DNA from: a virus
Taxonomy: Duplodnaviria > Caudoviricetes
DNA: 54,020 nt
Direction: 5' to 3' (one strand)
IMG/VR virus record: IMGVR_UViG_3300045410_000054
Span: 1-54,020 of that record
This document shows, one piece after another, positions 1-54,020 of the stretch. The notes beneath the pieces are model-generated. The model was given only the letters and a program-made list of their open reading frames with translations, had not been told where the DNA came from and ran no database searches. The stretch's first letter is position 1. The number at the start of each line of letters is the position of its first letter. Made by a program: the position numbers and the translations under genes.

Positions 1-159
1 GGGCGCCCCGGCCGGGGCGGGCGGCGGGCACCCGGACCCCCCCCCCCGCCCGTCACCGCGCCGGCGGCACCCAGCTACCCGCCCGCCGTAGCCACGTGGC
101 CTACCGGACCGGCCGGGCACCCGTGCGAGGTGCGCCATGAGCCGCGGGCGGGTGCCGCC

Positions 160-291
160 TCACGCGGTGTACGCGCGCAGCCAGTCCCGGATCACTTCCG
201 ACAGGGTGCGACCCTCCTGGTGTGCCTTCGCCAGCGCGGGCAACCATAGCTGGTCGTTGACCCGCAGGTTGCGGACCTTAGTCCGGGGCAT
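160..291 (-). CDS. ribbon-helix-helix DNA-binding protein (43 aa, not in ORF track)
   Basis: Manual translation MPRTKVRNLRVNDQLWLPALAKAHQEGRTLSEVIRDWLRAYTA shows the RHH beta-strand plus 'GRTLSEVIR' helix pattern; abuts the upstream ORF. Confidence 0.75.
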   Translation of the reverse strand: MPRTKVRNLRVNDQLWLPALAKAHQEGRTLSEVIRDWLRAYTA

Positions 292-292
292 C

Positions 293-508
293 TCAGAACC
301 CCCGGCCGCTGACGAGGACCGCGTTTACCCGGTCGCTGACCTCGTTGGCCTCGTCGAGGTCCATCTCGTCGAGGCCGGCGTAGCTGTTGGCGTCAACGTA
401 ATCGTGCAGCTCGGAGAAGCTGCACACCGCGGAGGGCACGGTGCCGTTGTCGATGTCCTGACGGATCTCGGCCAGCACCTGGGTTACCAGGGTGTCGGTG
501 TGGGTCAT
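293..508 (-). CDS. small acidic hypothetical protein
   Basis: ORF MTHTDTLV..., RBS GAAGGGG upstream, co-transcribed with the RHH gene. Confidence 0.7.
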   Translation of the reverse strand: MTHTDTLVTQVLAEIRQDIDNGTVPSAVCSFSELHDYVDANSYAGLDEMDLDEANEVSDRVNAVLVSGRGF

Positions 509-527
509 TGTCTCGCCCCTTCGGTCT

Positions 528-570
528 CTCGTGTAAGTACACCGTACCATGGTGTACTTACACGAGTCAA
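528..570 (-). promoter_or_regulatory. sigma70-type promoter overlapped by a 16-bp inverted-repeat operator
   Basis: CTCGTGTAAGTACACC-N7-GGTGTACTTACACGAG (528-543/551-566); minus strand reads TTGACT-N18-TACGGT. Confidence 0.75.
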
Positions 571-615
571 GCCCTGGCTGCTGCCAGACCGGAGCGCCCC
601 CCTAAGGGGTGTGCG

Positions 616-1671
616 GTGAAGCCCCGGGTCGCCGAACTGTGCGCCGGCTACGGCGGGCTGTACCTGTCGATGCGGGCCGCCGGCTGGCCGGTGGAGCTCG
701 CCTGGACGGCGGAGACTGACCCGGACGCGTCGGCTGTGCTCGCCGCCCACCACCCGGGCGTGCCCAACGTCGGGGATATCGCCATCGCCCAGTTCACCGC
801 CTGCGAGCCGGTCGACGTGCTCGCCTGCGGGTACCCGTGCCAGCCGTTCTCCGCCGCCGGCCTCCGGAAGGGACTCGACGATGAGCGATGGATCTGGCCT
901 GATGTCGCGCGAGCCGTTCGCCTGGTACGACCCCGATGGGTGCTGCTGGAAAATGTGCCAGGCCACCTTGCATGGGGATTTCCCCGAGTGGTCGCGGACC
1001 TGGCCGGCCTCGGGTACGTGGGATCTTGGACATGCGTACGCGCGTCCGACGTGGGAGCCCCGCACCGGCGGGAACGGCTGTTCGTCCTTGCTGCCGACGC
1101 CGACCGCCACGCCGTACGGCCGGAACCTGTCACCGTCGGAGCACGCAACGGTGCGGCCGTCGCTGGCCACGATCGCGCGGGAGCTAACCTGAGCCTGCTG
1201 CCGACGGTGACCGCCCGCGACCACAAGGGGCACAACCAGCGCGGCGATGACACCTGTCTCGCCGGTGCGCTGCTGCCGACGCCGACGTCGGCCAACTCGC
1301 ACGGAAACCACGTGAACAACCGCGGAGACCTGCTGCTGCCGGGTGCCGTCCAGCCGGACCGCTGGGGCCGGTACGCCCCCGCCGTCGCCCGGTGGGGAAC
1401 CGTGCTCGGCCGGCCAGCGCCCGACCCCACCGAACCCGGCACGCGCGGCCAGCCGCGGCTGTCGGCCCGGTTCGTGGAGTGGCTGATGGGCCTGCCGGCC
1501 GGCTGGGTCACCGACCATGTCGGCCGCAGCGCCGCCCTGCGCATCCTCGGCAACGGCGTGGTGCCACAACAGGGCGCCCACGCGCTCATCCACCTGGACC
1601 CGCCGGGTGGCGCGGTGCCTGCGCCCTGCGCCGCCGCGCCGCCCGGCACTCACCCGAAGGGACCACGATGA
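616..1671 (+). CDS. C5-cytosine DNA methyltransferase
   Basis: Motifs ELCAGYGG (I), GYPCQPFS (IV), ENV (VI), RERLF (VIII), VEWLMGLP (IX), LGNGVVP (X). Confidence 0.92.
   Translation: MKPRVAELCAGYGGLYLSMRAAGWPVELAWTAETDPDASAVLAAHHPGVPNVGDIAIAQFTACEPVDVLACGYPCQPFSAAGLRKGLDDERWIWPDVARAVRLVRPRWVLLENVPGHLAWGFPRVVADLAGLGYVGSWTCVRASDVGAPHRRERLFVLAADADRHAVRPEPVTVGARNGAAVAGHDRAGANLSLLPTVTARDHKGHNQRGDDTCLAGALLPTPTSANSHGNHVNNRGDLLLPGAVQPDRWGRYAPAVARWGTVLGRPAPDPTEPGTRGQPRLSARFVEWLMGLPAGWVTDHVGRSAALRILGNGVVPQQGAHALIHLDPPGGAVPAPCAAAPPGTHPKGPR
902..1192 (+). CDS. alternative-frame ORF nested in the methyltransferase (beta-subunit-like)
   Basis: MSREPFAWYDPD...WPASG...SSLLPTPTA; carries the same LLPTP repeat as the main-frame C-terminus. 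Confidence 0.5.
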   Translation: MSREPFAWYDPDGCCWKMCQATLHGDFPEWSRTWPASGTWDLGHAYARPTWEPRTGGNGCSSLLPTPTATPYGRNLSPSEHATVRPSLATIARELT

Positions 1672-2021
1672 CCACCAGCACCGACATCGCCATCCGGCTC
1701 GCCACCGTCGCATCCGCCGTGCGCCACGTGTACGGCGTCACCACCGACGCGACGCTCACGCTCCACTGCGTCCAGGACGACACCGACGGCGTGACCCAGC
1801 TCGCCGCCGCGCTCGGCCTGCCCAAGCCCACCGAGCGGCGGCTCGGCGGCAGCCGCCACCTGGCCGCCACCACCACGATCGCCGAAACGCCGACGGTCAC
1901 GGTCATGTGCTCACTCAGCGCGGAGACGCGGGAGCAGGCACGCGCGCGGCTCGCCGCCGAGCTCCAGCAGCTCGACCGCGAGATAGCAGCCAACGGGGCG
2001 GTGGCACATGCAGCTACGTGA
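1668..2021 (+). CDS. hypothetical protein
   Basis: ATGA overlap with upstream stop, RBS GAAGGGA. Confidence 0.7.
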   Translation: MTTSTDIAIRLATVASAVRHVYGVTTDATLTLHCVQDDTDGVTQLAAALGLPKPTERRLGGSRHLAATTTIAETPTVTVMCSLSAETREQARARLAAELQQLDREIAANGAVAHAAT

Positions 2022-2541
2022 CCGGGTCTCAGCCCCGCTGCTGAGCACAGAACCCGCCGTTGACTGGCGGGCCCGCGCCGCGTGCGTCGGCATGGACCCG
2101 GAGCTGTTTTTCATCCCCGGCGAAAAGCTGACCACCGCAGCTCAGGCCCAGGTCGACCAGGCGGTGGCGGTGTGCGCCGGCTGCCCCGTCACGGCCGAAT
2201 GCAGCCAGTTCGCCGACGAGAAGCACGCCACACACGGGGTCTGGGGCGGGCAACTGCGAGAGCGGCTGAGCACGAAGATGCGGCTGTGTGAGCAGTGCCC
2301 CCGGCTGTTCTCACCCCGCCGCGCCGACCAACGGTTCTGCTCCCACGAGTGCCACCACGAGTCGCTTCGGCGGAGCAACTGCGGCACCACCACCGGCGCG
2401 CGCGGCCACCGCAAGCGTGGTGAGCCGGTCGACGCGGCCTGTCAGATGGCCGAGGCGCTGTACCGCGCCCGCCGCGCCCGCAACCGCCGCGAACGCAAAG
2501 AACGCGCCGCCGCCAACCAGTCGGAAAGGACACTGCCATGA
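2008..2541 (+). CDS. whiB: WhiB-family transcription factor with C-terminal Cys-rich extensions
   Basis: WRARAAC..DPELFF...AVCAGCPV..EC...GVWGG; extra CxxC...FCSxxC and CGT...H...C motifs. Confidence 0.9.
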   Translation: MQLRDRVSAPLLSTEPAVDWRARAACVGMDPELFFIPGEKLTTAAQAQVDQAVAVCAGCPVTAECSQFADEKHATHGVWGGQLRERLSTKMRLCEQCPRLFSPRRADQRFCSHECHHESLRRSNCGTTTGARGHRKRGEPVDAACQMAEALYRARRARNRRERKERAAANQSERTLP

Positions 2542-3125
2542 TCCAGAAGCTGATCGTCATGCTCGCCACCGCGGCAATTGCCGCGCTGTGGCTGTGGTCC
2601 GGCGCCCGGGGCCGGGCCGCCGCGCCGGCCACCCGCGCCCCAGCGCCCCAGGCGTGGCGACCCACCCTGACCCTGATCCTCAGCCCCCTACGCGTGGCCC
2701 GCTGGGCGGTAGCCGGCTGGGCATGGCGGTCCGCCGCCCGCGCCGACCAGCTCGAGCTGGCCACCGCCGCGGCGCTGCTGGCGTTCGACGCGCCGCCCGT
2801 GGCGGAGCTGCCGCCGTGGCGCTCAACCCGACCAGTCGACGACCGGTGCCCCAACCCCAGCTGCGGCTCCAGGCGCTGCCGGCCGTGGTGGGAGGGACGC
2901 GACTGCGAAGCCGACCAGCACCAGCGGCCAGCCGCCTACGCCGCCGGCCACCCGCTACCCGCACCCGGCCGGCACAGCATGGCCGTGCGCATCCCCGCCT
3001 ACTGGCGCCGGGTTCAGATCGCCAACCGGCGCCTGGCGGTGCAGCTCGACCCGACGTGGTGGGCGCACCGGCTCGGCCGGCCGGTGCAGCTTGCCGGCCA
3101 CGCCCGGACGTGGAGGCTCCCGTGA
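2538..3125 (+). CDS. hypothetical protein with N-terminal membrane anchor
   Basis: 4-bp overlaps at both ends, hydrophobic N-terminus. Confidence 0.6.
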   Translation: MIQKLIVMLATAAIAALWLWSGARGRAAAPATRAPAPQAWRPTLTLILSPLRVARWAVAGWAWRSAARADQLELATAAALLAFDAPPVAELPPWRSTRPVDDRCPNPSCGSRRCRPWWEGRDCEADQHQRPAAYAAGHPLPAPGRHSMAVRIPAYWRRVQIANRRLAVQLDPTWWAHRLGRPVQLAGHARTWRLP

Positions 3126-3571
3126 GCGCCCGACTCAGCGAAGCGGACCGCCAGACGATCGCGCAAGCTCAGCGGGCCGTCTCCACGCTGGTCACCGAGT
3201 GGTTGGCGCTGCGCATGGTCATCGCCGAGATGGAGGAGGCCGAGCACCCGCCGATCACCGACGCCCTCGGCCGGGCGTGGACCTGGAAGCCCGGCGGCCC
3301 CCGCGACCGGCAGGGGAACGACTGCAGCACCCTCTACGGCCACGACGGAATGGCGTGGCCCCGCGAATGGGTCGAACACCCGGGCATCGGCTGGCCGCGG
3401 GCGGACGCGCTGGACAACCCCAACTCCCGGTGGTGCGAGCTGTGCCGCGCCGGGGCCACCGCAGCAGCCGAGCAGACGCCGGCTCCCGCCCCGTCACCGG
3501 GCGGTGTGGTGACGGTGGAACTGCCTGACGCTGAGGCGATAGCCGCCCGGCTGAAGGTGGGGCTGCCGTGA
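3122..3571 (+). CDS. hypothetical protein
   Basis: GTGA-coupled ORF in the early operon. Confidence 0.6.
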   Translation: MSARLSEADRQTIAQAQRAVSTLVTEWLALRMVIAEMEEAEHPPITDALGRAWTWKPGGPRDRQGNDCSTLYGHDGMAWPREWVEHPGIGWPRADALDNPNSRWCELCRAGATAAAEQTPAPAPSPGGVVTVELPDAEAIAARLKVGLP

Positions 3572-3765
3572 TCGCCACCGCGGTACTCGCCCTCGCCACC
3601 GCCACATGCGCCCGGCACACCGACGGCTGCCCCGTATGCCAGGACCCGCCCGACATCACCCGCGGCCCCCGCCCGGCGTGCCACGCCGGCCGGCAGCTGC
3701 ACCTGCGCCACGCCCGGGCGTGGCGGGGCGCGGTCATCGCACTGTCCACCCGGGGCCGGCCATGA
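3568..3765 (+). CDS. small Cys/His-rich hypothetical protein
   Basis: Coupled ORF. Confidence 0.5.
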   Translation: MIATAVLALATATCARHTDGCPVCQDPPDITRGPRPACHAGRQLHLRHARAWRGAVIALSTRGRP

Positions 3766-3995
3766 CCGCCGGCCGGGTCACCACCAGCACCAGCGACTAC
3801 AGAGGCGTGCGGCTGGTCGTCATGCGCGACCGTTGGGTGTGGCGCCGCTGGCGGTGGCTGGTGTTCGAGCAGTACTCGCCCTACCAGACCGACGGCCGGG
3901 CGTTCCGCCGCGCCACCGCGACCGCCCACGGCGAGCTGGTGCGCGCGCTGCGCATCGGCGCCAGCAACGTGCCGCCAGACAGGAGGGCGCTGTGA
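3762..3995 (+). CDS. hypothetical protein
   Basis: Coupled ORF. Confidence 0.5.
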   Translation: MTAGRVTTSTSDYRGVRLVVMRDRWVWRRWRWLVFEQYSPYQTDGRAFRRATATAHGELVRALRIGASNVPPDRRAL

Positions 3996-4795
3996 GCCGC
4001 TACACCCCACCCATCCGGCGGGTGGACACCGCCAAGGGCCACCACTACAAGGACGCCCGCGGCGAACGCGTCCCCGGCGTCACCACCATCATCGACAACG
4101 GGCCGCGGAAGAAGGCCATCGAGAACTGGAACGCCACCGCCACCGCCGAGTACGCCATCGACCACTGGGACGAGCTGGCCGCGCTCGCACCCGCCGCCCG
4201 GCAGAAGAAGCTACTCGGCGCCCGGTACGAGACCACCGACAAGGCGAAGAACCGCGGCACCGAAGTGCACCACGCGGCGGAGAAACTGCTCGCCGGCCAG
4301 CCGGTGCAGGTGCCGGAGGAGATCGCCGGCCACTGCGAGGCGTACGCCCGGTTCATGGACGAGTTCAAGGTGGAGCCGGTGCACGTCGAGTTCTCGTGCG
4401 TGTCGTACCGGTGGGGGTACGCCGGCACCGCCGACCTGTGCGCACACATCCAGCTTCCCGACCGCGGCCGGCCGCTGCTGCTGATGGACCTGAAAACCTC
4501 CCGGTCCGGCATCTTCGGCGAGACCGCGCTCCAGCTTGCCGCCTACCGCTACGCCGACAAGTGGGTCATCGGCGGTGAGGAGATCGAGCCGGCAGAGGTC
4601 GACCACTGCGCCGGGATTCACGTCCGCGGCGACGGTTACCAGCTGGTCCCGGTCGAGGCCGGCGACCAGGAGTTCAAGGACTTCCTCTACGCCCAGCGGA
4701 TCGGCCAGTTCCTCGACCGGTCGCGGGACCTGATCGGCCCGGCGATCGTCCCGCCCACCATGTCCACGTTCCGACTCACGAGGGAGCAGCAGTGA
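3992..4795 (+). CDS. PD-(D/E)XK exonuclease (RecB/Cas4-like)
   Basis: PGVTTI, RGTEVH, YAGTADL, DLKTS, QLAAY motifs. Confidence 0.85.
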   Translation: MSRYTPPIRRVDTAKGHHYKDARGERVPGVTTIIDNGPRKKAIENWNATATAEYAIDHWDELAALAPAARQKKLLGARYETTDKAKNRGTEVHHAAEKLLAGQPVQVPEEIAGHCEAYARFMDEFKVEPVHVEFSCVSYRWGYAGTADLCAHIQLPDRGRPLLLMDLKTSRSGIFGETALQLAAYRYADKWVIGGEEIEPAEVDHCAGIHVRGDGYQLVPVEAGDQEFKDFLYAQRIGQFLDRSRDLIGPAIVPPTMSTFRLTREQQ

Positions 4796-5463
4796 AGACC
4801 ACGCAGTACGTCAGGCAGGAGAAGGCGATCGCAGCCGCCGACAAGGGCGGTATCCGGGAGCGGTGGATGTGGGGGCTGCGGCTGCTGCGCGACCCGGACG
4901 CATTCGCGCCCGGCAGCAGCCAGCTGAGGCCGGGCGTCGCCGATGAGCAGATCGCGGCGGCCACGAGCGGTGGCCTAAAGCTATCTGCGCGTGAGATCCA
5001 GTACCGGCTCCGGTGTGCCCGGGCCTACCCGACAGAGGCAGAAATTGCGCAGGCGCTTGCGCAATTTGAGACCTGGTGGGCATTGATCCAGGCCGATTTT
5101 CCGGCCTACGAGACGCCCGACGATGAGCCGCCGGCCGACCATCGCACGCCCGCCGAGCAGAGGCACGCCCGCGCCCGGGCGCTGATGGACCTGGTCGGCC
5201 AGCAGGCCACGTTGTTCGACGTCAGCCAGTTCGAGCCCATCACCACCACCCTCGAAGACCTGGAGAAGTACGCCGTGGAAATGGATGAGGTGACTGCCCG
5301 GTTCGCCGAGCGCGACCGGCAACGCCGCGCCTACCTGAACAGCCTGATCAACGCGGCCGGCGGCGACATGTCCATGACCTGGCGCGAGGCGCAGGACCGA
5401 CTGAACGCGGCCGAGCCGGACGCCCGCGACGACACCTACGAGCAGGAAGACCCCCCGCTATGA
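4792..5463 (+). CDS. hypothetical protein, possible helical DNA-binding domain
   Basis: Coupled ORF; LSAREIQYRLRCARAYP resembles an HTH-like segment. Confidence 0.6.
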   Translation: MKTTQYVRQEKAIAAADKGGIRERWMWGLRLLRDPDAFAPGSSQLRPGVADEQIAAATSGGLKLSAREIQYRLRCARAYPTEAEIAQALAQFETWWALIQADFPAYETPDDEPPADHRTPAEQRHARARALMDLVGQQATLFDVSQFEPITTTLEDLEKYAVEMDEVTARFAERDRQRRAYLNSLINAAGGDMSMTWREAQDRLNAAEPDARDDTYEQEDPPL

Positions 5464-6470
5464 CCACCACCGACATCGCACGCCTCGACCAGACCGCAGC
5501 CGTCGCCCTACACAACGGCAACGACGCGCTCGCCCGACTCGGCCAGTGGGTCACCGCCGCCCAGCAAGCCCACACACTCGTGAGCCCGCTGGTCGAAACC
5601 CCGTTCGTCCCCGACGCCTACCGCCCGAAGGTCGACCCCCGCGCCACCCCGGAGGAGAAGGCCGCCGCCCGCAACATCGCCGTCGCCAACGCCACCGCTG
5701 CCGTGCTGCAAGGGATCACGCTCGGGCTGGACCCGCTGACCGCGCTACAGCAGATCTACGTCATCCACGGCCGGCCCGGCATGTACGCCGAGGCGATGGT
5801 GGCGCTGGTGAAGGCCGCCGGTCACGAGGTGTGGACAGAGGACCTGTCCGACTCCCGCGCGGTCGTCTGCGGCCGGCGCCGGGGTGAGACCCACGTCGAG
5901 CGGGTCATCATCACCATGGACCAGGCCAAGAAAGCCGGCTGGACATCTAACCAGGCGTACGTGAAGACCCCGCAGGACATGCTGTACGCCCGCGCCGCCG
6001 GCCGGGCGTGCAAGCGGACCGCGCCCGAGGTGCTGCTCGGGATCGCCAGCGTTGAGGAGATCCAGGACACGATCCAGGCCACGGCGGAGGTCGGCCCGGC
6101 GACCCGGACAGTGTCGCCGCGGCGGACCCGGCGGGCGTTGCCGCCGGTTCAGGAGATGTCGGCCGAGGAACCGCCGCTGGACGAGGAGCCGGCGGTGGCC
6201 GAGCCGGACAAGCCGGCGCCGGTCACGGGCCAGACCAAGAAGATGTACGCGCTGCTGCGCCAGTCCGGGCGGGAGGACAAGGACACCGCGCTGGTCTACA
6301 TCGCCGGGGTGGTCGGCCGGCCGGTGGAGTCCACCAAGGACCTGAGCAAGGCGGAGGTGAGCCAGGTCATCGACGCGTTGGATGCGCCGGAGCCGTCCGA
6401 GACCGAGGAGCCGCCGCTGGCCGACTGGCCGGCCGCCGCCGAGCCCGGAAGCGGAACCACCGATGGGTGA
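5460..6470 (+). CDS. RecT-like single-strand annealing protein
   Basis: LQQIYVIHGRP...AKKAGW...PQDMLYARA pattern; lies near the exonuclease. Confidence 0.65.
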   Translation: MTTTDIARLDQTAAVALHNGNDALARLGQWVTAAQQAHTLVSPLVETPFVPDAYRPKVDPRATPEEKAAARNIAVANATAAVLQGITLGLDPLTALQQIYVIHGRPGMYAEAMVALVKAAGHEVWTEDLSDSRAVVCGRRRGETHVERVIITMDQAKKAGWTSNQAYVKTPQDMLYARAAGRACKRTAPEVLLGIASVEEIQDTIQATAEVGPATRTVSPRRTRRALPPVQEMSAEEPPLDEEPAVAEPDKPAPVTGQTKKMYALLRQSGREDKDTALVYIAGVVGRPVESTKDLSKAEVSQVIDALDAPEPSETEEPPLADWPAAAEPGSGTTDG

Positions 6471-6999
6471 CCCGCGCGTCATCGGGCTGGACCTGTCGCT
6501 CGCATCAACCGGCGTGGCCGGCAACGCCGGCGGCGGGTGGGTCGCGCGGATCCGCACCCAGGCCAGCACCGAACCCGCCCAGCTGGCCCGGCTGCGCTGG
6601 ATCCGCGGCGCGGTCATGGACTACGTCCGCCACGCCGACCTGGTGATGGTCGAGGGGCTGGCGATGGCCTCGACCACCGGCCGGCACCTCACCCGCGCCG
6701 GACTGTGGCACATGGTCATGGACCGGATCGACGCCGCCGGCATCCCCTGGTCCGAGGTCTCGCCGGGGACGCTGAAGCGGTACGCCACCGGCAAAGGCAA
6801 CGCGTCCAAAGACGCCGTGCTCGCCGCGGTCGTCAGGCGGTTCCCCGCCGTCGAGGTCACCAACGCCGACCAGGCCGACGCGCTCGTGCTCGCCGCCATG
6901 GGTGCAGACCACCTCGGCCACCCGCTGGTCCCCATGCCCGCCGCACACCGCGCCGCGCTCGACGCCGTGGCGTGGCCCGACCAGAAAGGACCATCATGA
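6463..6999 (+). CDS. RuvC-like Holliday junction resolvase
   Basis: IGLDLSLASTG, VEG, LKRYATGKGNASK, DQADA. Confidence 0.85.
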   Translation: MGDPRVIGLDLSLASTGVAGNAGGGWVARIRTQASTEPAQLARLRWIRGAVMDYVRHADLVMVEGLAMASTTGRHLTRAGLWHMVMDRIDAAGIPWSEVSPGTLKRYATGKGNASKDAVLAAVVRRFPAVEVTNADQADALVLAAMGADHLGHPLVPMPAAHRAALDAVAWPDQKGPS

Positions 7000-7481
7000 C
7001 CACCTACACCACGGCGCCCGAAGTCGAGCGCATCGCCGACCGGCTGATCGAAGAACACCACAAGCACCTCGTTGGCATCCCGATCAGGTATGTGTTCCGC
7101 GACAAGGCCGCCAGCAGCCGCGGAAAGCTCGTGCTCGGCAAGGCGCGCAAGTCCACCGGCCTGAACGCGACGCTGGTGCACCTGGTCCGGCATGACGAAC
7201 CACCCGACCGCGTCGACTTCTTCGTCATCGAGATCGCGCTGGACACATGGCGCGCCCTAACTGACGCCCAGAAGACGGCGCTGGTCGACCACGAGCTGTC
7301 GCACTGCCTCACCGAAGTGCCCGACGGCCTGGACGATGACGTGACGCTGGTCCTGGCGGGACACGACATGGAGGAGTTCGCCGCCGTCGTACGGCGTCAC
7401 GGGCTGTGGCGGTCGGACCTTGAGACGTTCATGGTCAACTCGCAGCAGCCGACACTACACGAGACGATGGCCGGGGACTGA
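6996..7481 (+). CDS. putative phage metallopeptidase
   Basis: ALVDHELSH (HExxH) and HDMEEF motifs. Confidence 0.75.
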   Translation: MTTYTTAPEVERIADRLIEEHHKHLVGIPIRYVFRDKAASSRGKLVLGKARKSTGLNATLVHLVRHDEPPDRVDFFVIEIALDTWRALTDAQKTALVDHELSHCLTEVPDGLDDDVTLVLAGHDMEEFAAVVRRHGLWRSDLETFMVNSQQPTLHETMAGD

Positions 7482-7484
7482 GCG

Positions 7485-7727
7485 ATGGTCGCCTACGTTG
7501 CGGATCCCGGCTCCGGCAAGCCGACGTGCACCGACTGCGCCGTCGGCGCGTGCGTGTCCGTCGCCGGCTGGCACTGCCAGGCGGAGGCGTGCCGCTGCGG
7601 CTGCCGGCCCGACCCCGACGACCGGCACCCGGACAAGCTGGCCGTCATCGCCGCCGAACTCGCAGCCGAACGGACCGGGTCGCTGCGGGACCTGCAAGCC
7701 GAGCGGTACCGGGGCGGTGGGCGATGA
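7485..7727 (+). CDS. small Cys-rich hypothetical protein
   Basis: CxxC...C...C...CxCxC. Confidence 0.5.
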   Translation: MVAYVADPGSGKPTCTDCAVGACVSVAGWHCQAEACRCGCRPDPDDRHPDKLAVIAAELAAERTGSLRDLQAERYRGGGR

Positions 7728-7885
7728 ACCTGCACCTGCCCCACCCGCGTCGGGCCGCCCGGGCTCGCCGCGCCGCCATGGAACGGCGGATCGCCGTGGC
7801 CGTAGCCCGGGCGCACCTGGCCGACCGGACAGAGCAGACATGGGACTGGGCCGCCGAGCTCGAGCGGCGAAGGAGTCGGCCGTGA
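7724..7885 (+). CDS. hypothetical protein
   Basis: ATGA/GTGA-coupled ORF. Confidence 0.45.
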   Translation: MNLHLPHPRRAARARRAAMERRIAVAVARAHLADRTEQTWDWAAELERRRSRP

Positions 7886-8154
7886 GCGACGACCTCGACG
7901 CCGTGCTCCGGCGTACCGGCTGCACCTACCGGCAGCTCGACCACTGGACCCGCCGTGGCTGGCTCCACCCCACCGGCGGGGGTGGCTTCGGACTGCGCCG
8001 CGTGTGGCCGGAGGAGGAGATCCGTGTCGCCCGCACCATGCGCCGGCTGGTCGACGTCGGGCTGATCCCGGCAGCTGCTGCGGTGGTTGCCCGAGGGAAG
8101 CCGGGTGCCGCCATGGGGCTGGCCCCGGGGATTGTGATTGAGGTGCAGCCGTGA
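7882..8154 (+). CDS. MerR-family HTH protein
   Basis: GCTYRQLDHWTRRGWLHP...RRVW. Confidence 0.8.
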   Translation: MSDDLDAVLRRTGCTYRQLDHWTRRGWLHPTGGGGFGLRRVWPEEEIRVARTMRRLVDVGLIPAAAAVVARGKPGAAMGLAPGIVIEVQP

Positions 8155-8387
8155 GCGCGGTGTGGCTGGCCGCCAGCGCCGCACTCGGGCGGCCGGTGCG
8201 GGTCGGCGAGACGTATCCGCATGTTTGCGGGTCCATCGTCACCGGCCGGGTGACCGGCCGGGAGATTCGGTTGTGGAAGCGGGATTGCGCGGCGTGCGCG
8301 TGGGAGGCCGGGCAGAAGCGGCGTGAGGTTGAGGTGACCGAGCAGATGTTGGCGGCGGAGCGGCGAAGGGTGGGGGAGCGGGAGTGA
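8151..8387 (+). CDS. hypothetical protein
   Basis: Coupled ORF. Confidence 0.5.
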   Translation: MSAVWLAASAALGRPVRVGETYPHVCGSIVTGRVTGREIRLWKRDCAACAWEAGQKRREVEVTEQMLAAERRRVGERE

Positions 8388-9382
8388 ACGAGCTGGAGAA
8401 GTTGAGCCAAGCCGAGCGGATGCTGGCCGAGGTGGCCACGGTTGAGGACGCGCTGAACGTCGTCGACTTCGCCGAGGCCGCCAGGGTGTTTGCTCAGCGG
8501 GCCAAGCTCGGGACTCACGCGATCAACCACGCCACCACCGTGAAGGTGCGCGCGGAGCGGCGGCTAGCGGACGTCGTGGACGAAGGCCAGGCGGCGGGGG
8601 TCATCGCGACAAAGACCAGTGTGAATAAGCGATATCCGGAGGGCGGAGATCGACCAGCGAAGCTAGCCGATATTGGGGTTAAGGTCCAACGCCTTGCCGA
8701 GGCCCGGCTGCTCCGTGACGCGTACAGCGATGACGAGGTGCTAGCGCTCGCCGAGATTGCCGACGATGGCGACCACGAGCTGTCGCGCAAGGCGCTACTC
8801 AAGCAGGCCCGGGCCAGGGCCATCGGTAACACCCCCGCCGTGTCCAGCGTGGTGGACGGCGAAGTCGGGACCATCGTCGCCGACCCGCCATGGCGGTACG
8901 GCAACACCTCTACCCGCGGCGCCGCCCAGGACCACTACCCGACCATGAGCGTCGAGGAGATCGCGGCGCTGCCGGTGGCAGACAAGCACACCGGCGAGCA
9001 AGCTCACCTCTACCTGTGGGCCACCGCCGGCCACCTCCCGCAAGCCTTCGGCATCATGGCCGCGTGGGGCTTCACCTACAAGACGTACCTGGTCTGGGCC
9101 AAGCCGCAGATGGGCATGGGCAACTACTTCCGCGTGTCCACCGAGCTGGTTCTGTTCGGCATCAAGGGTGAGCTGCGCACCCGCGACCGGGCCATCATGA
9201 ACTGGTTTGAGGCGCCGCGCGGTAGGCACTCCGCCAAGCCAGAGAGCTTCTACGACATGGTCATGAAGGCCAGTCCCGGCCCGTACCTGGAGATGTTCGC
9301 CCGGTGCCGGAAGTCCAACCAGCTCATCTGCGGATGCGCACGATGCCGGCTCGACTGGCAAGTCTGGGGAAACGAATCATGA
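8384..9382 (+). CDS. MT-A70 (IME4-like) N6-adenine methyltransferase with helical N-terminal domain
   Basis: IVADPPW, YPTM, HLYLWAT, GMGNYFR, HSAKP, LEMFAR, WGNE. Confidence 0.9.
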   Translation: MNELEKLSQAERMLAEVATVEDALNVVDFAEAARVFAQRAKLGTHAINHATTVKVRAERRLADVVDEGQAAGVIATKTSVNKRYPEGGDRPAKLADIGVKVQRLAEARLLRDAYSDDEVLALAEIADDGDHELSRKALLKQARARAIGNTPAVSSVVDGEVGTIVADPPWRYGNTSTRGAAQDHYPTMSVEEIAALPVADKHTGEQAHLYLWATAGHLPQAFGIMAAWGFTYKTYLVWAKPQMGMGNYFRVSTELVLFGIKGELRTRDRAIMNWFEAPRGRHSAKPESFYDMVMKASPGPYLEMFARCRKSNQLICGCARCRLDWQVWGNES

Positions 9383-9852
9383 GCGCAGAAGACCGCATGG
9401 CCGACGGCTACGAGCCACGGTTCGACATCGACTACGAAGCCGGCCACCAGGGCGAGCTGTTCGTGGCCCGGGCCATCGACGCCATGAAGGACGGATCCGC
9501 CGAGGTCAAGACCGACGACCGGGCGGTGGAGACCGGGAACGTCTACCTCGAATACGAATGCCGTTACCGCGGCGAGTGGCGTCGAACCGGCATCGCCACA
9601 AGCGAAGCCGACCTGTGGTGCCATGTCGTCGGCGAGACCGTCATCGTTGCCCCGACGCGCCGGGTCCGCGAGGTGGCCCGGTTCGCAGGGAAGTTCTCGC
9701 AGTACCGCAAGGAGCTGACCCGAGGCTCCCACCCGACGCGGGGCGTGTGCATCCCTCTGGCTATGTTCGTTGACCTGCTGCGCCGGGGTGTTCCGGAGAT
9801 GCAGCAGTCTCCGATCGACAACGGCGACGGCGACGGCGACGGCGACGCATGA
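9379..9852 (+). CDS. restriction-endonuclease-fold-like protein
   Basis: GE...EVKTD...TGNVYLE motif; translationally coupled to MT-A70. Confidence 0.55.
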   Translation: MSAEDRMADGYEPRFDIDYEAGHQGELFVARAIDAMKDGSAEVKTDDRAVETGNVYLEYECRYRGEWRRTGIATSEADLWCHVVGETVIVAPTRRVREVARFAGKFSQYRKELTRGSHPTRGVCIPLAMFVDLLRRGVPEMQQSPIDNGDGDGDGDA

Positions 9853-10100
9853 ACCACCCCGGCTCGCGTGACCACGCCCGGCAACCCGTCGAGCGGACCC
9901 CCGCCGGCTACACCACCGACGCCATCCCACCCCCAGACCTGCCCGTGCTCGTCTGCTGGTGCGGCGGCCGGTACCGCGACCACCCCGCCAGCGAAGCCGC
10001 CCACCGGGCGGTGTTCGGACACAACCCCATCCGGAAGCCCGCACCCGCCCAGGCGGAAAGCGCACCGGAGCAACACCACGAGGAAGGAGCGTCGGCCTAG
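9849..10100 (+). CDS. hypothetical protein
   Basis: Coupled ORF with CxC...H...H. Confidence 0.5.
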   Translation: MNHPGSRDHARQPVERTPAGYTTDAIPPPDLPVLVCWCGGRYRDHPASEAAHRAVFGHNPIRKPAPAQAESAPEQHHEEGASA

Positions 10101-10888
10101 TGCCATGGTTCCTGGTGGACGACCGATTCCACTCCCATCCCAAAGCGGCAGCCGCGTCGTTGGCCGCGCTCGGGCTGTGGACAGTGGCAGGGTCATGGGC
10201 TCGCGACCACCTGCAAGACGGTGAGATCCCCGAGCACATGATCACGTCGCTGTCGCGTGGCGCGACCGGACTAGCGGACGAGCTGGTGTCATGCGGGCTG
10301 TGGAGGAGGACGAAGGCGGGCTACCGGTACCACCAATGGACGGCCGACGGGGACGGATCGCCCCGCAACACGACCCGATCGGAAGCGATAGCGCAACGCC
10401 AACGCAAGTCATCGGGGGGTGCCCTCGGCAACCATCGGAGGTGGCACGCCGCCCGCGGGGTCAACGTGGACGACTGTGCCTACTGCCAGCCTAAACGTGG
10501 CTCGCCTACCGATCGGACCACCGATCGGTCTACCGATAGGGGTAGCGATCGGACTCCGAATCCCCCTGTACCTGTACCTGTACCTGGTCCTAACGGTGGT
10601 AAAGGTGGGGGAAAAAGCTCACCCACCCCGGCCGTCCACAGCCCACCGACCCCCCCTGTGGACAACCAACCCAGGCAACCCCCGCCGCGGCACTGTCCGC
10701 GCCACCCGGACGGCACAACCCGCAACTGCGGACCGTGCAAAGACGCCCGGCTGGCGTGGTTGGCGTGGGAGGCCGAACGCACCGCCCGGTGGCAGACCGC
10801 GGCCACGTGCCCCGAACACCCCGCCCAGCTCGCCGACCACTGCTCGACCTGCCGCTCAGAGCGGCTGGCCAGGAAGGACCCACCATGA
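10100..10888 (+). CDS. replication initiator protein
   Basis: N-terminus PWFLVDDRFHSHPK...ALGLW...GLW, internal DNA repeats, C-terminal CxxH/CxxC. Confidence 0.7.
   Translation: MPWFLVDDRFHSHPKAAAASLAALGLWTVAGSWARDHLQDGEIPEHMITSLSRGATGLADELVSCGLWRRTKAGYRYHQWTADGDGSPRNTTRSEAIAQRQRKSSGGALGNHRRWHAARGVNVDDCAYCQPKRGSPTDRTTDRSTDRGSDRTPNPPVPVPVPGPNGGKGGGKSSPTPAVHSPPTPPVDNQPRQPPPRHCPRHPDGTTRNCGPCKDARLAWLAWEAERTARWQTAATCPEHPAQLADHCSTCRSERLARKDPP
10506..10582 (+). repeat. four 12-bp iteron-like repeats followed by (CCTGTA)3
   Basis: CTACCGATCGGA CCACCGATCGGT CTACCGATAGGG GTAGCGATCGGA at 10506-10553. Confidence 0.75.
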
Positions 10889-11235
10889 CCACCCACCAGC
10901 CACCCGACCCGCCGCCCACCGTCAACCCGGCCGCGGAAAAGCCGCCGCGGTGCACCGCGCCCACCGCCGACGGCTCCTGCCGCTGGCCGCTCACCGCCGG
11001 CCCATGCCCGTGGCACCTGGACGCCACGCACCTCGACGCCGACCGCCGGGCCGATGCGCTCGACTCCGCCCGCCAGCTGCTGACCGAGCTGGTCAACAGC
11101 GACTCGGTCGCCATGGTCGAGATGAACATCGACCGCATCGGCGGGATGTGGCTGTACCTGGCCGAGCTGGGTGCCGCCTACGTCCGCGACGGCTCCCGCC
11201 CCGGCGACGAGGATGACCGGGACCGGCGCCGGTGA
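10885..11235 (+). CDS. hypothetical protein
   Basis: RBS GGAAGGA, ATGA overlap. Confidence 0.6.
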   Translation: MTTHQPPDPPPTVNPAAEKPPRCTAPTADGSCRWPLTAGPCPWHLDATHLDADRRADALDSARQLLTELVNSDSVAMVEMNIDRIGGMWLYLAELGAAYVRDGSRPGDEDDRDRRR

Positions 11236-11432
11236 GCGCCACCACCGCCGAGCTGTGCGGCCACCGCTGGCCGGTGCTCGTGCACCCGCCGGAGCGGCCG
11301 ATGTTGACCGCCCCCGTTTACCACGTCTGCGCTCGGGTGCCCGACCACCATGATGACCCCGACCTGCGCCGACCCGGCACCTGCGAGTGCCGGTGTGGAG
11401 CCACCACCACCCGAAAAGACACCGATGCCTGA
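11232..11432 (+). CDS. small Cys/His hypothetical protein
   Basis: Coupled ORF. Confidence 0.5.
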   Translation: MSATTAELCGHRWPVLVHPPERPMLTAPVYHVCARVPDHHDDPDLRRPGTCECRCGATTTRKDTDA

Positions 11433-11622
11433 GCAGATGTATGACCCGCAGCACCCCGAGCGCGGCTGGCAGCCCGCCGTTCCGCTGCCCTACTGGCGTC
11501 GGCCGTGGTGGCGGCTGTTCCGGCTCACGCCGGCCTGCTACCCCTGTGGCCGGCTGGCGTTTCGGACCCGGGGTGCGTATGAGACCCACTGGCGCGAGAT
11601 CCACATGGAGGCCCCCCGATGA
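11425..11622 (+). CDS. hypothetical protein with C2H2-like motif
   Basis: CYPCG...HWREIH. Confidence 0.5.
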   Translation: MPEQMYDPQHPERGWQPAVPLPYWRRPWWRLFRLTPACYPCGRLAFRTRGAYETHWREIHMEAPR

Positions 11623-11921
11623 CCACCGTCTACATCAGCATCGGCAACAGCGATGACAAGCTGACCCAGCAGGACTGGGCGGCGTACTACAGCAACACCG
11701 CCGTGGCGGTCCAGCGTGCCGCGACCACCCTGCACGGCCAGTGGGTGTCCGAACCAGCGTCGGCGTGGCAGAACGCCTGCTGGTGCATAGAGATTGGCAA
11801 GGATTCGGCCGAGCTGCTGAAGCTGCGTCTGGCGGAGATCGCGCAGGACTACCGGCAGGACTCGGTCGCGTGGGCGGTCGCCGAGACCGAGCTCATCACC
11901 ACCCAGGAGGCCCCACGATGA
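11619..11921 (+). CDS. hypothetical protein
   Basis: GGAGG RBS; protein-like sequence YISIGNSDDKL. Confidence 0.7.
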   Translation: MTTVYISIGNSDDKLTQQDWAAYYSNTAVAVQRAATTLHGQWVSEPASAWQNACWCIEIGKDSAELLKLRLAEIAQDYRQDSVAWAVAETELITTQEAPR

Positions 11922-13621
11922 CCGCCACCGACCCGACCCCGCAGCCGGCCACGCACGCGTCCGGCCCGCGAGCCGGCCAGCCGGTGACCCAGACCCCTGT
12001 CGAGCAGTTGGTGGAGCACATTGCCCACCACCGGCCCCCGGGCCGGCCGGTTGTCGACTGCCAGTGGTGTCCGGAGCCGGAGCCCGAGCAGGTGCCTGTG
12101 GTGGTGCTGGAGGATGCGCTGTGCCGCCGCGTGTGGGCCGCCGCGTACCGCGACGCCGCACGCCGTATGCGCGAGTTCCGCTACCGCCAGGCGGAGAGCG
12201 AGCTGCTCGGCGTGGTCAACTCGATTGACGCGGGGATGCCCGGCCCGTGGGCTGACCAGCCGGAGCAGCTCGCCACGCCCACCCAGCCGGCCCAGGACGA
12301 TCCGCGCGACTACTACCCGATGCATGACCACGGGTACGGCCGCCACTCCCACCACGTTGCTCAGAAGCACGCCGGCGACGTGGCCAACCCGCGAGCCAAC
12401 GACCACAGCGGCCTGCCGCGCGTCACCCAGCAGGAGGCCGACCAGCCAACCACCGGCCCCACCCCGGAGCCCACCGGCCCGGCCATCCTGGGCCGGGCGC
12501 TGATCGACCGGGATGGCGATATTTGGCCGATGCGGGCGGACGGGTCGTACGGATCAGGCCATCCCAGGGACTACTTCGACGACGCCTACGGCCCGGTGCG
12601 TGAGGTGCTGCTGGTGGACCCGTCCGTCGCCCGGGTGCTGGACGCGGTAGGGCAGTGGCGGCGCGCGTGCCGTGACGGTGACGACCCGGCGCTGTGGGCG
12701 GACGGCGCAGACCTGGCACTCATCGCCGCGTGGGACGCGCTCGGCGAGCCCACCCCGGATGACCAGTACCGCTGCCCGGTCACCCACCCAGCACACGGCC
12801 AGTGCGAGCTGTACCAGGGCCACCGCCCCGCCGACACCGACCCGGACCGCTGGCACCGCACCGGCGCGCTGCTGTGGTTGACCGACGCGGAGATCCGGGC
12901 GTGCGCGCTGCCGCCGCTGGCCTCCTACGCCGGCACCGCGGACTTACAATCCGGGCCGGCAAATGCAAGCGGGGAGCCGGCCGTCGGCCCCGGATGGGAC
13001 CGGGAGACCATCGAGCGCATCGCACGAGGCGAGGAAACCGGGGTCCGCTACGGGCTGAGGACGGAGAGCGCCGCACAACTGCGTGCCCTGCTCGCCGACC
13101 GGGACCTGCTCGCGGGCCGAGACCGGGCGCTGAGGGTCGAGGCGGAGATCAGCAACGGACTCCGCACCGAGCTGGCCGAGGTGACCGAGTCCGAGATCCG
13201 GGCCCGCGCCGACCAGGGCCGGCTGGAGGAGGAGCTGGTCGATGTCCGCAGCGAATGCGACCGGCTGCGGGGCCAGGTGCGGCTGATGCGGACCGGCGAC
13301 GCCGCGTACTGGCAGGCGCAGCAGGTGCTCGATGAGGTGCTGGGTACGCAAGAGGCAGACGGATCTGGTGGCGGCCTGGCCGACGAGGTGCGGCTACTAG
13401 CCGATCAGCGGGACGCCGCCCGCAACGAGCTGGCCACCGCCCGCCGGGACGCCGCCGCCGACGCGCTCGACTACGGGGCCCGATGGATTCGGCAGGTCTT
13501 CGCGGACGGCATCGACCCCGAGGTTGCTAAGTGCCTGGACGCGCTGGCGGTGACCACCCGCAACGGCACCCGCCCCGTCCCCGGCAGCCCGGAGCCGGAC
13601 GGAGGTGGCGACGATGGGTGA
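11918..13621 (+). CDS. large mosaic hypothetical protein with coiled coil
   Basis: GGAGG RBS; several short domains joined by Pro/Gln linkers. Confidence 0.65.
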   Translation: MTATDPTPQPATHASGPRAGQPVTQTPVEQLVEHIAHHRPPGRPVVDCQWCPEPEPEQVPVVVLEDALCRRVWAAAYRDAARRMREFRYRQAESELLGVVNSIDAGMPGPWADQPEQLATPTQPAQDDPRDYYPMHDHGYGRHSHHVAQKHAGDVANPRANDHSGLPRVTQQEADQPTTGPTPEPTGPAILGRALIDRDGDIWPMRADGSYGSGHPRDYFDDAYGPVREVLLVDPSVARVLDAVGQWRRACRDGDDPALWADGADLALIAAWDALGEPTPDDQYRCPVTHPAHGQCELYQGHRPADTDPDRWHRTGALLWLTDAEIRACALPPLASYAGTADLQSGPANASGEPAVGPGWDRETIERIARGEETGVRYGLRTESAAQLRALLADRDLLAGRDRALRVEAEISNGLRTELAEVTESEIRARADQGRLEEELVDVRSECDRLRGQVRLMRTGDAAYWQAQQVLDEVLGTQEADGSGGGLADEVRLLADQRDAARNELATARRDAAADALDYGARWIRQVFADGIDPEVAKCLDALAVTTRNGTRPVPGSPEPDGGGDDG

Positions 13622-13760
13622 TCGCTGGGAGCTGTACCTCGCCAGGCAGCGGGCGCTGGAGAGACTGGGGCGGCGCGCACGTCGGCTTCCGCTGCTCGAC
13701 TGCCCGCTCTGCTCCGGCCGGCGCCACCCGGCCGGCGGAGAGGAGCCCAGCGATGCCTGA
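13614..13760 (+). CDS. small hypothetical protein (not in ORF track)
   Basis: MGDRWELYLARQRAL...CPLC..; GGAGG RBS; fills the operon gap. Confidence 0.5.
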   Translation: MGDRWELYLARQRALERLGRRARRLPLLDCPLCSGRRHPAGGEEPSDA

Positions 13761-14022
13761 CTGGCTGCGGCGGTTGATGCCGGCCCGGTGGCGCACGACG
13801 AGCCTGTTCGCCCGGCCGGTGAGCCGGGTGTGGTTCTGGGCTCCGGAGTGGCACTGGCACGGTCTGGGCACGTTGTGGCCGGTGCACTTCGGCGGGGACG
13901 AGGCCGGCCGGCGGACGCTGGCGTTCGGCTGGACCGTGACCGGCCGCGCCATCGTGGCGATCTCCCGACCGGGCCGGCTGTCCGCCGCCCCACCCGAGCC
14001 GGAGGTGCGAGATGCCGGCTGA
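13753..14022 (+). CDS. hypothetical protein
   Basis: GAGGAG RBS, coupled. Confidence 0.55.
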   Translation: MPDWLRRLMPARWRTTSLFARPVSRVWFWAPEWHWHGLGTLWPVHFGGDEAGRRTLAFGWTVTGRAIVAISRPGRLSAAPPEPEVRDAG

Positions 14023-14233
14023 CCGCTACGACCCGGCCACCGTGGCGCTGGTGGCCGCGACGCTGGAGAGCACCTTGTCCAAGCCCATCCCGGGCGTGGC
14101 GGTGGCGGTGCTGGACGCGCTCACCACCGCCGGCTGGCGCGACCTGACCCGGGTCAGCGCCTACCATGTCGTCGGGAAGCTGTTCCACCCGGACGACGTA
14201 GCCATCTTCTACGAGGAGCACGGCGGTGGCTGA
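14012..14233 (+). CDS. hypothetical protein
   Basis: GGAGG RBS. Confidence 0.55.
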   Translation: MPADRYDPATVALVAATLESTLSKPIPGVAVAVLDALTTAGWRDLTRVSAYHVVGKLFHPDDVAIFYEEHGGG

Positions 14234-15056
14234 GTGCCAGGTGTGCGGCAAGCCGGTCCCCGACGTGGCCTACGTCGGCGCCGAGTGCGAACGCGACCTG
14301 GCCGGCCGGCTCCGCGACACGGCCGCCCTGTGGCCGGAGCTGCTCACCACCGCCGCCGGCCTGGCCCGCATGGCCGACCCGGGACCACGAGCACGTGGGC
14401 TGGCACCACCGGAGCCGATCCGCCCCGACATCGGCGGCGCCGACCAGCAGCCAGGCCCGCCCACCGGACTGCCGTTCCGCTGGCACGCCGCGGAGGTGGC
14501 CGACGCGGTCCGCAACACGGTGACCACCTGGGCGCGGCTGGTGCTGGCCGAGCGTGGCGGGCTTGTTCCGGACCCGACTACTACGCCCGGTTTGCTCCGC
14601 TGGCTGGCCGGCACGCTCGGCTGGTGCCGCTACCAGCGCTGGGCGGCCGAGTGCTGGGATGAGCTGGGTTACGCCTGCTCCCGCATCACCCCGGCGGTCG
14701 ACCGGCCACCACCCCGGTTGGACGCCGGGCTGTGCATGGCCGAGCTCGAGGACGGCACACACTGCCCCCAGCGGCTCTCAGCGCCACCAGGAGCGCGGCT
14801 CATCCACTGCCCCGGCTGCGGAGGCCACTGGGACGCCACGGACCGCTCCACGGTGATCCTGGCCGCGGCGGCGGGCATCCTGCTCAGCGCGGAGGAGTGT
14901 GCGGCGCTGCTGTCGCTGCACGGGCGGCCTACGCCGGCCAGCACGGTCCGGTCGTGGGTGTCCCGCCGGCAGCTGCTGGCACACGCCCCGGGCCGCTACC
15001 GGTTCGGTGACGCGCACGCACTGCGGGTCGCGATGAGAGAGAGGATCAGGACATGA
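14226..15056 (+). CDS. zinc-finger/HTH protein, possible late-gene regulator
   Basis: CQVC, C...C...CPGC motifs, C-terminal STVRSWVSR HTH; lies just before the packaging genes. Confidence 0.6.
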   Translation: MAECQVCGKPVPDVAYVGAECERDLAGRLRDTAALWPELLTTAAGLARMADPGPRARGLAPPEPIRPDIGGADQQPGPPTGLPFRWHAAEVADAVRNTVTTWARLVLAERGGLVPDPTTTPGLLRWLAGTLGWCRYQRWAAECWDELGYACSRITPAVDRPPPRLDAGLCMAELEDGTHCPQRLSAPPGARLIHCPGCGGHWDATDRSTVILAAAAGILLSAEECAALLSLHGRPTPASTVRSWVSRRQLLAHAPGRYRFGDAHALRVAMRERIRT

Positions 15057-15271
15057 CCTTGCACATCAGCCGCCAGTACACCTACGACGGGCCATGTCCC
15101 AGCCCGGCCGAGGTTACCGCCTTCGTCGACCTCGCCAACGGCGAGCGGCACTGGATCTGCGGTTGCGGCTTCTGCCCCGAGCCGGACCCGACCCCGGAAC
15201 AGCTACAGCAGCGGGTCCACGCCGCGGCGTGGCGACGGGCGGCCAGCACAGAGGGATGTAGCGAAAGTTGA
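15053..15271 (+). CDS. hypothetical protein
   Basis: Coupled ORF. Confidence 0.45.
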   Translation: MTLHISRQYTYDGPCPSPAEVTAFVDLANGERHWICGCGFCPEPDPTPEQLQQRVHAAAWRRAASTEGCSES

Positions 15272-15356
15272 CAGCTCAACCAATCCTTGCAACGATGGCC
15301 CTACTACGCTCGCCCCTAGTGGCTGAGCTGGTGAGGCCGGAACCCGGAGGCGACCC

Positions 15357-15617
15357 GTGACCACCCCCAACCCGGACCTCGCCGCCAAGTGGGAGCGGGC
15401 CGACGAACAGCTCACCATCCTGGTAGGCGCCGCCGCGACCGACCTACTCGCACAGCCGCCACACATGGTCGCCATCGGCCTGGCCCAACTCATGACCCGC
15501 CGCTACCCCGCCGACATCATCGTCGGCTACGCTGCCATGGCCATCACCCGGCTCGGCATGGCACAGAAGGCCCGGCTGGAAAATGACGGGGGGGCCAACA
15601 CCCCCCCCACCGGCTGA
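15357..15617 (+). CDS. hypothetical protein
   Basis: GGAGG RBS. Confidence 0.55.
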   Translation: MTTPNPDLAAKWERADEQLTILVGAAATDLLAQPPHMVAIGLAQLMTRRYPADIIVGYAAMAITRLGMAQKARLENDGGANTPPTG

Positions 15618-15618
15618 A

Positions 15619-15951
15619 ATGCCCCTGGCCCCCTGCCTCAACTGCGGGCGGCTCATTGACAAGGGGGCCTCTCGCCGGGGAGGCCGGCACAAACGCGGGT
15701 GGGGTCGCTGCGCACGCTGCGCCGCCGGCAGCTACATCAACACGGCCGAGACAGCACGACGCGCTGCGGCGGTGGCTCAACACCGGGGGCGGGTCGGCAA
15801 CTGGTGCCCCGGGTGGCGCAGGCCACCCCACCCCGCCGCGGACCTGACTGCCGATCACATCGTCGCTGTCGGTGCCGGAGGCGCGGAGGCAGGCCCGCTC
15901 GCTGTGCTGTGCCGCTCGTGCAACTCGTCTAAACAGGACGCCAGCAGGTAG
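15619..15951 (+). CDS. terminase-associated HNH endonuclease
   Basis: TADHI...LCRSCNSSK immediately upstream of terS. Confidence 0.85.
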   Translation: MPLAPCLNCGRLIDKGASRRGGRHKRGWGRCARCAAGSYINTAETARRAAAVAQHRGRVGNWCPGWRRPPHPAADLTADHIVAVGAGGAEAGPLAVLCRSCNSSKQDASR

Positions 15952-16090
15952 GGGACACCCGGGGGGCGGGGTGTCCACGTAAGTCCGACATGTCCGATAT
16001 AGGACCCGCTCTCCTCTTCTTTATCGCTACCGGTATCGCCGGCCATTTTCCGGTGCCTCATTTTCTCGGGCGGGGTAAGGAGGCAACCTG
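15952..16090. other. probable cos/packaging initiation region
   Basis: Lower-GC intergenic gap between HNH and terS, the usual cos position in HK97-like phages; exact site not identified. Confidence 0.5.
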
Positions 16091-16597
16091 ATGCCTCGCA
16101 CGAAGAAGCCGGCCGGTACCGCGGTCCGCCCGTACAACGGCCGCCGTGCCGAGTTGGTGCCCGTCCAGGGCGGTCGCTTCGACCCGCCCGCCGGCCTCTC
16201 GGAGCAGGCGCTCGCGCTGTGGGACCTGTATTGGCAGGACACCGTCGCGACGGTGGCGACCGTCGTCGACCAGGGCCTGCTGACCCGGTGGATCGGCGAG
16301 TACGACCGTTACCTGCGCACGGTCGGCGAGGCGGACCTTCAGCCGATCGTGGAAGGCTCGACCGGGCAGGCGGTGGAGAATCCGCTCTACAAGATCGCCT
16401 ACCGGGCGCTGGACGCCGCGGAGCGGTGCGAGCGGCAGTTGGGCATAGGCCCGCTGCATCGGTCGAGCCTGGGTATCGCGGTGATCACCGAGCGGAAGTC
16501 TCTGGCCGACATGAACGCACGCTACGGGGGTGCCGATGACGACGACGGCGACCCCAACGCGCAGACGGAAGCCGACCCGCGCATCATCGAAGCCTGA
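16091..16597 (+). CDS. terS: terminase small subunit (P27-like)
   Basis: GSTGQAVENPL...QLGIGPLHRSSL. Confidence 0.85.
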   Translation: MPRTKKPAGTAVRPYNGRRAELVPVQGGRFDPPAGLSEQALALWDLYWQDTVATVATVVDQGLLTRWIGEYDRYLRTVGEADLQPIVEGSTGQAVENPLYKIAYRALDAAERCERQLGIGPLHRSSLGIAVITERKSLADMNARYGGADDDDGDPNAQTEADPRIIEA

Positions 16598-18170
16598 CCC
16601 AGGTTGCCAGAACTGCGGGTGGAAGCCGGCGCCGGGCGAGCTCTGGCCATCGCACGGCAAAAATGCCGTGAAGTGGATCCAGGACAACTGCATCTGTGGC
16701 GAGGGTGACTACTACGGCCAGCTGATCAAGTTACGGGATGATCAGAAGCGCTTTCTGTGGGACTGGTACTCCTTCTGCCCGGGGTGCGGGCAGTGGCACT
16801 ATGACGAGGCGCTGCGGGGTGCGGCGACCGGCGACGGCAAAACCCAGTTCATCGCCGCGATCGTGGTGCTGGAGTTCGCCGGCCCGCCGCAGATCGCGGT
16901 CGCCTCGCCGAACATCCCGATCGCCGCCGCGAGCTTTGAGCAGGCGGACCTGCTGTTTTCGGCGGTTGCGACGATGTGTGGCGGCCGGGACCAGTCCGAC
17001 AAGGCCAGCCCGCTGTGCGGCTTCTTCGAGGTGTACGACACCGAGATCCGGTTTGCCGATGGCCGGCCGGGTCGGATCTTCCGGGTGGCGGCGGTGGCCG
17101 GCACCAACGAGGGCGGCCTGCCGAGCCTGTTCGTGTGCGACGAGCTGCACGAGTGGGGCGAGCCGGTGCGGGAGGGTCAGACCGGGGCGCGTAAGGCCCG
17201 GGTCAAGACGGTGATCGGCAAGTCGACCAAGAAGCGGCGCACGGCCCGCGGCTGCGGCCGGGTCATCTCGCTCAGCACTGCCGGGTTCGACATCGACAAC
17301 AGCCTGCTGGGCGACTTAGTGAAGCTGGGCCGGCGGGCGGTGCACGATCCGGTGGTGGCGCCGCGGTTCCTGTGCGACTGGCGGGAGGCGCCGGAGGGCC
17401 TGGACTACCGCCGTGCCGACCACCGGGAGATGGCGGTGCGGGCGGCGTCTGCCGCTGCGGATGTTCTGTGGTCGGTGGCGGACCGGGTGAACGCCTGGGG
17501 TAAGCCGGACTACCCGCCGCACGAGTGGATCCGCTACTTCGCGAACCGGTGGGTGGACACGGCTGAGGATTCGTGGCTGAAGGACCACCCGGCGGCGTGG
17601 CGGGACTGCCGCGGGCAGTGGGTGCCGGATGACGCCAACCCGTGGGTGCTCGCGGTGGACATGGCGCTCAAGCACGACTCGGTGGCGGTGGACCGGTGTG
17701 AGCAGCTGCCGGATGGTCGGGTCTCGGTGACCGCTCGGATCTGGCGGGCGGGCGACCACGGCGGGCGTATCCCGCACGACGACGTGTGGACGTACATCCG
17801 GGAGCGGGCCGCCGGGCTGGGCTTCCGTGGTGTGGTCTATGACCCGCGCTACTTCGAGGTGCCGGCCCGGATGCTGGAGCAGCATGACATCCGCGCGATC
17901 GAGTTCGACCAGTCGCCGACGCGGATGGTCCCGGCGGCCGGGCTGGCGTACCGGCTGATCACCGAGGGCCTGGTTGTCCACGACGGCGATCCGGATCTGG
18001 CCGCGCACGTGAAGGCGGCGGTGGCGGTGCCTCAGGAGCGTGGCGGGTTCACGTTGCGTAAGGGCCGTAGCAAGGGGCACATAGACGCCGCGGTGGCGAT
18101 GTGCATGGGCGTGTGGGTGCTGCACGAGGTGCCCGAACCGGTTCAGCCGTTCTTCGCGGCACGGCGTTAG
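16530..18170 (+). CDS. terL: terminase large subunit
   Basis: Walker A GDGKT, Walker B FVCDELHE, STAG, VDMALKHDS, HIDAAVA. Confidence 0.92.
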   Translation: MPMTTTATPTRRRKPTRASSKPDPGCQNCGWKPAPGELWPSHGKNAVKWIQDNCICGEGDYYGQLIKLRDDQKRFLWDWYSFCPGCGQWHYDEALRGAATGDGKTQFIAAIVVLEFAGPPQIAVASPNIPIAAASFEQADLLFSAVATMCGGRDQSDKASPLCGFFEVYDTEIRFADGRPGRIFRVAAVAGTNEGGLPSLFVCDELHEWGEPVREGQTGARKARVKTVIGKSTKKRRTARGCGRVISLSTAGFDIDNSLLGDLVKLGRRAVHDPVVAPRFLCDWREAPEGLDYRRADHREMAVRAASAAADVLWSVADRVNAWGKPDYPPHEWIRYFANRWVDTAEDSWLKDHPAAWRDCRGQWVPDDANPWVLAVDMALKHDSVAVDRCEQLPDGRVSVTARIWRAGDHGGRIPHDDVWTYIRERAAGLGFRGVVYDPRYFEVPARMLEQHDIRAIEFDQSPTRMVPAAGLAYRLITEGLVVHDGDPDLAAHVKAAVAVPQERGGFTLRKGRSKGHIDAAVAMCMGVWVLHEVPEPVQPFFAARR

Positions 18171-18181
18171 GAGGCGGCGGC

Positions 18182-18397
18182 ATGACGGTGCTCGATCGGG
18201 TTCCGGTGGAGCGGATCGTGGCGCAGGCCCGGGCGGCGGACCTCGGCCGGCTGCTGCTGGCGGTTGTGCTGGCACCGCTGTACGCCGTCGGGTGGCTGGG
18301 CGGTAAGACGCTGCTCGGGCTGGCGGTGGCCGGCACCACGGTGAAGCTGGGTTGGCAGGACGCACGGGCGACGGATGGCCGGCGTGGGGCTGGTTGA
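18182..18397 (+). CDS. small membrane protein
   Basis: Hydrophobic ORF between terL and portal. Confidence 0.6.
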   Translation: MTVLDRVPVERIVAQARAADLGRLLLAVVLAPLYAVGWLGGKTLLGLAVAGTTVKLGWQDARATDGRRGAG

Positions 18398-19772
18398 CCG
18401 GGTCGCGGCCGCCCGGCGCAAGCCGGCGTCCGACGAGGGCCGATTCAGCGCGGACCAGTGGATCGGGGACTACCTGGTCCCCGCGTTCAACTACGGCGGC
18501 GCCAGCTACCCGTACGGCTACGGCTCCGGCGCGTCGCGGACCCGGGAGATCGCGGCGACGCTGCCGGCGTACTCGGCGGCGCTGCAGCGCTGTCCGCCGG
18601 CGTTCGCGGCTCAGATGAAGCGGGCGATGGTGCTGTCCCAGGCCCGGTTCCGGTTCCGGAACCCGCCGTGGCACCCGGCGACGCCGCGTCGCACGTTCGG
18701 GACGTCGGCGCTGCGGCTGCTGGAGCGGCCGTGGCGCAACGCGACCACCGGTGAGCTGCTGTCGCGGATGGAGTGGCACGCGGGCCTGTCCGGCAACGCG
18801 TACGTGACGCGGCAGGTTGACCGGTTGCGGGTGCTGCGGCCGGACTTCGTGGGCGTGGTGTACGGCTCGCAGCGGGAGCCGGACGACCCGATGCACGCGC
18901 TGGACGGCGAGGTCATCGGCTACGCCTACCAGAACGGCGGGATCCGGCCGGACAACAGCTCGCCGCTGGAGACCCTTCTCCCGGGGGATGTGGCGCACTG
19001 GTCGCCGGTGCCGGATCCGGAGTCTCCGGCGATGGGCATCTCCTGGGTGACCGCGGCGCTGCGGGAGATCCAGGGCGACCGCGCCGCGACCGAGCACAAG
19101 CTGAGTTTCTTCGAGAACGGCGCGACGCCGAGCATGGTCGTCAAGGGCATTCCCGCGACGACCGAGGACCAGTTCAACGAGCTGGTGGACATGATGGAGT
19201 CCCGCCACGCCGGGGTCCGCAACGCCTACCGGACGCTGTACTTGACCGCGGGCGCCGACGCGACGGTGGTGGGTGCCGATCTCAAGCAGCTGGACTTCAA
19301 GGCGACCCAGGGCGCCGGCGAGACGCGCATCGCCCTGCTGGGCGGGGTGCCGGCGGTGCTGCTGGGGATCTCCGAGGGGCTGGCCGGTTCGTCGCTGAAC
19401 GCCGGCAACTTCGGCATGGCCAGGCGCATCTTCGCCGACATCTGGCTGTACCCGACCTTGCAGGACGTGGCAGCTGCGCTGTCTCCGGTGGTGGACGTGC
19501 CGGGCGACGCGGAGCTGTGGTTTGACACGGCCGACATCCCGCTGCTGCGGGAGGACGGCAAGGACGCCGCTGACATCGAGGCCGTGAAGGGCTCCACCGT
19601 GACGGCGTACGTCCGGGAGGGCTTCACCGCGGAGTCTGCGGTGAAGGCGGTCAACGCCGGGGACATCACGCTGCTGAAGCACACGGGCAACGTGAGCGTG
19701 CAGCTGCAGCCACCCGGCACGAAGCCGGCCGATCCGAACAGTGGAGGCGACGATGCAGGCACCACCGATTGA
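18375..19772 (+). CDS. portal protein (HK97 family)
   Basis: GNAY, FFENGATP, GVPAVLLG motifs; position. Confidence 0.92.
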   Translation: MAGVGLVDRVAAARRKPASDEGRFSADQWIGDYLVPAFNYGGASYPYGYGSGASRTREIAATLPAYSAALQRCPPAFAAQMKRAMVLSQARFRFRNPPWHPATPRRTFGTSALRLLERPWRNATTGELLSRMEWHAGLSGNAYVTRQVDRLRVLRPDFVGVVYGSQREPDDPMHALDGEVIGYAYQNGGIRPDNSSPLETLLPGDVAHWSPVPDPESPAMGISWVTAALREIQGDRAATEHKLSFFENGATPSMVVKGIPATTEDQFNELVDMMESRHAGVRNAYRTLYLTAGADATVVGADLKQLDFKATQGAGETRIALLGGVPAVLLGISEGLAGSSLNAGNFGMARRIFADIWLYPTLQDVAAALSPVVDVPGDAELWFDTADIPLLREDGKDAADIEAVKGSTVTAYVREGFTAESAVKAVNAGDITLLKHTGNVSVQLQPPGTKPADPNSGGDDAGTTD

Positions 19773-20532
19773 CCTGGTGCGCGGGCTCACGCTCGCGCCG
19801 GTGCTGCGCACCGATGGCGACGGGGACGACGGCCCGCTGGGGACGATGACCGGTTACTTCTCGCAGTTCAACACCTGGTATGAGGTGGACTCGCTGTTTG
19901 AGGGCCGCTTCCTGGAGCAGGTCGCGCCGGGTGCCACCGCGCAGACCATCGCGGAGGACCGCGACTCGATGAGGGTGCTGTTCGACCACGGTTTCGACTC
20001 CATCGGCAACAAGGTTCTGGGGCCGATTGAGACGCTGGAGGAGCGCGCGAAGGGGCCGTACTACGAAGTGCCGCTGTTCGACACGTCCTACAACCGGGAC
20101 CTGCTGCCGGGGCTGCGGGCGGGAGTCTACGGTGCCAGCTTCCGGATGCGGGTGCTGGATGAGTCGTGGGCGGATGAGCCGAAGCCGTCGCGCCGCAACC
20201 CGAAGGGTTGGCCGGAGCGCACGATTCTGCGGGTCAAGGTGATGGAGTTCGGGCCGGTGACGTTCCCGGCCAACCCGAAGGCGTCTGCCGGTGTGCGTTC
20301 CCTGACCGACCCCTACTATGACCGGCTGCGCCAGCGCGACGCGGGTGCCTTCGAGGCCGCGGTACGCGCGGCGGGCCGGTCGATCGAAGACCTCACCGGG
20401 CGACCCGGCGCGCGGAGCGCGGGTGGCGGTGACCACGACGCGGAACCCAGGAAGGGCAACGCGCCGACCGTCATATCCACAAAGCAGCGTCTCGACGACG
20501 GGGCGTTGCGAATGCGAAGGATCAAGCAATGA
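19753..20532 (+). CDS. HK97-family prohead protease
   Basis: VLFDHG, GASFRM, EFGPVTFPA. Confidence 0.9.
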   Translation: MQAPPIDLVRGLTLAPVLRTDGDGDDGPLGTMTGYFSQFNTWYEVDSLFEGRFLEQVAPGATAQTIAEDRDSMRVLFDHGFDSIGNKVLGPIETLEERAKGPYYEVPLFDTSYNRDLLPGLRAGVYGASFRMRVLDESWADEPKPSRRNPKGWPERTILRVKVMEFGPVTFPANPKASAGVRSLTDPYYDRLRQRDAGAFEAAVRAAGRSIEDLTGRPGARSAGGGDHDAEPRKGNAPTVISTKQRLDDGALRMRRIKQ

Positions 20533-22004
20533 CTCAGCCAATCACGATCCTCGAGGATCTCCGCGGGAAGGACGCCGCAGGCCTCGGCGGTGAGGTGCCC
20601 GAAGAGCTGCGTGGCAAGACGCCCGAGGAGCTGCAGGTCTACGTCGAGGTGCTGGACGCCCACCTGCGGGAGCTGCACCAGAGCGACGAGGGCGAACTGC
20701 GGGACAAGACCGACGACGAGCAGGCCGCGTTCGACTACGGCCTGAAGCTGCGAGACATCGCCATCAACCGTCTCGACGAGCACCGGAAGATCCAGGAGAT
20801 TTTCCGGCGCAAGCCGAAGGCGGTGGAGCGGGCTCTGGCCAACATCCGGGACGGACTGGAGACCACCGAGATCCGGCGGCTCACCAACGCGGAGGCCCGG
20901 GACCGGGCGCTGCGGACCCTGGACGGCCGGGACGTGCAGGGGACGCTCTCCCCGTCCGCGCTGGCCCATGTGGAGCGGCAGATCCGCCGGGACCCGGACA
21001 TCAGCCGCCGGATCATCGTGACCGAGAACGACGAGTACCGGAATGCCTGGATGAAGATGGTGACTCAGGCTCACCCGCGGCTCACCGACGACGAGCGGCG
21101 TGCGATGGACGCGTACGACGAGTACCGGGCGATGTCGCTGTCGGACACCGCCGGCGGGTTCGGAGTTCCGGTGTTCATCGACCCGTCGATCATCCTGACC
21201 GACCAGGAGTCCGGGAACCCGTTCCTGGAGATCTGCCGGCAGGTGACCATCGGCACCGACGAGTGGAAGGGTGTCAGCGCGGCCGGGGTGACCTGGCAGT
21301 TCCAGGCCGAGGCCGCTGAGGTGACCGACAACAGCCCGACCCTGGCCCAGCCGACGGTGCCGCTCCACACCGCGCGCGGGTTCATCCCGTACAGCCTGGA
21401 GATCGGGATGGACTACCCGATGTTCGCGGCGGAGATGGGCCGGCTTCTCAGCGAGGGCTATGACGAGCTGCTGGTGGACAAGTTCAGCCGAGGCAGCGGC
21501 AACGGCGAGCCCACCGGCATCATCACGGCCATCGACGCCACCGCGGGCAGCGAGGTCGCGTCGACCACCGACGGCGGGTTCGGCCAGGAAGACATCTACG
21601 CGGTGTGGAAGGCGCTGCCTCAGAAGTACCGGCGGCGGGCCGCGTGGATGATGTCGGTGGACATCAACAACCGGATCCGGCAGTTCGGCACCGCGAACGT
21701 GTTCCACGCGTTCACCGAGAACCTTCCTTCGGAGTGGGCGGACACCCTGTTCGGGAAGCGGGTCTACGAGTCGCCGTACTTCCCGGACTTCGTCGACACC
21801 ACGGGCAAGACCAACCGCCTGGTCGTGGGTGACTGGTCCAACTATGTGATCGCCCGCCGGGGCGGCATGAGCGTGGAGCTGGTGCCGCACCTGTTCGGGA
21901 CGACCACGAATCGGCCGACCGGCCAGCGCGGCTGGTTCGCCTGGGCGCGGATCGGTGGCGATTCGGTCAACGATGCGGCCTTTAGGCTTTTGCAGAACCA
22001 GTGA
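20529..22004 (+). CDS. major capsid protein (HK97 fold, N-terminal delta domain)
   Basis: GGFGVP, GSGNGEPTGI, GDWSNY, GQRGWFAWARIGG. Confidence 0.93.
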   Translation: MTQPITILEDLRGKDAAGLGGEVPEELRGKTPEELQVYVEVLDAHLRELHQSDEGELRDKTDDEQAAFDYGLKLRDIAINRLDEHRKIQEIFRRKPKAVERALANIRDGLETTEIRRLTNAEARDRALRTLDGRDVQGTLSPSALAHVERQIRRDPDISRRIIVTENDEYRNAWMKMVTQAHPRLTDDERRAMDAYDEYRAMSLSDTAGGFGVPVFIDPSIILTDQESGNPFLEICRQVTIGTDEWKGVSAAGVTWQFQAEAAEVTDNSPTLAQPTVPLHTARGFIPYSLEIGMDYPMFAAEMGRLLSEGYDELLVDKFSRGSGNGEPTGIITAIDATAGSEVASTTDGGFGQEDIYAVWKALPQKYRRRAAWMMSVDINNRIRQFGTANVFHAFTENLPSEWADTLFGKRVYESPYFPDFVDTTGKTNRLVVGDWSNYVIARRGGMSVELVPHLFGTTTNRPTGQRGWFAWARIGGDSVNDAAFRLLQNQ

Positions 22005-22008
22005 TCTC

Positions 22009-22049
22009 CTCAGGTGACGCACCGAGGGCCTCTCGGTGCGTCGCCTGAG
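22009..22049 (+). terminator. strong hairpin after the capsid gene
   Basis: CTCAGGTGACGCACCGAG-ggcct-CTCGGTGCGTCGCCTGAG. Confidence 0.7.
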
Positions 22050-22081
22050 CCTGAATCAGAGGGGCATAAGGAGTTACTTCA

Positions 22082-22429
22082 ATGGACATCGTGTATGCCA
22101 AATTCACCACGTGGGTAACGCCTGCGGTGCAAATCGTCGAGGGTGAAGCGTGGCGGGCAGATGACCCGATTGTGCGCCGGCGCCCAGACTGGTTCCAGAA
22201 GCTGCCGAAGGTCGTCCGGACCACCCTGCCGCGACATCTGCGGGACGTCGTGGTGGAGCAGGCGACCGCCGCACCGGGCGAGGTGCGCGTCACCAAGCCG
22301 AGGGTCGACCAGGCGAGCGAGGAGGTCGAGTCGCTGCGTACCCAGCTGCTCGGGCTGGGCGTCAAGGTCGATGGCCGGTGGAGCCTGGTCCGGCTCCGCG
22401 AGGAAGTCGCGAAGGCGACCGCCGCGTGA
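22082..22429 (+). CDS. hypothetical head-associated protein
   Basis: AGGAG RBS; C-terminal LGVKVDGRWS helical motif. Confidence 0.65.
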   Translation: MDIVYAKFTTWVTPAVQIVEGEAWRADDPIVRRRPDWFQKLPKVVRTTLPRHLRDVVVEQATAAPGEVRVTKPRVDQASEEVESLRTQLLGLGVKVDGRWSLVRLREEVAKATAA

Positions 22430-23790
22430 ACGACCTGGTTACCGTCGCCTATCTGCATTCGGATGAGGTGGCCCACTCCTGGCATCAGAGCCTGATGGAG
22501 ATGGTGGCCTGGGACTTTGCCCACCACGGCCGGATCCTCCGCGGCGGGTGGCTGGCGATGAGCTGCGGCACCGGCGGACTGGTGGAGGCGCGTAACCAGG
22601 TGGCGCGCCAGTTCCTGGGTGAGCGGGACGCGGATTGGCTGCTATGGGTGGACACCGACATGGGCCTGGCGCCGGATACGGTCGACTGCCTCATGGAGGC
22701 TGCTGACCCGGTTGAGCGGCCGGTTGTCGGTGGCCTGTGCTTCGCGCAGAAGGATGTGGATGCGGACGGGCTCGGCGGCTACCGCTGCGAGCCGCGTCCC
22801 ACCATCTTCGACTGGGTCCAGGACGGCGAGGCTGGCACCTTCGTGGGCCGGACGACCTACCCGGTCAACACGGTGGTTCGGTGCCACGGCACCGGCTCGG
22901 CGTGCATCCTGATCCACCGGTCGGTGCTGCAGCGCATCGCCGACGAGTTCGGGCCGACCTGGTATGACCGGATCCCGAACCGGGCGCGGGGTGGGCTGTT
23001 CGGTGAAGACCTGTCGTTCTGTGCGCGGGTGCAGGCGTTGTCGATTCCGCTGTTCGTGCACACCGGCGTGAAGACCAGCCACATGAAGCATCTGTGGCTG
23101 CAGGAGGCGGACTACTGGTCCTGGGCGCAGGCCCCGCCGGCGACCGAGCCGGCGGCGGTGCTGGTGCCCGCGATCCGGTACACCCACGCCCAGCGGTTCG
23201 TGGACTCGCTACGCGCGTCGACCGGGCTGGCCCGGGTGTACGCGGTGGCCCGCCCGGATGAGACCGAGGCGGCCGCCGCGTGGAAGGCGGCCGGAGCCGA
23301 GGTGCTGGTCGGCGATGGCGCCACGTTCGCGCAGCGGATCAACGACGGCTACCGGCAGACGGCCGAGCCGTGGATGCTGGTGACCGGTGATGACGTGCTG
23401 TTCCGGCCCGGCTGGCTGGATCATGCCCAGGCGCTCGCCGGCGACCGCCACCACGTGGTGGGCACGAACGACCTGGCCAACCAGCGGGTGACGGCTGGCC
23501 ACCACGCAACTCATATGCTGGTCCGCCGGTCGTACGTGGACGAGGTTGGTGCCGGGTGGGATGGTCCGGGTGTGCTGTGCCACGAGGGCTACCGGCACTG
23601 GTTCGTCGATGACGAGATCGTGACCGCGGCGAAGCAGCGCGGGGTGTGGGCGATGGCGCTGGGAAGCGTGGTCGAGCACATGCACCCGATCGTCGGCAAG
23701 GCCCCGGATGACGATGTCTACCGGCAGGGTCGAGAGTCGATGCAGGCCGATCGGGATCTGTTCGCCGTGCGGCTGGCTGCCAATGCTTGA
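22426..23790 (+). CDS. two-domain GT-A (GT2-like) glycosyltransferase
   Basis: ARN...WVDTDM...GEDLSFC in domain 1; IN.G...GDDV...VDDE in domain 2. Confidence 0.85.
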   Translation: MNDLVTVAYLHSDEVAHSWHQSLMEMVAWDFAHHGRILRGGWLAMSCGTGGLVEARNQVARQFLGERDADWLLWVDTDMGLAPDTVDCLMEAADPVERPVVGGLCFAQKDVDADGLGGYRCEPRPTIFDWVQDGEAGTFVGRTTYPVNTVVRCHGTGSACILIHRSVLQRIADEFGPTWYDRIPNRARGGLFGEDLSFCARVQALSIPLFVHTGVKTSHMKHLWLQEADYWSWAQAPPATEPAAVLVPAIRYTHAQRFVDSLRASTGLARVYAVARPDETEAAAAWKAAGAEVLVGDGATFAQRINDGYRQTAEPWMLVTGDDVLFRPGWLDHAQALAGDRHHVVGTNDLANQRVTAGHHATHMLVRRSYVDEVGAGWDGPGVLCHEGYRHWFVDDEIVTAAKQRGVWAMALGSVVEHMHPIVGKAPDDDVYRQGRESMQADRDLFAVRLAANA

Positions 23791-24415
23791 CCGGGTCGAG
23801 CTTGACCGGCGGATCGCTTCGGTGGACGTACCGGCGCCTCACGAGCCGTGGCACATCACCACGTTCGTGGACGCGGTGCTCGAGAACCCGGTGCCGGGTG
23901 CGCTGGTGGAGTGCGGCGCCTACCAGGGTGTCTCCGCGGCGAAGTGGTCGCACCTGGCGGACATGCTCCACCGGAAGCTGGTCGTGTGCGACAGCTTCCG
24001 CGGGCTGCCACTGAACAGTGAGCCTCACGACCTGAGCACCGACGGCCGGTCGATCGCGGGCACGTTCGGTGGTGGCGCCTACGCCGGTTCGCTGGCCGAG
24101 GTCCAGGCCACCGTCGAGCGGTACGGCGTGCCCGAGGTGGTCACCTACCTGCCGGGCTGGTTCGCGGATACGTTGCCTCACCTGGTTGAGCCGGTCGCTG
24201 CGGCGTACGTGGACGTGGACCTGGCCGCCAGCGCCGCCACCTGCCTGACCTATCTGTGGCCGCTGGTCAGCCCGGGCGGCTGCATTGTCAGCCAGGACGG
24301 CGACTTTCCGCTGACGCTCGCCGCGATGCGGGCGTGGATGGATGCGGCAGACCCGGCGCCGAAGGTCGAAGGGCTCGGCGAGTCGAAGATGGTGACGTTC
24401 CGGCGGCCGTTGTGA
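23783..24415 (+). CDS. TylF/NovP-family sugar O-methyltransferase
   Basis: VECGAYQG, DSFRGLP, GWFADTLP, VDVDL, PGG. Confidence 0.85.
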   Translation: MLDRVELDRRIASVDVPAPHEPWHITTFVDAVLENPVPGALVECGAYQGVSAAKWSHLADMLHRKLVVCDSFRGLPLNSEPHDLSTDGRSIAGTFGGGAYAGSLAEVQATVERYGVPEVVTYLPGWFADTLPHLVEPVAAAYVDVDLAASAATCLTYLWPLVSPGGCIVSQDGDFPLTLAAMRAWMDAADPAPKVEGLGESKMVTFRRPL

Positions 24416-24918
24416 TGCCGCCGCACGCCACCGAGGTGCTGGCCGCCGGTGCGGACCTGCTCGACAGCCTGGACCTGTGGTGGTGGCTGTCGGCCGGGAC
24501 GGCGCTGGGGCTGGTCCGCGACGGCCGGCTGATCCCGCATGACACGGATCTGGATGTGGGTGTGCTGGACGACCCGCCGGGGGTGCTGGACCGGGTCCAT
24601 CTGGCGTTCGCCGCCGCCGGGTGGCAGTCGGTGCGGACGATGCCGTACCAGCGCGCCTACACGTCCCGGGCCGTGATCCTGGACGCCTACGCCTACCGGC
24701 GCAACGGGGACCAGCTGGTTGCCGACACCGACTGCGGCCGGCTGATCAAGCCGGCGCGGTTGTTCGACCGGCTGACCCAGCTCGAGTTCGCCGGCCGGTG
24801 CTACCCGCTGCCGTCGCCGCCGGCCGAGTACCTCGAGGTTCGGTACGGCCCGGGCTGGCGGACGCCGACCACAGCGAAGGGTCCGTGGCAGGCCGAGACG
24901 GCGGCGCTGCTGCGATGA
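24415..24918 (+). CDS. LicD/fukutin-family phosphotransferase
   Basis: AGTALGLVRDGRLIPHDTDLDVG and YLEVRYGPGWRTP. Confidence 0.85.
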   Translation: MPPHATEVLAAGADLLDSLDLWWWLSAGTALGLVRDGRLIPHDTDLDVGVLDDPPGVLDRVHLAFAAAGWQSVRTMPYQRAYTSRAVILDAYAYRRNGDQLVADTDCGRLIKPARLFDRLTQLEFAGRCYPLPSPPAEYLEVRYGPGWRTPTTAKGPWQAETAALLR

Positions 24919-25520
24919 TCTCTTGGATTGTGGCCAGCCACCGCCCGGAGGTGCTGGCCGCGAACCTCGGCGAGACGCTGGTGCTGCAGGGCGCCGATGA
25001 GCTGGTGGTGGTGGAGAACGCCGGGTCGATCGCCGCCGCGTACAACGCCGGCCAGGCCCGGGCGACGCAGCCGATCCGCTGCTACGTGCATCAGGACGTG
25101 CGGCTGGACGCGGCGAAGCTGCGGGCGGAGTTGCTGGAGCACTGCCGCCCGGAGGTGGGCATGGTCGGGGTGGTCGGCTCCCGGGAGCTGGCGCTGCCGT
25201 GGTGGGACGGCACCTGCTGCGGCTCGGTGCGCGACGCGCGGCTCGGGCTGCTGGACTTCGGCCCGGGTGGCCAGTGCGCCTACCTGGACGGGCTGCTGCT
25301 GGCCACGGCGCAGACGCTCGAGTGGGATGAGGGCTATCCCGGGTGGCATCTGTACGACCACGACGTGTGTGCTCAGATGCTCGCCCGGGGGCTGCGCAAC
25401 GTGTGCATCGACGGCGGGGCGGACATGGTGCTGCACAACACGTCCGGGCCGACCGACGTGACCCGGCTGAACGGCTGGGACGCCGGGCTGGCCAGGTTCC
25501 GGGGCAAGTGGCCGGCGTGA
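24915..25520 (+). CDS. GT2-like glycosyltransferase
   Basis: AAAYN.G, YVHQDV, LDGLLLA, WHLYDHDVC. Confidence 0.8.
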   Translation: MISWIVASHRPEVLAANLGETLVLQGADELVVVENAGSIAAAYNAGQARATQPIRCYVHQDVRLDAAKLRAELLEHCRPEVGMVGVVGSRELALPWWDGTCCGSVRDARLGLLDFGPGGQCAYLDGLLLATAQTLEWDEGYPGWHLYDHDVCAQMLARGLRNVCIDGGADMVLHNTSGPTDVTRLNGWDAGLARFRGKWPA

Positions 25521-25705
25521 CCGGCCGGTGGGCGGCGGTAGCCGATCCGGACCTGGGTGGGCTGCGGTGGCCGCTGCGGCTGCGTTGCCGCCCACCGGAT
25601 CCGCCGACGATGGCCGGGTGCCATCCGCAGCGGCGGCATGTGGCCCGGGGCATGTGCATGGCCTGCTATCAGCGCTGGTGGAGGAGGCAGGCGGGCGATG
25701 GCTGA
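25517..25705 (+). CDS. small zinc-binding protein
   Basis: CHP..RH.ARGMCMACY. Confidence 0.5.
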   Translation: MTGRWAAVADPDLGGLRWPLRLRCRPPDPPTMAGCHPQRRHVARGMCMACYQRWWRRQAGDG

Positions 25706-26042
25706 CGGTATCCGCATCCAACCGCAGCCGGCGCGGCTGCGCGCTGAGGGGATCGGCTCGGTCGCCGGCCGGTTGTTCATCGTCCGGGACGTGACCCGCC
25801 CGTTGCCAGCGGACCCGCACCGGCCAGCCTGCCGGCTGTGTGGCCATCCGCACACCTGCAAGACGTACCACTTGCAGCTCGACGCCGACGGCACGGTGAT
25901 CGTGTCGACCACGATCTGGGAGAACATGCAGCGGCTGTACGACCACGGCGGCTTCGAGCCGGTCAACGTTGTCGCCGAGCCGCCGGCCCAAGGGCTGATC
26001 GTTCCACCTGCGCGGGTGCGGATCGCACCCGCCGAAATGTAG
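25698..26042 (+). CDS. hypothetical protein
   Basis: GGAGG RBS; CRLC..H..KTYHL. Confidence 0.6.
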   Translation: MADGIRIQPQPARLRAEGIGSVAGRLFIVRDVTRPLPADPHRPACRLCGHPHTCKTYHLQLDADGTVIVSTTIWENMQRLYDHGGFEPVNVVAEPPAQGLIVPPARVRIAPAEM

Positions 26043-26053
26043 GGAGTGACCTG

Positions 26054-26473
26054 ATGGCCACTATCGTCCACACTGACTGGCTCAACGGGATGCTCGGCGC
26101 CCCCACCCATTCGGTGATCGACTTCAACACCGACAACATCGACGCGAGTCTGCTGGATGAGACCGACGCGGGCACGATCACCGCGGCCAACGTCGACTAC
26201 GACGAGGTAGACGCCGCCGATGTGGTGGCCACCGAGGATGTGGCGGTGACGTCGATCACCGGCGGAGTGGTGACACTCACCGGCGCGATCACGTTCTCGG
26301 CGGTGACCGGCGACGGGGCTGACTACCTGACGGTGTGGAAGAACTCAGGCGACCCGACCACGTCGCCGTTGGCGATCACCTGGGACTCGGCCAGCACCGG
26401 CCTGCCGGTGACGCCCAACGGCGGCGACATCACGGCCACCTGGGGCAGCAACATCCTCGTCACGCTCGCCTGA
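26054..26473 (+). CDS. probable virion structural protein
   Basis: Beta-rich; LPVTPNGGDIT..W motif. Confidence 0.7.
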   Translation: MATIVHTDWLNGMLGAPTHSVIDFNTDNIDASLLDETDAGTITAANVDYDEVDAADVVATEDVAVTSITGGVVTLTGAITFSAVTGDGADYLTVWKNSGDPTTSPLAITWDSASTGLPVTPNGGDITATWGSNILVTLA

Positions 26474-26521
26474 TCGGCGGGCGACCTCAATCTGATCGTC
26501 TGACCGTCCGAGGAGGATGGC

Positions 26522-26818
26522 ATGGCAGCAGGGTACGCGGCTCTGACGACGAAGGACCAGGTCAACCAGACCATCGGCCGGATCGCGGTGCAGCTCCGGG
26601 AGCTGTTCGACGACGTCGAGCAGTTCAACGCGTTCTTTCAGGCGCGGGGGGCGACCGGGCTGGAGACGGAGTTTGGCTTCACGAGCGCCGATGCGAACCT
26701 GATCGGCACGGTGAACAACGACTTCGAGCAGCTACGGCAGATCTACCTGGGCGCCCAGGCGCTCGCGTCGGCGAAGAACTTCCGCACATTCTCCGACGAC
26801 GTCGAGGGTCTGCGGTAG
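26522..26818 (+). CDS. hypothetical virion-region protein
   Basis: GAGGAGG RBS, helical. Confidence 0.65.
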   Translation: MAAGYAALTTKDQVNQTIGRIAVQLRELFDDVEQFNAFFQARGATGLETEFGFTSADANLIGTVNNDFEQLRQIYLGAQALASAKNFRTFSDDVEGLR

Positions 26819-26829
26819 GGGCCTGACCG

Positions 26830-29649
26830 GTGCCGACCGTCCGGCGGTTGGACGCCGATGATGCTGTCGTCTTCGCCGCCGGGTTAGGCGGCGTCGACAG
26901 CTTCGCCTTCGGCGCGCTCGCGTTCCTGTTCCGGCCGCTGGCCGCCTACGACTCCACAAACAGGACGCTGCTGGCCGCCTACGACTCGACCGGCGCCCAG
27001 GTTGGGAAGATCGGTCTCAGCACGGCCAACAAGGTTCAGTGGTTCACCGGCGGGTCGGGCGGCAACGGGCCGACCGTCACCGCCGGCGACTGGCACGCAC
27101 TGATAGTCCGCAAGGCGACCGGTACCGAACAGGCCCGGTTCAGCCTGCTGAACGTTGCCAGCGGTTGGACCCATGTCGACACTGTGGGTACGTTCGGCGA
27201 CTGGACAGCGCCGACCGGTGGGACCTGGAGTACGTCTGACATCACGTTTGGCTGGGGTCCGGGTAGCGACTACGCCGCGGTGGCGGTCTGGGCGAACGTG
27301 CTGCCGTGGGCGGCGGACACGTTCGGTGACGCTGAGATCGAGGCGGCCGGGCTGGAAGACCACCTCGACAACTGGCGGGACGCGGCCCCGACGGCAGGGT
27401 GGGCGTTCTTCCAGGCCGACGTCAACGTCAACATCGAGGACTGGACTCTCGACCGGGCCGACGAGATTTCGGTTGCTGTCGGCGCCGCGGTGGACGCGAC
27501 CGACCTGGCCTTTCAGTACGAGGACACCGGCCTGCTCGTTTTGAGCCGGAACTTCCTGCGCACCACCCAGGATGAGCCCGGCGCCGGTGGCACCGTCCGG
27601 GACCTGTCCGAAACGCAGGGAACCCCGACCACGCTCGGCTCGGGTACCACGTCATCCGGCGGCTACACGAAGATGCTCGAATGGGTGCGGACCGTGGGCG
27701 CCACGGTCGGTTCGGCCACGATCCCCACCCAGCTTCAGGTCACCGCCGTGTCCGCGGCCACCCTGGCCTACAAGTGGCAGGTCCACCGCTACGACTCGGC
27801 CGGGGTGCTTCAGGCTGACTCCGACTTTTCCGGCGAGCACAACACGACCGGGATCAAGGTCGCGACGCTGACCCTGGACACGACCTGGTCGGCCGGTGAC
27901 CGGCTGGGGTACTCGCTGTGGCTGCGGAAGGCGTCCGGCGGCGGTTCCCGCAGCATCACCGTCGCCGTCAACGATGCCGACTCGTGGGCCGAGTTCGAGG
28001 TCGCGGCCGAGCCGCCGGCCGAGATAGACCCGGCGGCTCCGACTGTCGGCGTCACCTCCGGCACCCTGGCGATCACCACCGGGGCGGTCGGGATCACCCC
28101 GGCCGCGGCAACGGTCACGGCCACCCCGGGTGTAGTGACCATCGCCGCAACAGCAGCGGTAACCCCGGCCGCCACTACGGTCACCACCACCCCCGGGACC
28201 GTGACGGTCGGCGAGGTCGAGCCGTTTCCGGTGCGGGACTTCGGCTCCGGTGATCGTGTCGCGTGGGGCGTGGGCACCGGAGGTCTGGACCAGGTGCTGT
28301 TCGGCGCGTTCACCGTCGCGGCGATCTGCCGGCGGACGGCGGACACTGACCAGGGTGCGCTGCTGAACCTGGCCGCCGGTGTCGGCGGGTCGCGGGGGTT
28401 CTTCCGCTACACCGACGACGATGAGATGGACTACCTCCGCGGCCAGTTCCAGTCCGGCGGCGTCGGGCCGTCGTGGACGCCAGCCGACGGCTGGGTACTG
28501 GTGGCGTTCACGACGGCCGGTGGTACGGCAGTGGTCCGGTACCACAAGTACGTTTTCGACACTGACACGTGGACGCACGCCAACTCAGCGGGGACGGTAG
28601 ACGACGACGACAACACCTGCGACCGGGCCGAAACCCGGTTCCAGGAGACCGCCGGCTGGGTGTTCCAGGGCCGCTACGCGGTCATGGGCGTGTGGGGCTC
28701 GGCGCTGTCGGATGTCAACCTGGAAGCGCTGACGACTCAGTACACGGACTGGGTTGCGGCCACGCCGATGGCGCTGTGGCGGTTCGACCAGGGTGCCACC
28801 ACCACGGCGATCGATGACCAGACCGCGGGCGGGGCGGACCAGACCGCGTTGACCGGCTCGACCGTGGTCGACGATCCGGTGCCCGGGTTCACGTTCGGCG
28901 AGGGCGTCGTCCCCGGCGCGGTCACGGTGACCGCCACGCCCGGCGGCCTGACCATCACGAGCAACGTCGCGGTAACCCCGGCACCGGCGACCGCGACGGC
29001 CACGCCCGGCACGCTGACCCTCACGACTACCGCGGCCGCCACGCCGGTTGCGGTTACCGTGACGGCAACGCCGGGCACGGTGGAGTTGGCCGCCGAGAGT
29101 GGCGCCCAGCCGGTCACGCCGGGCGTGGTCACGCTCACCGCGGCCCCGGGCACGCTCGGGCTGGCGCTCGACCTGCCGCTGACCGGCCACCAGGTGACGG
29201 CCACGCCGGGGTCGCTGGCCGTCACGCGGGGCCTGACCGTCTCGCCGGTCGGTGCCGCGGTCAGCATCACTCCGGCCGGGATGGTCGTGTCGACCGGGGT
29301 GGCCGCGGTGGTTCCCGCCGCGGTGACGCTCACTGCGGCGGCTGGCGACCTGAGCCTGGCCGTCGGGATCACGCCGGGCCCGGTCGCGGTCAGCACCACC
29401 GCCGGCTCGGTGGCGCTCGCGCTGGACGTCCCGCTGACCGGTGCGGCAGTGGCCGCCACGCCTGGCGCAGCGATGGTGGGCCATGGGCTGATCGTCACGA
29501 TGGCTGCGGTGGTCGTCACCGCGACCGCTGGCGCGGCAGTCATCTCGGTAGGGGTGGGCGTGCTGGCGCCGGCGGTATCGGCCGGCCGCACTTCGGTCGC
29601 CACCGTCACGGCCACCAGGCAGTCTTTCGCCACCGTCCCGGGAGGTTAG
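26830..29649 (+). CDS. large virion protein with two LamG/ConA-like domains and Thr-rich VTATPG repeats
   Basis: Two related beta-sandwich regions (res ~1-230, ~470-690), each followed downstream by TATPG repeat tracts. Confidence 0.7.
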   Translation: MPTVRRLDADDAVVFAAGLGGVDSFAFGALAFLFRPLAAYDSTNRTLLAAYDSTGAQVGKIGLSTANKVQWFTGGSGGNGPTVTAGDWHALIVRKATGTEQARFSLLNVASGWTHVDTVGTFGDWTAPTGGTWSTSDITFGWGPGSDYAAVAVWANVLPWAADTFGDAEIEAAGLEDHLDNWRDAAPTAGWAFFQADVNVNIEDWTLDRADEISVAVGAAVDATDLAFQYEDTGLLVLSRNFLRTTQDEPGAGGTVRDLSETQGTPTTLGSGTTSSGGYTKMLEWVRTVGATVGSATIPTQLQVTAVSAATLAYKWQVHRYDSAGVLQADSDFSGEHNTTGIKVATLTLDTTWSAGDRLGYSLWLRKASGGGSRSITVAVNDADSWAEFEVAAEPPAEIDPAAPTVGVTSGTLAITTGAVGITPAAATVTATPGVVTIAATAAVTPAATTVTTTPGTVTVGEVEPFPVRDFGSGDRVAWGVGTGGLDQVLFGAFTVAAICRRTADTDQGALLNLAAGVGGSRGFFRYTDDDEMDYLRGQFQSGGVGPSWTPADGWVLVAFTTAGGTAVVRYHKYVFDTDTWTHANSAGTVDDDDNTCDRAETRFQETAGWVFQGRYAVMGVWGSALSDVNLEALTTQYTDWVAATPMALWRFDQGATTTAIDDQTAGGADQTALTGSTVVDDPVPGFTFGEGVVPGAVTVTATPGGLTITSNVAVTPAPATATATPGTLTLTTTAAATPVAVTVTATPGTVELAAESGAQPVTPGVVTLTAAPGTLGLALDLPLTGHQVTATPGSLAVTRGLTVSPVGAAVSITPAGMVVSTGVAAVVPAAVTLTAAAGDLSLAVGITPGPVAVSTTAGSVALALDVPLTGAAVAATPGAAMVGHGLIVTMAAVVVTATAGAAVISVGVGVLAPAVSAGRTSVATVTATRQSFATVPGG

Positions 29650-30564
29650 ATGGGCGCCCTGGTCTTCTTCGAATCAAGCTCGGAGCTGGCGACGCTGACC
29701 AACACGTTCAGCGTGGACGGCACCCCGACCGACCCGACCACGATCACCCTGGCCGTCACCGACCCCCAGGGCGCGGCGACCCCCTACACCTTCGCCGCGG
29801 CGGAGATCACCAAGCTCAGCACCGGCGTGTACCGCAAGGACATCGCGTGCAGCATCGCCGGCACGTGGACGTACCGCTGGACCGGCACCGGCACGGTGGT
29901 CGACACCACCGTCGGCACCTGGGACGTCCAGGAAACCGCCCTCGGCCGGCTGTACGCGAGCGTCGAGGCGTTGAAGTCGCGACTCGGCATCGGGGCCACC
30001 GACACCGCCGACGACTTCGAGCTGCACACCGCATGCTTCGCCGCCAGCCGGATGGTGGAGAACTACACCCAGCGGCTGTTCTGGCGCACCGCGCCGGCAA
30101 CCGTGCGCACACTGGTCCCGACCAGCCCGCACCGGCTGAAGCTAGGCCCGTTCGCCGACCTGGTGTCTCTGTCCGCGCTGGCCACCGACAGCACCGGCGA
30201 CGGGGTTTTTGAGACAGCCTGGGCCAGCAGTGACTACCAGTTGTGGCCGGCCAACCCGTCCGCCGCGCCGGAGACCCGGCCGTACACGCAGATCCGCGCC
30301 GTGGCCGGGCGGACGTTCCCGATCCCGTACGCGGTGGCGGCCCGGGCCGACCGCGCCCAGGGCACCGGCGTCTGGGGCTGGCCGGCGGTTCCCTACAGCG
30401 TCCGCCAGTCCGCGGCCATCACCGCCGCCGAACTGTTCCGATCCAAGTCCACATTTGAGGCGCAGGGTGGGTATGAGGAGATGGCCCAGTTCGTGCTCCG
30501 GCGCAACCCGTTCGCGCTGGACCTGATCAAGCCGTACCGGCTCACCCCGGTGTTGATGGCGTAA
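29650..30564 (+). CDS. head-to-tail adaptor with N-terminal Ig-like domain
   Basis: YASVEALKSRLGI...AASRMVENYTQR...WGWPAVP... Confidence 0.8.
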   Translation: MGALVFFESSSELATLTNTFSVDGTPTDPTTITLAVTDPQGAATPYTFAAAEITKLSTGVYRKDIACSIAGTWTYRWTGTGTVVDTTVGTWDVQETALGRLYASVEALKSRLGIGATDTADDFELHTACFAASRMVENYTQRLFWRTAPATVRTLVPTSPHRLKLGPFADLVSLSALATDSTGDGVFETAWASSDYQLWPANPSAAPETRPYTQIRAVAGRTFPIPYAVAARADRAQGTGVWGWPAVPYSVRQSAAITAAELFRSKSTFEAQGGYEEMAQFVLRRNPFALDLIKPYRLTPVLMA

Positions 30565-30965
30565 TGGCCACCATCGCGCAGATCCGCGACGGGCTGAAAG
30601 CCCGGCTGGACACCATCCCCGGGCTGCGGGCGCACGCCACCATGCCGGACGTGCTGACCGGACCGGCGGCGGTGGTCTCACGCCGGTCCACAACGTTCGG
30701 GACCACGATGGACGGCCAGAGCGACGACCTGACATGCGCGGTCACCCTGTTCATCCAGTACACCGGCGAGCGGGTCGCGCAAACAGCGCTGGACACCTAC
30801 CTCGGTCCCACCGGCACCAACTCGGTCAAGGCCGCGGTCGACGGTGACCCGACTCTGGGCGGGGTGGTCGACTTCGCCGAGGTGGTCTCGGCCGAGCGCG
30901 ACCGCATCGTCGAGTGGGCGGGCATCAAGTGGCTGGCCGCTGACCTCGTGGTCCAGGTGGGCTGA
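30564..30965 (+). CDS. tail completion/terminator protein
   Basis: IRDGLKARLDTIPGL...DPTLGG motif. Confidence 0.7.
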   Translation: MATIAQIRDGLKARLDTIPGLRAHATMPDVLTGPAAVVSRRSTTFGTTMDGQSDDLTCAVTLFIQYTGERVAQTALDTYLGPTGTNSVKAAVDGDPTLGGVVDFAEVVSAERDRIVEWAGIKWLAADLVVQVG

Positions 30966-31984
30966 TGCGGTTCGTGGCCTGCCACCCAGGCCCGGCGTTC
31001 TCAGTCCACGACGTCTACGTGGGCTGGTCGGAGGCGCTGGTCGAGCTCGGTCACCAGGTGATCCCGTTCAACCTCGAGGACCGCTTGACGTTTTACAGCA
31101 GCGCGTTCTTCAACGTCTCGGAGGGCACCTTCCGCAAGGCGCTGCCCCAGGAGCAGGCCATCGAGCTTGCCGTCAACGGCCTGTACGCCACGCTCTACAA
31201 GACCAGACCGGACGTGCTGCTGGTGGTCTCAGCGTTCCTGGTCCCGGCCGAGCTGCTCGACCTCGCCCGCCGGTCCGGCACCCGCGTGGTGGTGCTGCAC
31301 ACCGAAGCGCCGTATGAGGACACCCGCCAACTGGCGATCGCCTCGCACGCGGACCTGAACCTGCTCAACGACCCGGTGAGCATCGACCGGTACCGGCAGG
31401 TCGCGCCGAGCGTCTACCTGCCGCACGCCCACCGGCCGCGGGTCCACTGCCCCGGCCCGGCCGAACCCGACCTGGCCGCCGACCTGGCCTTTGTCGGCAC
31501 CGGCTTCGAGTCCCGGATCGAGTTCTTCGAGGCGCTGGACCTGACCGGGGTGGACCTGCTGCTGGCCGGCCACTGGCAGCGGCTCGCCGAAGGGTCGCCG
31601 CTGCGTAAGCACGTGGCGCACAACATCGCCGAGTGCCTGGACAACGTGGACGCGGTCCGCATCTACCGGTCGGCGCGCATGGGCCTGAACTTGTACCGGC
31701 GGGAGACCGACGACGGTGACCACGCCGCCGGCTGGGCAATGAGCCCCCGCGAGGTGGAGATGGCCGCGACCGGTCTGCCGTTCGTGCGGGAGCCACGCGG
31801 CGAGGGCGACGCGCTGCTACCGATGCTGCCCACGTTCGCCTCGCCCGGTGAGGCGGGTGAGGTGGTGGCGTGGCTGCTGTCTCACGAGCGTGAGCGGCGG
31901 CGGATTGCCACCGAGGCCAGGCGTGCGGTCGCCGACCGTACTTTTGTCAACCATGCCAGGCGACTACTCGGCCTACTTGAGTGA
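30965..31984 (+). CDS. GT-B (CgeB-like) glycosyltransferase
   Basis: DLAFVGT...R, YRSARMGLN, SPREVEMAATG, RTFVNHA. Confidence 0.8.
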   Translation: MRFVACHPGPAFSVHDVYVGWSEALVELGHQVIPFNLEDRLTFYSSAFFNVSEGTFRKALPQEQAIELAVNGLYATLYKTRPDVLLVVSAFLVPAELLDLARRSGTRVVVLHTEAPYEDTRQLAIASHADLNLLNDPVSIDRYRQVAPSVYLPHAHRPRVHCPGPAEPDLAADLAFVGTGFESRIEFFEALDLTGVDLLLAGHWQRLAEGSPLRKHVAHNIAECLDNVDAVRIYRSARMGLNLYRRETDDGDHAAGWAMSPREVEMAATGLPFVREPRGEGDALLPMLPTFASPGEAGEVVAWLLSHERERRRIATEARRAVADRTFVNHARRLLGLLE

Positions 31985-32020
31985 CCGAACGCTGGCGATA
32001 TCACGGTTGGAGTGGTCGAA

Positions 32021-32419
32021 TTGTCCCGAATTCACGGTAGGCGCGGCAGGGTGTACCTCGCACTGGCCTCCGGCGGCACCGCGCAGCCGGTCGCGTTCCT
32101 GAACGCGTGGTCGATCAACTTCGCTGCGGAGAAGGCGGAGGTGACCGCGTTCGGCGATGAGAACAAGGTGTACGTCGCCGGACTTCCGGACGCCAGCGGC
32201 ACCTTCGGCGGCTTCTACGACGACGCCACGGTGCAGACCTACACCGCCGCGCTGGACGGGCTGCCGCGCAAGTTCTACCTGTACCCGAGCACCACGAGCA
32301 ACTCCAAGTACTGGCACGGTGAGATCCTGCCTGACTTCAGCGTGAACGGCTCGGTGACCGGTGCGGTGCAGATCAGCTCCAGCTGGAACGCGAGCAGCGC
32401 CATCGTCAAGGTGGGCTGA
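32021..32419 (+). CDS. major tail protein
   Basis: EVTAFGD..KVYVAGLPDASGTFGG tail-tube motif. Confidence 0.85.
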   Translation: MSRIHGRRGRVYLALASGGTAQPVAFLNAWSINFAAEKAEVTAFGDENKVYVAGLPDASGTFGGFYDDATVQTYTAALDGLPRKFYLYPSTTSNSKYWHGEILPDFSVNGSVTGAVQISSSWNASSAIVKVG

Positions 32420-32883
32420 TGACCGTAGAGGTACGCGGCGTCGAGGTGCTGGAGCGTGCGGGCAAGGCGTTGCGTGGTGCGGAGAAGCACTACCGGCGTG
32501 AGTTGTTCCGCGGGCTGAACACTGCGTCGAAGCCGCTGCGTGAGGCGGTCCAGGAGTCGATTCCGGACTACATGCCGAACCGTGGCGGCTACGCGAAGAC
32601 GTTGCAGGCCTCGCACAGTCCGCGGACGCAGGTGAAGACCGGCGGCCGGGACCCGTCCATCCGCATCATCAGCCGCACGAAGGGCGGGGTGAAGCGGAAG
32701 GTCAAGGCGCTGGAGGAGGGCAAGCTGGCACACCCCGTGTTCGGGAACCGTCGCGTGTGGAGGACGCAGAGTATCCGCCCCGGGTTCTTCACGGAGCCGA
32801 TGCGGGCGGGTGCTCCGGAGGTGCGTGACGAGATGATCGACGCTATCGGCCGGGTGCATGACCAGATCCGCCGGGAGGTCTGA
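32419..32883 (+). CDS. neck/tail-associated basic protein
   Basis: HPVFGNRRVW..Q...PGFF motif; position. Confidence 0.65.
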   Translation: MTVEVRGVEVLERAGKALRGAEKHYRRELFRGLNTASKPLREAVQESIPDYMPNRGGYAKTLQASHSPRTQVKTGGRDPSIRIISRTKGGVKRKVKALEEGKLAHPVFGNRRVWRTQSIRPGFFTEPMRAGAPEVRDEMIDAIGRVHDQIRREV

Positions 32884-33299
32884 TGCGGTTCCGGTTCCGG
32901 TTCGTCGAGGCCGACCGGCCGCGGTACGGCGACGGCACCTACCAGCTGGACGTCTCACCGGCCGGGCTGGGCCGGGTGCCGATGGGGCTGCTGGAGCGGT
33001 TTGAGGATGAGACCGGCATGCGGGTTCTCGGGGACTGGCTGGAGAAGCTGGGCCGCAACGAGTTGCGGGCGGTGCGTGCGTTCATGTGGTTGGCGTGGCT
33101 GCACTCCGGGCCGGCCGGGCCGCTGCCGTTCGTCGACTTCCAGCCGGATGTGATCGGCGCACTGTCCAGCCGCGACTTCACGCACGTCGGCGACGCGGAG
33201 GGAAACGCACCGAGCCCGGCGCCGAACCGGGCGGCACGTCGGGCGACGACGAAGAAGACGACGAAGCCGGCGTCCCGGAGTCGCTCCGCAGCCTCCTGA
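32883..33299 (+). CDS. tail assembly chaperone (G)
   Basis: Upstream of the TMP; contains a slippery heptamer. Confidence 0.75.
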   Translation: MRFRFRFVEADRPRYGDGTYQLDVSPAGLGRVPMGLLERFEDETGMRVLGDWLEKLGRNELRAVRAFMWLAWLHSGPAGPLPFVDFQPDVIGALSSRDFTHVGDAEGNAPSPAPNRAARRATTKKTTKPASRSRSAAS

Positions 33300-33478
33300 G
33301 GGAGGCCCGCCGCGACCCGTGGATACGGGAGCTGATCAGCTCCTACGACCTTCACATGCAGTTGCTGATGCGGCTGTCGCCGTGGGATGTGCGCCGGTTG
33401 ACGTTTGAGGAGTTCCGCCGGCGGGCGGAGTGGATTCTCAAGTGGAATGAGCATAGTGGCGGGGGGGGTGGCGGATGA
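33200..33478 (+). CDS. -1 frameshift extension of the tail assembly chaperone (GT)
   Basis: G GGA AAC at 33200-33206; -1 frame is open to 33478 (LSPWDVRRLTFEEF). Confidence 0.8.
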   Translation, partial: GKRTEPGAEPGGTSGDDEEDDEAGVPESLRSLLREARRDPWIRELISSYDLHMQLLMRLSPWDVRRLTFEEFRRRAEWILKWNEHSGGGGGG

Positions 33479-36393
33479 GTCAGCCGCTCGTCTTCGACAT
33501 CATCGCCCGCGACCGGGCGTCCGACACGACCAAGCGGATCGGCTCCGGGTTCTCGAAGCTGGGCTTCGCCACCGCGGGCATCTTCGCCGGGATGGGTGCG
33601 GCGGTCGGCCGGTTCGCGGTCAACCAGCTCGGCAACGCCGCACGCGCGGTCGGTGCGTTCGTGGCGGACAGCGTTCGGCAGTTCTCGGACTTCGACCGGA
33701 GCATGCGTGAGGTGTGGACGCTGCTGCCGGACCTCAGTGCGTCGGCGTTCAAGGACTTGCAGGGCGACGTGCGCGGGTTCGTGACCGAGATGGGCATCGC
33801 CCACCAGGAAGCCGTACCCGCGCTCTACCAAGCGATCAGCGCCGGCGTCCCCCAGGAGAACGTCTTCGACTTCCTGACCACTGCGGCGAAGTTCTCGATC
33901 GGCGGTGTCACTTCCCTGGAGACCGCCGTGGATGGGCTGACCAGCGTGACGAACGCCTACGGCCGTGAGGTGCTGTCCGCTCAGGAGGCGTCGGACATCT
34001 TCTTCACGACGGTCCGACTCGGAAAGTGCGTGGTCGGCTCTACGCGCGTGCTCTTGGCTGATGGTAGCTATCGCAGGATTGATCAGCTACCGGCCAGCGC
34101 CACTGTCGTCTCTTTTGATGGTCGCAACTTCGTGCCGATGTCCGCCGCCTGGATCGACCAAGGCGTCAAGCCCACCGTCACCTTGACGACCCGGCTAGGG
34201 CGCTCGATCACAACGACATGGAACCACCCGTACCTGACTGAAGGTGGATGGGTCCAGGTCAAAGACCTGGGCATCGGTGACCGCATCGCCATCCCGACAT
34301 CGTTGCCCTACTTCGGTCAGCGGTCCGTGCCCGAGCATGAGGCTGCGCTAGTTGGGTTGTGGCTGGCCGAAGGATCCTTCCGTGATCGTTCGGTGCGAAT
34401 CACGACCACGCGCTTCGGTCAAGACGTGCAAACATGGGCAAAGGCATACGAGTGCGTGGCGCGGCAGATCGAGAAGCGTCCGGGCAAAGCGGCTACCTAC
34501 ATGATCATATCGGGTCGGCATGGACGTACGACCAATCCCGTAATGGACCGGCTCCGCGAGCTTGGCCTCGAGGACGCTAGCTCCGGAAGCAAGCACATTC
34601 CCGACGAGGTGTTCACCTGGGACCGCCAGTCGCTGGCGGTCCTGCTGCGGTGGCTGTTCAACGGCGACGGCTGGCTGGCTGATCTGCGAAAGTATGAAGG
34701 CTCCTCCGGGTTCCAGGTTGGGTTCGTGTCCAAGTCAGAGCGGTTGGTGCGCGACGTTTCGCACCTGCTGCTGAGGTTCGGAGTTGTAGGCCGAGTTCGC
34801 CGTCGGTCCAACTGCTGGGTCTGGGAAGTCAACCGGTATGCCGAGGTAGCACGGTTTGTCGAGCATATCGGCATTGACCGACCGGCAACTCCGACCGTGC
34901 TCTCACACACCCCAGAAAAGCAGCGAGCGATGTGGGGTGTGATCGAGTACGACCCGGTCGTGGCGATCGATGGCGGCACAGCGGAGCATGTCTACGATCT
35001 GACCGTTCCTCACCTGGCAAACTTCGTGGCCGAGGACATCGTTGCTCACAACACCACCGCCGCGGAGCTGTCCGCCAACCTGTTCCAGGTGATCCCAACC
35101 GCCGCGTCGCTGGGGATCCAGTTCGGGACGGTGGGTGCGGCGCTGGCGGCCATCACCGCGCAGGGTGTGCCCACCAGCGTTGCGACCACGCAACTCCGGC
35201 AGATGTTCATCGAGCTGAACAAGGAAGGCGGCAAGACCGCCAGCCTCTTTGACGACCTGGCCGGCAAGAGTTTCGCCGACTTCATCCGCGATGGCGGGTC
35301 GGTGCAGGGTGCGCTGGCGTTGCTGACCGAGCACGCCGCGGACAGCAACACCAGCCTCAGCAACCTGTTCGGCAGCGTCGAGGCCGGTAACGCCGCGCTG
35401 GCGCTCACATCCAAGAGCGGCGCCGCCCTGTTCAACGGCGCGCTGGGCGAGATGACCGACACGACCGGCGCCACCGACGACGCGTTCTCGAAGATGGACG
35501 AGGGCATGGGTCGGACCTGGGACCGGCTCATGATCCGCATCGATGACCTGAAGGTCGGGTTGGGTGAGCGGCTGGCCCCGGCGATCGAGGGGGTGCTGGA
35601 CTGGCTGGAGCGGATCGGCGAGAACAGCGACCAGGCTGGTGAGACGTTCAAGGCGTTGGGTGATGCGGCCGAGAGTGAGCTTGGCGGCCGGGTGGTGCCG
35701 GAGCTGGAGGAGTTCGCCCAGACCTTCCAGGGCACGATGTCCCAGAACGAGGGGGCGTTGAAGGAGCTGACCCGGGTGGTCGGGATCGCGCTGGCCGGGC
35801 AGGTTTTCAACTGGGGCGTGTACACGAAGGAGCTGGTCTTCTTCAAGGATATGGCCGTGACCGTCTTGCGCTTCACGGCAAACGCCGTGATCAAGTGGGC
35901 CGACACGTTCCTGGCCGCGGGCGAGGCCGCTTTCGGGTGGGTGCCGGGGATCGGGGATCAGTTCCGCAAGGCGCGGGACCGGATGCGCGAGTTCCGGCAG
36001 GGCATAAACCGCGAGCTGGACAACATCCGGTCGAAGAAGACGATCAACATCGTGACCCAGTTCTCCACCACCGGCACCCCGCCGCCCGGGTACGCGGGCG
36101 GCTCTACCCGGATCTTCATGCAGCACGGCGGGAAGGTTGCCGGTCCGTTCACAGGCGTCGACCGGGTTCCGGCGATGCTGACCACCGGCGAGTTCGTGGT
36201 CAACCGGGAGGCGACCGCCCGTCACGAGCCGCTGCTGCGCGCCATCAACAGCGGCTCGCCGAGCGTGACGCTGAACCAGTCGTTCAGCTCATCGGGCAAC
36301 CGCGCCGACGACTTTATTATCGAGGTCGTACGGCGTGGCCTTCGCGGTAACGCCGGGTTCCGGTCCGATCTGCGGTCAGCGGCTCGCGCCTGA
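33475..36393 (+). CDS. tape measure protein (TP901-like) containing an intein
   Basis: LYQAISAG, VTNAYG, GAALAAITAQG; C-terminal GG...DRVPAMLTTGEFVVN. Confidence 0.92.
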   Translation: MSQPLVFDIIARDRASDTTKRIGSGFSKLGFATAGIFAGMGAAVGRFAVNQLGNAARAVGAFVADSVRQFSDFDRSMREVWTLLPDLSASAFKDLQGDVRGFVTEMGIAHQEAVPALYQAISAGVPQENVFDFLTTAAKFSIGGVTSLETAVDGLTSVTNAYGREVLSAQEASDIFFTTVRLGKCVVGSTRVLLADGSYRRIDQLPASATVVSFDGRNFVPMSAAWIDQGVKPTVTLTTRLGRSITTTWNHPYLTEGGWVQVKDLGIGDRIAIPTSLPYFGQRSVPEHEAALVGLWLAEGSFRDRSVRITTTRFGQDVQTWAKAYECVARQIEKRPGKAATYMIISGRHGRTTNPVMDRLRELGLEDASSGSKHIPDEVFTWDRQSLAVLLRWLFNGDGWLADLRKYEGSSGFQVGFVSKSERLVRDVSHLLLRFGVVGRVRRRSNCWVWEVNRYAEVARFVEHIGIDRPATPTVLSHTPEKQRAMWGVIEYDPVVAIDGGTAEHVYDLTVPHLANFVAEDIVAHNTTAAELSANLFQVIPTAASLGIQFGTVGAALAAITAQGVPTSVATTQLRQMFIELNKEGGKTASLFDDLAGKSFADFIRDGGSVQGALALLTEHAADSNTSLSNLFGSVEAGNAALALTSKSGAALFNGALGEMTDTTGATDDAFSKMDEGMGRTWDRLMIRIDDLKVGLGERLAPAIEGVLDWLERIGENSDQAGETFKALGDAAESELGGRVVPELEEFAQTFQGTMSQNEGALKELTRVVGIALAGQVFNWGVYTKELVFFKDMAVTVLRFTANAVIKWADTFLAAGEAAFGWVPGIGDQFRKARDRMREFRQGINRELDNIRSKKTINIVTQFSTTGTPPPGYAGGSTRIFMQHGGKVAGPFTGVDRVPAMLTTGEFVVNREATARHEPLLRAINSGSPSVTLNQSFSSSGNRADDFIIEVVRRGLRGNAGFRSDLRSAARA
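34027..35052 (+). mobile_element. 342-aa intein with LAGLIDADG homing endonuclease
   Basis: Block A CVVGSTRVLLADG, block B TTWNHPYLT, GLWLAEGS and WLFNGDGW, block F/G VYDLTV...NFVA..IVAHN|T. Confidence 0.95.
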
Positions 36394-36573
36394 CTCGGTA
36401 GACAGCCGCTGCGCCTCAGCGGTAGCGGCGTCCAGCCAGCCGAGGATCGCGTCGGCGGCACCGGTGAGCAGCAGCACCATCGCGATGGTGGCGAGCGCGG
36501 CACAGATGGCTAGCGCCGCGAGCACCTGTCGGGTGTCCCGGTCGACCCGGGGTTGCGTGGGCGGGGTCGTCAT
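36376..36573 (-). CDS. small antisense membrane protein (moron-like)
   Basis: Single TM segment; fills the gap between TMP and minor tail gene. Confidence 0.55.
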   Translation of the reverse strand: MTTPPTQPRVDRDTRQVLAALAICAALATIAMVLLLTGAADAILGWLDAATAEAQRLSTESGASR

Positions 36574-36686
36574 ACCGGTCAGAGTCAGGGTGCGTTGCGC
36601 ACCGCGCCATACCGATGCGGTGGTTCGCCGGTATCCGTCAGAAGCGGCAGACAGGCACAGACGTGACGAAACGGGGGCGGTGAGCC

Positions 36687-38870
36687 GTGTCCGGTGAGCG
36701 GGTGGTCCGAACAGTTGAGCTGTTCTACTCCGGCCAGTGGAACGACATCAGCCTGGACGCGCTGGATCGGAACCCGGTCACGATCACCCGCGGCATTGCC
36801 AACGAGGGCGGTTCGGCCGACGCCGGCTCGCTCGGACTGAGCCTGCGGAACGGGGTGAGCAAGGTCAACCCGGCGGTGGCCAACCGGTACGCCACCCGTA
36901 ACCCGTTGTCCGACCTGTTCGGGCTGATCGGTCCGAACACGCCGGTGCGGCTGTCGGCCGGGCTGGTCGGGGACACGCCGACGGTTCGGACGGTGCAGGA
37001 GGTGGTGTCCTGGCCGCCGCGGTGGGACGTGTCCGAGCGTGACCGGTGGGTGCCGCTGCAGGCCGCTGGGGTGCTGCGCCGGCTGGGGGTGGCAAGCTCG
37101 CCGCTTGCCGACTCGATTGCCCGGCTTGCCCGGCTCCACGGTGCGGCGGCGTACTGGCCGCTGGACGATGCGCCGCAGTCCAGATCCGCCCGAGGTCTCT
37201 ACGGTGGCAGGACCATGCGGTCCCAGTCCAACACGGCCGCGCCATCATACGGAGCGGGGACGCTGGCGCCGTGGCTGCCGCCAGCGGCACAGACCAACGG
37301 GCCATCGACGGCGTTCATGCGCGGGTCGGTGGCCCTCAGTGTCACGGGCGGGTGGGTGCTTGACCTGGCGTATCGGATCGCGGACCCGGCGACGTGGGCG
37401 GGTGACACGCCCCAGCAGTTCTTCGCGTCGGTGGAGGTTGGGGACGGAATCTTCTTCGACCTAGGCATCGACACGGCCACCGCTGAGATCATGGGCAGCG
37501 TCGGCGGGACCACCAACACCGCGCCGCTGGGTAGCATCCAGGACGGGCTGATGCATCACGTCCGCATGGCCGGCGTTGAGGCCGCGGGCAACGACGCCAC
37601 CCTGACCATAGCTGTCGATGGGGCTCAGGTTGTCAGCGTAACCGCCAGCATCGGCCAGGCTACGATCCCGGAGGTCGGCCTGGTCGAGATCGTGTGGGCG
37701 GCCGGCGAGGTGACGGGGGAAGGGTTAGTCCCGGTCGACTTCGGCCAGTTCGTCCTTTGGGCGACCACGGACGCGCCTACCCTGGCGGAGGCTCACGCCG
37801 CCTACATGGGTCACGTGGGTGAGCCCGCGGGCCGGCGGGTCGAGCGGCTGTGCGATGAGGAGGGTGTCAGCTTCGCCAGCACCGGGGACCTGGACCTTAC
37901 CGCGATGATGGGTCCGCAGCGTCCGGGTGAGTTCCTGGGCGTGCTGGGCGAGTGCGCCAAGGTCGAAGCGGCCGGGTCGCGCGCGCCGATCCTGGTGGAG
38001 CAGCGGACCGTGCTCGGGCTGCACTTCAACGCACTCACATCCCTCTACCTACCACGCGACGCGGACCTGACGCTGGACTGGGCCGAGGCTCACATCAGCC
38101 CGCCGTTCGACCCGACCCCGGACGATTTCGGGTTGGCGAATGACGTGACCGCCGGCCGGCCGGACGGTGGGGAGCACCGGACGGTCATCACCACCGGGCG
38201 GCGGGGGATCGACGCTGCCGGGCGGGTGGCGAAGCAGGAGCTTTTCGAGGTGGCGTCCGACGTGCAGCTGGCCTCCGTGTCCGGCTGGTGGGCATGGCAC
38301 GGCACGCACGATGAGGACCGGTACCCGACCATCCGGATCAACATGCGCTCGCTGTCGCTGCGGGCGGACGGGGCGGCGCTGGTCGCCGCCGTCCAGGCAC
38401 TGACCGAGGGCGCGCTGATCGCCATCACCAACCCGCCGGCCGGCATGCCCGCCGAGGACATAGAGCAGGTGGTGCTCGGCATCACCGAGACGATCACCGT
38501 GGATGAGTGGCTGGTGGATCTGCACACCACCGCCGCCCGCCCGTTCCTGGTCGCCGTCATCGGCGACCAGACCTACGGCATCACCGGCTCGGACTCGACC
38601 ACGCTGAACGAAGCGCTGGACACCACCGAAACTGGCGTCGACATCCACTGCGGCGGCGGCGCGGACTGGGTGCGCGAGGGCGTCGACTACGACATTCAGG
38701 TGTTGGGCGAGCGGATGACGGTGACCGCTGTCGGCTCCGCCTCGGGCACCTTCCCGAACCGGACCCAGACCCTGACCGTGACCCGCAGCGTCAACGGGAT
38801 CGTCAAGGCTCACGCCTCCGGCGCGCCGGTGGAGATGTGGCACCAGACCGTGATCGGACCCTGGGGGTAG
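36687..38870 (+). CDS. minor tail/baseplate protein with LamG-like domain
   Basis: ITRG..NEG, AYWPLDD, TVTRSVNGIVKAH. Confidence 0.8.
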   Translation: MSGERVVRTVELFYSGQWNDISLDALDRNPVTITRGIANEGGSADAGSLGLSLRNGVSKVNPAVANRYATRNPLSDLFGLIGPNTPVRLSAGLVGDTPTVRTVQEVVSWPPRWDVSERDRWVPLQAAGVLRRLGVASSPLADSIARLARLHGAAAYWPLDDAPQSRSARGLYGGRTMRSQSNTAAPSYGAGTLAPWLPPAAQTNGPSTAFMRGSVALSVTGGWVLDLAYRIADPATWAGDTPQQFFASVEVGDGIFFDLGIDTATAEIMGSVGGTTNTAPLGSIQDGLMHHVRMAGVEAAGNDATLTIAVDGAQVVSVTASIGQATIPEVGLVEIVWAAGEVTGEGLVPVDFGQFVLWATTDAPTLAEAHAAYMGHVGEPAGRRVERLCDEEGVSFASTGDLDLTAMMGPQRPGEFLGVLGECAKVEAAGSRAPILVEQRTVLGLHFNALTSLYLPRDADLTLDWAEAHISPPFDPTPDDFGLANDVTAGRPDGGEHRTVITTGRRGIDAAGRVAKQELFEVASDVQLASVSGWWAWHGTHDEDRYPTIRINMRSLSLRADGAALVAAVQALTEGALIAITNPPAGMPAEDIEQVVLGITETITVDEWLVDLHTTAARPFLVAVIGDQTYGITGSDSTTLNEALDTTETGVDIHCGGGADWVREGVDYDIQVLGERMTVTAVGSASGTFPNRTQTLTVTRSVNGIVKAHASGAPVEMWHQTVIGPWG

Positions 38871-38874
38871 CGGC

Positions 38875-39315
38875 ATGGCCGGCACGCTCTATGTGGACGG
38901 GCGCATCCCCGGGGAGATGATCGGCGACCCGACGATTGTCACCTCGGACAGCTCGTCGTTCACCACCGAAGTCGTCGTGATGACGCTGGCGGACCGGCCT
39001 CTGGTGGCCGGGCGTACCTACCAGGTGTGGTGCATGGCCCGGTGGGGCTCGTCGGTGTCCACCGACCAGATCGTTTGCCGGCTCAAACCGACCGACGTGT
39101 CCGGGACCACGATGCAGCTCGGTCAGCAGATCGGCAGCGGCAACTCGTCGTTCGGGTACGGCCCGCTGCCGCTGATGGCGTTCTGGACCGCCATCACCAC
39201 CGGCAACCAGACGTTTGTGGTCACGGCGGAGCGCAACGGCGGGACCGGCTCTTGCCGGCTGGATGCGGCCGCGTTGACGCCGGCGCTGATGTGGTGCCAG
39301 TACGCCTACGGATGA
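38875..39315 (+). CDS. small tail-associated beta-rich protein
   Basis: Position after the minor tail gene. Confidence 0.6.
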   Translation: MAGTLYVDGRIPGEMIGDPTIVTSDSSSFTTEVVVMTLADRPLVAGRTYQVWCMARWGSSVSTDQIVCRLKPTDVSGTTMQLGQQIGSGNSSFGYGPLPLMAFWTAITTGNQTFVVTAERNGGTGSCRLDAAALTPALMWCQYAYG

Positions 39316-39328
39316 TGGGGGTGAGCTG

Positions 39329-40372
39329 ATGCGTGCTCTGTGGCTGGTCGACGCGCTGACCGACGCCGGTCTCCAGGTGGTGCCGCACATCGGCTGGCAG
39401 ACCCGCGGATGGGAGCCGTGGGCGCCCCAGTACGGGATCGTCCACGCCACCGCCGCACCAGCCACCCAGGCCGATGAGGACCAGGTGCGGATCGTCCGCG
39501 ACGGCCACTCCACCCTGGCCGGGCCGATCGCCAACTGCTGCGTCGACCGGACGGGCCGGTGGCATGTGCTCGCGTCGGGCCGGTGCAACACCGCCCTGAC
39601 CGGCTGGGCCGGCCCCGCACAGGGGCTCGGCAACACGAACCTGCTCGGGGTGGAAGCCAACAACGACAACCGGGCCGAGCCGTGGCCGGCTGTGCAGTAC
39701 GAGGCGTACGCCCGCGGCTGGGCTGCGATCTGCACCCGGCTCGGCTGGCCGGCCAGGAAGCTGGTCGGGCACAAGGAGCACCAGCCCGGAGACAAGAGCG
39801 ACCCGACATTCGCGATGGACGCCTTCCGTCACCGGGTCACGCAGCTACTCGAGGGAGACGACATGTGGACTGAGAGCCTGAACCGCGACGGCAGCGGGCC
39901 GCAGATCACCGCCCTGGCCGATGACACGATGCCGGACAACTGGTCGCGGGTCGCCGCCGGGCTGCTCGGCTACGCGGCGATGGCCGCGTCCCCGGCCGGC
40001 CGGTCGCGGGCCGCGGCCGACGTGTGGCAGCGGGAGAACCCGACCGCCGGCGCCTCGTACGGGACGCTGGTGCGGCAGGTCCACGACGGCTCGGCGCCGG
40101 GTCAGCTCCGGGACCGGGAGCTGCTGGAGGCGGTGCTGGCTGCGGTCACCGGCGGCGACGCGCTGGCGGTGTTGGCCAGGATCGACCAGCACCACCTCGA
40201 GGTCAGCATCCGGCTGGCGGAGATGGACACGGCGCGGGAGGTGGCCGAGCGGGCCGCGGCGGCGGAGCGGGCGGAGCTGGCGGAGCTGGTGCGGCAGGCC
40301 ACCAGCGGCGAGCGGGACGCGGCCGCGGTGGTGGACGAGATCGCCCGGCGGCTGGCCCCGGTCCCGGGCTGA
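39329..40372 (+). CDS. endolysin, N-acetylmuramoyl-L-alanine amidase
   Basis: GWQTRG, IVHATA, GVEA, GHKEH...KSDP. Confidence 0.88.
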   Translation: MRALWLVDALTDAGLQVVPHIGWQTRGWEPWAPQYGIVHATAAPATQADEDQVRIVRDGHSTLAGPIANCCVDRTGRWHVLASGRCNTALTGWAGPAQGLGNTNLLGVEANNDNRAEPWPAVQYEAYARGWAAICTRLGWPARKLVGHKEHQPGDKSDPTFAMDAFRHRVTQLLEGDDMWTESLNRDGSGPQITALADDTMPDNWSRVAAGLLGYAAMAASPAGRSRAAADVWQRENPTAGASYGTLVRQVHDGSAPGQLRDRELLEAVLAAVTGGDALAVLARIDQHHLEVSIRLAEMDTAREVAERAAAAERAELAELVRQATSGERDAAAVVDEIARRLAPVPG

Positions 40373-40375
40373 GCC

Positions 40376-40534
40376 ATGGAGTTGCAGGAGGGGTTGCACG
40401 CGGCGCTGTTGCTGATGGTCGGCGCGGTGGGGCTGCTGCTGGACGTGGTGCGCCGCCGGCTACGGCGGGTGGAGCGGCTGCTGCGCCGGCTCGCGCGGGT
40501 CGCCTCGGTCGAGGTGGATGAGGAGGAGTCATGA
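40376..40534 (+). CDS. small membrane protein (lysis cassette)
   Basis: MELQEGLHAALLLMVGAVGLLLDVVRRR..., one TM segment. Confidence 0.55.
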   Translation: MELQEGLHAALLLMVGAVGLLLDVVRRRLRRVERLLRRLARVASVEVDEEES

Positions 40535-40791
40535 GCGGACCCACGGGTACGCCGGTGCGGGAGCAGGTCAAGGCGATCACCGGCGGGGTGCTCGCCGGGC
40601 TGATCGCGCTGGGCACCGCACTGGCCGACGGTGCCGTGGCGCCGCTGGAGTGGGTGCTGGTCGCGACCGCGATGGTCGGCACCTACGGCGGGGTGTACGG
40701 CATCCCCCAGCCGGCGCCGCTGCCCGCGCTGACCGCGCACGAACTGCGCGGCATGGCGGACCGGGCGGCGCGTCAGGAGGCACAGCGGTGA
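40531..40791 (+). CDS. holin
   Basis: KAITGG..two TMs..GVYGIP; lies after the endolysin. Confidence 0.75.
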   Translation: MSGPTGTPVREQVKAITGGVLAGLIALGTALADGAVAPLEWVLVATAMVGTYGGVYGIPQPAPLPALTAHELRGMADRAARQEAQR

Positions 40792-41039
40792 GCGCGCCGG
40801 ATGACCGGCCGACCAGCTGGATCGAGATCGAGACGATCCGCGCCGTCGCGCCGTGGCGCGACCGGCACCGGCGGACCGACCCGGCGTGCCGACTCCACCG
40901 GCGCCCACGTGGCCGGCTGAGCCGGTGGTGGTTCGACCGGGGCCGGGGCCGTAGCTGCGGCCCGTGCCGTGCCGGTCGGCCGGTGTCGATGCCCGTGGCC
41001 CCACCGGCGCCCCGCCCGCGGCAGGATGCACAGCGGTGA
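40788..41039 (+). CDS. hypothetical protein
   Basis: GTGA-coupled; flanked by junction repeats. Confidence 0.45.
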   Translation: MSAPDDRPTSWIEIETIRAVAPWRDRHRRTDPACRLHRRPRGRLSRWWFDRGRGRSCGPCRAGRPVSMPVAPPAPRPRQDAQR

Positions 41040-41134
41040 GCGAGCCGGGGGAGCCTCGGGACTACTTCGGCCCCGGCCTACTGCTGATCGGCCTCGCGAG
41101 CCTCACGCTGATCATCCTGGTGTTGCTGGCGTGA
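41036..41134 (+). CDS. 32-aa membrane peptide
   Basis: MSEPGEPRDYFGPGLLLIGLASLTLIILVLLA. Confidence 0.45.
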   Translation: MSEPGEPRDYFGPGLLLIGLASLTLIILVLLA

Positions 41135-41236
41135 GCTGGTACACCTGGGCGGCGTGGCGTACAATGTAGATAGAAGTGGCCCCGGTGTGCAGGAACACCC
41201 GGAGCCTAGCGAAACACCTAGTTGGGAGGTGCTCGC

Positions 41237-41738
41237 ATGAGCGAGCGTAGCGCAAGATGGCCACCCTTGTGGGATCGCTTTTGGTCGCGCGTCGACGTTG
41301 AGGGGCCATGCTGGACATGGACCGGGCGCAAGACCAGCGGTGGATACGGTCAGATCGCCGTGGGTAAGTCCAACCTTCAAGCCCACCGTGTTGCATACGA
41401 AATGCTGATCGGCCTGATCCCTGACGGGGCTAGAACTGGATCATGTCTGCCGGAACCGAGCTTGTGTGAATCCAGATCACCTGGAGCCCGTTACGCACGC
41501 CGAGAACATGAGGCGTGCACCGTTCAGTGCACCTGACGCGAAACGCGCTAAGACGCATTGTCCACAAGGACATCCCTACGATGGCGACAACCTGGTCTTC
41601 AGTTCTCGTGCTGGACGAACGTGTCGAACGTGCCGGAACACCGGCGAAGCTCAGCGTCGTAACACGGCCAGCTACCGAGCACATCACCGCGAGTACATGC
41701 GCCAGTGGCGGGCAGGCAAGAAAGTGATCTCGAAATGA
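41237..41738 (+). pseudogene. free-standing HNH endonuclease split by a +1 frameshift
   Basis: RFWSRVD..CWTWTG..GYG..AHRVAYE..IPDG continues in another frame as [24 protein letters not shown]; extra G in GGGG at 41426-41429. Confidence 0.85.
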
Positions 41739-41989
41739 CCTTATACACCTGGGCGTGGATCGGCTTCGCCGCCTACTTCGCCACGGTGGAGGGCATCGCC
41801 ATCTACCGGTCACTGCGCTACCGCCGCCGGGGCGACTTCAGCGGCACGCTCAGCGCCCACCTGTGGCTGATCTTCGGCACGGCCAAGGGGACGAAAGCCA
41901 CGGTCGGCGCGTGGGTACGCCGGGCGGTGCTGGTGCTCGCGCTGGCCTGGCTCAGCGTGCACCTGCTGTTCGGGGGAGCCATCGTCTAG
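41735..41989 (+). CDS. membrane protein
   Basis: Two TM segments, GTLSAH motif. Confidence 0.65.
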
Positions 41990-42057
41990 GCGCCCAGCGG
42001 GTGAGCGGGCCAGATGAGCGGGCCGCGAGACAATAGGACCTGAACAGAGGAGACACC

Positions 42058-42273
42058 ATGCGAAAGCTGATCATCATCGCGGCGCTGGTCGCCGCTGGCG
42101 TCGGCGCCGGCGCCAGCCCGGCGCACGCCGACCCGATCACCTGCCCACCCGGGCAGGAGGCGACCGCGAACCCGTCCGACGGCGGGTGGACCTGCGTCAA
42201 CAAGGGCGGCAACACCAACGAGTCCGAGGACCCGAAGCCGCCGAACGCCGACAAGGGTGACTTCCGCCCCTGA
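42058..42273 (+). CDS. small secreted protein
   Basis: Sec signal MRKLIII...AHA|DP; two Cys. Confidence 0.7.
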   Translation: MRKLIIIAALVAAGVGAGASPAHADPITCPPGQEATANPSDGGWTCVNKGGNTNESEDPKPPNADKGDFRP

Positions 42274-42329
42274 CCGAAGGATGACATAACTCGGCTGCGC
42301 TGGCGGAGCGCGGCGGGTGGTGGGTGAGT

Positions 42330-42367
42330 GGGAGCCCTCCCGGACTTGGTGGCCCGGGAGGGCTCCC
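42330..42367. terminator. hairpin between convergent genes
   Basis: GGGAGCCCTCCCGG...CCGGGAGGGCTCCC. Confidence 0.75.
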
Positions 42368-42384
42368 CTCCGTCATGTCCGGGG

Positions 42385-42942
42385 TCAGAGCTCCGACACG
42401 TCGGTGATCTCCACATCCAGCTCCACGTCGGAGGCTGTGCTGACGGACTCCATCTCCTCCGTTGAGTACTGGTCGCCGGTCACGGTCAGCGTGTTGATGT
42501 ACGAACTCTCGCCACCGCTGATCTCGTAGGTCACCTCATATGTGATCGCCGGGTCGAGGTCGCCGCCGGTGTGGACGTAGGCCAGCTCGATCCGGAAGTC
42601 GATCAGGCAGCCGGCCGAGCCGAAGCACTCCTTCGACAGGGTCTTCACCGTCAGCTCGAAGTCCTCGGCGTCCGGCTCGTGGTACAGCGCGTCGGGTTCG
42701 TCGGCCGGCTCGCCGTCGCCGACCGGCTCGGCAGTCTCCGGCCGGATGTCGCGGCCGGGATCGTCCAAGTCGGTGCCGGCGACGCCGACCACAGCGAGGA
42801 TTCCGACGCCGATGCAGCACAGGGCAACCAGGGTGATGCTGATCGCGATCAGCCAGGTGGGGGCGGTGAGCTTGTGTTTGGGCGCCTTCACCGGTGGCTG
42901 GCCGTGGGTCGGCTGCGGGTCGGGCTGCGGCTGGTAGGTCAT
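42385..42942 (-). CDS. membrane-anchored acidic protein (superinfection-exclusion candidate)
   Basis: TM segment followed by extracellular KECFGSAGC domain. Confidence 0.7.
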   Translation of the reverse strand: MTYQPQPDPQPTHGQPPVKAPKHKLTAPTWLIAISITLVALCCIGVGILAVVGVAGTDLDDPGRDIRPETAEPVGDGEPADEPDALYHEPDAEDFELTVKTLSKECFGSAGCLIDFRIELAYVHTGGDLDPAITYEVTYEISGGESSYINTLTVTGDQYSTEEMESVSTASDVELDVEITDVSEL

Positions 42943-43024
42943 GGGATCCTGCTCTCTGGTCGGGTGGCGGGTCTGCTCCGCCACTCGGCCCCCGCCCGCC
43001 GGAGCGGGTGAGGACCGGGCAGCG

Positions 43025-43411
43025 TCAGGCCAGCGACTCTGGCCCGCCGGCCACGAACACGGCGCGGCCGTCGTCGTCGCGGTAGGCGCCGGTCTCGCCG
43101 GCGGCCAGGGACTGGGCGTGCTCAGCTGCGGTGGCCGGGCGGATCGCCTCGCCGGTGGTGTAGTCGGTCAGCGTGCCGTGGTCCTGCCATCCCGGGAAGT
43201 TCACGCTGGTACCGTGACGGCCTGCGTGCCCTGTGGTCAGAGCGCAAGTCTCGCCCGGTTCGTCCGGGTTGGCCGCGCCACACTCGCCGGACACGAACAC
43301 CGCGCTGATCGGGGTGCTGGCGGACTCGGGGCTGTGGGTCATGGTGGTCTCCTCAGTGTCGGTGGGGATGGTGACTCGGCGCTGCAGCGTCTCGGACCAG
43401 TACGTACGCAT
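43025..43411 (-). CDS. hypothetical protein
   Basis: ORF in the leftward operon. Confidence 0.55.
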   Translation of the reverse strand: MRTYWSETLQRRVTIPTDTEETTMTHSPESASTPISAVFVSGECGAANPDEPGETCALTTGHAGRHGTSVNFPGWQDHGTLTDYTTGEAIRPATAAEHAQSLAAGETGAYRDDDGRAVFVAGGPESLA

Positions 43412-43416
43412 CAAGA

Positions 43417-43662
43417 TCACCCTTCCTGGTTGTCGGTGGACACGGTCCAGTCGTCCAGCAGGTCACCCAGCAGCGCCCCGTGGACCTCCCGCGGGCCGAG
43501 CTGCTCACCCCACCCGTCACTGCGCTCGGCGATCAGCAGGTAGCCGCTGTCTGGGTGCTGGGAGTACCGGCGCCAGCCCAGCTCGGGCCTGCCGGGGTGG
43601 ACCATCAGGACCACCAGTCCGGCGTCAAGTCGGTCGCGAAGTTCCTCGGCGGTGATGTCCAT
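43417..43662 (-). CDS. hypothetical protein
   Basis: GAGAGG RBS. Confidence 0.6.
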   Translation of the reverse strand: MDITAEELRDRLDAGLVVLMVHPGRPELGWRRYSQHPDSGYLLIAERSDGWGEQLGPREVHGALLGDLLDDWTVSTDNQEG

Positions 43663-43768
43663 CAAGATCAACCTCTCGGTGGTGGTAGTGGGTGGTGGGT
43701 GGTGGGTGGTGGTGGTGGGTGTCAGTGTGGCCGACGGTGGGGCACCGGGCCCCGGAACCCCGCCCCGG

Positions 43769-43993
43769 TCAGCGCAGCTGGTCCTCGGTGACGTGGTAGC
43801 CGCTCCAGCCGCCGCCGACGCTCATGGTCCAGCGGGCCTTACGGCCCGACGCGTCCTCCTCCCAGGTCACAGCCTCGTCGGGGAACAGCTCGTCGCGGTA
43901 CTCGGCCCGCTCCCGGGCGGCTGCCTGCGCAGCCGGACGCTCCCGGTAGGCACCCAGGTAGCCGCTGTTGCAGAACAGGGTGTAGATGGTCAT
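43769..43993 (-). CDS. hypothetical protein
   Basis: First gene downstream of the structured leader; AGGA RBS. Confidence 0.65.
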   Translation of the reverse strand: MTIYTLFCNSGYLGAYRERPAAQAAARERAEYRDELFPDEAVTWEEDASGRKARWTMSVGGGWSGYHVTEDQLR

Positions 43994-44013
43994 AGCGTTC
44001 CTGTCCTCTCTCG

Positions 44014-44435
44014 GTCCTGCATCCACCGGCACAGCCAGCGACGCTGCACTTTCATCCGCGCGTTCCGCAAGCGGGGCGGGTATAGCGGCGACGACTAGCG
44101 GCCACGCCCAGACCGTGACCTTGCCGTGCCGCGCGGCTTCCCCCGGTTACCCGGGTCCGCTGGGCGCTGGCTGTGCTGGAGGCTGCAGGTCCCTGCGTCC
44201 TGCATCCTCCTAGCTGGCGCGGGTGTAGGGCTCTGATAGGGGGCGACTTCGGCCTATCCCCGGTTCCCGTGAGCCAGTCCGGGGAGCACATCGCCGCGTG
44301 ACGGGTCAGCCGCGCCAGCTAGGAGGCTGCAGGTCCTCCTTCCTTCTCCTCCCGGTTCCGGCTTCCGCTCCCCTTTCGGATCTTCGCGGCCCTGTGGTTT
44401 CTCCTGAGCTTCGGGCTTCTCTTTTCTCTTGTACC
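44014..44435 (-). ncRNA. candidate structured non-coding RNA/leader with two tandem long-stem units
   Basis: Stems 44016-44040/44165-44189 and 44199-44222/44310-44333 share terminal sequences; upstream promoter; no credible ORF. Confidence 0.6.
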
Positions 44436-44438
44436 TTA

Positions 44439-44523
44439 AGTATGCCAAGTCGGTTGGCAAAGTGCAAGTGAGTTGGCATCATCCGTTCGGGTGAATCCAC
44501 TTGGCCAAGTGGCTTGCTACACT
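44439..44523. promoter_or_regulatory. divergent promoters with TGCCAA/TTGGCA operators
   Basis: Minus TTGCAC-N17-CATACT; plus -10 TACACT 6 nt before ATG 44530; palindrome CCACTTGGCCAAGTGG 44497-44512. Confidence 0.7.
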
Positions 44524-44529
44524 GGGGAC

Positions 44530-44787
44530 ATGACCAAGCTCCCCGACCACTCCATCCAGCTGCTCCGCCGCCGACTGACCCGCGACGCCGACCGGTACAT
44601 CAAGGCGACCGCCGACCAGGCCCGCGCCCGGGAGACGCTGACCGAGTCGGTCAGGATGGCCGCCAAGGCGGGCGTGCGGCAGGTCGACATCCTCGCCGAC
44701 ATCAGAGGGGTGTGGACCCGCGAGCATGTCCGCCAGCTGAACCGGCCGAAGCCGGACGCCAACGATCTTGATCGGAGTGAGCCATGA
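44530..44787 (+). CDS. small HTH DNA-binding protein (leaderless)
   Basis: AGVRQVDIL...WTREHVRQL. Confidence 0.7.
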   Translation: MTKLPDHSIQLLRRRLTRDADRYIKATADQARARETLTESVRMAAKAGVRQVDILADIRGVWTREHVRQLNRPKPDANDLDRSEP

Positions 44788-45040
44788 CCACGCCGACCGC
44801 GCCCGAGGGGAGCGCCCGGTGATCAAGGTAGCGGGGGAGCTCGGCGGCCGGCCGTTCATGCTGCTCGGGCTGTCCGGCGAGAACGTGACCCGGCTGGCGG
44901 CCGGTGAGCCGATCGCGTTCGACGGGGACCAGCTCGGCTACGCCGGCAAGGTCGTCATCCTGTACGGGCGTACCGAGGCGGACATCAAGGCTCAGCTGCG
45001 GGAACACGGGCTGGTGCCGCCGGATGGGAGTGGGGGATGA
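44777..45040 (+). CDS. hypothetical protein
   Basis: LLGLSGENVTRL..GEPI. Confidence 0.6.
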   Translation: MSHDHADRARGERPVIKVAGELGGRPFMLLGLSGENVTRLAAGEPIAFDGDQLGYAGKVVILYGRTEADIKAQLREHGLVPPDGSGG

Positions 45041-45252
45041 TGGACTGGCTGGTTATCACCGTGCTGCTGGCCGTGGGCCTGGCGGTCGGGTTCAGCATCA
45101 GCGCCGCCGCGACCGGCCTTTGGGGTGCTGCCAGGGTGGCGATAGGGGTCGTTCTGGTCTTCACCGTGTTCGCCCTGGGCCTCAGCGTCGCGTTCCTGTA
45201 CGAGGATGCGCATCCGCGGCAGTGCCAGGACGTTGATCGGAGTGAGCCATGA
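45037..45252 (+). CDS. membrane protein
   Basis: Two TM segments. Confidence 0.55.
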   Translation: MMDWLVITVLLAVGLAVGFSISAAATGLWGAARVAIGVVLVFTVFALGLSVAFLYEDAHPRQCQDVDRSEP

Positions 45253-45737
45253 CGCTGGCGGAGTTTGTGCTCGCCCGGCGGGCCGAGGTTGAGCGGCTGG
45301 CCAGGCGTGCCGACACGCTGCAGCGCTGGCAGGCGGTGACTAACGCCCCATACGGGCCACAAGTCCGCGTCGGCGACGGCCCCGACATCGGCGACCAGGA
45401 GCCGGAGTGGCGGCGAGACGTGAACGTCCAGGTGTGGCAGTGCGATGACGAGCAGGACGGCTGCCCGGACATGGCCCGGGGGTGGATAGCGGAGGCTGAG
45501 CACATCGCCGCCCACGACCCGGACCGGGTGCTGCGCCGGGTGGAGGCCGATCGGCAGATCGTTGCGCTGCATCACCTCCTTGAGTACCGCGGCCCGGGCG
45601 ACCCGCCCGGGTGTGCCGTCTGCTCTTGGCGTGATGACCAGGATGAGCTGCACGGGGACTGGCCGTGCCCGACGCTGCGCCTGCTCGGGGTGGTCGACGA
45701 CGACCACCCCGACTACCGGCCGGAGTGGCGGCCCTAA
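45249..45737 (+). CDS. DUF6221-like protein
   Basis: LAEFVLAR, HIAAHDPDRVLRRVEA, HPDYRPEWRP. Confidence 0.75.
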   Translation: MTLAEFVLARRAEVERLARRADTLQRWQAVTNAPYGPQVRVGDGPDIGDQEPEWRRDVNVQVWQCDDEQDGCPDMARGWIAEAEHIAAHDPDRVLRRVEADRQIVALHHLLEYRGPGDPPGCAVCSWRDDQDELHGDWPCPTLRLLGVVDDDHPDYRPEWRP

Positions 45738-46000
45738 AGGGCGAGGGCGGCTCTGCAAAGGCGGGCGGCTGCGTCGCCCTTCCCGGTCAGCCGGTAGTAG
45801 CGGCGACGCGGCCGGCGGACGGACTGCGGCGCCACGTCCTCCGCGGCGGAGTCGACCCAGCCGGCGCGCTCCAGCCGGGCCAGGATCGGGTACATCGTCC
45901 CGGATTGCAGGCCGGTCTCCCGCATCAGCTCCAGGCCGTACCGGGGCTGCGGGTCCAGGAGGGCGGCGAGGACCTTCGCCGTGGCTACAGTCACGTGCAC
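45734..46000 (-). CDS. PadR-family regulator
   Basis: YGLEL...GLQSGTMYPILARLERAGWV...RRRYYRLT. Confidence 0.88.
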   Translation of the reverse strand: MHVTVATAKVLAALLDPQPRYGLELMRETGLQSGTMYPILARLERAGWVDSAAEDVAPQSVRRPRRRYYRLTGKGDAAARLCRAALAL

Positions 46001-46135
46001 GAGCTCACTATACCAGGGTCTCTACATAGGGTCGGCCAGTCCGGAACCCGACAGCCGGCCGAGCCATCCGGATGACCCTCCCCACGCGCCACCCCGGCGA
46101 TCACTCTGGTGGCGGGAGAGGGGGGAGGCGTCGCC

Positions 46136-46387
46136 ATGCGGGCAGCGCTCTACGTGCCGCAGCGTGACCAGCTGGACCGGATCATCCGGCACCTGACCGA
46201 GGTGGCGCAGGGCCGCGGCTGGACGGTGGAGCATGTGGTGTGGCGGTGGCCGGATCTGGTGCGGGTGTGCGCGGACGGCGCGGCTGATGTTGGTCTGGTG
46301 ACGTCCCGGTCGGTGTTGCCGGCGGGCCGGTTGCCGCGGTTGGTGGCCGCGGACGAGCTGGTCCGCTGGCGACCGAGGTGGGCGTAG
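46136..46387 (+). CDS. small degenerate resolvase-fold-like protein
   Basis: MRAALY...AQGRGWTVEHV resembles a serine-recombinase N-terminus without the RxS nucleophile. Confidence 0.45.
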   Translation: MRAALYVPQRDQLDRIIRHLTEVAQGRGWTVEHVVWRWPDLVRVCADGAADVGLVTSRSVLPAGRLPRLVAADELVRWRPRWA

Positions 46388-46557
46388 ACTCTGACCGTTG
46401 TCAGCGCGCCCCCAAAACTGAATAGGTCTTCCCATTTAGGGGCACCGTGGGAGCGGGTTGGGATGTCCGGCCCCCGGTCTACGATCGGCCCGAGCCGGCG
46501 GGCGCCAGCAGCCCCCAAGGCTGGCCCGCGCTACACCACACCGCCCCGACACGATGA

Positions 46558-46593
46558 GACCCCGGCAGTCAGCTACGGCTGGCTGCCGGGGTC
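46558..46593. terminator. hairpin downstream of the leftward cassette
   Basis: GACCCCGGCAGTCAGC-TACG-GCTGGCTGCCGGGGTC. Confidence 0.75.
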
Positions 46594-46618
46594 GCCTTGC
46601 GTGTGCGGCAGCGTTGCC

Positions 46619-46816
46619 TCACCGGCGGCCGTCCCGGATCTGGTAGGCGCGGCGAATGGTGATCCCGGCAGTCTCAGCCACCTGCCGCCGGTTGACCCCC
46701 TCCGCGCGCATCGCGTTGGCGACCGCCCGCCGCCAGTTGGTTTCGCGCCGGTCCATCTCGGCCCGCGCCCGGGCGCGGCTGCGGGTGACCTCCTCGACCA
46801 ACTCCAGCCAGTCCAC
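46619..46816 (-). CDS. small HTH protein
   Basis: GVNRRQVAETAGITIRRAYQI. Confidence 0.75.
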   Translation of the reverse strand: MDWLELVEEVTRSRARARAEMDRRETNWRRAVANAMRAEGVNRRQVAETAGITIRRAYQIRDGRR

Positions 46817-47068
46817 TCAGCACCCCCCACGGTAGGACTGCCGCTGACCGGACGGGTCGGGGATCATGTTCTCGCCGGGGAAGTCGATGACCAGCTCACG
46901 CTCCCCGTCCACGATGCGGACGATGCCGCCCTCGTCTCCGTCGAAGTCGACGTTGGACTCCGGCCGGAAGGTCGACAGCACGTGCGCCTCAGCGGCGGCA
47001 TCGTCGCGCGCTTCGAACGGCTCGGACTCGAAGCCGCATCCCTCGAAGTAGATGTAGGTCTGTGTCAT
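46817..47068 (-). CDS. small acidic hypothetical protein (leaderless)
   Basis: ATG 6 nt after the -10 box. Confidence 0.65.
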   Translation of the reverse strand: MTQTYIYFEGCGFESEPFEARDDAAAEAHVLSTFRPESNVDFDGDEGGIVRIVDGERELVIDFPGENMIPDPSGQRQSYRGGC

Positions 47069-47074
47069 GCCCCT

Positions 47075-47113
47075 ACTGTAGCGCGCTACAGGCCATGGGT
47101 CAAGCGCGCTACA
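47075..47113 (-). promoter_or_regulatory. promoter with palindromic operator
   Basis: TTGACC-N17-TACAGT; CTGTAGCGCGCTACAG 47076-47091 and a second copy AGCGCGCTACA 47103-47113. Confidence 0.8.
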
Positions 47114-47131
47114 TCACCCGAACGGGCGAAC

Positions 47132-47926
47132 TCAGACGCCACCCGGCGGCGGCAGCGCCAGCACCGCCGCGCGCATCGCCACATCCGACACCGCGGTGTA
47201 CACCGCCGTGGTCGCCGGAGACGCGTGGCCCAGCAGCTCCTGCGTCACCCTCAGATCCCTGACCGCCGCCTGGACGTGCGTGCCGAAGTAGTGCCGCAGC
47301 CGGTGCAACCCGCCGGCCACCCCCAGCCGGCGGAACTCGGCGGCGCCCGCGTGGGACACCTGCCACGGCGTCCGCCCGGCGGCGACCAGCCCGGCCGGCA
47401 ACCCGGCCACCGCCGCCCACACCGCCGGGTGGGTGGGCACGCTGCGCTGCCGGTCGCCCTTGCCGTGCAGCCGGGTGCTCTGCTCGCTCACGTCGCCCCG
47501 GTCCAGCCGGGCGATCTCGCAACACCGCGCGCCGGAGTAGGCGGCGATCAGCGCCCACGTCCTGACCGGCTCGGCCGCATCCTCGAGGATCAGCGCGAGC
47601 TCGTGGTGCTCGACCGGCCGGGGCAGCCTGCGCGGCCGCTTTATCCTCGGCAGGTCGGCGGCCGGGTTGGCGCCGCGGAGCCGCCGCGACGCGCACACCC
47701 AGCGGTAGAAGGAGGCCAGGGCGGCGCGGTAGGCGCCGCGGGTGGCCAGGCTGGGGTGGGTGCCGAGCCAGGCGACCAGCTCCTCCGGCAGCGCCTGGCC
47801 GAGGCCGTGGGGCAGCTCCCGCGACGCGCGGGTGAGCACGCACCGGTAGGTGTCGCGGGTGGTGGCGGGGTGGCCGACGGCAGCCAGGTGGTCCAGCCAG
47901 GCGTTGATGTGGGGGGTGTCGTCCAT
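47132..47926 (-). CDS. int: tyrosine integrase/recombinase (short, Xer-like)
   Basis: YSGARCCE, GKGDRQR, HRLRH, LLGH, AVYT. Confidence 0.92.
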   Translation of the reverse strand: MDDTPHINAWLDHLAAVGHPATTRDTYRCVLTRASRELPHGLGQALPEELVAWLGTHPSLATRGAYRAALASFYRWVCASRRLRGANPAADLPRIKRPRRLPRPVEHHELALILEDAAEPVRTWALIAAYSGARCCEIARLDRGDVSEQSTRLHGKGDRQRSVPTHPAVWAAVAGLPAGLVAAGRTPWQVSHAGAAEFRRLGVAGGLHRLRHYFGTHVQAAVRDLRVTQELLGHASPATTAVYTAVSDVAMRAAVLALPPPGGV

Positions 47927-47994
47927 GCCCGGACACTCGAGCTGGCCGGGTGTGCCGGGTCGCACGCGGGGTGTGGTGGCCACCCGGGTGGGTG

Positions 47995-48444
47995 TCATCC
48001 GTGTTGCCATGCGGGTCTGCGCGTCCGGCCGGTTGCGGTGGTGGCGGTGGGTCGGCGGGTTGTCCGGGTGGTGGATGCTGGTGCGGTACGTACGGCTGAG
48101 CTGGCGGGGTGGGTGTTGGCGCGGTGGCTCATACTTTCGGTCAGCGTCCCGGAACGATGATTAAGGTCGCGGGGGTGTCGGCGCTCGGTTGCCAGCTGGC
48201 CGCCGCGTAGCAGCCATAGCAGGTCGACCCCCAGCCCCTCGCTGATCTTCTCCGCCGTGTCGACCTTGTCCCGCGGCTGCACGCCACGTTCCCAGTTGGC
48301 CCAGTTCTCGCGGCTCAGGCCGCACTTCTCGGCCGCGTCGCTGTAGGTCAAGTTCCCGGCGTGCAGCCGCGCGAGCATCAGCCTTGCGGCGAACGTGTCG
48401 GCCGGGATGCTCCGCGAGCCGACCGCCGTATCCGTCGATGTCAT
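47995..48444 (-). CDS. immunity repressor (XRE HTH) with low-complexity C-tail
   Basis: LTYSDAAEKCGLSRENWANWERG; divergent from the cro-like gene. Confidence 0.85.
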   Translation of the reverse strand: MTSTDTAVGSRSIPADTFAARLMLARLHAGNLTYSDAAEKCGLSRENWANWERGVQPRDKVDTAEKISEGLGVDLLWLLRGGQLATERRHPRDLNHRSGTLTESMSHRANTHPASSAVRTAPASTTRTTRRPTATTATGRTRRPAWQHG

Positions 48445-48573
48445 GGAAACAGCTTTACATGACGGGTGGATACCCGACAAGACCCCACGAGCCCTTCGGG
48501 CGGGAACAAGTACCCGAAAAGGTGACGCGCGTCCCCTTGCGCGACAGAGTTCCCGTGGTGGAAACTCAGTCCC

Positions 48574-48792
48574 ATGACGGACACTCAGACCCGCTTACAG
48601 CGGTTGATCAGTGAGCGTCTGGAGGTGCCGGTCGCCGACTTCGTCACCGAGTGGCGGGGGTACGGAGCCTCTTGGCGGAGGATCGCCCTGGCGATCGAGC
48701 AGCGGACAGGCATCGAGGTCAGCCACACCGGGCTGAGGAAGTGGTTCATCGAGCCACAGCCCGCCGACGAGCCGAGCGGGGCCGGACGGTGA
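48574..48792 (+). CDS. Cro-like HTH protein
   Basis: SWRRIA...VSHTGLRKW; divergent from the repressor. Confidence 0.75.
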   Translation: MTDTQTRLQRLISERLEVPVADFVTEWRGYGASWRRIALAIEQRTGIEVSHTGLRKWFIEPQPADEPSGAGR

Positions 48793-49592
48793 GCGACCTC
48801 GAAGTCCACCCGGTCGCTGACCTGTTCCCGATGCTCGCCGATGACGAGCTGGCCGAACTGGCGGCCGACATCAAGGCGCGCGGCCAGCTACAGCCGATCG
48901 TCCTGGACGCCGACGGCCGGATCATCGACGGCCGGAACCGGCTCGCCGCGTGCGAGCTGGCCGGGGTCGAACCGGAGTTCTCCACGTACGACGGTGACGA
49001 CCCGGGCGGGTACGCGCTCGCGGTGAACATCGCACGCCGGCACCTGACCAAGGGTCAGCAGGCGATGGTCGCAGCAAAAGCGGGCCGTGTTTTGAAACAA
49101 AACACTGTCCGTGCAGCTGCTGCCGACCAGAAGGTTAGCGCTGCCCGGTTGTCCTACGCCGGAACGGTTCTGGAGTTCGCGACGGAGCTAGCCGACGCGG
49201 TCATCACCGGGGCGATGGGGCTCGACAAGGCATACGAGGTTGCACGGGAACGGAAGACCGCCGCCGACTCCACCGAGGCTCAGTTGGCCCGACTCCGTGC
49301 CGAAGACCCCGAACTGGCGGACAAGGTCGTTGAGGGTGAGCTGACCCTCCCGGGTGCGTGGGCCGAACGCAAAGCGCGCGCCGAAGAGGAGCAGCGCCGA
49401 CGGCGCGTCGCGACACACCTGCTTTGCGAGAACCTCGTCTCGCTCGCCCAGGCCAACGGGTTCGACCTTGGCCAGCGGTATGACCCTGCCGAGGCTCTGC
49501 CCGGCCGGGCAGTAACCAGCCAGACCATCGCCGGCGCTCAGACCGCGCTCGACGAGTTGGCCGCCACATGGAAGAAGCGTGACCTACCGTGA
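48789..49592 (+). CDS. ParB/Srx-domain protein
   Basis: HPVADLFP...LAADIKARGQLQPI...IIDGRNRLAAC. Confidence 0.88.
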   Translation: MSDLEVHPVADLFPMLADDELAELAADIKARGQLQPIVLDADGRIIDGRNRLAACELAGVEPEFSTYDGDDPGGYALAVNIARRHLTKGQQAMVAAKAGRVLKQNTVRAAAADQKVSAARLSYAGTVLEFATELADAVITGAMGLDKAYEVARERKTAADSTEAQLARLRAEDPELADKVVEGELTLPGAWAERKARAEEEQRRRRVATHLLCENLVSLAQANGFDLGQRYDPAEALPGRAVTSQTIAGAQTALDELAATWKKRDLP

Positions 49593-50134
49593 GCAACGCC
49601 GACACCCGACTGTGGGAGATCATCGAACAGGCCGCCCGGGCGGTGACCGACCCGGACACCGGCCACTTCGATCAGAAGGCGTTCGTCGATGAACTGCGCG
49701 CTAGGATCACCGCCGACAACGTCTCCCCCGACGTACGGGCCGCGACCCTGGACGAGACCGCGAAGCGGCTCGCCGACTCCTTCGTCAACCGGCGCAAGCC
49801 GAAGCAGCGCGCCAACGGCGCCCTGTTCGACCCTGGCGCGGTGCTGCCCCTCGGCGACGGTAAGCGCGTCTGGATGGACACGGCCACAGCCGCCGACCTG
49901 ATCGCTTGGGCCGGGCTGGAGGCCAAGAACGCGGCTCGCATCCTTGCCGCCGCTGGGCGGCGGCAGGAGTATGCGGCCGATCGGCTCGTCAGCATGCGAG
50001 CACATCCCGGCTGGCTGCTCGGTCGGGTCGAGCGCGAGGTCTACGGCTGGGCGGAAGGCGACACGCCCGCCGACTACGACGAAGACGACGACGATCCCGA
50101 GCCGACCGCCGAGCCGGCGGGGGGCCAGCGATGA
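49589..50134 (+). CDS. hypothetical protein coupled to ParB
   Basis: GTGA overlap. Confidence 0.65.
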   Translation: MSNADTRLWEIIEQAARAVTDPDTGHFDQKAFVDELRARITADNVSPDVRAATLDETAKRLADSFVNRRKPKQRANGALFDPGAVLPLGDGKRVWMDTATAADLIAWAGLEAKNAARILAAAGRRQEYAADRLVSMRAHPGWLLGRVEREVYGWAEGDTPADYDEDDDDPEPTAEPAGGQR

Positions 50135-50340
50135 GCGCCCGTCCGGAGTACCAGCGCGCGGCCCGCGCGCGCGATCGGCTTCGGCGGCTCGCCAAGGCGA
50201 TGGAGCGCGCTGGCCTGCGACCGCCGGACAGCACAACTACCTGCCCGCTGTGCCTGGAGACCGAACTGCTGCACCAGGCGTATCAGCTCGCCACCGCGAC
50301 CACCGAGCCCGCGGCCGAGCCGGCGGGGGGCCAGCGATGA
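50131..50340 (+). CDS. hypothetical protein
   Basis: Flanked by 34-bp repeats; CPLC. Confidence 0.55.
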   Translation: MSARPEYQRAARARDRLRRLAKAMERAGLRPPDSTTTCPLCLETELLHQAYQLATATTEPAAEPAGGQR

Positions 50341-50960
50341 GCGCCCGCGTCGAGGGCCACGGACCCGACCAGCCATGCCAGCGGACCTCATGCTCCGGCC
50401 CAGCCGGACACCCGGCCGGCCGGCACCTGGACCCGCGTGACGAGCTGTACGACGGCCCCCACCCGACCCTCCAGATCCTCCCGCTGGCGGTGCGCGACTC
50501 CGCCCGGAAGATCGTCCAGGAGGCCCCGGCGCTAACCCCCGAAGTGATCGACATGGCCCGGGAGATCGTCCGGCTCCGCGACCAGGTGGTGGCCGTGCGG
50601 GTGGACCGCGACCGCCGGGAGCGGACCGCGCTGCTGCGCGCGGAGTCGTGCGAGCAGCACGGTAAGGACATCCAGCGGCTAGGCCAGCAGATCACCGCGC
50701 TGGACCGGTCCGAGCAGGCCACCGAACGGGGGCGGATGGCGCTGGTCGGCCTACTCCACGTGATCGAGGATTTCGTGGTCAAGTACCGGCGGGGAGGGTT
50801 CTCCGGCGAGCTGACGGCTCAGAGCCTGGTGGACGAGCTGGACAAGGCCGCCCGGAAGGCGAGCGCCGCCCACATGAGGGCGTGGAAGCCGCCCGCGTCG
50901 AGATCCAGCTCGACGGCGGTGGCCGCGGCACCCGACGTGCCGGCCGGGGGTGTCCGGTGA
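50337..50960 (+). CDS. hypothetical coiled-coil protein
   Basis: Coupled ORF. Confidence 0.6.
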   Translation: MSARVEGHGPDQPCQRTSCSGPAGHPAGRHLDPRDELYDGPHPTLQILPLAVRDSARKIVQEAPALTPEVIDMAREIVRLRDQVVAVRVDRDRRERTALLRAESCEQHGKDIQRLGQQITALDRSEQATERGRMALVGLLHVIEDFVVKYRRGGFSGELTAQSLVDELDKAARKASAAHMRAWKPPASRSSSTAVAAAPDVPAGGVR

Positions 50961-51067
50961 GCCGCTGGCTGACCGCCGCGCTGATCACCGTCGGGGTGTG
51001 GCTCATCTACACCGCCGCGTTCCTCGCAGCCCTGGCGCTGATCGACATCGCCGGTGGTGGGTCATGA
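50957..51067 (+). CDS. membrane peptide
   Basis: Single TM segment. Confidence 0.45.
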   Translation: MSRWLTAALITVGVWLIYTAAFLAALALIDIAGGGS

Positions 51068-51288
51068 CCGCCGTCCGCGTCACCCACGAAGACCTGGAGA
51101 CCGGCCAGACAACCACCTTCGTGCTCCCCCCCGGCAACTACGCCGTGATCGTCGCCGAGCCGTGCCACCTCGCGCATGAGCAGCACTACGCCACCGGCAC
51201 CAGCGTCATCACAATCAAGGGCCGGGCGCCGGACCTGATGGCCACCCGCGAGATTCAGCACACCGAGCCGGCTGGTGGTGGGTCATGA
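51064..51288 (+). CDS. hypothetical protein
   Basis: Flanked by 21-bp repeats. Confidence 0.6.
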   Translation: MTAVRVTHEDLETGQTTTFVLPPGNYAVIVAEPCHLAHEQHYATGTSVITIKGRAPDLMATREIQHTEPAGGGS

Positions 51289-51476
51289 CCGCCGCGCTGA
51301 TCGGCTGGTCGCTGGCCGGCTGGGCACTGGTCGCCGCCGGGCTGATCCTGGCCACGGCCACCGCCCTGACCGCGCTGCCCCGGCCCAACCCTGACCCGGA
51401 CCGCGACCCTCATGACGGCTGGCCGAAGCCCACACCCCACCCGGGCGGACCCGACGGACCGAGGTGGTCACGATGA
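51285..51476 (+). CDS. small membrane protein
   Basis: Single TM segment. Confidence 0.5.
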   Translation: MTAALIGWSLAGWALVAAGLILATATALTALPRPNPDPDRDPHDGWPKPTPHPGGPDGPRWSR

Positions 51477-52174
51477 GCATCAGGAGCACCCTGCGTCGAA
51501 CCCCAGTCCGACCAGTCAACGCCGTCCAGCAGGTGGTTCCCGACGGCTTCGCGGAGACGCTCCGGCTGCTGCGGCACAACCGGGACCCGCGGCTGCCGAT
51601 GGCCCTGTGCCTAGCAGCACAGGAGGGCTGGACCTACGTGGCCCTCGCCCAGCCGCTCGGGGTTAGCCGCGAACGGGTCCGGCAGCTCGCCAACGGCGCA
51701 ACCGGGCACGCCCACGGCGTGGACATCCCACCGCCGCCACACAAGCCAGATCCGCCGACGACGACGGCTCCGCCCACGCTGGGCAGACAGGAAGTGAGCC
51801 GGCTCCGGCGAATGCGCAGGGCCGTCAGTGCGGTCAACGGGGGGACCCCGGCCGACGATCCGCTGCGGTACCTGTCGACGCAGTTCACCGCAGAGCTGGC
51901 CGCAGCTCATGCCCGTGGCGTGTCCGTCTACATGATTGGTAAGCAGCTCGGCGTTACGCACGGGGCGATCCGGTTCCGCCTCGGCCGGCACGGCTACCTG
52001 CCTCTGCCGCCGTCGATGCGACACCAGCAGTACAAGGGAGCTACGAACAAGCGCTCCAACTGTAAGCACGGCCACCCGTTGTCCGGTGTCAACCTGGGCG
52101 TGACCCGCAGCGGACGCCGGTGGTGCCGAGCGTGCAGCCGAATCCGTAAAGCCCGTCTGGCGGGTGTCCGATGA
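51473..52174 (+). CDS. double-HTH protein with C-terminal CxxGH...CxxC zinc module
   Basis: LGVSRERVRQL, LGVTHGAIRFRL, CKHGH...CRAC. Confidence 0.7.
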   Translation: MSIRSTLRRTPVRPVNAVQQVVPDGFAETLRLLRHNRDPRLPMALCLAAQEGWTYVALAQPLGVSRERVRQLANGATGHAHGVDIPPPPHKPDPPTTTAPPTLGRQEVSRLRRMRRAVSAVNGGTPADDPLRYLSTQFTAELAAAHARGVSVYMIGKQLGVTHGAIRFRLGRHGYLPLPPSMRHQQYKGATNKRSNCKHGHPLSGVNLGVTRSGRRWCRACSRIRKARLAGVR

Positions 52175-52542
52175 GCCGCGACCGGTCCCGCAAAGACCAC
52201 CCCGACTACCGCCGTGGCTACCGCGACGGGCGGCTCTACGGCACCGGCCACAACCACGGCCGCGCCGCCGCTGGCGGTAAGCCACCCCGGGGCTGCCTAC
52301 GGCGGCTGCTGCTGCTGCCGCTGCTCATCCCGCTGGCACTGGCCCGCCACCGGGCGACGGATCAGCGCGACCGGGCCGACTCCCACCCCGACCGGCTCGG
52401 CGCCCACCACCCGACCCGGCCACCGTTCGCCGGCGCCACCGGCCGGCCGCGGGGTGACTGGCACACCGACCGCGACGCCCCACCCGAGCACCAGGGGGGC
52501 GGACCCCGCCGGCCGCTGCGCGACAACTTGGAGGAGAAGTGA
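52171..52542 (+). CDS. hypothetical protein
   Basis: Coupled ORF. Confidence 0.45.
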   Translation: MSRDRSRKDHPDYRRGYRDGRLYGTGHNHGRAAAGGKPPRGCLRRLLLLPLLIPLALARHRATDQRDRADSHPDRLGAHHPTRPPFAGATGRPRGDWHTDRDAPPEHQGGGPRRPLRDNLEEK

Positions 52543-53033
52543 CCACCGACTTCACCCGGACCTGGACCATCCCCGACCGCCGGCCCAACTACGCCGGGCC
52601 GTGGGACGGCGAGCCCGACAAGGCCCAGTGGGTTGACCAGGACACCGGCCTGGACTGCCTGATCGTCCGCAACCGGTCCGGGGCGCTGTGCGGCTACGTC
52701 GGCGTCCCCGCCGGCCACCCGTGGCACGGCCAGGACTACGACAACGTGGACGCCGACGTGCACGGCGGGCTGACCTACGCCGCCCCGTGCCAGGAGAACG
52801 ACGCCGAGCATGGCATCTGTCACGTGCCCGAGCCCGGCCGGCCGGATGATGTGTGGTGGCTGGGCTTCGACTGCGCCCACTTCGGCGACCTGGTCCCGCG
52901 CTACGCCCCGATCTACTTCGGTGACCTCGCCCCGCGCTACCGGATGGAGCCGGAGCAGATCTACCGGGACGTGGCCTACGTGCGGGTGCAGTGCCAGCAG
53001 CTGGCCGCCTATGCCGCAGCGGTGGTGTCATGA
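52539..53033 (+). CDS. conserved phage protein (CGYV..HGGLTY..GFDCAH family)
   Basis: Recognisable motif set, function unknown. Confidence 0.75.
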   Translation: MTTDFTRTWTIPDRRPNYAGPWDGEPDKAQWVDQDTGLDCLIVRNRSGALCGYVGVPAGHPWHGQDYDNVDADVHGGLTYAAPCQENDAEHGICHVPEPGRPDDVWWLGFDCAHFGDLVPRYAPIYFGDLAPRYRMEPEQIYRDVAYVRVQCQQLAAYAAAVVS

Positions 53034-53416
53034 CCACCCAGACCCCGCCAGACCCCACCCAGGTCGCCCGCCAGCTCACCCCACCCATGCGCCGGGCACT
53101 ACGCGCCGCCGCCGCCGGAGACCTACGCCGCGACGAGCTGACCCACCCCGCCCGGCCGTACATCCATGGCTACGTCTACGCCTACCGGCTGAGCGGCACC
53201 ATCGACGCGCTACGCCGCCGCGGACTGATCCGCACCGGCGCCGTACGCGAGCCCGGCACCCGCTACTCCGCCTACGAGATCACCCCCGACGGCGCCGCCG
53301 TGCTCTCCGCGCTGGAGTCCCCCGACCGTGGCGGCACCACCATCGGCGAGGCGGCCGCCTTCCTGCTGCTCGTCGCCGCGCTGGTTGGCGTCGTGCTGCT
53401 CACGGGAAACTGGTGA
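53030..53416 (+). CDS. hypothetical winged-helix-like protein with C-terminal TM
   Basis: TIDALRRRGLI...YEITPDG. Confidence 0.55.
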   Translation: MTTQTPPDPTQVARQLTPPMRRALRAAAAGDLRRDELTHPARPYIHGYVYAYRLSGTIDALRRRGLIRTGAVREPGTRYSAYEITPDGAAVLSALESPDRGGTTIGEAAAFLLLVAALVGVVLLTGNW

Positions 53417-53636
53417 CGGCCATGGCTGGAGTCAGCTCTTGCGCCTGGGTGCGGGACGATGCCGTGGCATACGTGCCCGGAATGATGGCGCTGCTCAATG
53501 CAGGCCCAGGGTCGCCGTACCGCCCGCTGCCGCTTGCGGCCGGCCCCATCTGTGACCAGTGCTGGATGCGGCTCAGGAGCGTCACGCCGGTCGGCGGGTA
53601 CGGCCGGATCCGCAGTTGCCCCCACGGCGGTGCGTC

Positions 53637-54020
53637 GTGATCCGCCGCCACGTGGCCGTGTGGGTCACCCACCCCGCCACCGCCACCACCCTGGCCACCG
53701 CCGCCATCCTCGCCGGCGTGGTCGCCGGGCTGGCGCTGCTGGTCGCCGCCGGGCCGCTGCCGCTACTCGGCGCCGTGTTCGCCACCACCACCCTGCTCCG
53801 CCCGTTCCGGCGCCCCCTGCCGGCGGGTGGACGCCCCGGCTCCCGCTGGCAGGCGGTAGCAGCCGGGGCCGCGGCGCCCGCCCCCGTCCTTGGGTGCGCG
53901 GCGGCGGGCGCCGCCCACAACTCCCGCCCGGGTGTAGACCGGGCGGGCCGGACGCGGCCGGCGGCGGGCAACCGGAGACCCGGCGCCCGCCGGCACCCCG
54001 CCGGCGGCCCCCCCCAACCC
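53637..54020 (+). CDS. membrane protein running off the window end (partial)
   Basis: GTG ATC CGC... hydrophobic N-terminus; no stop noticed before the end. Confidence 0.35.
   Translation, partial: MIRRHVAVWVTHPATATTLATAAILAGVVAGLALLVAAGPLPLLGAVFATTTLLRPFRRPLPAGGRPGSRWQAVAAGAAAPAPVLGCAAAGAAHNSRPGVDRAGRTRPAAGNRRPGARRHPAGGPPQP

Follow-up and report, generated by a model that had tools for sequence, protein, structure and literature searches.

A putative modular leader RNA of long-stem units behind the early leftward promoter of an apparently temperate phage

Introduction

The closest precedent for the locus reported here would be, by analogy, the Pleft RNA of mycobacteriophages L5, D29 and StarStuff. 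In these phages, the repressor-controlled early promoter Pleft gives rise to an abundant, stable and processed non-coding RNA (PMC5712189). An L5-type Pleft transcript of ~500 nt yields stable RNAs of 100-400 nt; these are toxic to the host, and the available part of that report gives their function as unknown (PMC5712189). Expression and processing have been shown for L5, whereas the present locus is known from sequence alone; conversely, the modular swapping of units seen here is not described for L5 in the same part of that report (PMC5712189). Our locus resembles L5 Pleft in belonging to what looks like a temperate actinobacteriophage, in lying behind a predicted repressor-controlled early leftward promoter, and in placing several hundred non-coding nucleotides before the first early gene. 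The L5 Pleft region is likewise highly structured (fold z -3.97), but its fold, as seen by us, is without the closing stalks of 20-plus bp that delimit the units described below. Moreover, blastn against 50,697 phage records returned no match to the stretch, and a model of the leader hairpin H0 (see below) scored 8.3 bits on the L5 region (L085; E 3.3).

Long RNA stalks are a feature of ribosomal RNA operons, T7 early mRNA and the lambda N leader, in which RNase III cuts helices of ~20 or more near-perfect pairs. As in these systems, several predicted RNA domains would lie in one transcript behind one promoter and leader, each closed by a helix of at least about two turns with few irregularities. 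The closing helices reach the ~20 bp or more of near-perfect pairing found in such stalks: unit 2 and most other types have 23-29 pairs with 1-3 irregularities, and unit 1 pairs at 24 of 28 positions. Unlike those precedents, the enclosed predicted RNAs are 60-160 nt long and are neither rRNA nor mRNA, and it is the host RNase III that would have to act, because the phage encodes none. Integron attC sites, by comparison, stand at the end of promoterless gene cassettes, near an integron integrase and attI, and have conserved 7-nt core sites at both ends. The units are similar to attC in being imperfect palindromes with conserved ends, centers of variable length and a helix irregularity at a fixed place; their shared ends do not resemble the attC core consensus.

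Two cis-encoded RNA antiterminators of mobile elements, HK022 put (PMC9378689) and pLS20 conAn2 (PMC8191782), also invite comparison. The available part of the latter report describes conAn2 as 260-600 bp long, with 20-bp inverted repeats around stem-loops (PMC8191782). Like put and conAn2, the units would form a structured RNA element just downstream of a mobile-element operon promoter; unlike them, they vary in number from zero to two. The units have no Rfam match of any kind. Family scans of the window's proteins detected no ConAn1-like partner. The inverted repeat of conAn2 is reported there as dispensable (PMC8191782), whereas the stalks are the most clearly maintained feature of our units. 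The locus would belong to a known kind of element, the early leader non-coding RNA of a temperate actinobacteriophage, and we have not found its modular, stalk-delimited architecture described: the literature searched contains no account of such a leader, with the limit that supplements lay outside this search and that the candidate lists of PMC10690425 may include it.

Results

The locus and its genomic setting

The window, by which we mean the whole stretch of DNA analyzed, is one IMG/VR virus record of 54,020 bases with an estimated completeness of 90% and a G+C content of ~70%. A composition-filtered ORF map combined with family scans shows rightward structural genes followed by an endolysin gene (39329-40372). 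Four small leftward genes without a known family lie 3' of the endolysin (42385-43993), followed by a divergent control region (~44440-44530) and then by rightward early genes. The phage looks temperate, because it carries genes for a tyrosine integrase (47132-48010, minus strand; Phage_integrase match, E 2e-12) and a PadR-like regulator (45734-46000, minus strand; family scan). One metagenome-assembled genome of the Micromonosporaceae contains a 47% match to the phage's endolysin; this match and one cellular H0 site, described below, provide a lead only to Micromonosporaceae as the host family. A single tRNA-Lys (UUU) gene is found just before the terminase region (15543-15617, minus strand).

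The two-unit stretch sits between a leftward promoter and the first leftward gene. The promoter, already proposed in the initial annotation, is a sigma-70-like motif read in the sequence of the minus strand at 44439..44467, with the -35 hexamer at 44462-44467, a 17-nt spacer and the -10 hexamer at 44439-44444; it would start transcription near 44432-44434. A scan with a stricter promoter consensus did not include it among its matches. A promoter regular expression matched in all 18 related leaders, on the upstream side of the leader anchor and 41-67 nt away from it, and the matches represent at least 11 versions of the motif. Repeat searches identified an operator-like inverted repeat overlapping the leftward promoter (44442..44479) and a second palindrome overlapping the rightward promoter (44494-44515), and each relative has its own, differing palindromes at the operator position. 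We infer that these palindromes over the divergent promoters are repressor sites. Each relative combines a different palindrome set with a different first rightward DNA-binding-like gene, a pattern suggestive of an exchange of immunity specificity where mosaic segments meet. A 90-aa protein encoded on the plus strand at 44768-45040 is 87% identical in contig L069, whose other listed proteins all differ, and it apparently moves together with the control region and unit 2.

Read in the predicted direction of transcription, on the minus strand throughout, the stretch begins with a purine-rich 5' leader (44337..44432; fold and alignment) that includes a small tetraloop hairpin in the fold (~44365-44389). 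This version of the leader, version 1, is common only to the window and contig L066, and it occupies the slot of H0, which is found in 16 of the 17 other contigs. Unit 2 comes first in the transcript (44197..44336); its closing helix has ~25 pairs and one G.A mismatch, and inside it are variable internal loops and an almost invariant apical arm. A short spacer read in the sequence (44193..44196) leads to unit 1, the second unit (44013..44192), which has 28-nt arms that are 86% complementary, an outer end the same as that of unit 2, and a branched interior in the predicted fold. The ribosome-binding region of the first leftward gene (43994..44012) is outside the hairpins and is conserved in the alignment. 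This first gene of the operon (43769..43993) is separate from the RNA element; its 74-aa product has no family in Pfam, PHROGs or Atlas and no relative in the genome contigs. Three further small leftward genes follow it, reaching 42385. Between leftward genes 1 and 2 (43672-43768) lie a GC-rich hairpin and a C/A-rich simple repeat, in place of which one metagenome contig has 77 other letters; this segment may be a termination or Rho-loading signal. On the plus strand, a terminator-like hairpin with a T run occurs within the leader at 44403-44415, adjoining unit 2.

The two units and their chance level

A repeat search recovered both pairs of arms: those of unit 2 (44199-44225 and 44307-44333) are 27 nt long and 93% complementary with 81 nt between them, and those of unit 1 (44013-44040 and 44165-44192) are separated by 124 nt. 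The seventh pair is mismatched in both stems, and in the same way (G.A, minus strand). The units share a 15-nt motif at their right ends, exact at 44178-44192 and 44322-44336, and a 21-nt repeat at their left ends that is 81% alike (at 44007 and 44190). A short interior motif is also common to both (44141-44151 and 44258-44268). Every element listed in the initial annotation is present at or near the position given there, and its central observation, two long-stem units with shared ends and a motif common to both payloads, is borne out. Its stem length of 24-25 bp with a mismatch at position 7 needs partial revision: the mismatch stands, and the stems span 24-28 positions. Its payload of 124 nt in unit 1 likewise holds, and the 87 nt that it gave for unit 2 becomes either 81 or 87 nt according to the stem boundary chosen.

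On its own, the 15-nt motif is weak evidence, with two matches in the window and at least two also in 10 of 100 shuffles. A two-ended pattern matched twice in the window compared with zero matches in 100 shuffles, and the 23 Watson-Crick pairs of the unit 2 stem exceed the best stem among 20 Markov resamples of the full window, which had 19; the resampling script passed over unit 1, which has four non-Watson-Crick positions. Among 59 stretches containing the 15-mer, the partner arm is absent from 54, and pattern matches in L067 and L068 were set aside as chance. Folds of the whole region are modestly better than those of shuffles on either strand (z -2.4 and -1.9).

We agree with the initial annotation that the stretch holds no credible ORF. 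None of the ORFs overlapping the units passes the composition filter, their third-position GC being low as read. Two ORFs of 79 and 36 aa were rejected as genes and judged non-coding, as indels prevent their frames from being kept in relatives; in L031, ~7-8 nt are missing at the inter-unit spacer, which breaks the frame of the 36-aa ORF (44095-44205). The two-unit stretch contains no tRNA gene. It had also been said that the units belong to no recognizable family, and an Rfam 15 cmscan of 43500-45000 with E up to 10 is in line with this: it returned two chance-level matches, both outside the units.

Selection in close relatives and spread of unit 2

Through the end motif and the 74-aa protein we reached four IMG/VR contigs with the same arrangement, in which both units are kept. 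In the four full-length close sequences, 7.6% of columns are variable in unit 2 and 8.9% in unit 1, compared with 16% in the 74-aa gene (19% at third codon positions) and 66% in the promoter and 5' leader. This pattern suggests that the units, which vary about half as much as the adjacent gene, are under purifying selection. The 5' leader aligns as two unrelated versions among these relatives. Changes within the units fall mainly in small loops and, by eye, the small interior hairpins keep their stems as their loops vary. A change at the 5' end of unit 1 adds a pair in three relatives, and another change in the unit 1 region creates a tandem purine mismatch beside the existing mismatch (both by eye).

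Further metagenome contigs carry unit 2 with other flanks, one of them with 645 other letters replacing unit 1. Scans with the unit 2 core identified two more records, the distant mosaic relatives L069 and L070, in which promoter, operators and downstream genes are all different and both unit 1 and the 74-aa gene are absent; one of the ~19 listed L069 proteins matches the window. In L069 and L070 the interior of unit 2 is nearly unchanged while its stalk differs, which points to constraint on more than the pairing. A unit 2 covariance model matches seven contigs at 161-175 bits, and unit 1 is present in five of these seven and absent from L069 and L070, suggesting that unit 2 is a widespread core and unit 1 optional. 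L069 and L070 also have GC-rich palindromes between genes, which could be termination signals.

The closing helix of unit 2 comprises 25 pairs that are all paired in 7/7 sequences, and three of them are changed on both sides. Only 1 of 500 shuffles reached the covariation score, and slid registers gave zero double changes; this alignment of seven sequences was fitted to the structure, and related sequences can beat shuffles without any structure. The double changes all come from one lineage, L069 and L070, and hence represent few independent events. We regard the covariation evidence for unit 2 as good but not abundant. In this lineage, a nearby bulged base replaces the seventh-pair mismatch. 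The idea, raised from the window alone, that pairing is kept through sequence change is thus supported twice, by unit 2 across its relatives and by the other unit types of related phages.

Leader hairpin H0 and further unit types

Between the 5' leader and the units, 16 of 18 contigs carry a ~58-nt hairpin domain, which we call H0 (L008, L031, L064, L069, L070, L075-L084 and L086; for example L075:5865-5922, minus strand). The H0 model has no match on the window, H0 is also absent from L066, and it has no match in Rfam. The 13 pairs of its structure are 97% paired; one of them has changed on both sides, and in five sequences a C-G pair has become U.G. A scan for H0 identified 13 IMG/VR contigs, 10 of them new, and all 10 have the same order of promoter, short purine-rich leader, H0, 1-2 long-stem units, ribosome-binding site and first gene. 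Across 151 Micromonosporaceae genomes the H0 model found one convincing site (L086; 48.9 bits), where a ribosome-binding site comes directly after H0 and there are zero units. Other, weak matches of the model in the host-family genomes lie in coding-like sequence and were rejected, as were three genome-contig matches to a degenerate H0 pattern, each of at most 18 bits.

The 10 new contigs contribute at least five further unit sequence types, with closing stems of 20-29 pairs. By eye, the outermost four pairs are the same as in the window's units in most types and differ in one type, and two unit variants keep the outermost pairing via wobble or a double change. Two related first-position types, A and A', differ on both sides at 3 of 12 outer pairs, and two related second-position types, B and B', at 8 of 23 pairs (by eye). 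One single-unit type has the first part of its interior in common with the window's unit 1, including a small hairpin with a different yet pairing stem (by eye). In L081 and L082, the first unit has a 5' arm like that of a related type, a 3' arm like that of L075 and extra mismatches (by eye), and looks like a recombinant stalk. Separately, the minus strand of L077 (3032-3099) matches the Streptomyces sodF sRNA family below threshold, with 40.5 bits where the gathering score is 46 (E 0.004).

The number of units, a point that the initial annotation had thought worth comparing, varies between relatives: 12 of the 18 contigs have two, five have one and one has none. Long stems are almost confined to the leader in ~150 kb of related DNA. 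The first downstream gene and the operators vary independently of unit type, and the same unit occurs before unrelated genes. Because the first downstream genes vary between contigs, the units appear tied to the early-left promoter and not to any gene. Together, these comparisons suggest that the units belong to a broader family, represented in at least 18 contigs, of non-coding RNA modules that can be exchanged.

Strand, copy number and possible targets

In the closing stems of 30 units we counted 553 Watson-Crick pairs, 12 G.U pairs and eight A.C mismatches, so that 98% of pairs are Watson-Crick (553/565 pairs). Most structured RNAs use far more G.U than these stalks. Such near-exclusive Watson-Crick pairing fits a perfect-duplex RNA and a DNA-level palindrome equally. 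Folds of the complement are better by 5.9 kcal/mol on average than those of the promoter-driven strand, probably because the latter is A-rich and U-poor. Among the 14 public runs listed as containing the stretch, none is an RNA run, and the four examined are DNA contigs. The units have no U-rich tail behind them, and processing would therefore be needed to make free-standing RNAs. The region has two terminator-like sites against a shuffle mean of 1.1, not above shuffles, and the one on the minus strand lies past the operon's end.

The window contains the end motif just twice, and both copies belong to this locus. With the unit 2 model, each phage record yields a single site and the 151 Micromonosporaceae genomes yield none, and two unit 2 patterns match zero genome contigs. 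Complementarity of the payloads to phage genes, another line suggested at the outset, led nowhere: the best match for unit 2 is 14 nt in a rightward gene (45498-45511), it is absent from the relatives' loci, and we treat it as chance. Family scans of the window detected no TROVE/Rsr gene (a control matched in two genomes), no RVT_1 reverse transcriptase and no RNase III gene.

Discussion

We give an even chance to the reading that this stretch is a modular, structured, non-coding leader RNA of a repressor-controlled early-left operon. A structured leader of autonomous domains is the simplest account, since the units are self-pairing, constrained in their interiors, tied to a promoter and exchangeable. 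The stretch would then be the long untranslated leader of the leftward operon, built of self-contained RNA modules, each folding on itself through a nearly perfect 20-29-bp stalk that closes a structured, sequence-constrained interior. Unit 2 would be the conserved core and unit 1 an accessory second module, in a slot that related phages would fill with other modules. Like the processing stalks of ribosomal RNA operons and T7 early transcripts, these stalks would let each domain fold independently.

RNA is probably the strand form in which the element functions. If so, the double-strand-specific RNase III of the host would be expected to act on the stalks, leaving stable small RNAs that end in a short helix and detaching the downstream mRNA. 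This processing step had been put forward in the initial annotation and is plausible, because 20-29 near-perfect pairs are the type of substrate that RNase III uses and because cutting would leave stable small RNAs; given the RNA, we consider cutting and no cutting evenly balanced. A host or phage factor may be the target of the released interiors, a possibility that we hold tentatively. A bolder version of the leader model, which we think improbable, sees the slot behind the early-left promoter as an accessory locus of exchangeable RNA genes whose units serve as decoys, sponges or guides against a host factor, a defense or a competing phage. The units would be released from a common precursor at the base that their stalks share, and recombination at the conserved ends and the leader hairpin would move them from phage to phage. 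If true, such a locus would account for the diversity of units (at least seven types), for their number (0-2 per phage) and for the strong constraint on their interiors, and the toxic Pleft RNAs of mycobacteriophages might have the same explanation.

The units might instead be purely cis-acting hairpins in the leader of the mRNA, such as attenuators or terminators without U tails, antitermination RNA, Rho shields or mRNA stabilizers, with no functional small RNA released. We find this rather doubtful. The slot itself suits a cis-acting role equally well: as with put and conAn2, the units come first in a multi-gene operon of a mobile element, just after its operator-flanked promoter, and the available part of the conAn2 report describes 20-bp inverted repeats around a 238-bp core with stem-loops, a flanking repeat that is, however, dispensable (PMC8191782). 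The ribosome-binding site straight after the units, with no terminator tail, would also suit such hairpins, as would the possible termination signals in the GC-rich hairpins and C/A-rich tract between leftward genes 1 and 2 and in the intergenic palindromes of L069 and L070. Yet the number (0, 1 or 2) and type of units vary among phages with similar operons, the same unit stands before unrelated genes, and the interior of unit 2 is conserved beyond the needs of a simple hairpin terminator. Moreover, Rfam matched no put-like or other known antiterminator family (put may not be in Rfam), and the single minus-strand terminator-like site lies beyond the end of the operon. A related proposal takes the near-perfect palindromes as two-way transcription insulators that stop rightward late and lysis read-through into the immunity region and damp leftward transcription. 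Their stems do fold on both strands, they separate the divergent control region from the leftward operon and the end of the rightward lysis cassette, and the plus-strand terminator-like hairpin with its T run stands beside unit 2. Nonetheless, we judge this proposal highly improbable, given that conserved 60-160-nt interiors are unnecessary for a terminator, that one relative has zero units, that no U/T tails flank the units, and that the two terminators found compare with 1.1 expected from shuffles.

The units might also work, or simply persist, as DNA palindromes, whether as hairpins or cruciforms that serve as a replication or priming signal or a recombination site, or as small non-autonomous palindromic insertions. 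Template switching, and not selection on RNA, would then keep their arms complementary. Template switching from arm to arm could copy changes without selection, and the pair counts are those expected if both strands pair or one arm is copied: the stalks are 98% Watson-Crick, and G.U (12) is not more frequent than A.C (8). The folds of the two strands are of about equal quality, units with shared ends are gained and lost as blocks, and a tyrosine integrase lies 3 kb away, albeit with several genes between it and the units. Against these points, no dispersed copies were found in the window, the phage records or the 151 host-family genomes, and 18/18 occurrences lie in one slot behind a promoter. 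In addition, the interiors show strong conservation and are rich in A on the promoter-driven strand, there is no ORF within the units, and inspection by eye shows no target-site duplication in the flanks; a DNA-level role is therefore unlikely in our view. The attC-like single-stranded DNA site that the initial annotation offered as its second option is not supported, as there is no gene cassette and the units form one promoter-linked locus, with no other copy found in the window, in related loci or in the 151 host-family genomes. The 81-124 nt enclosed by the stems hold no credible ORF, the units stand between a promoter and its operon, the sole recombinase is of the Phage_integrase type and 3 kb off, and there is no attI context.

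Several other known elements were considered and rejected. MITE or Correia-like elements would form many dispersed copies, and we found two end motifs in the window, both here, one unit 2 site per phage and 0/151 genomes; of their terminal features, the inverted ends are present and no target duplication is evident in the flanks by eye. A bacterial Y RNA acting with Rsr (Ro) has neither a TROVE gene in the record nor an Rfam match. For 6S RNA, the P4 CI and P1 c4 immunity RNAs, SRP RNA and other known RNAs, cmscan gave no match in the units. A retron msr-msd was set aside as the record has no RVT_1 and the downstream proteins have no Pfam family, and a type III toxin-antitoxin system with a ToxI-like array was set aside as the units share only their ends and the downstream genes have no family match.

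As a modular leader RNA, the locus would matter in several ways. Early structured RNAs of actinobacteriophages are known only as the abundant, unexplained toxic Pleft RNAs of L5 and D29, and the present locus would provide a second, unrelated example. It would bring comparative evidence that is absent for L5 and D29, namely pairing kept through double changes, interiors more conserved than the neighboring genes, and a series of phages with zero, one or two units of several types in one slot, and this series makes the function of early leader RNAs testable by module swap or deletion. At least two RNA families without an Rfam match, unit 2 and H0, would be added, and RNA modules would be seen to contribute to phage mosaicism just as protein genes do. 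In L5 itself, a stretch resembling a tRNA T-arm can be seen by eye at the 3' end of the Pleft non-coding region (L085 ~330-360, minus strand).
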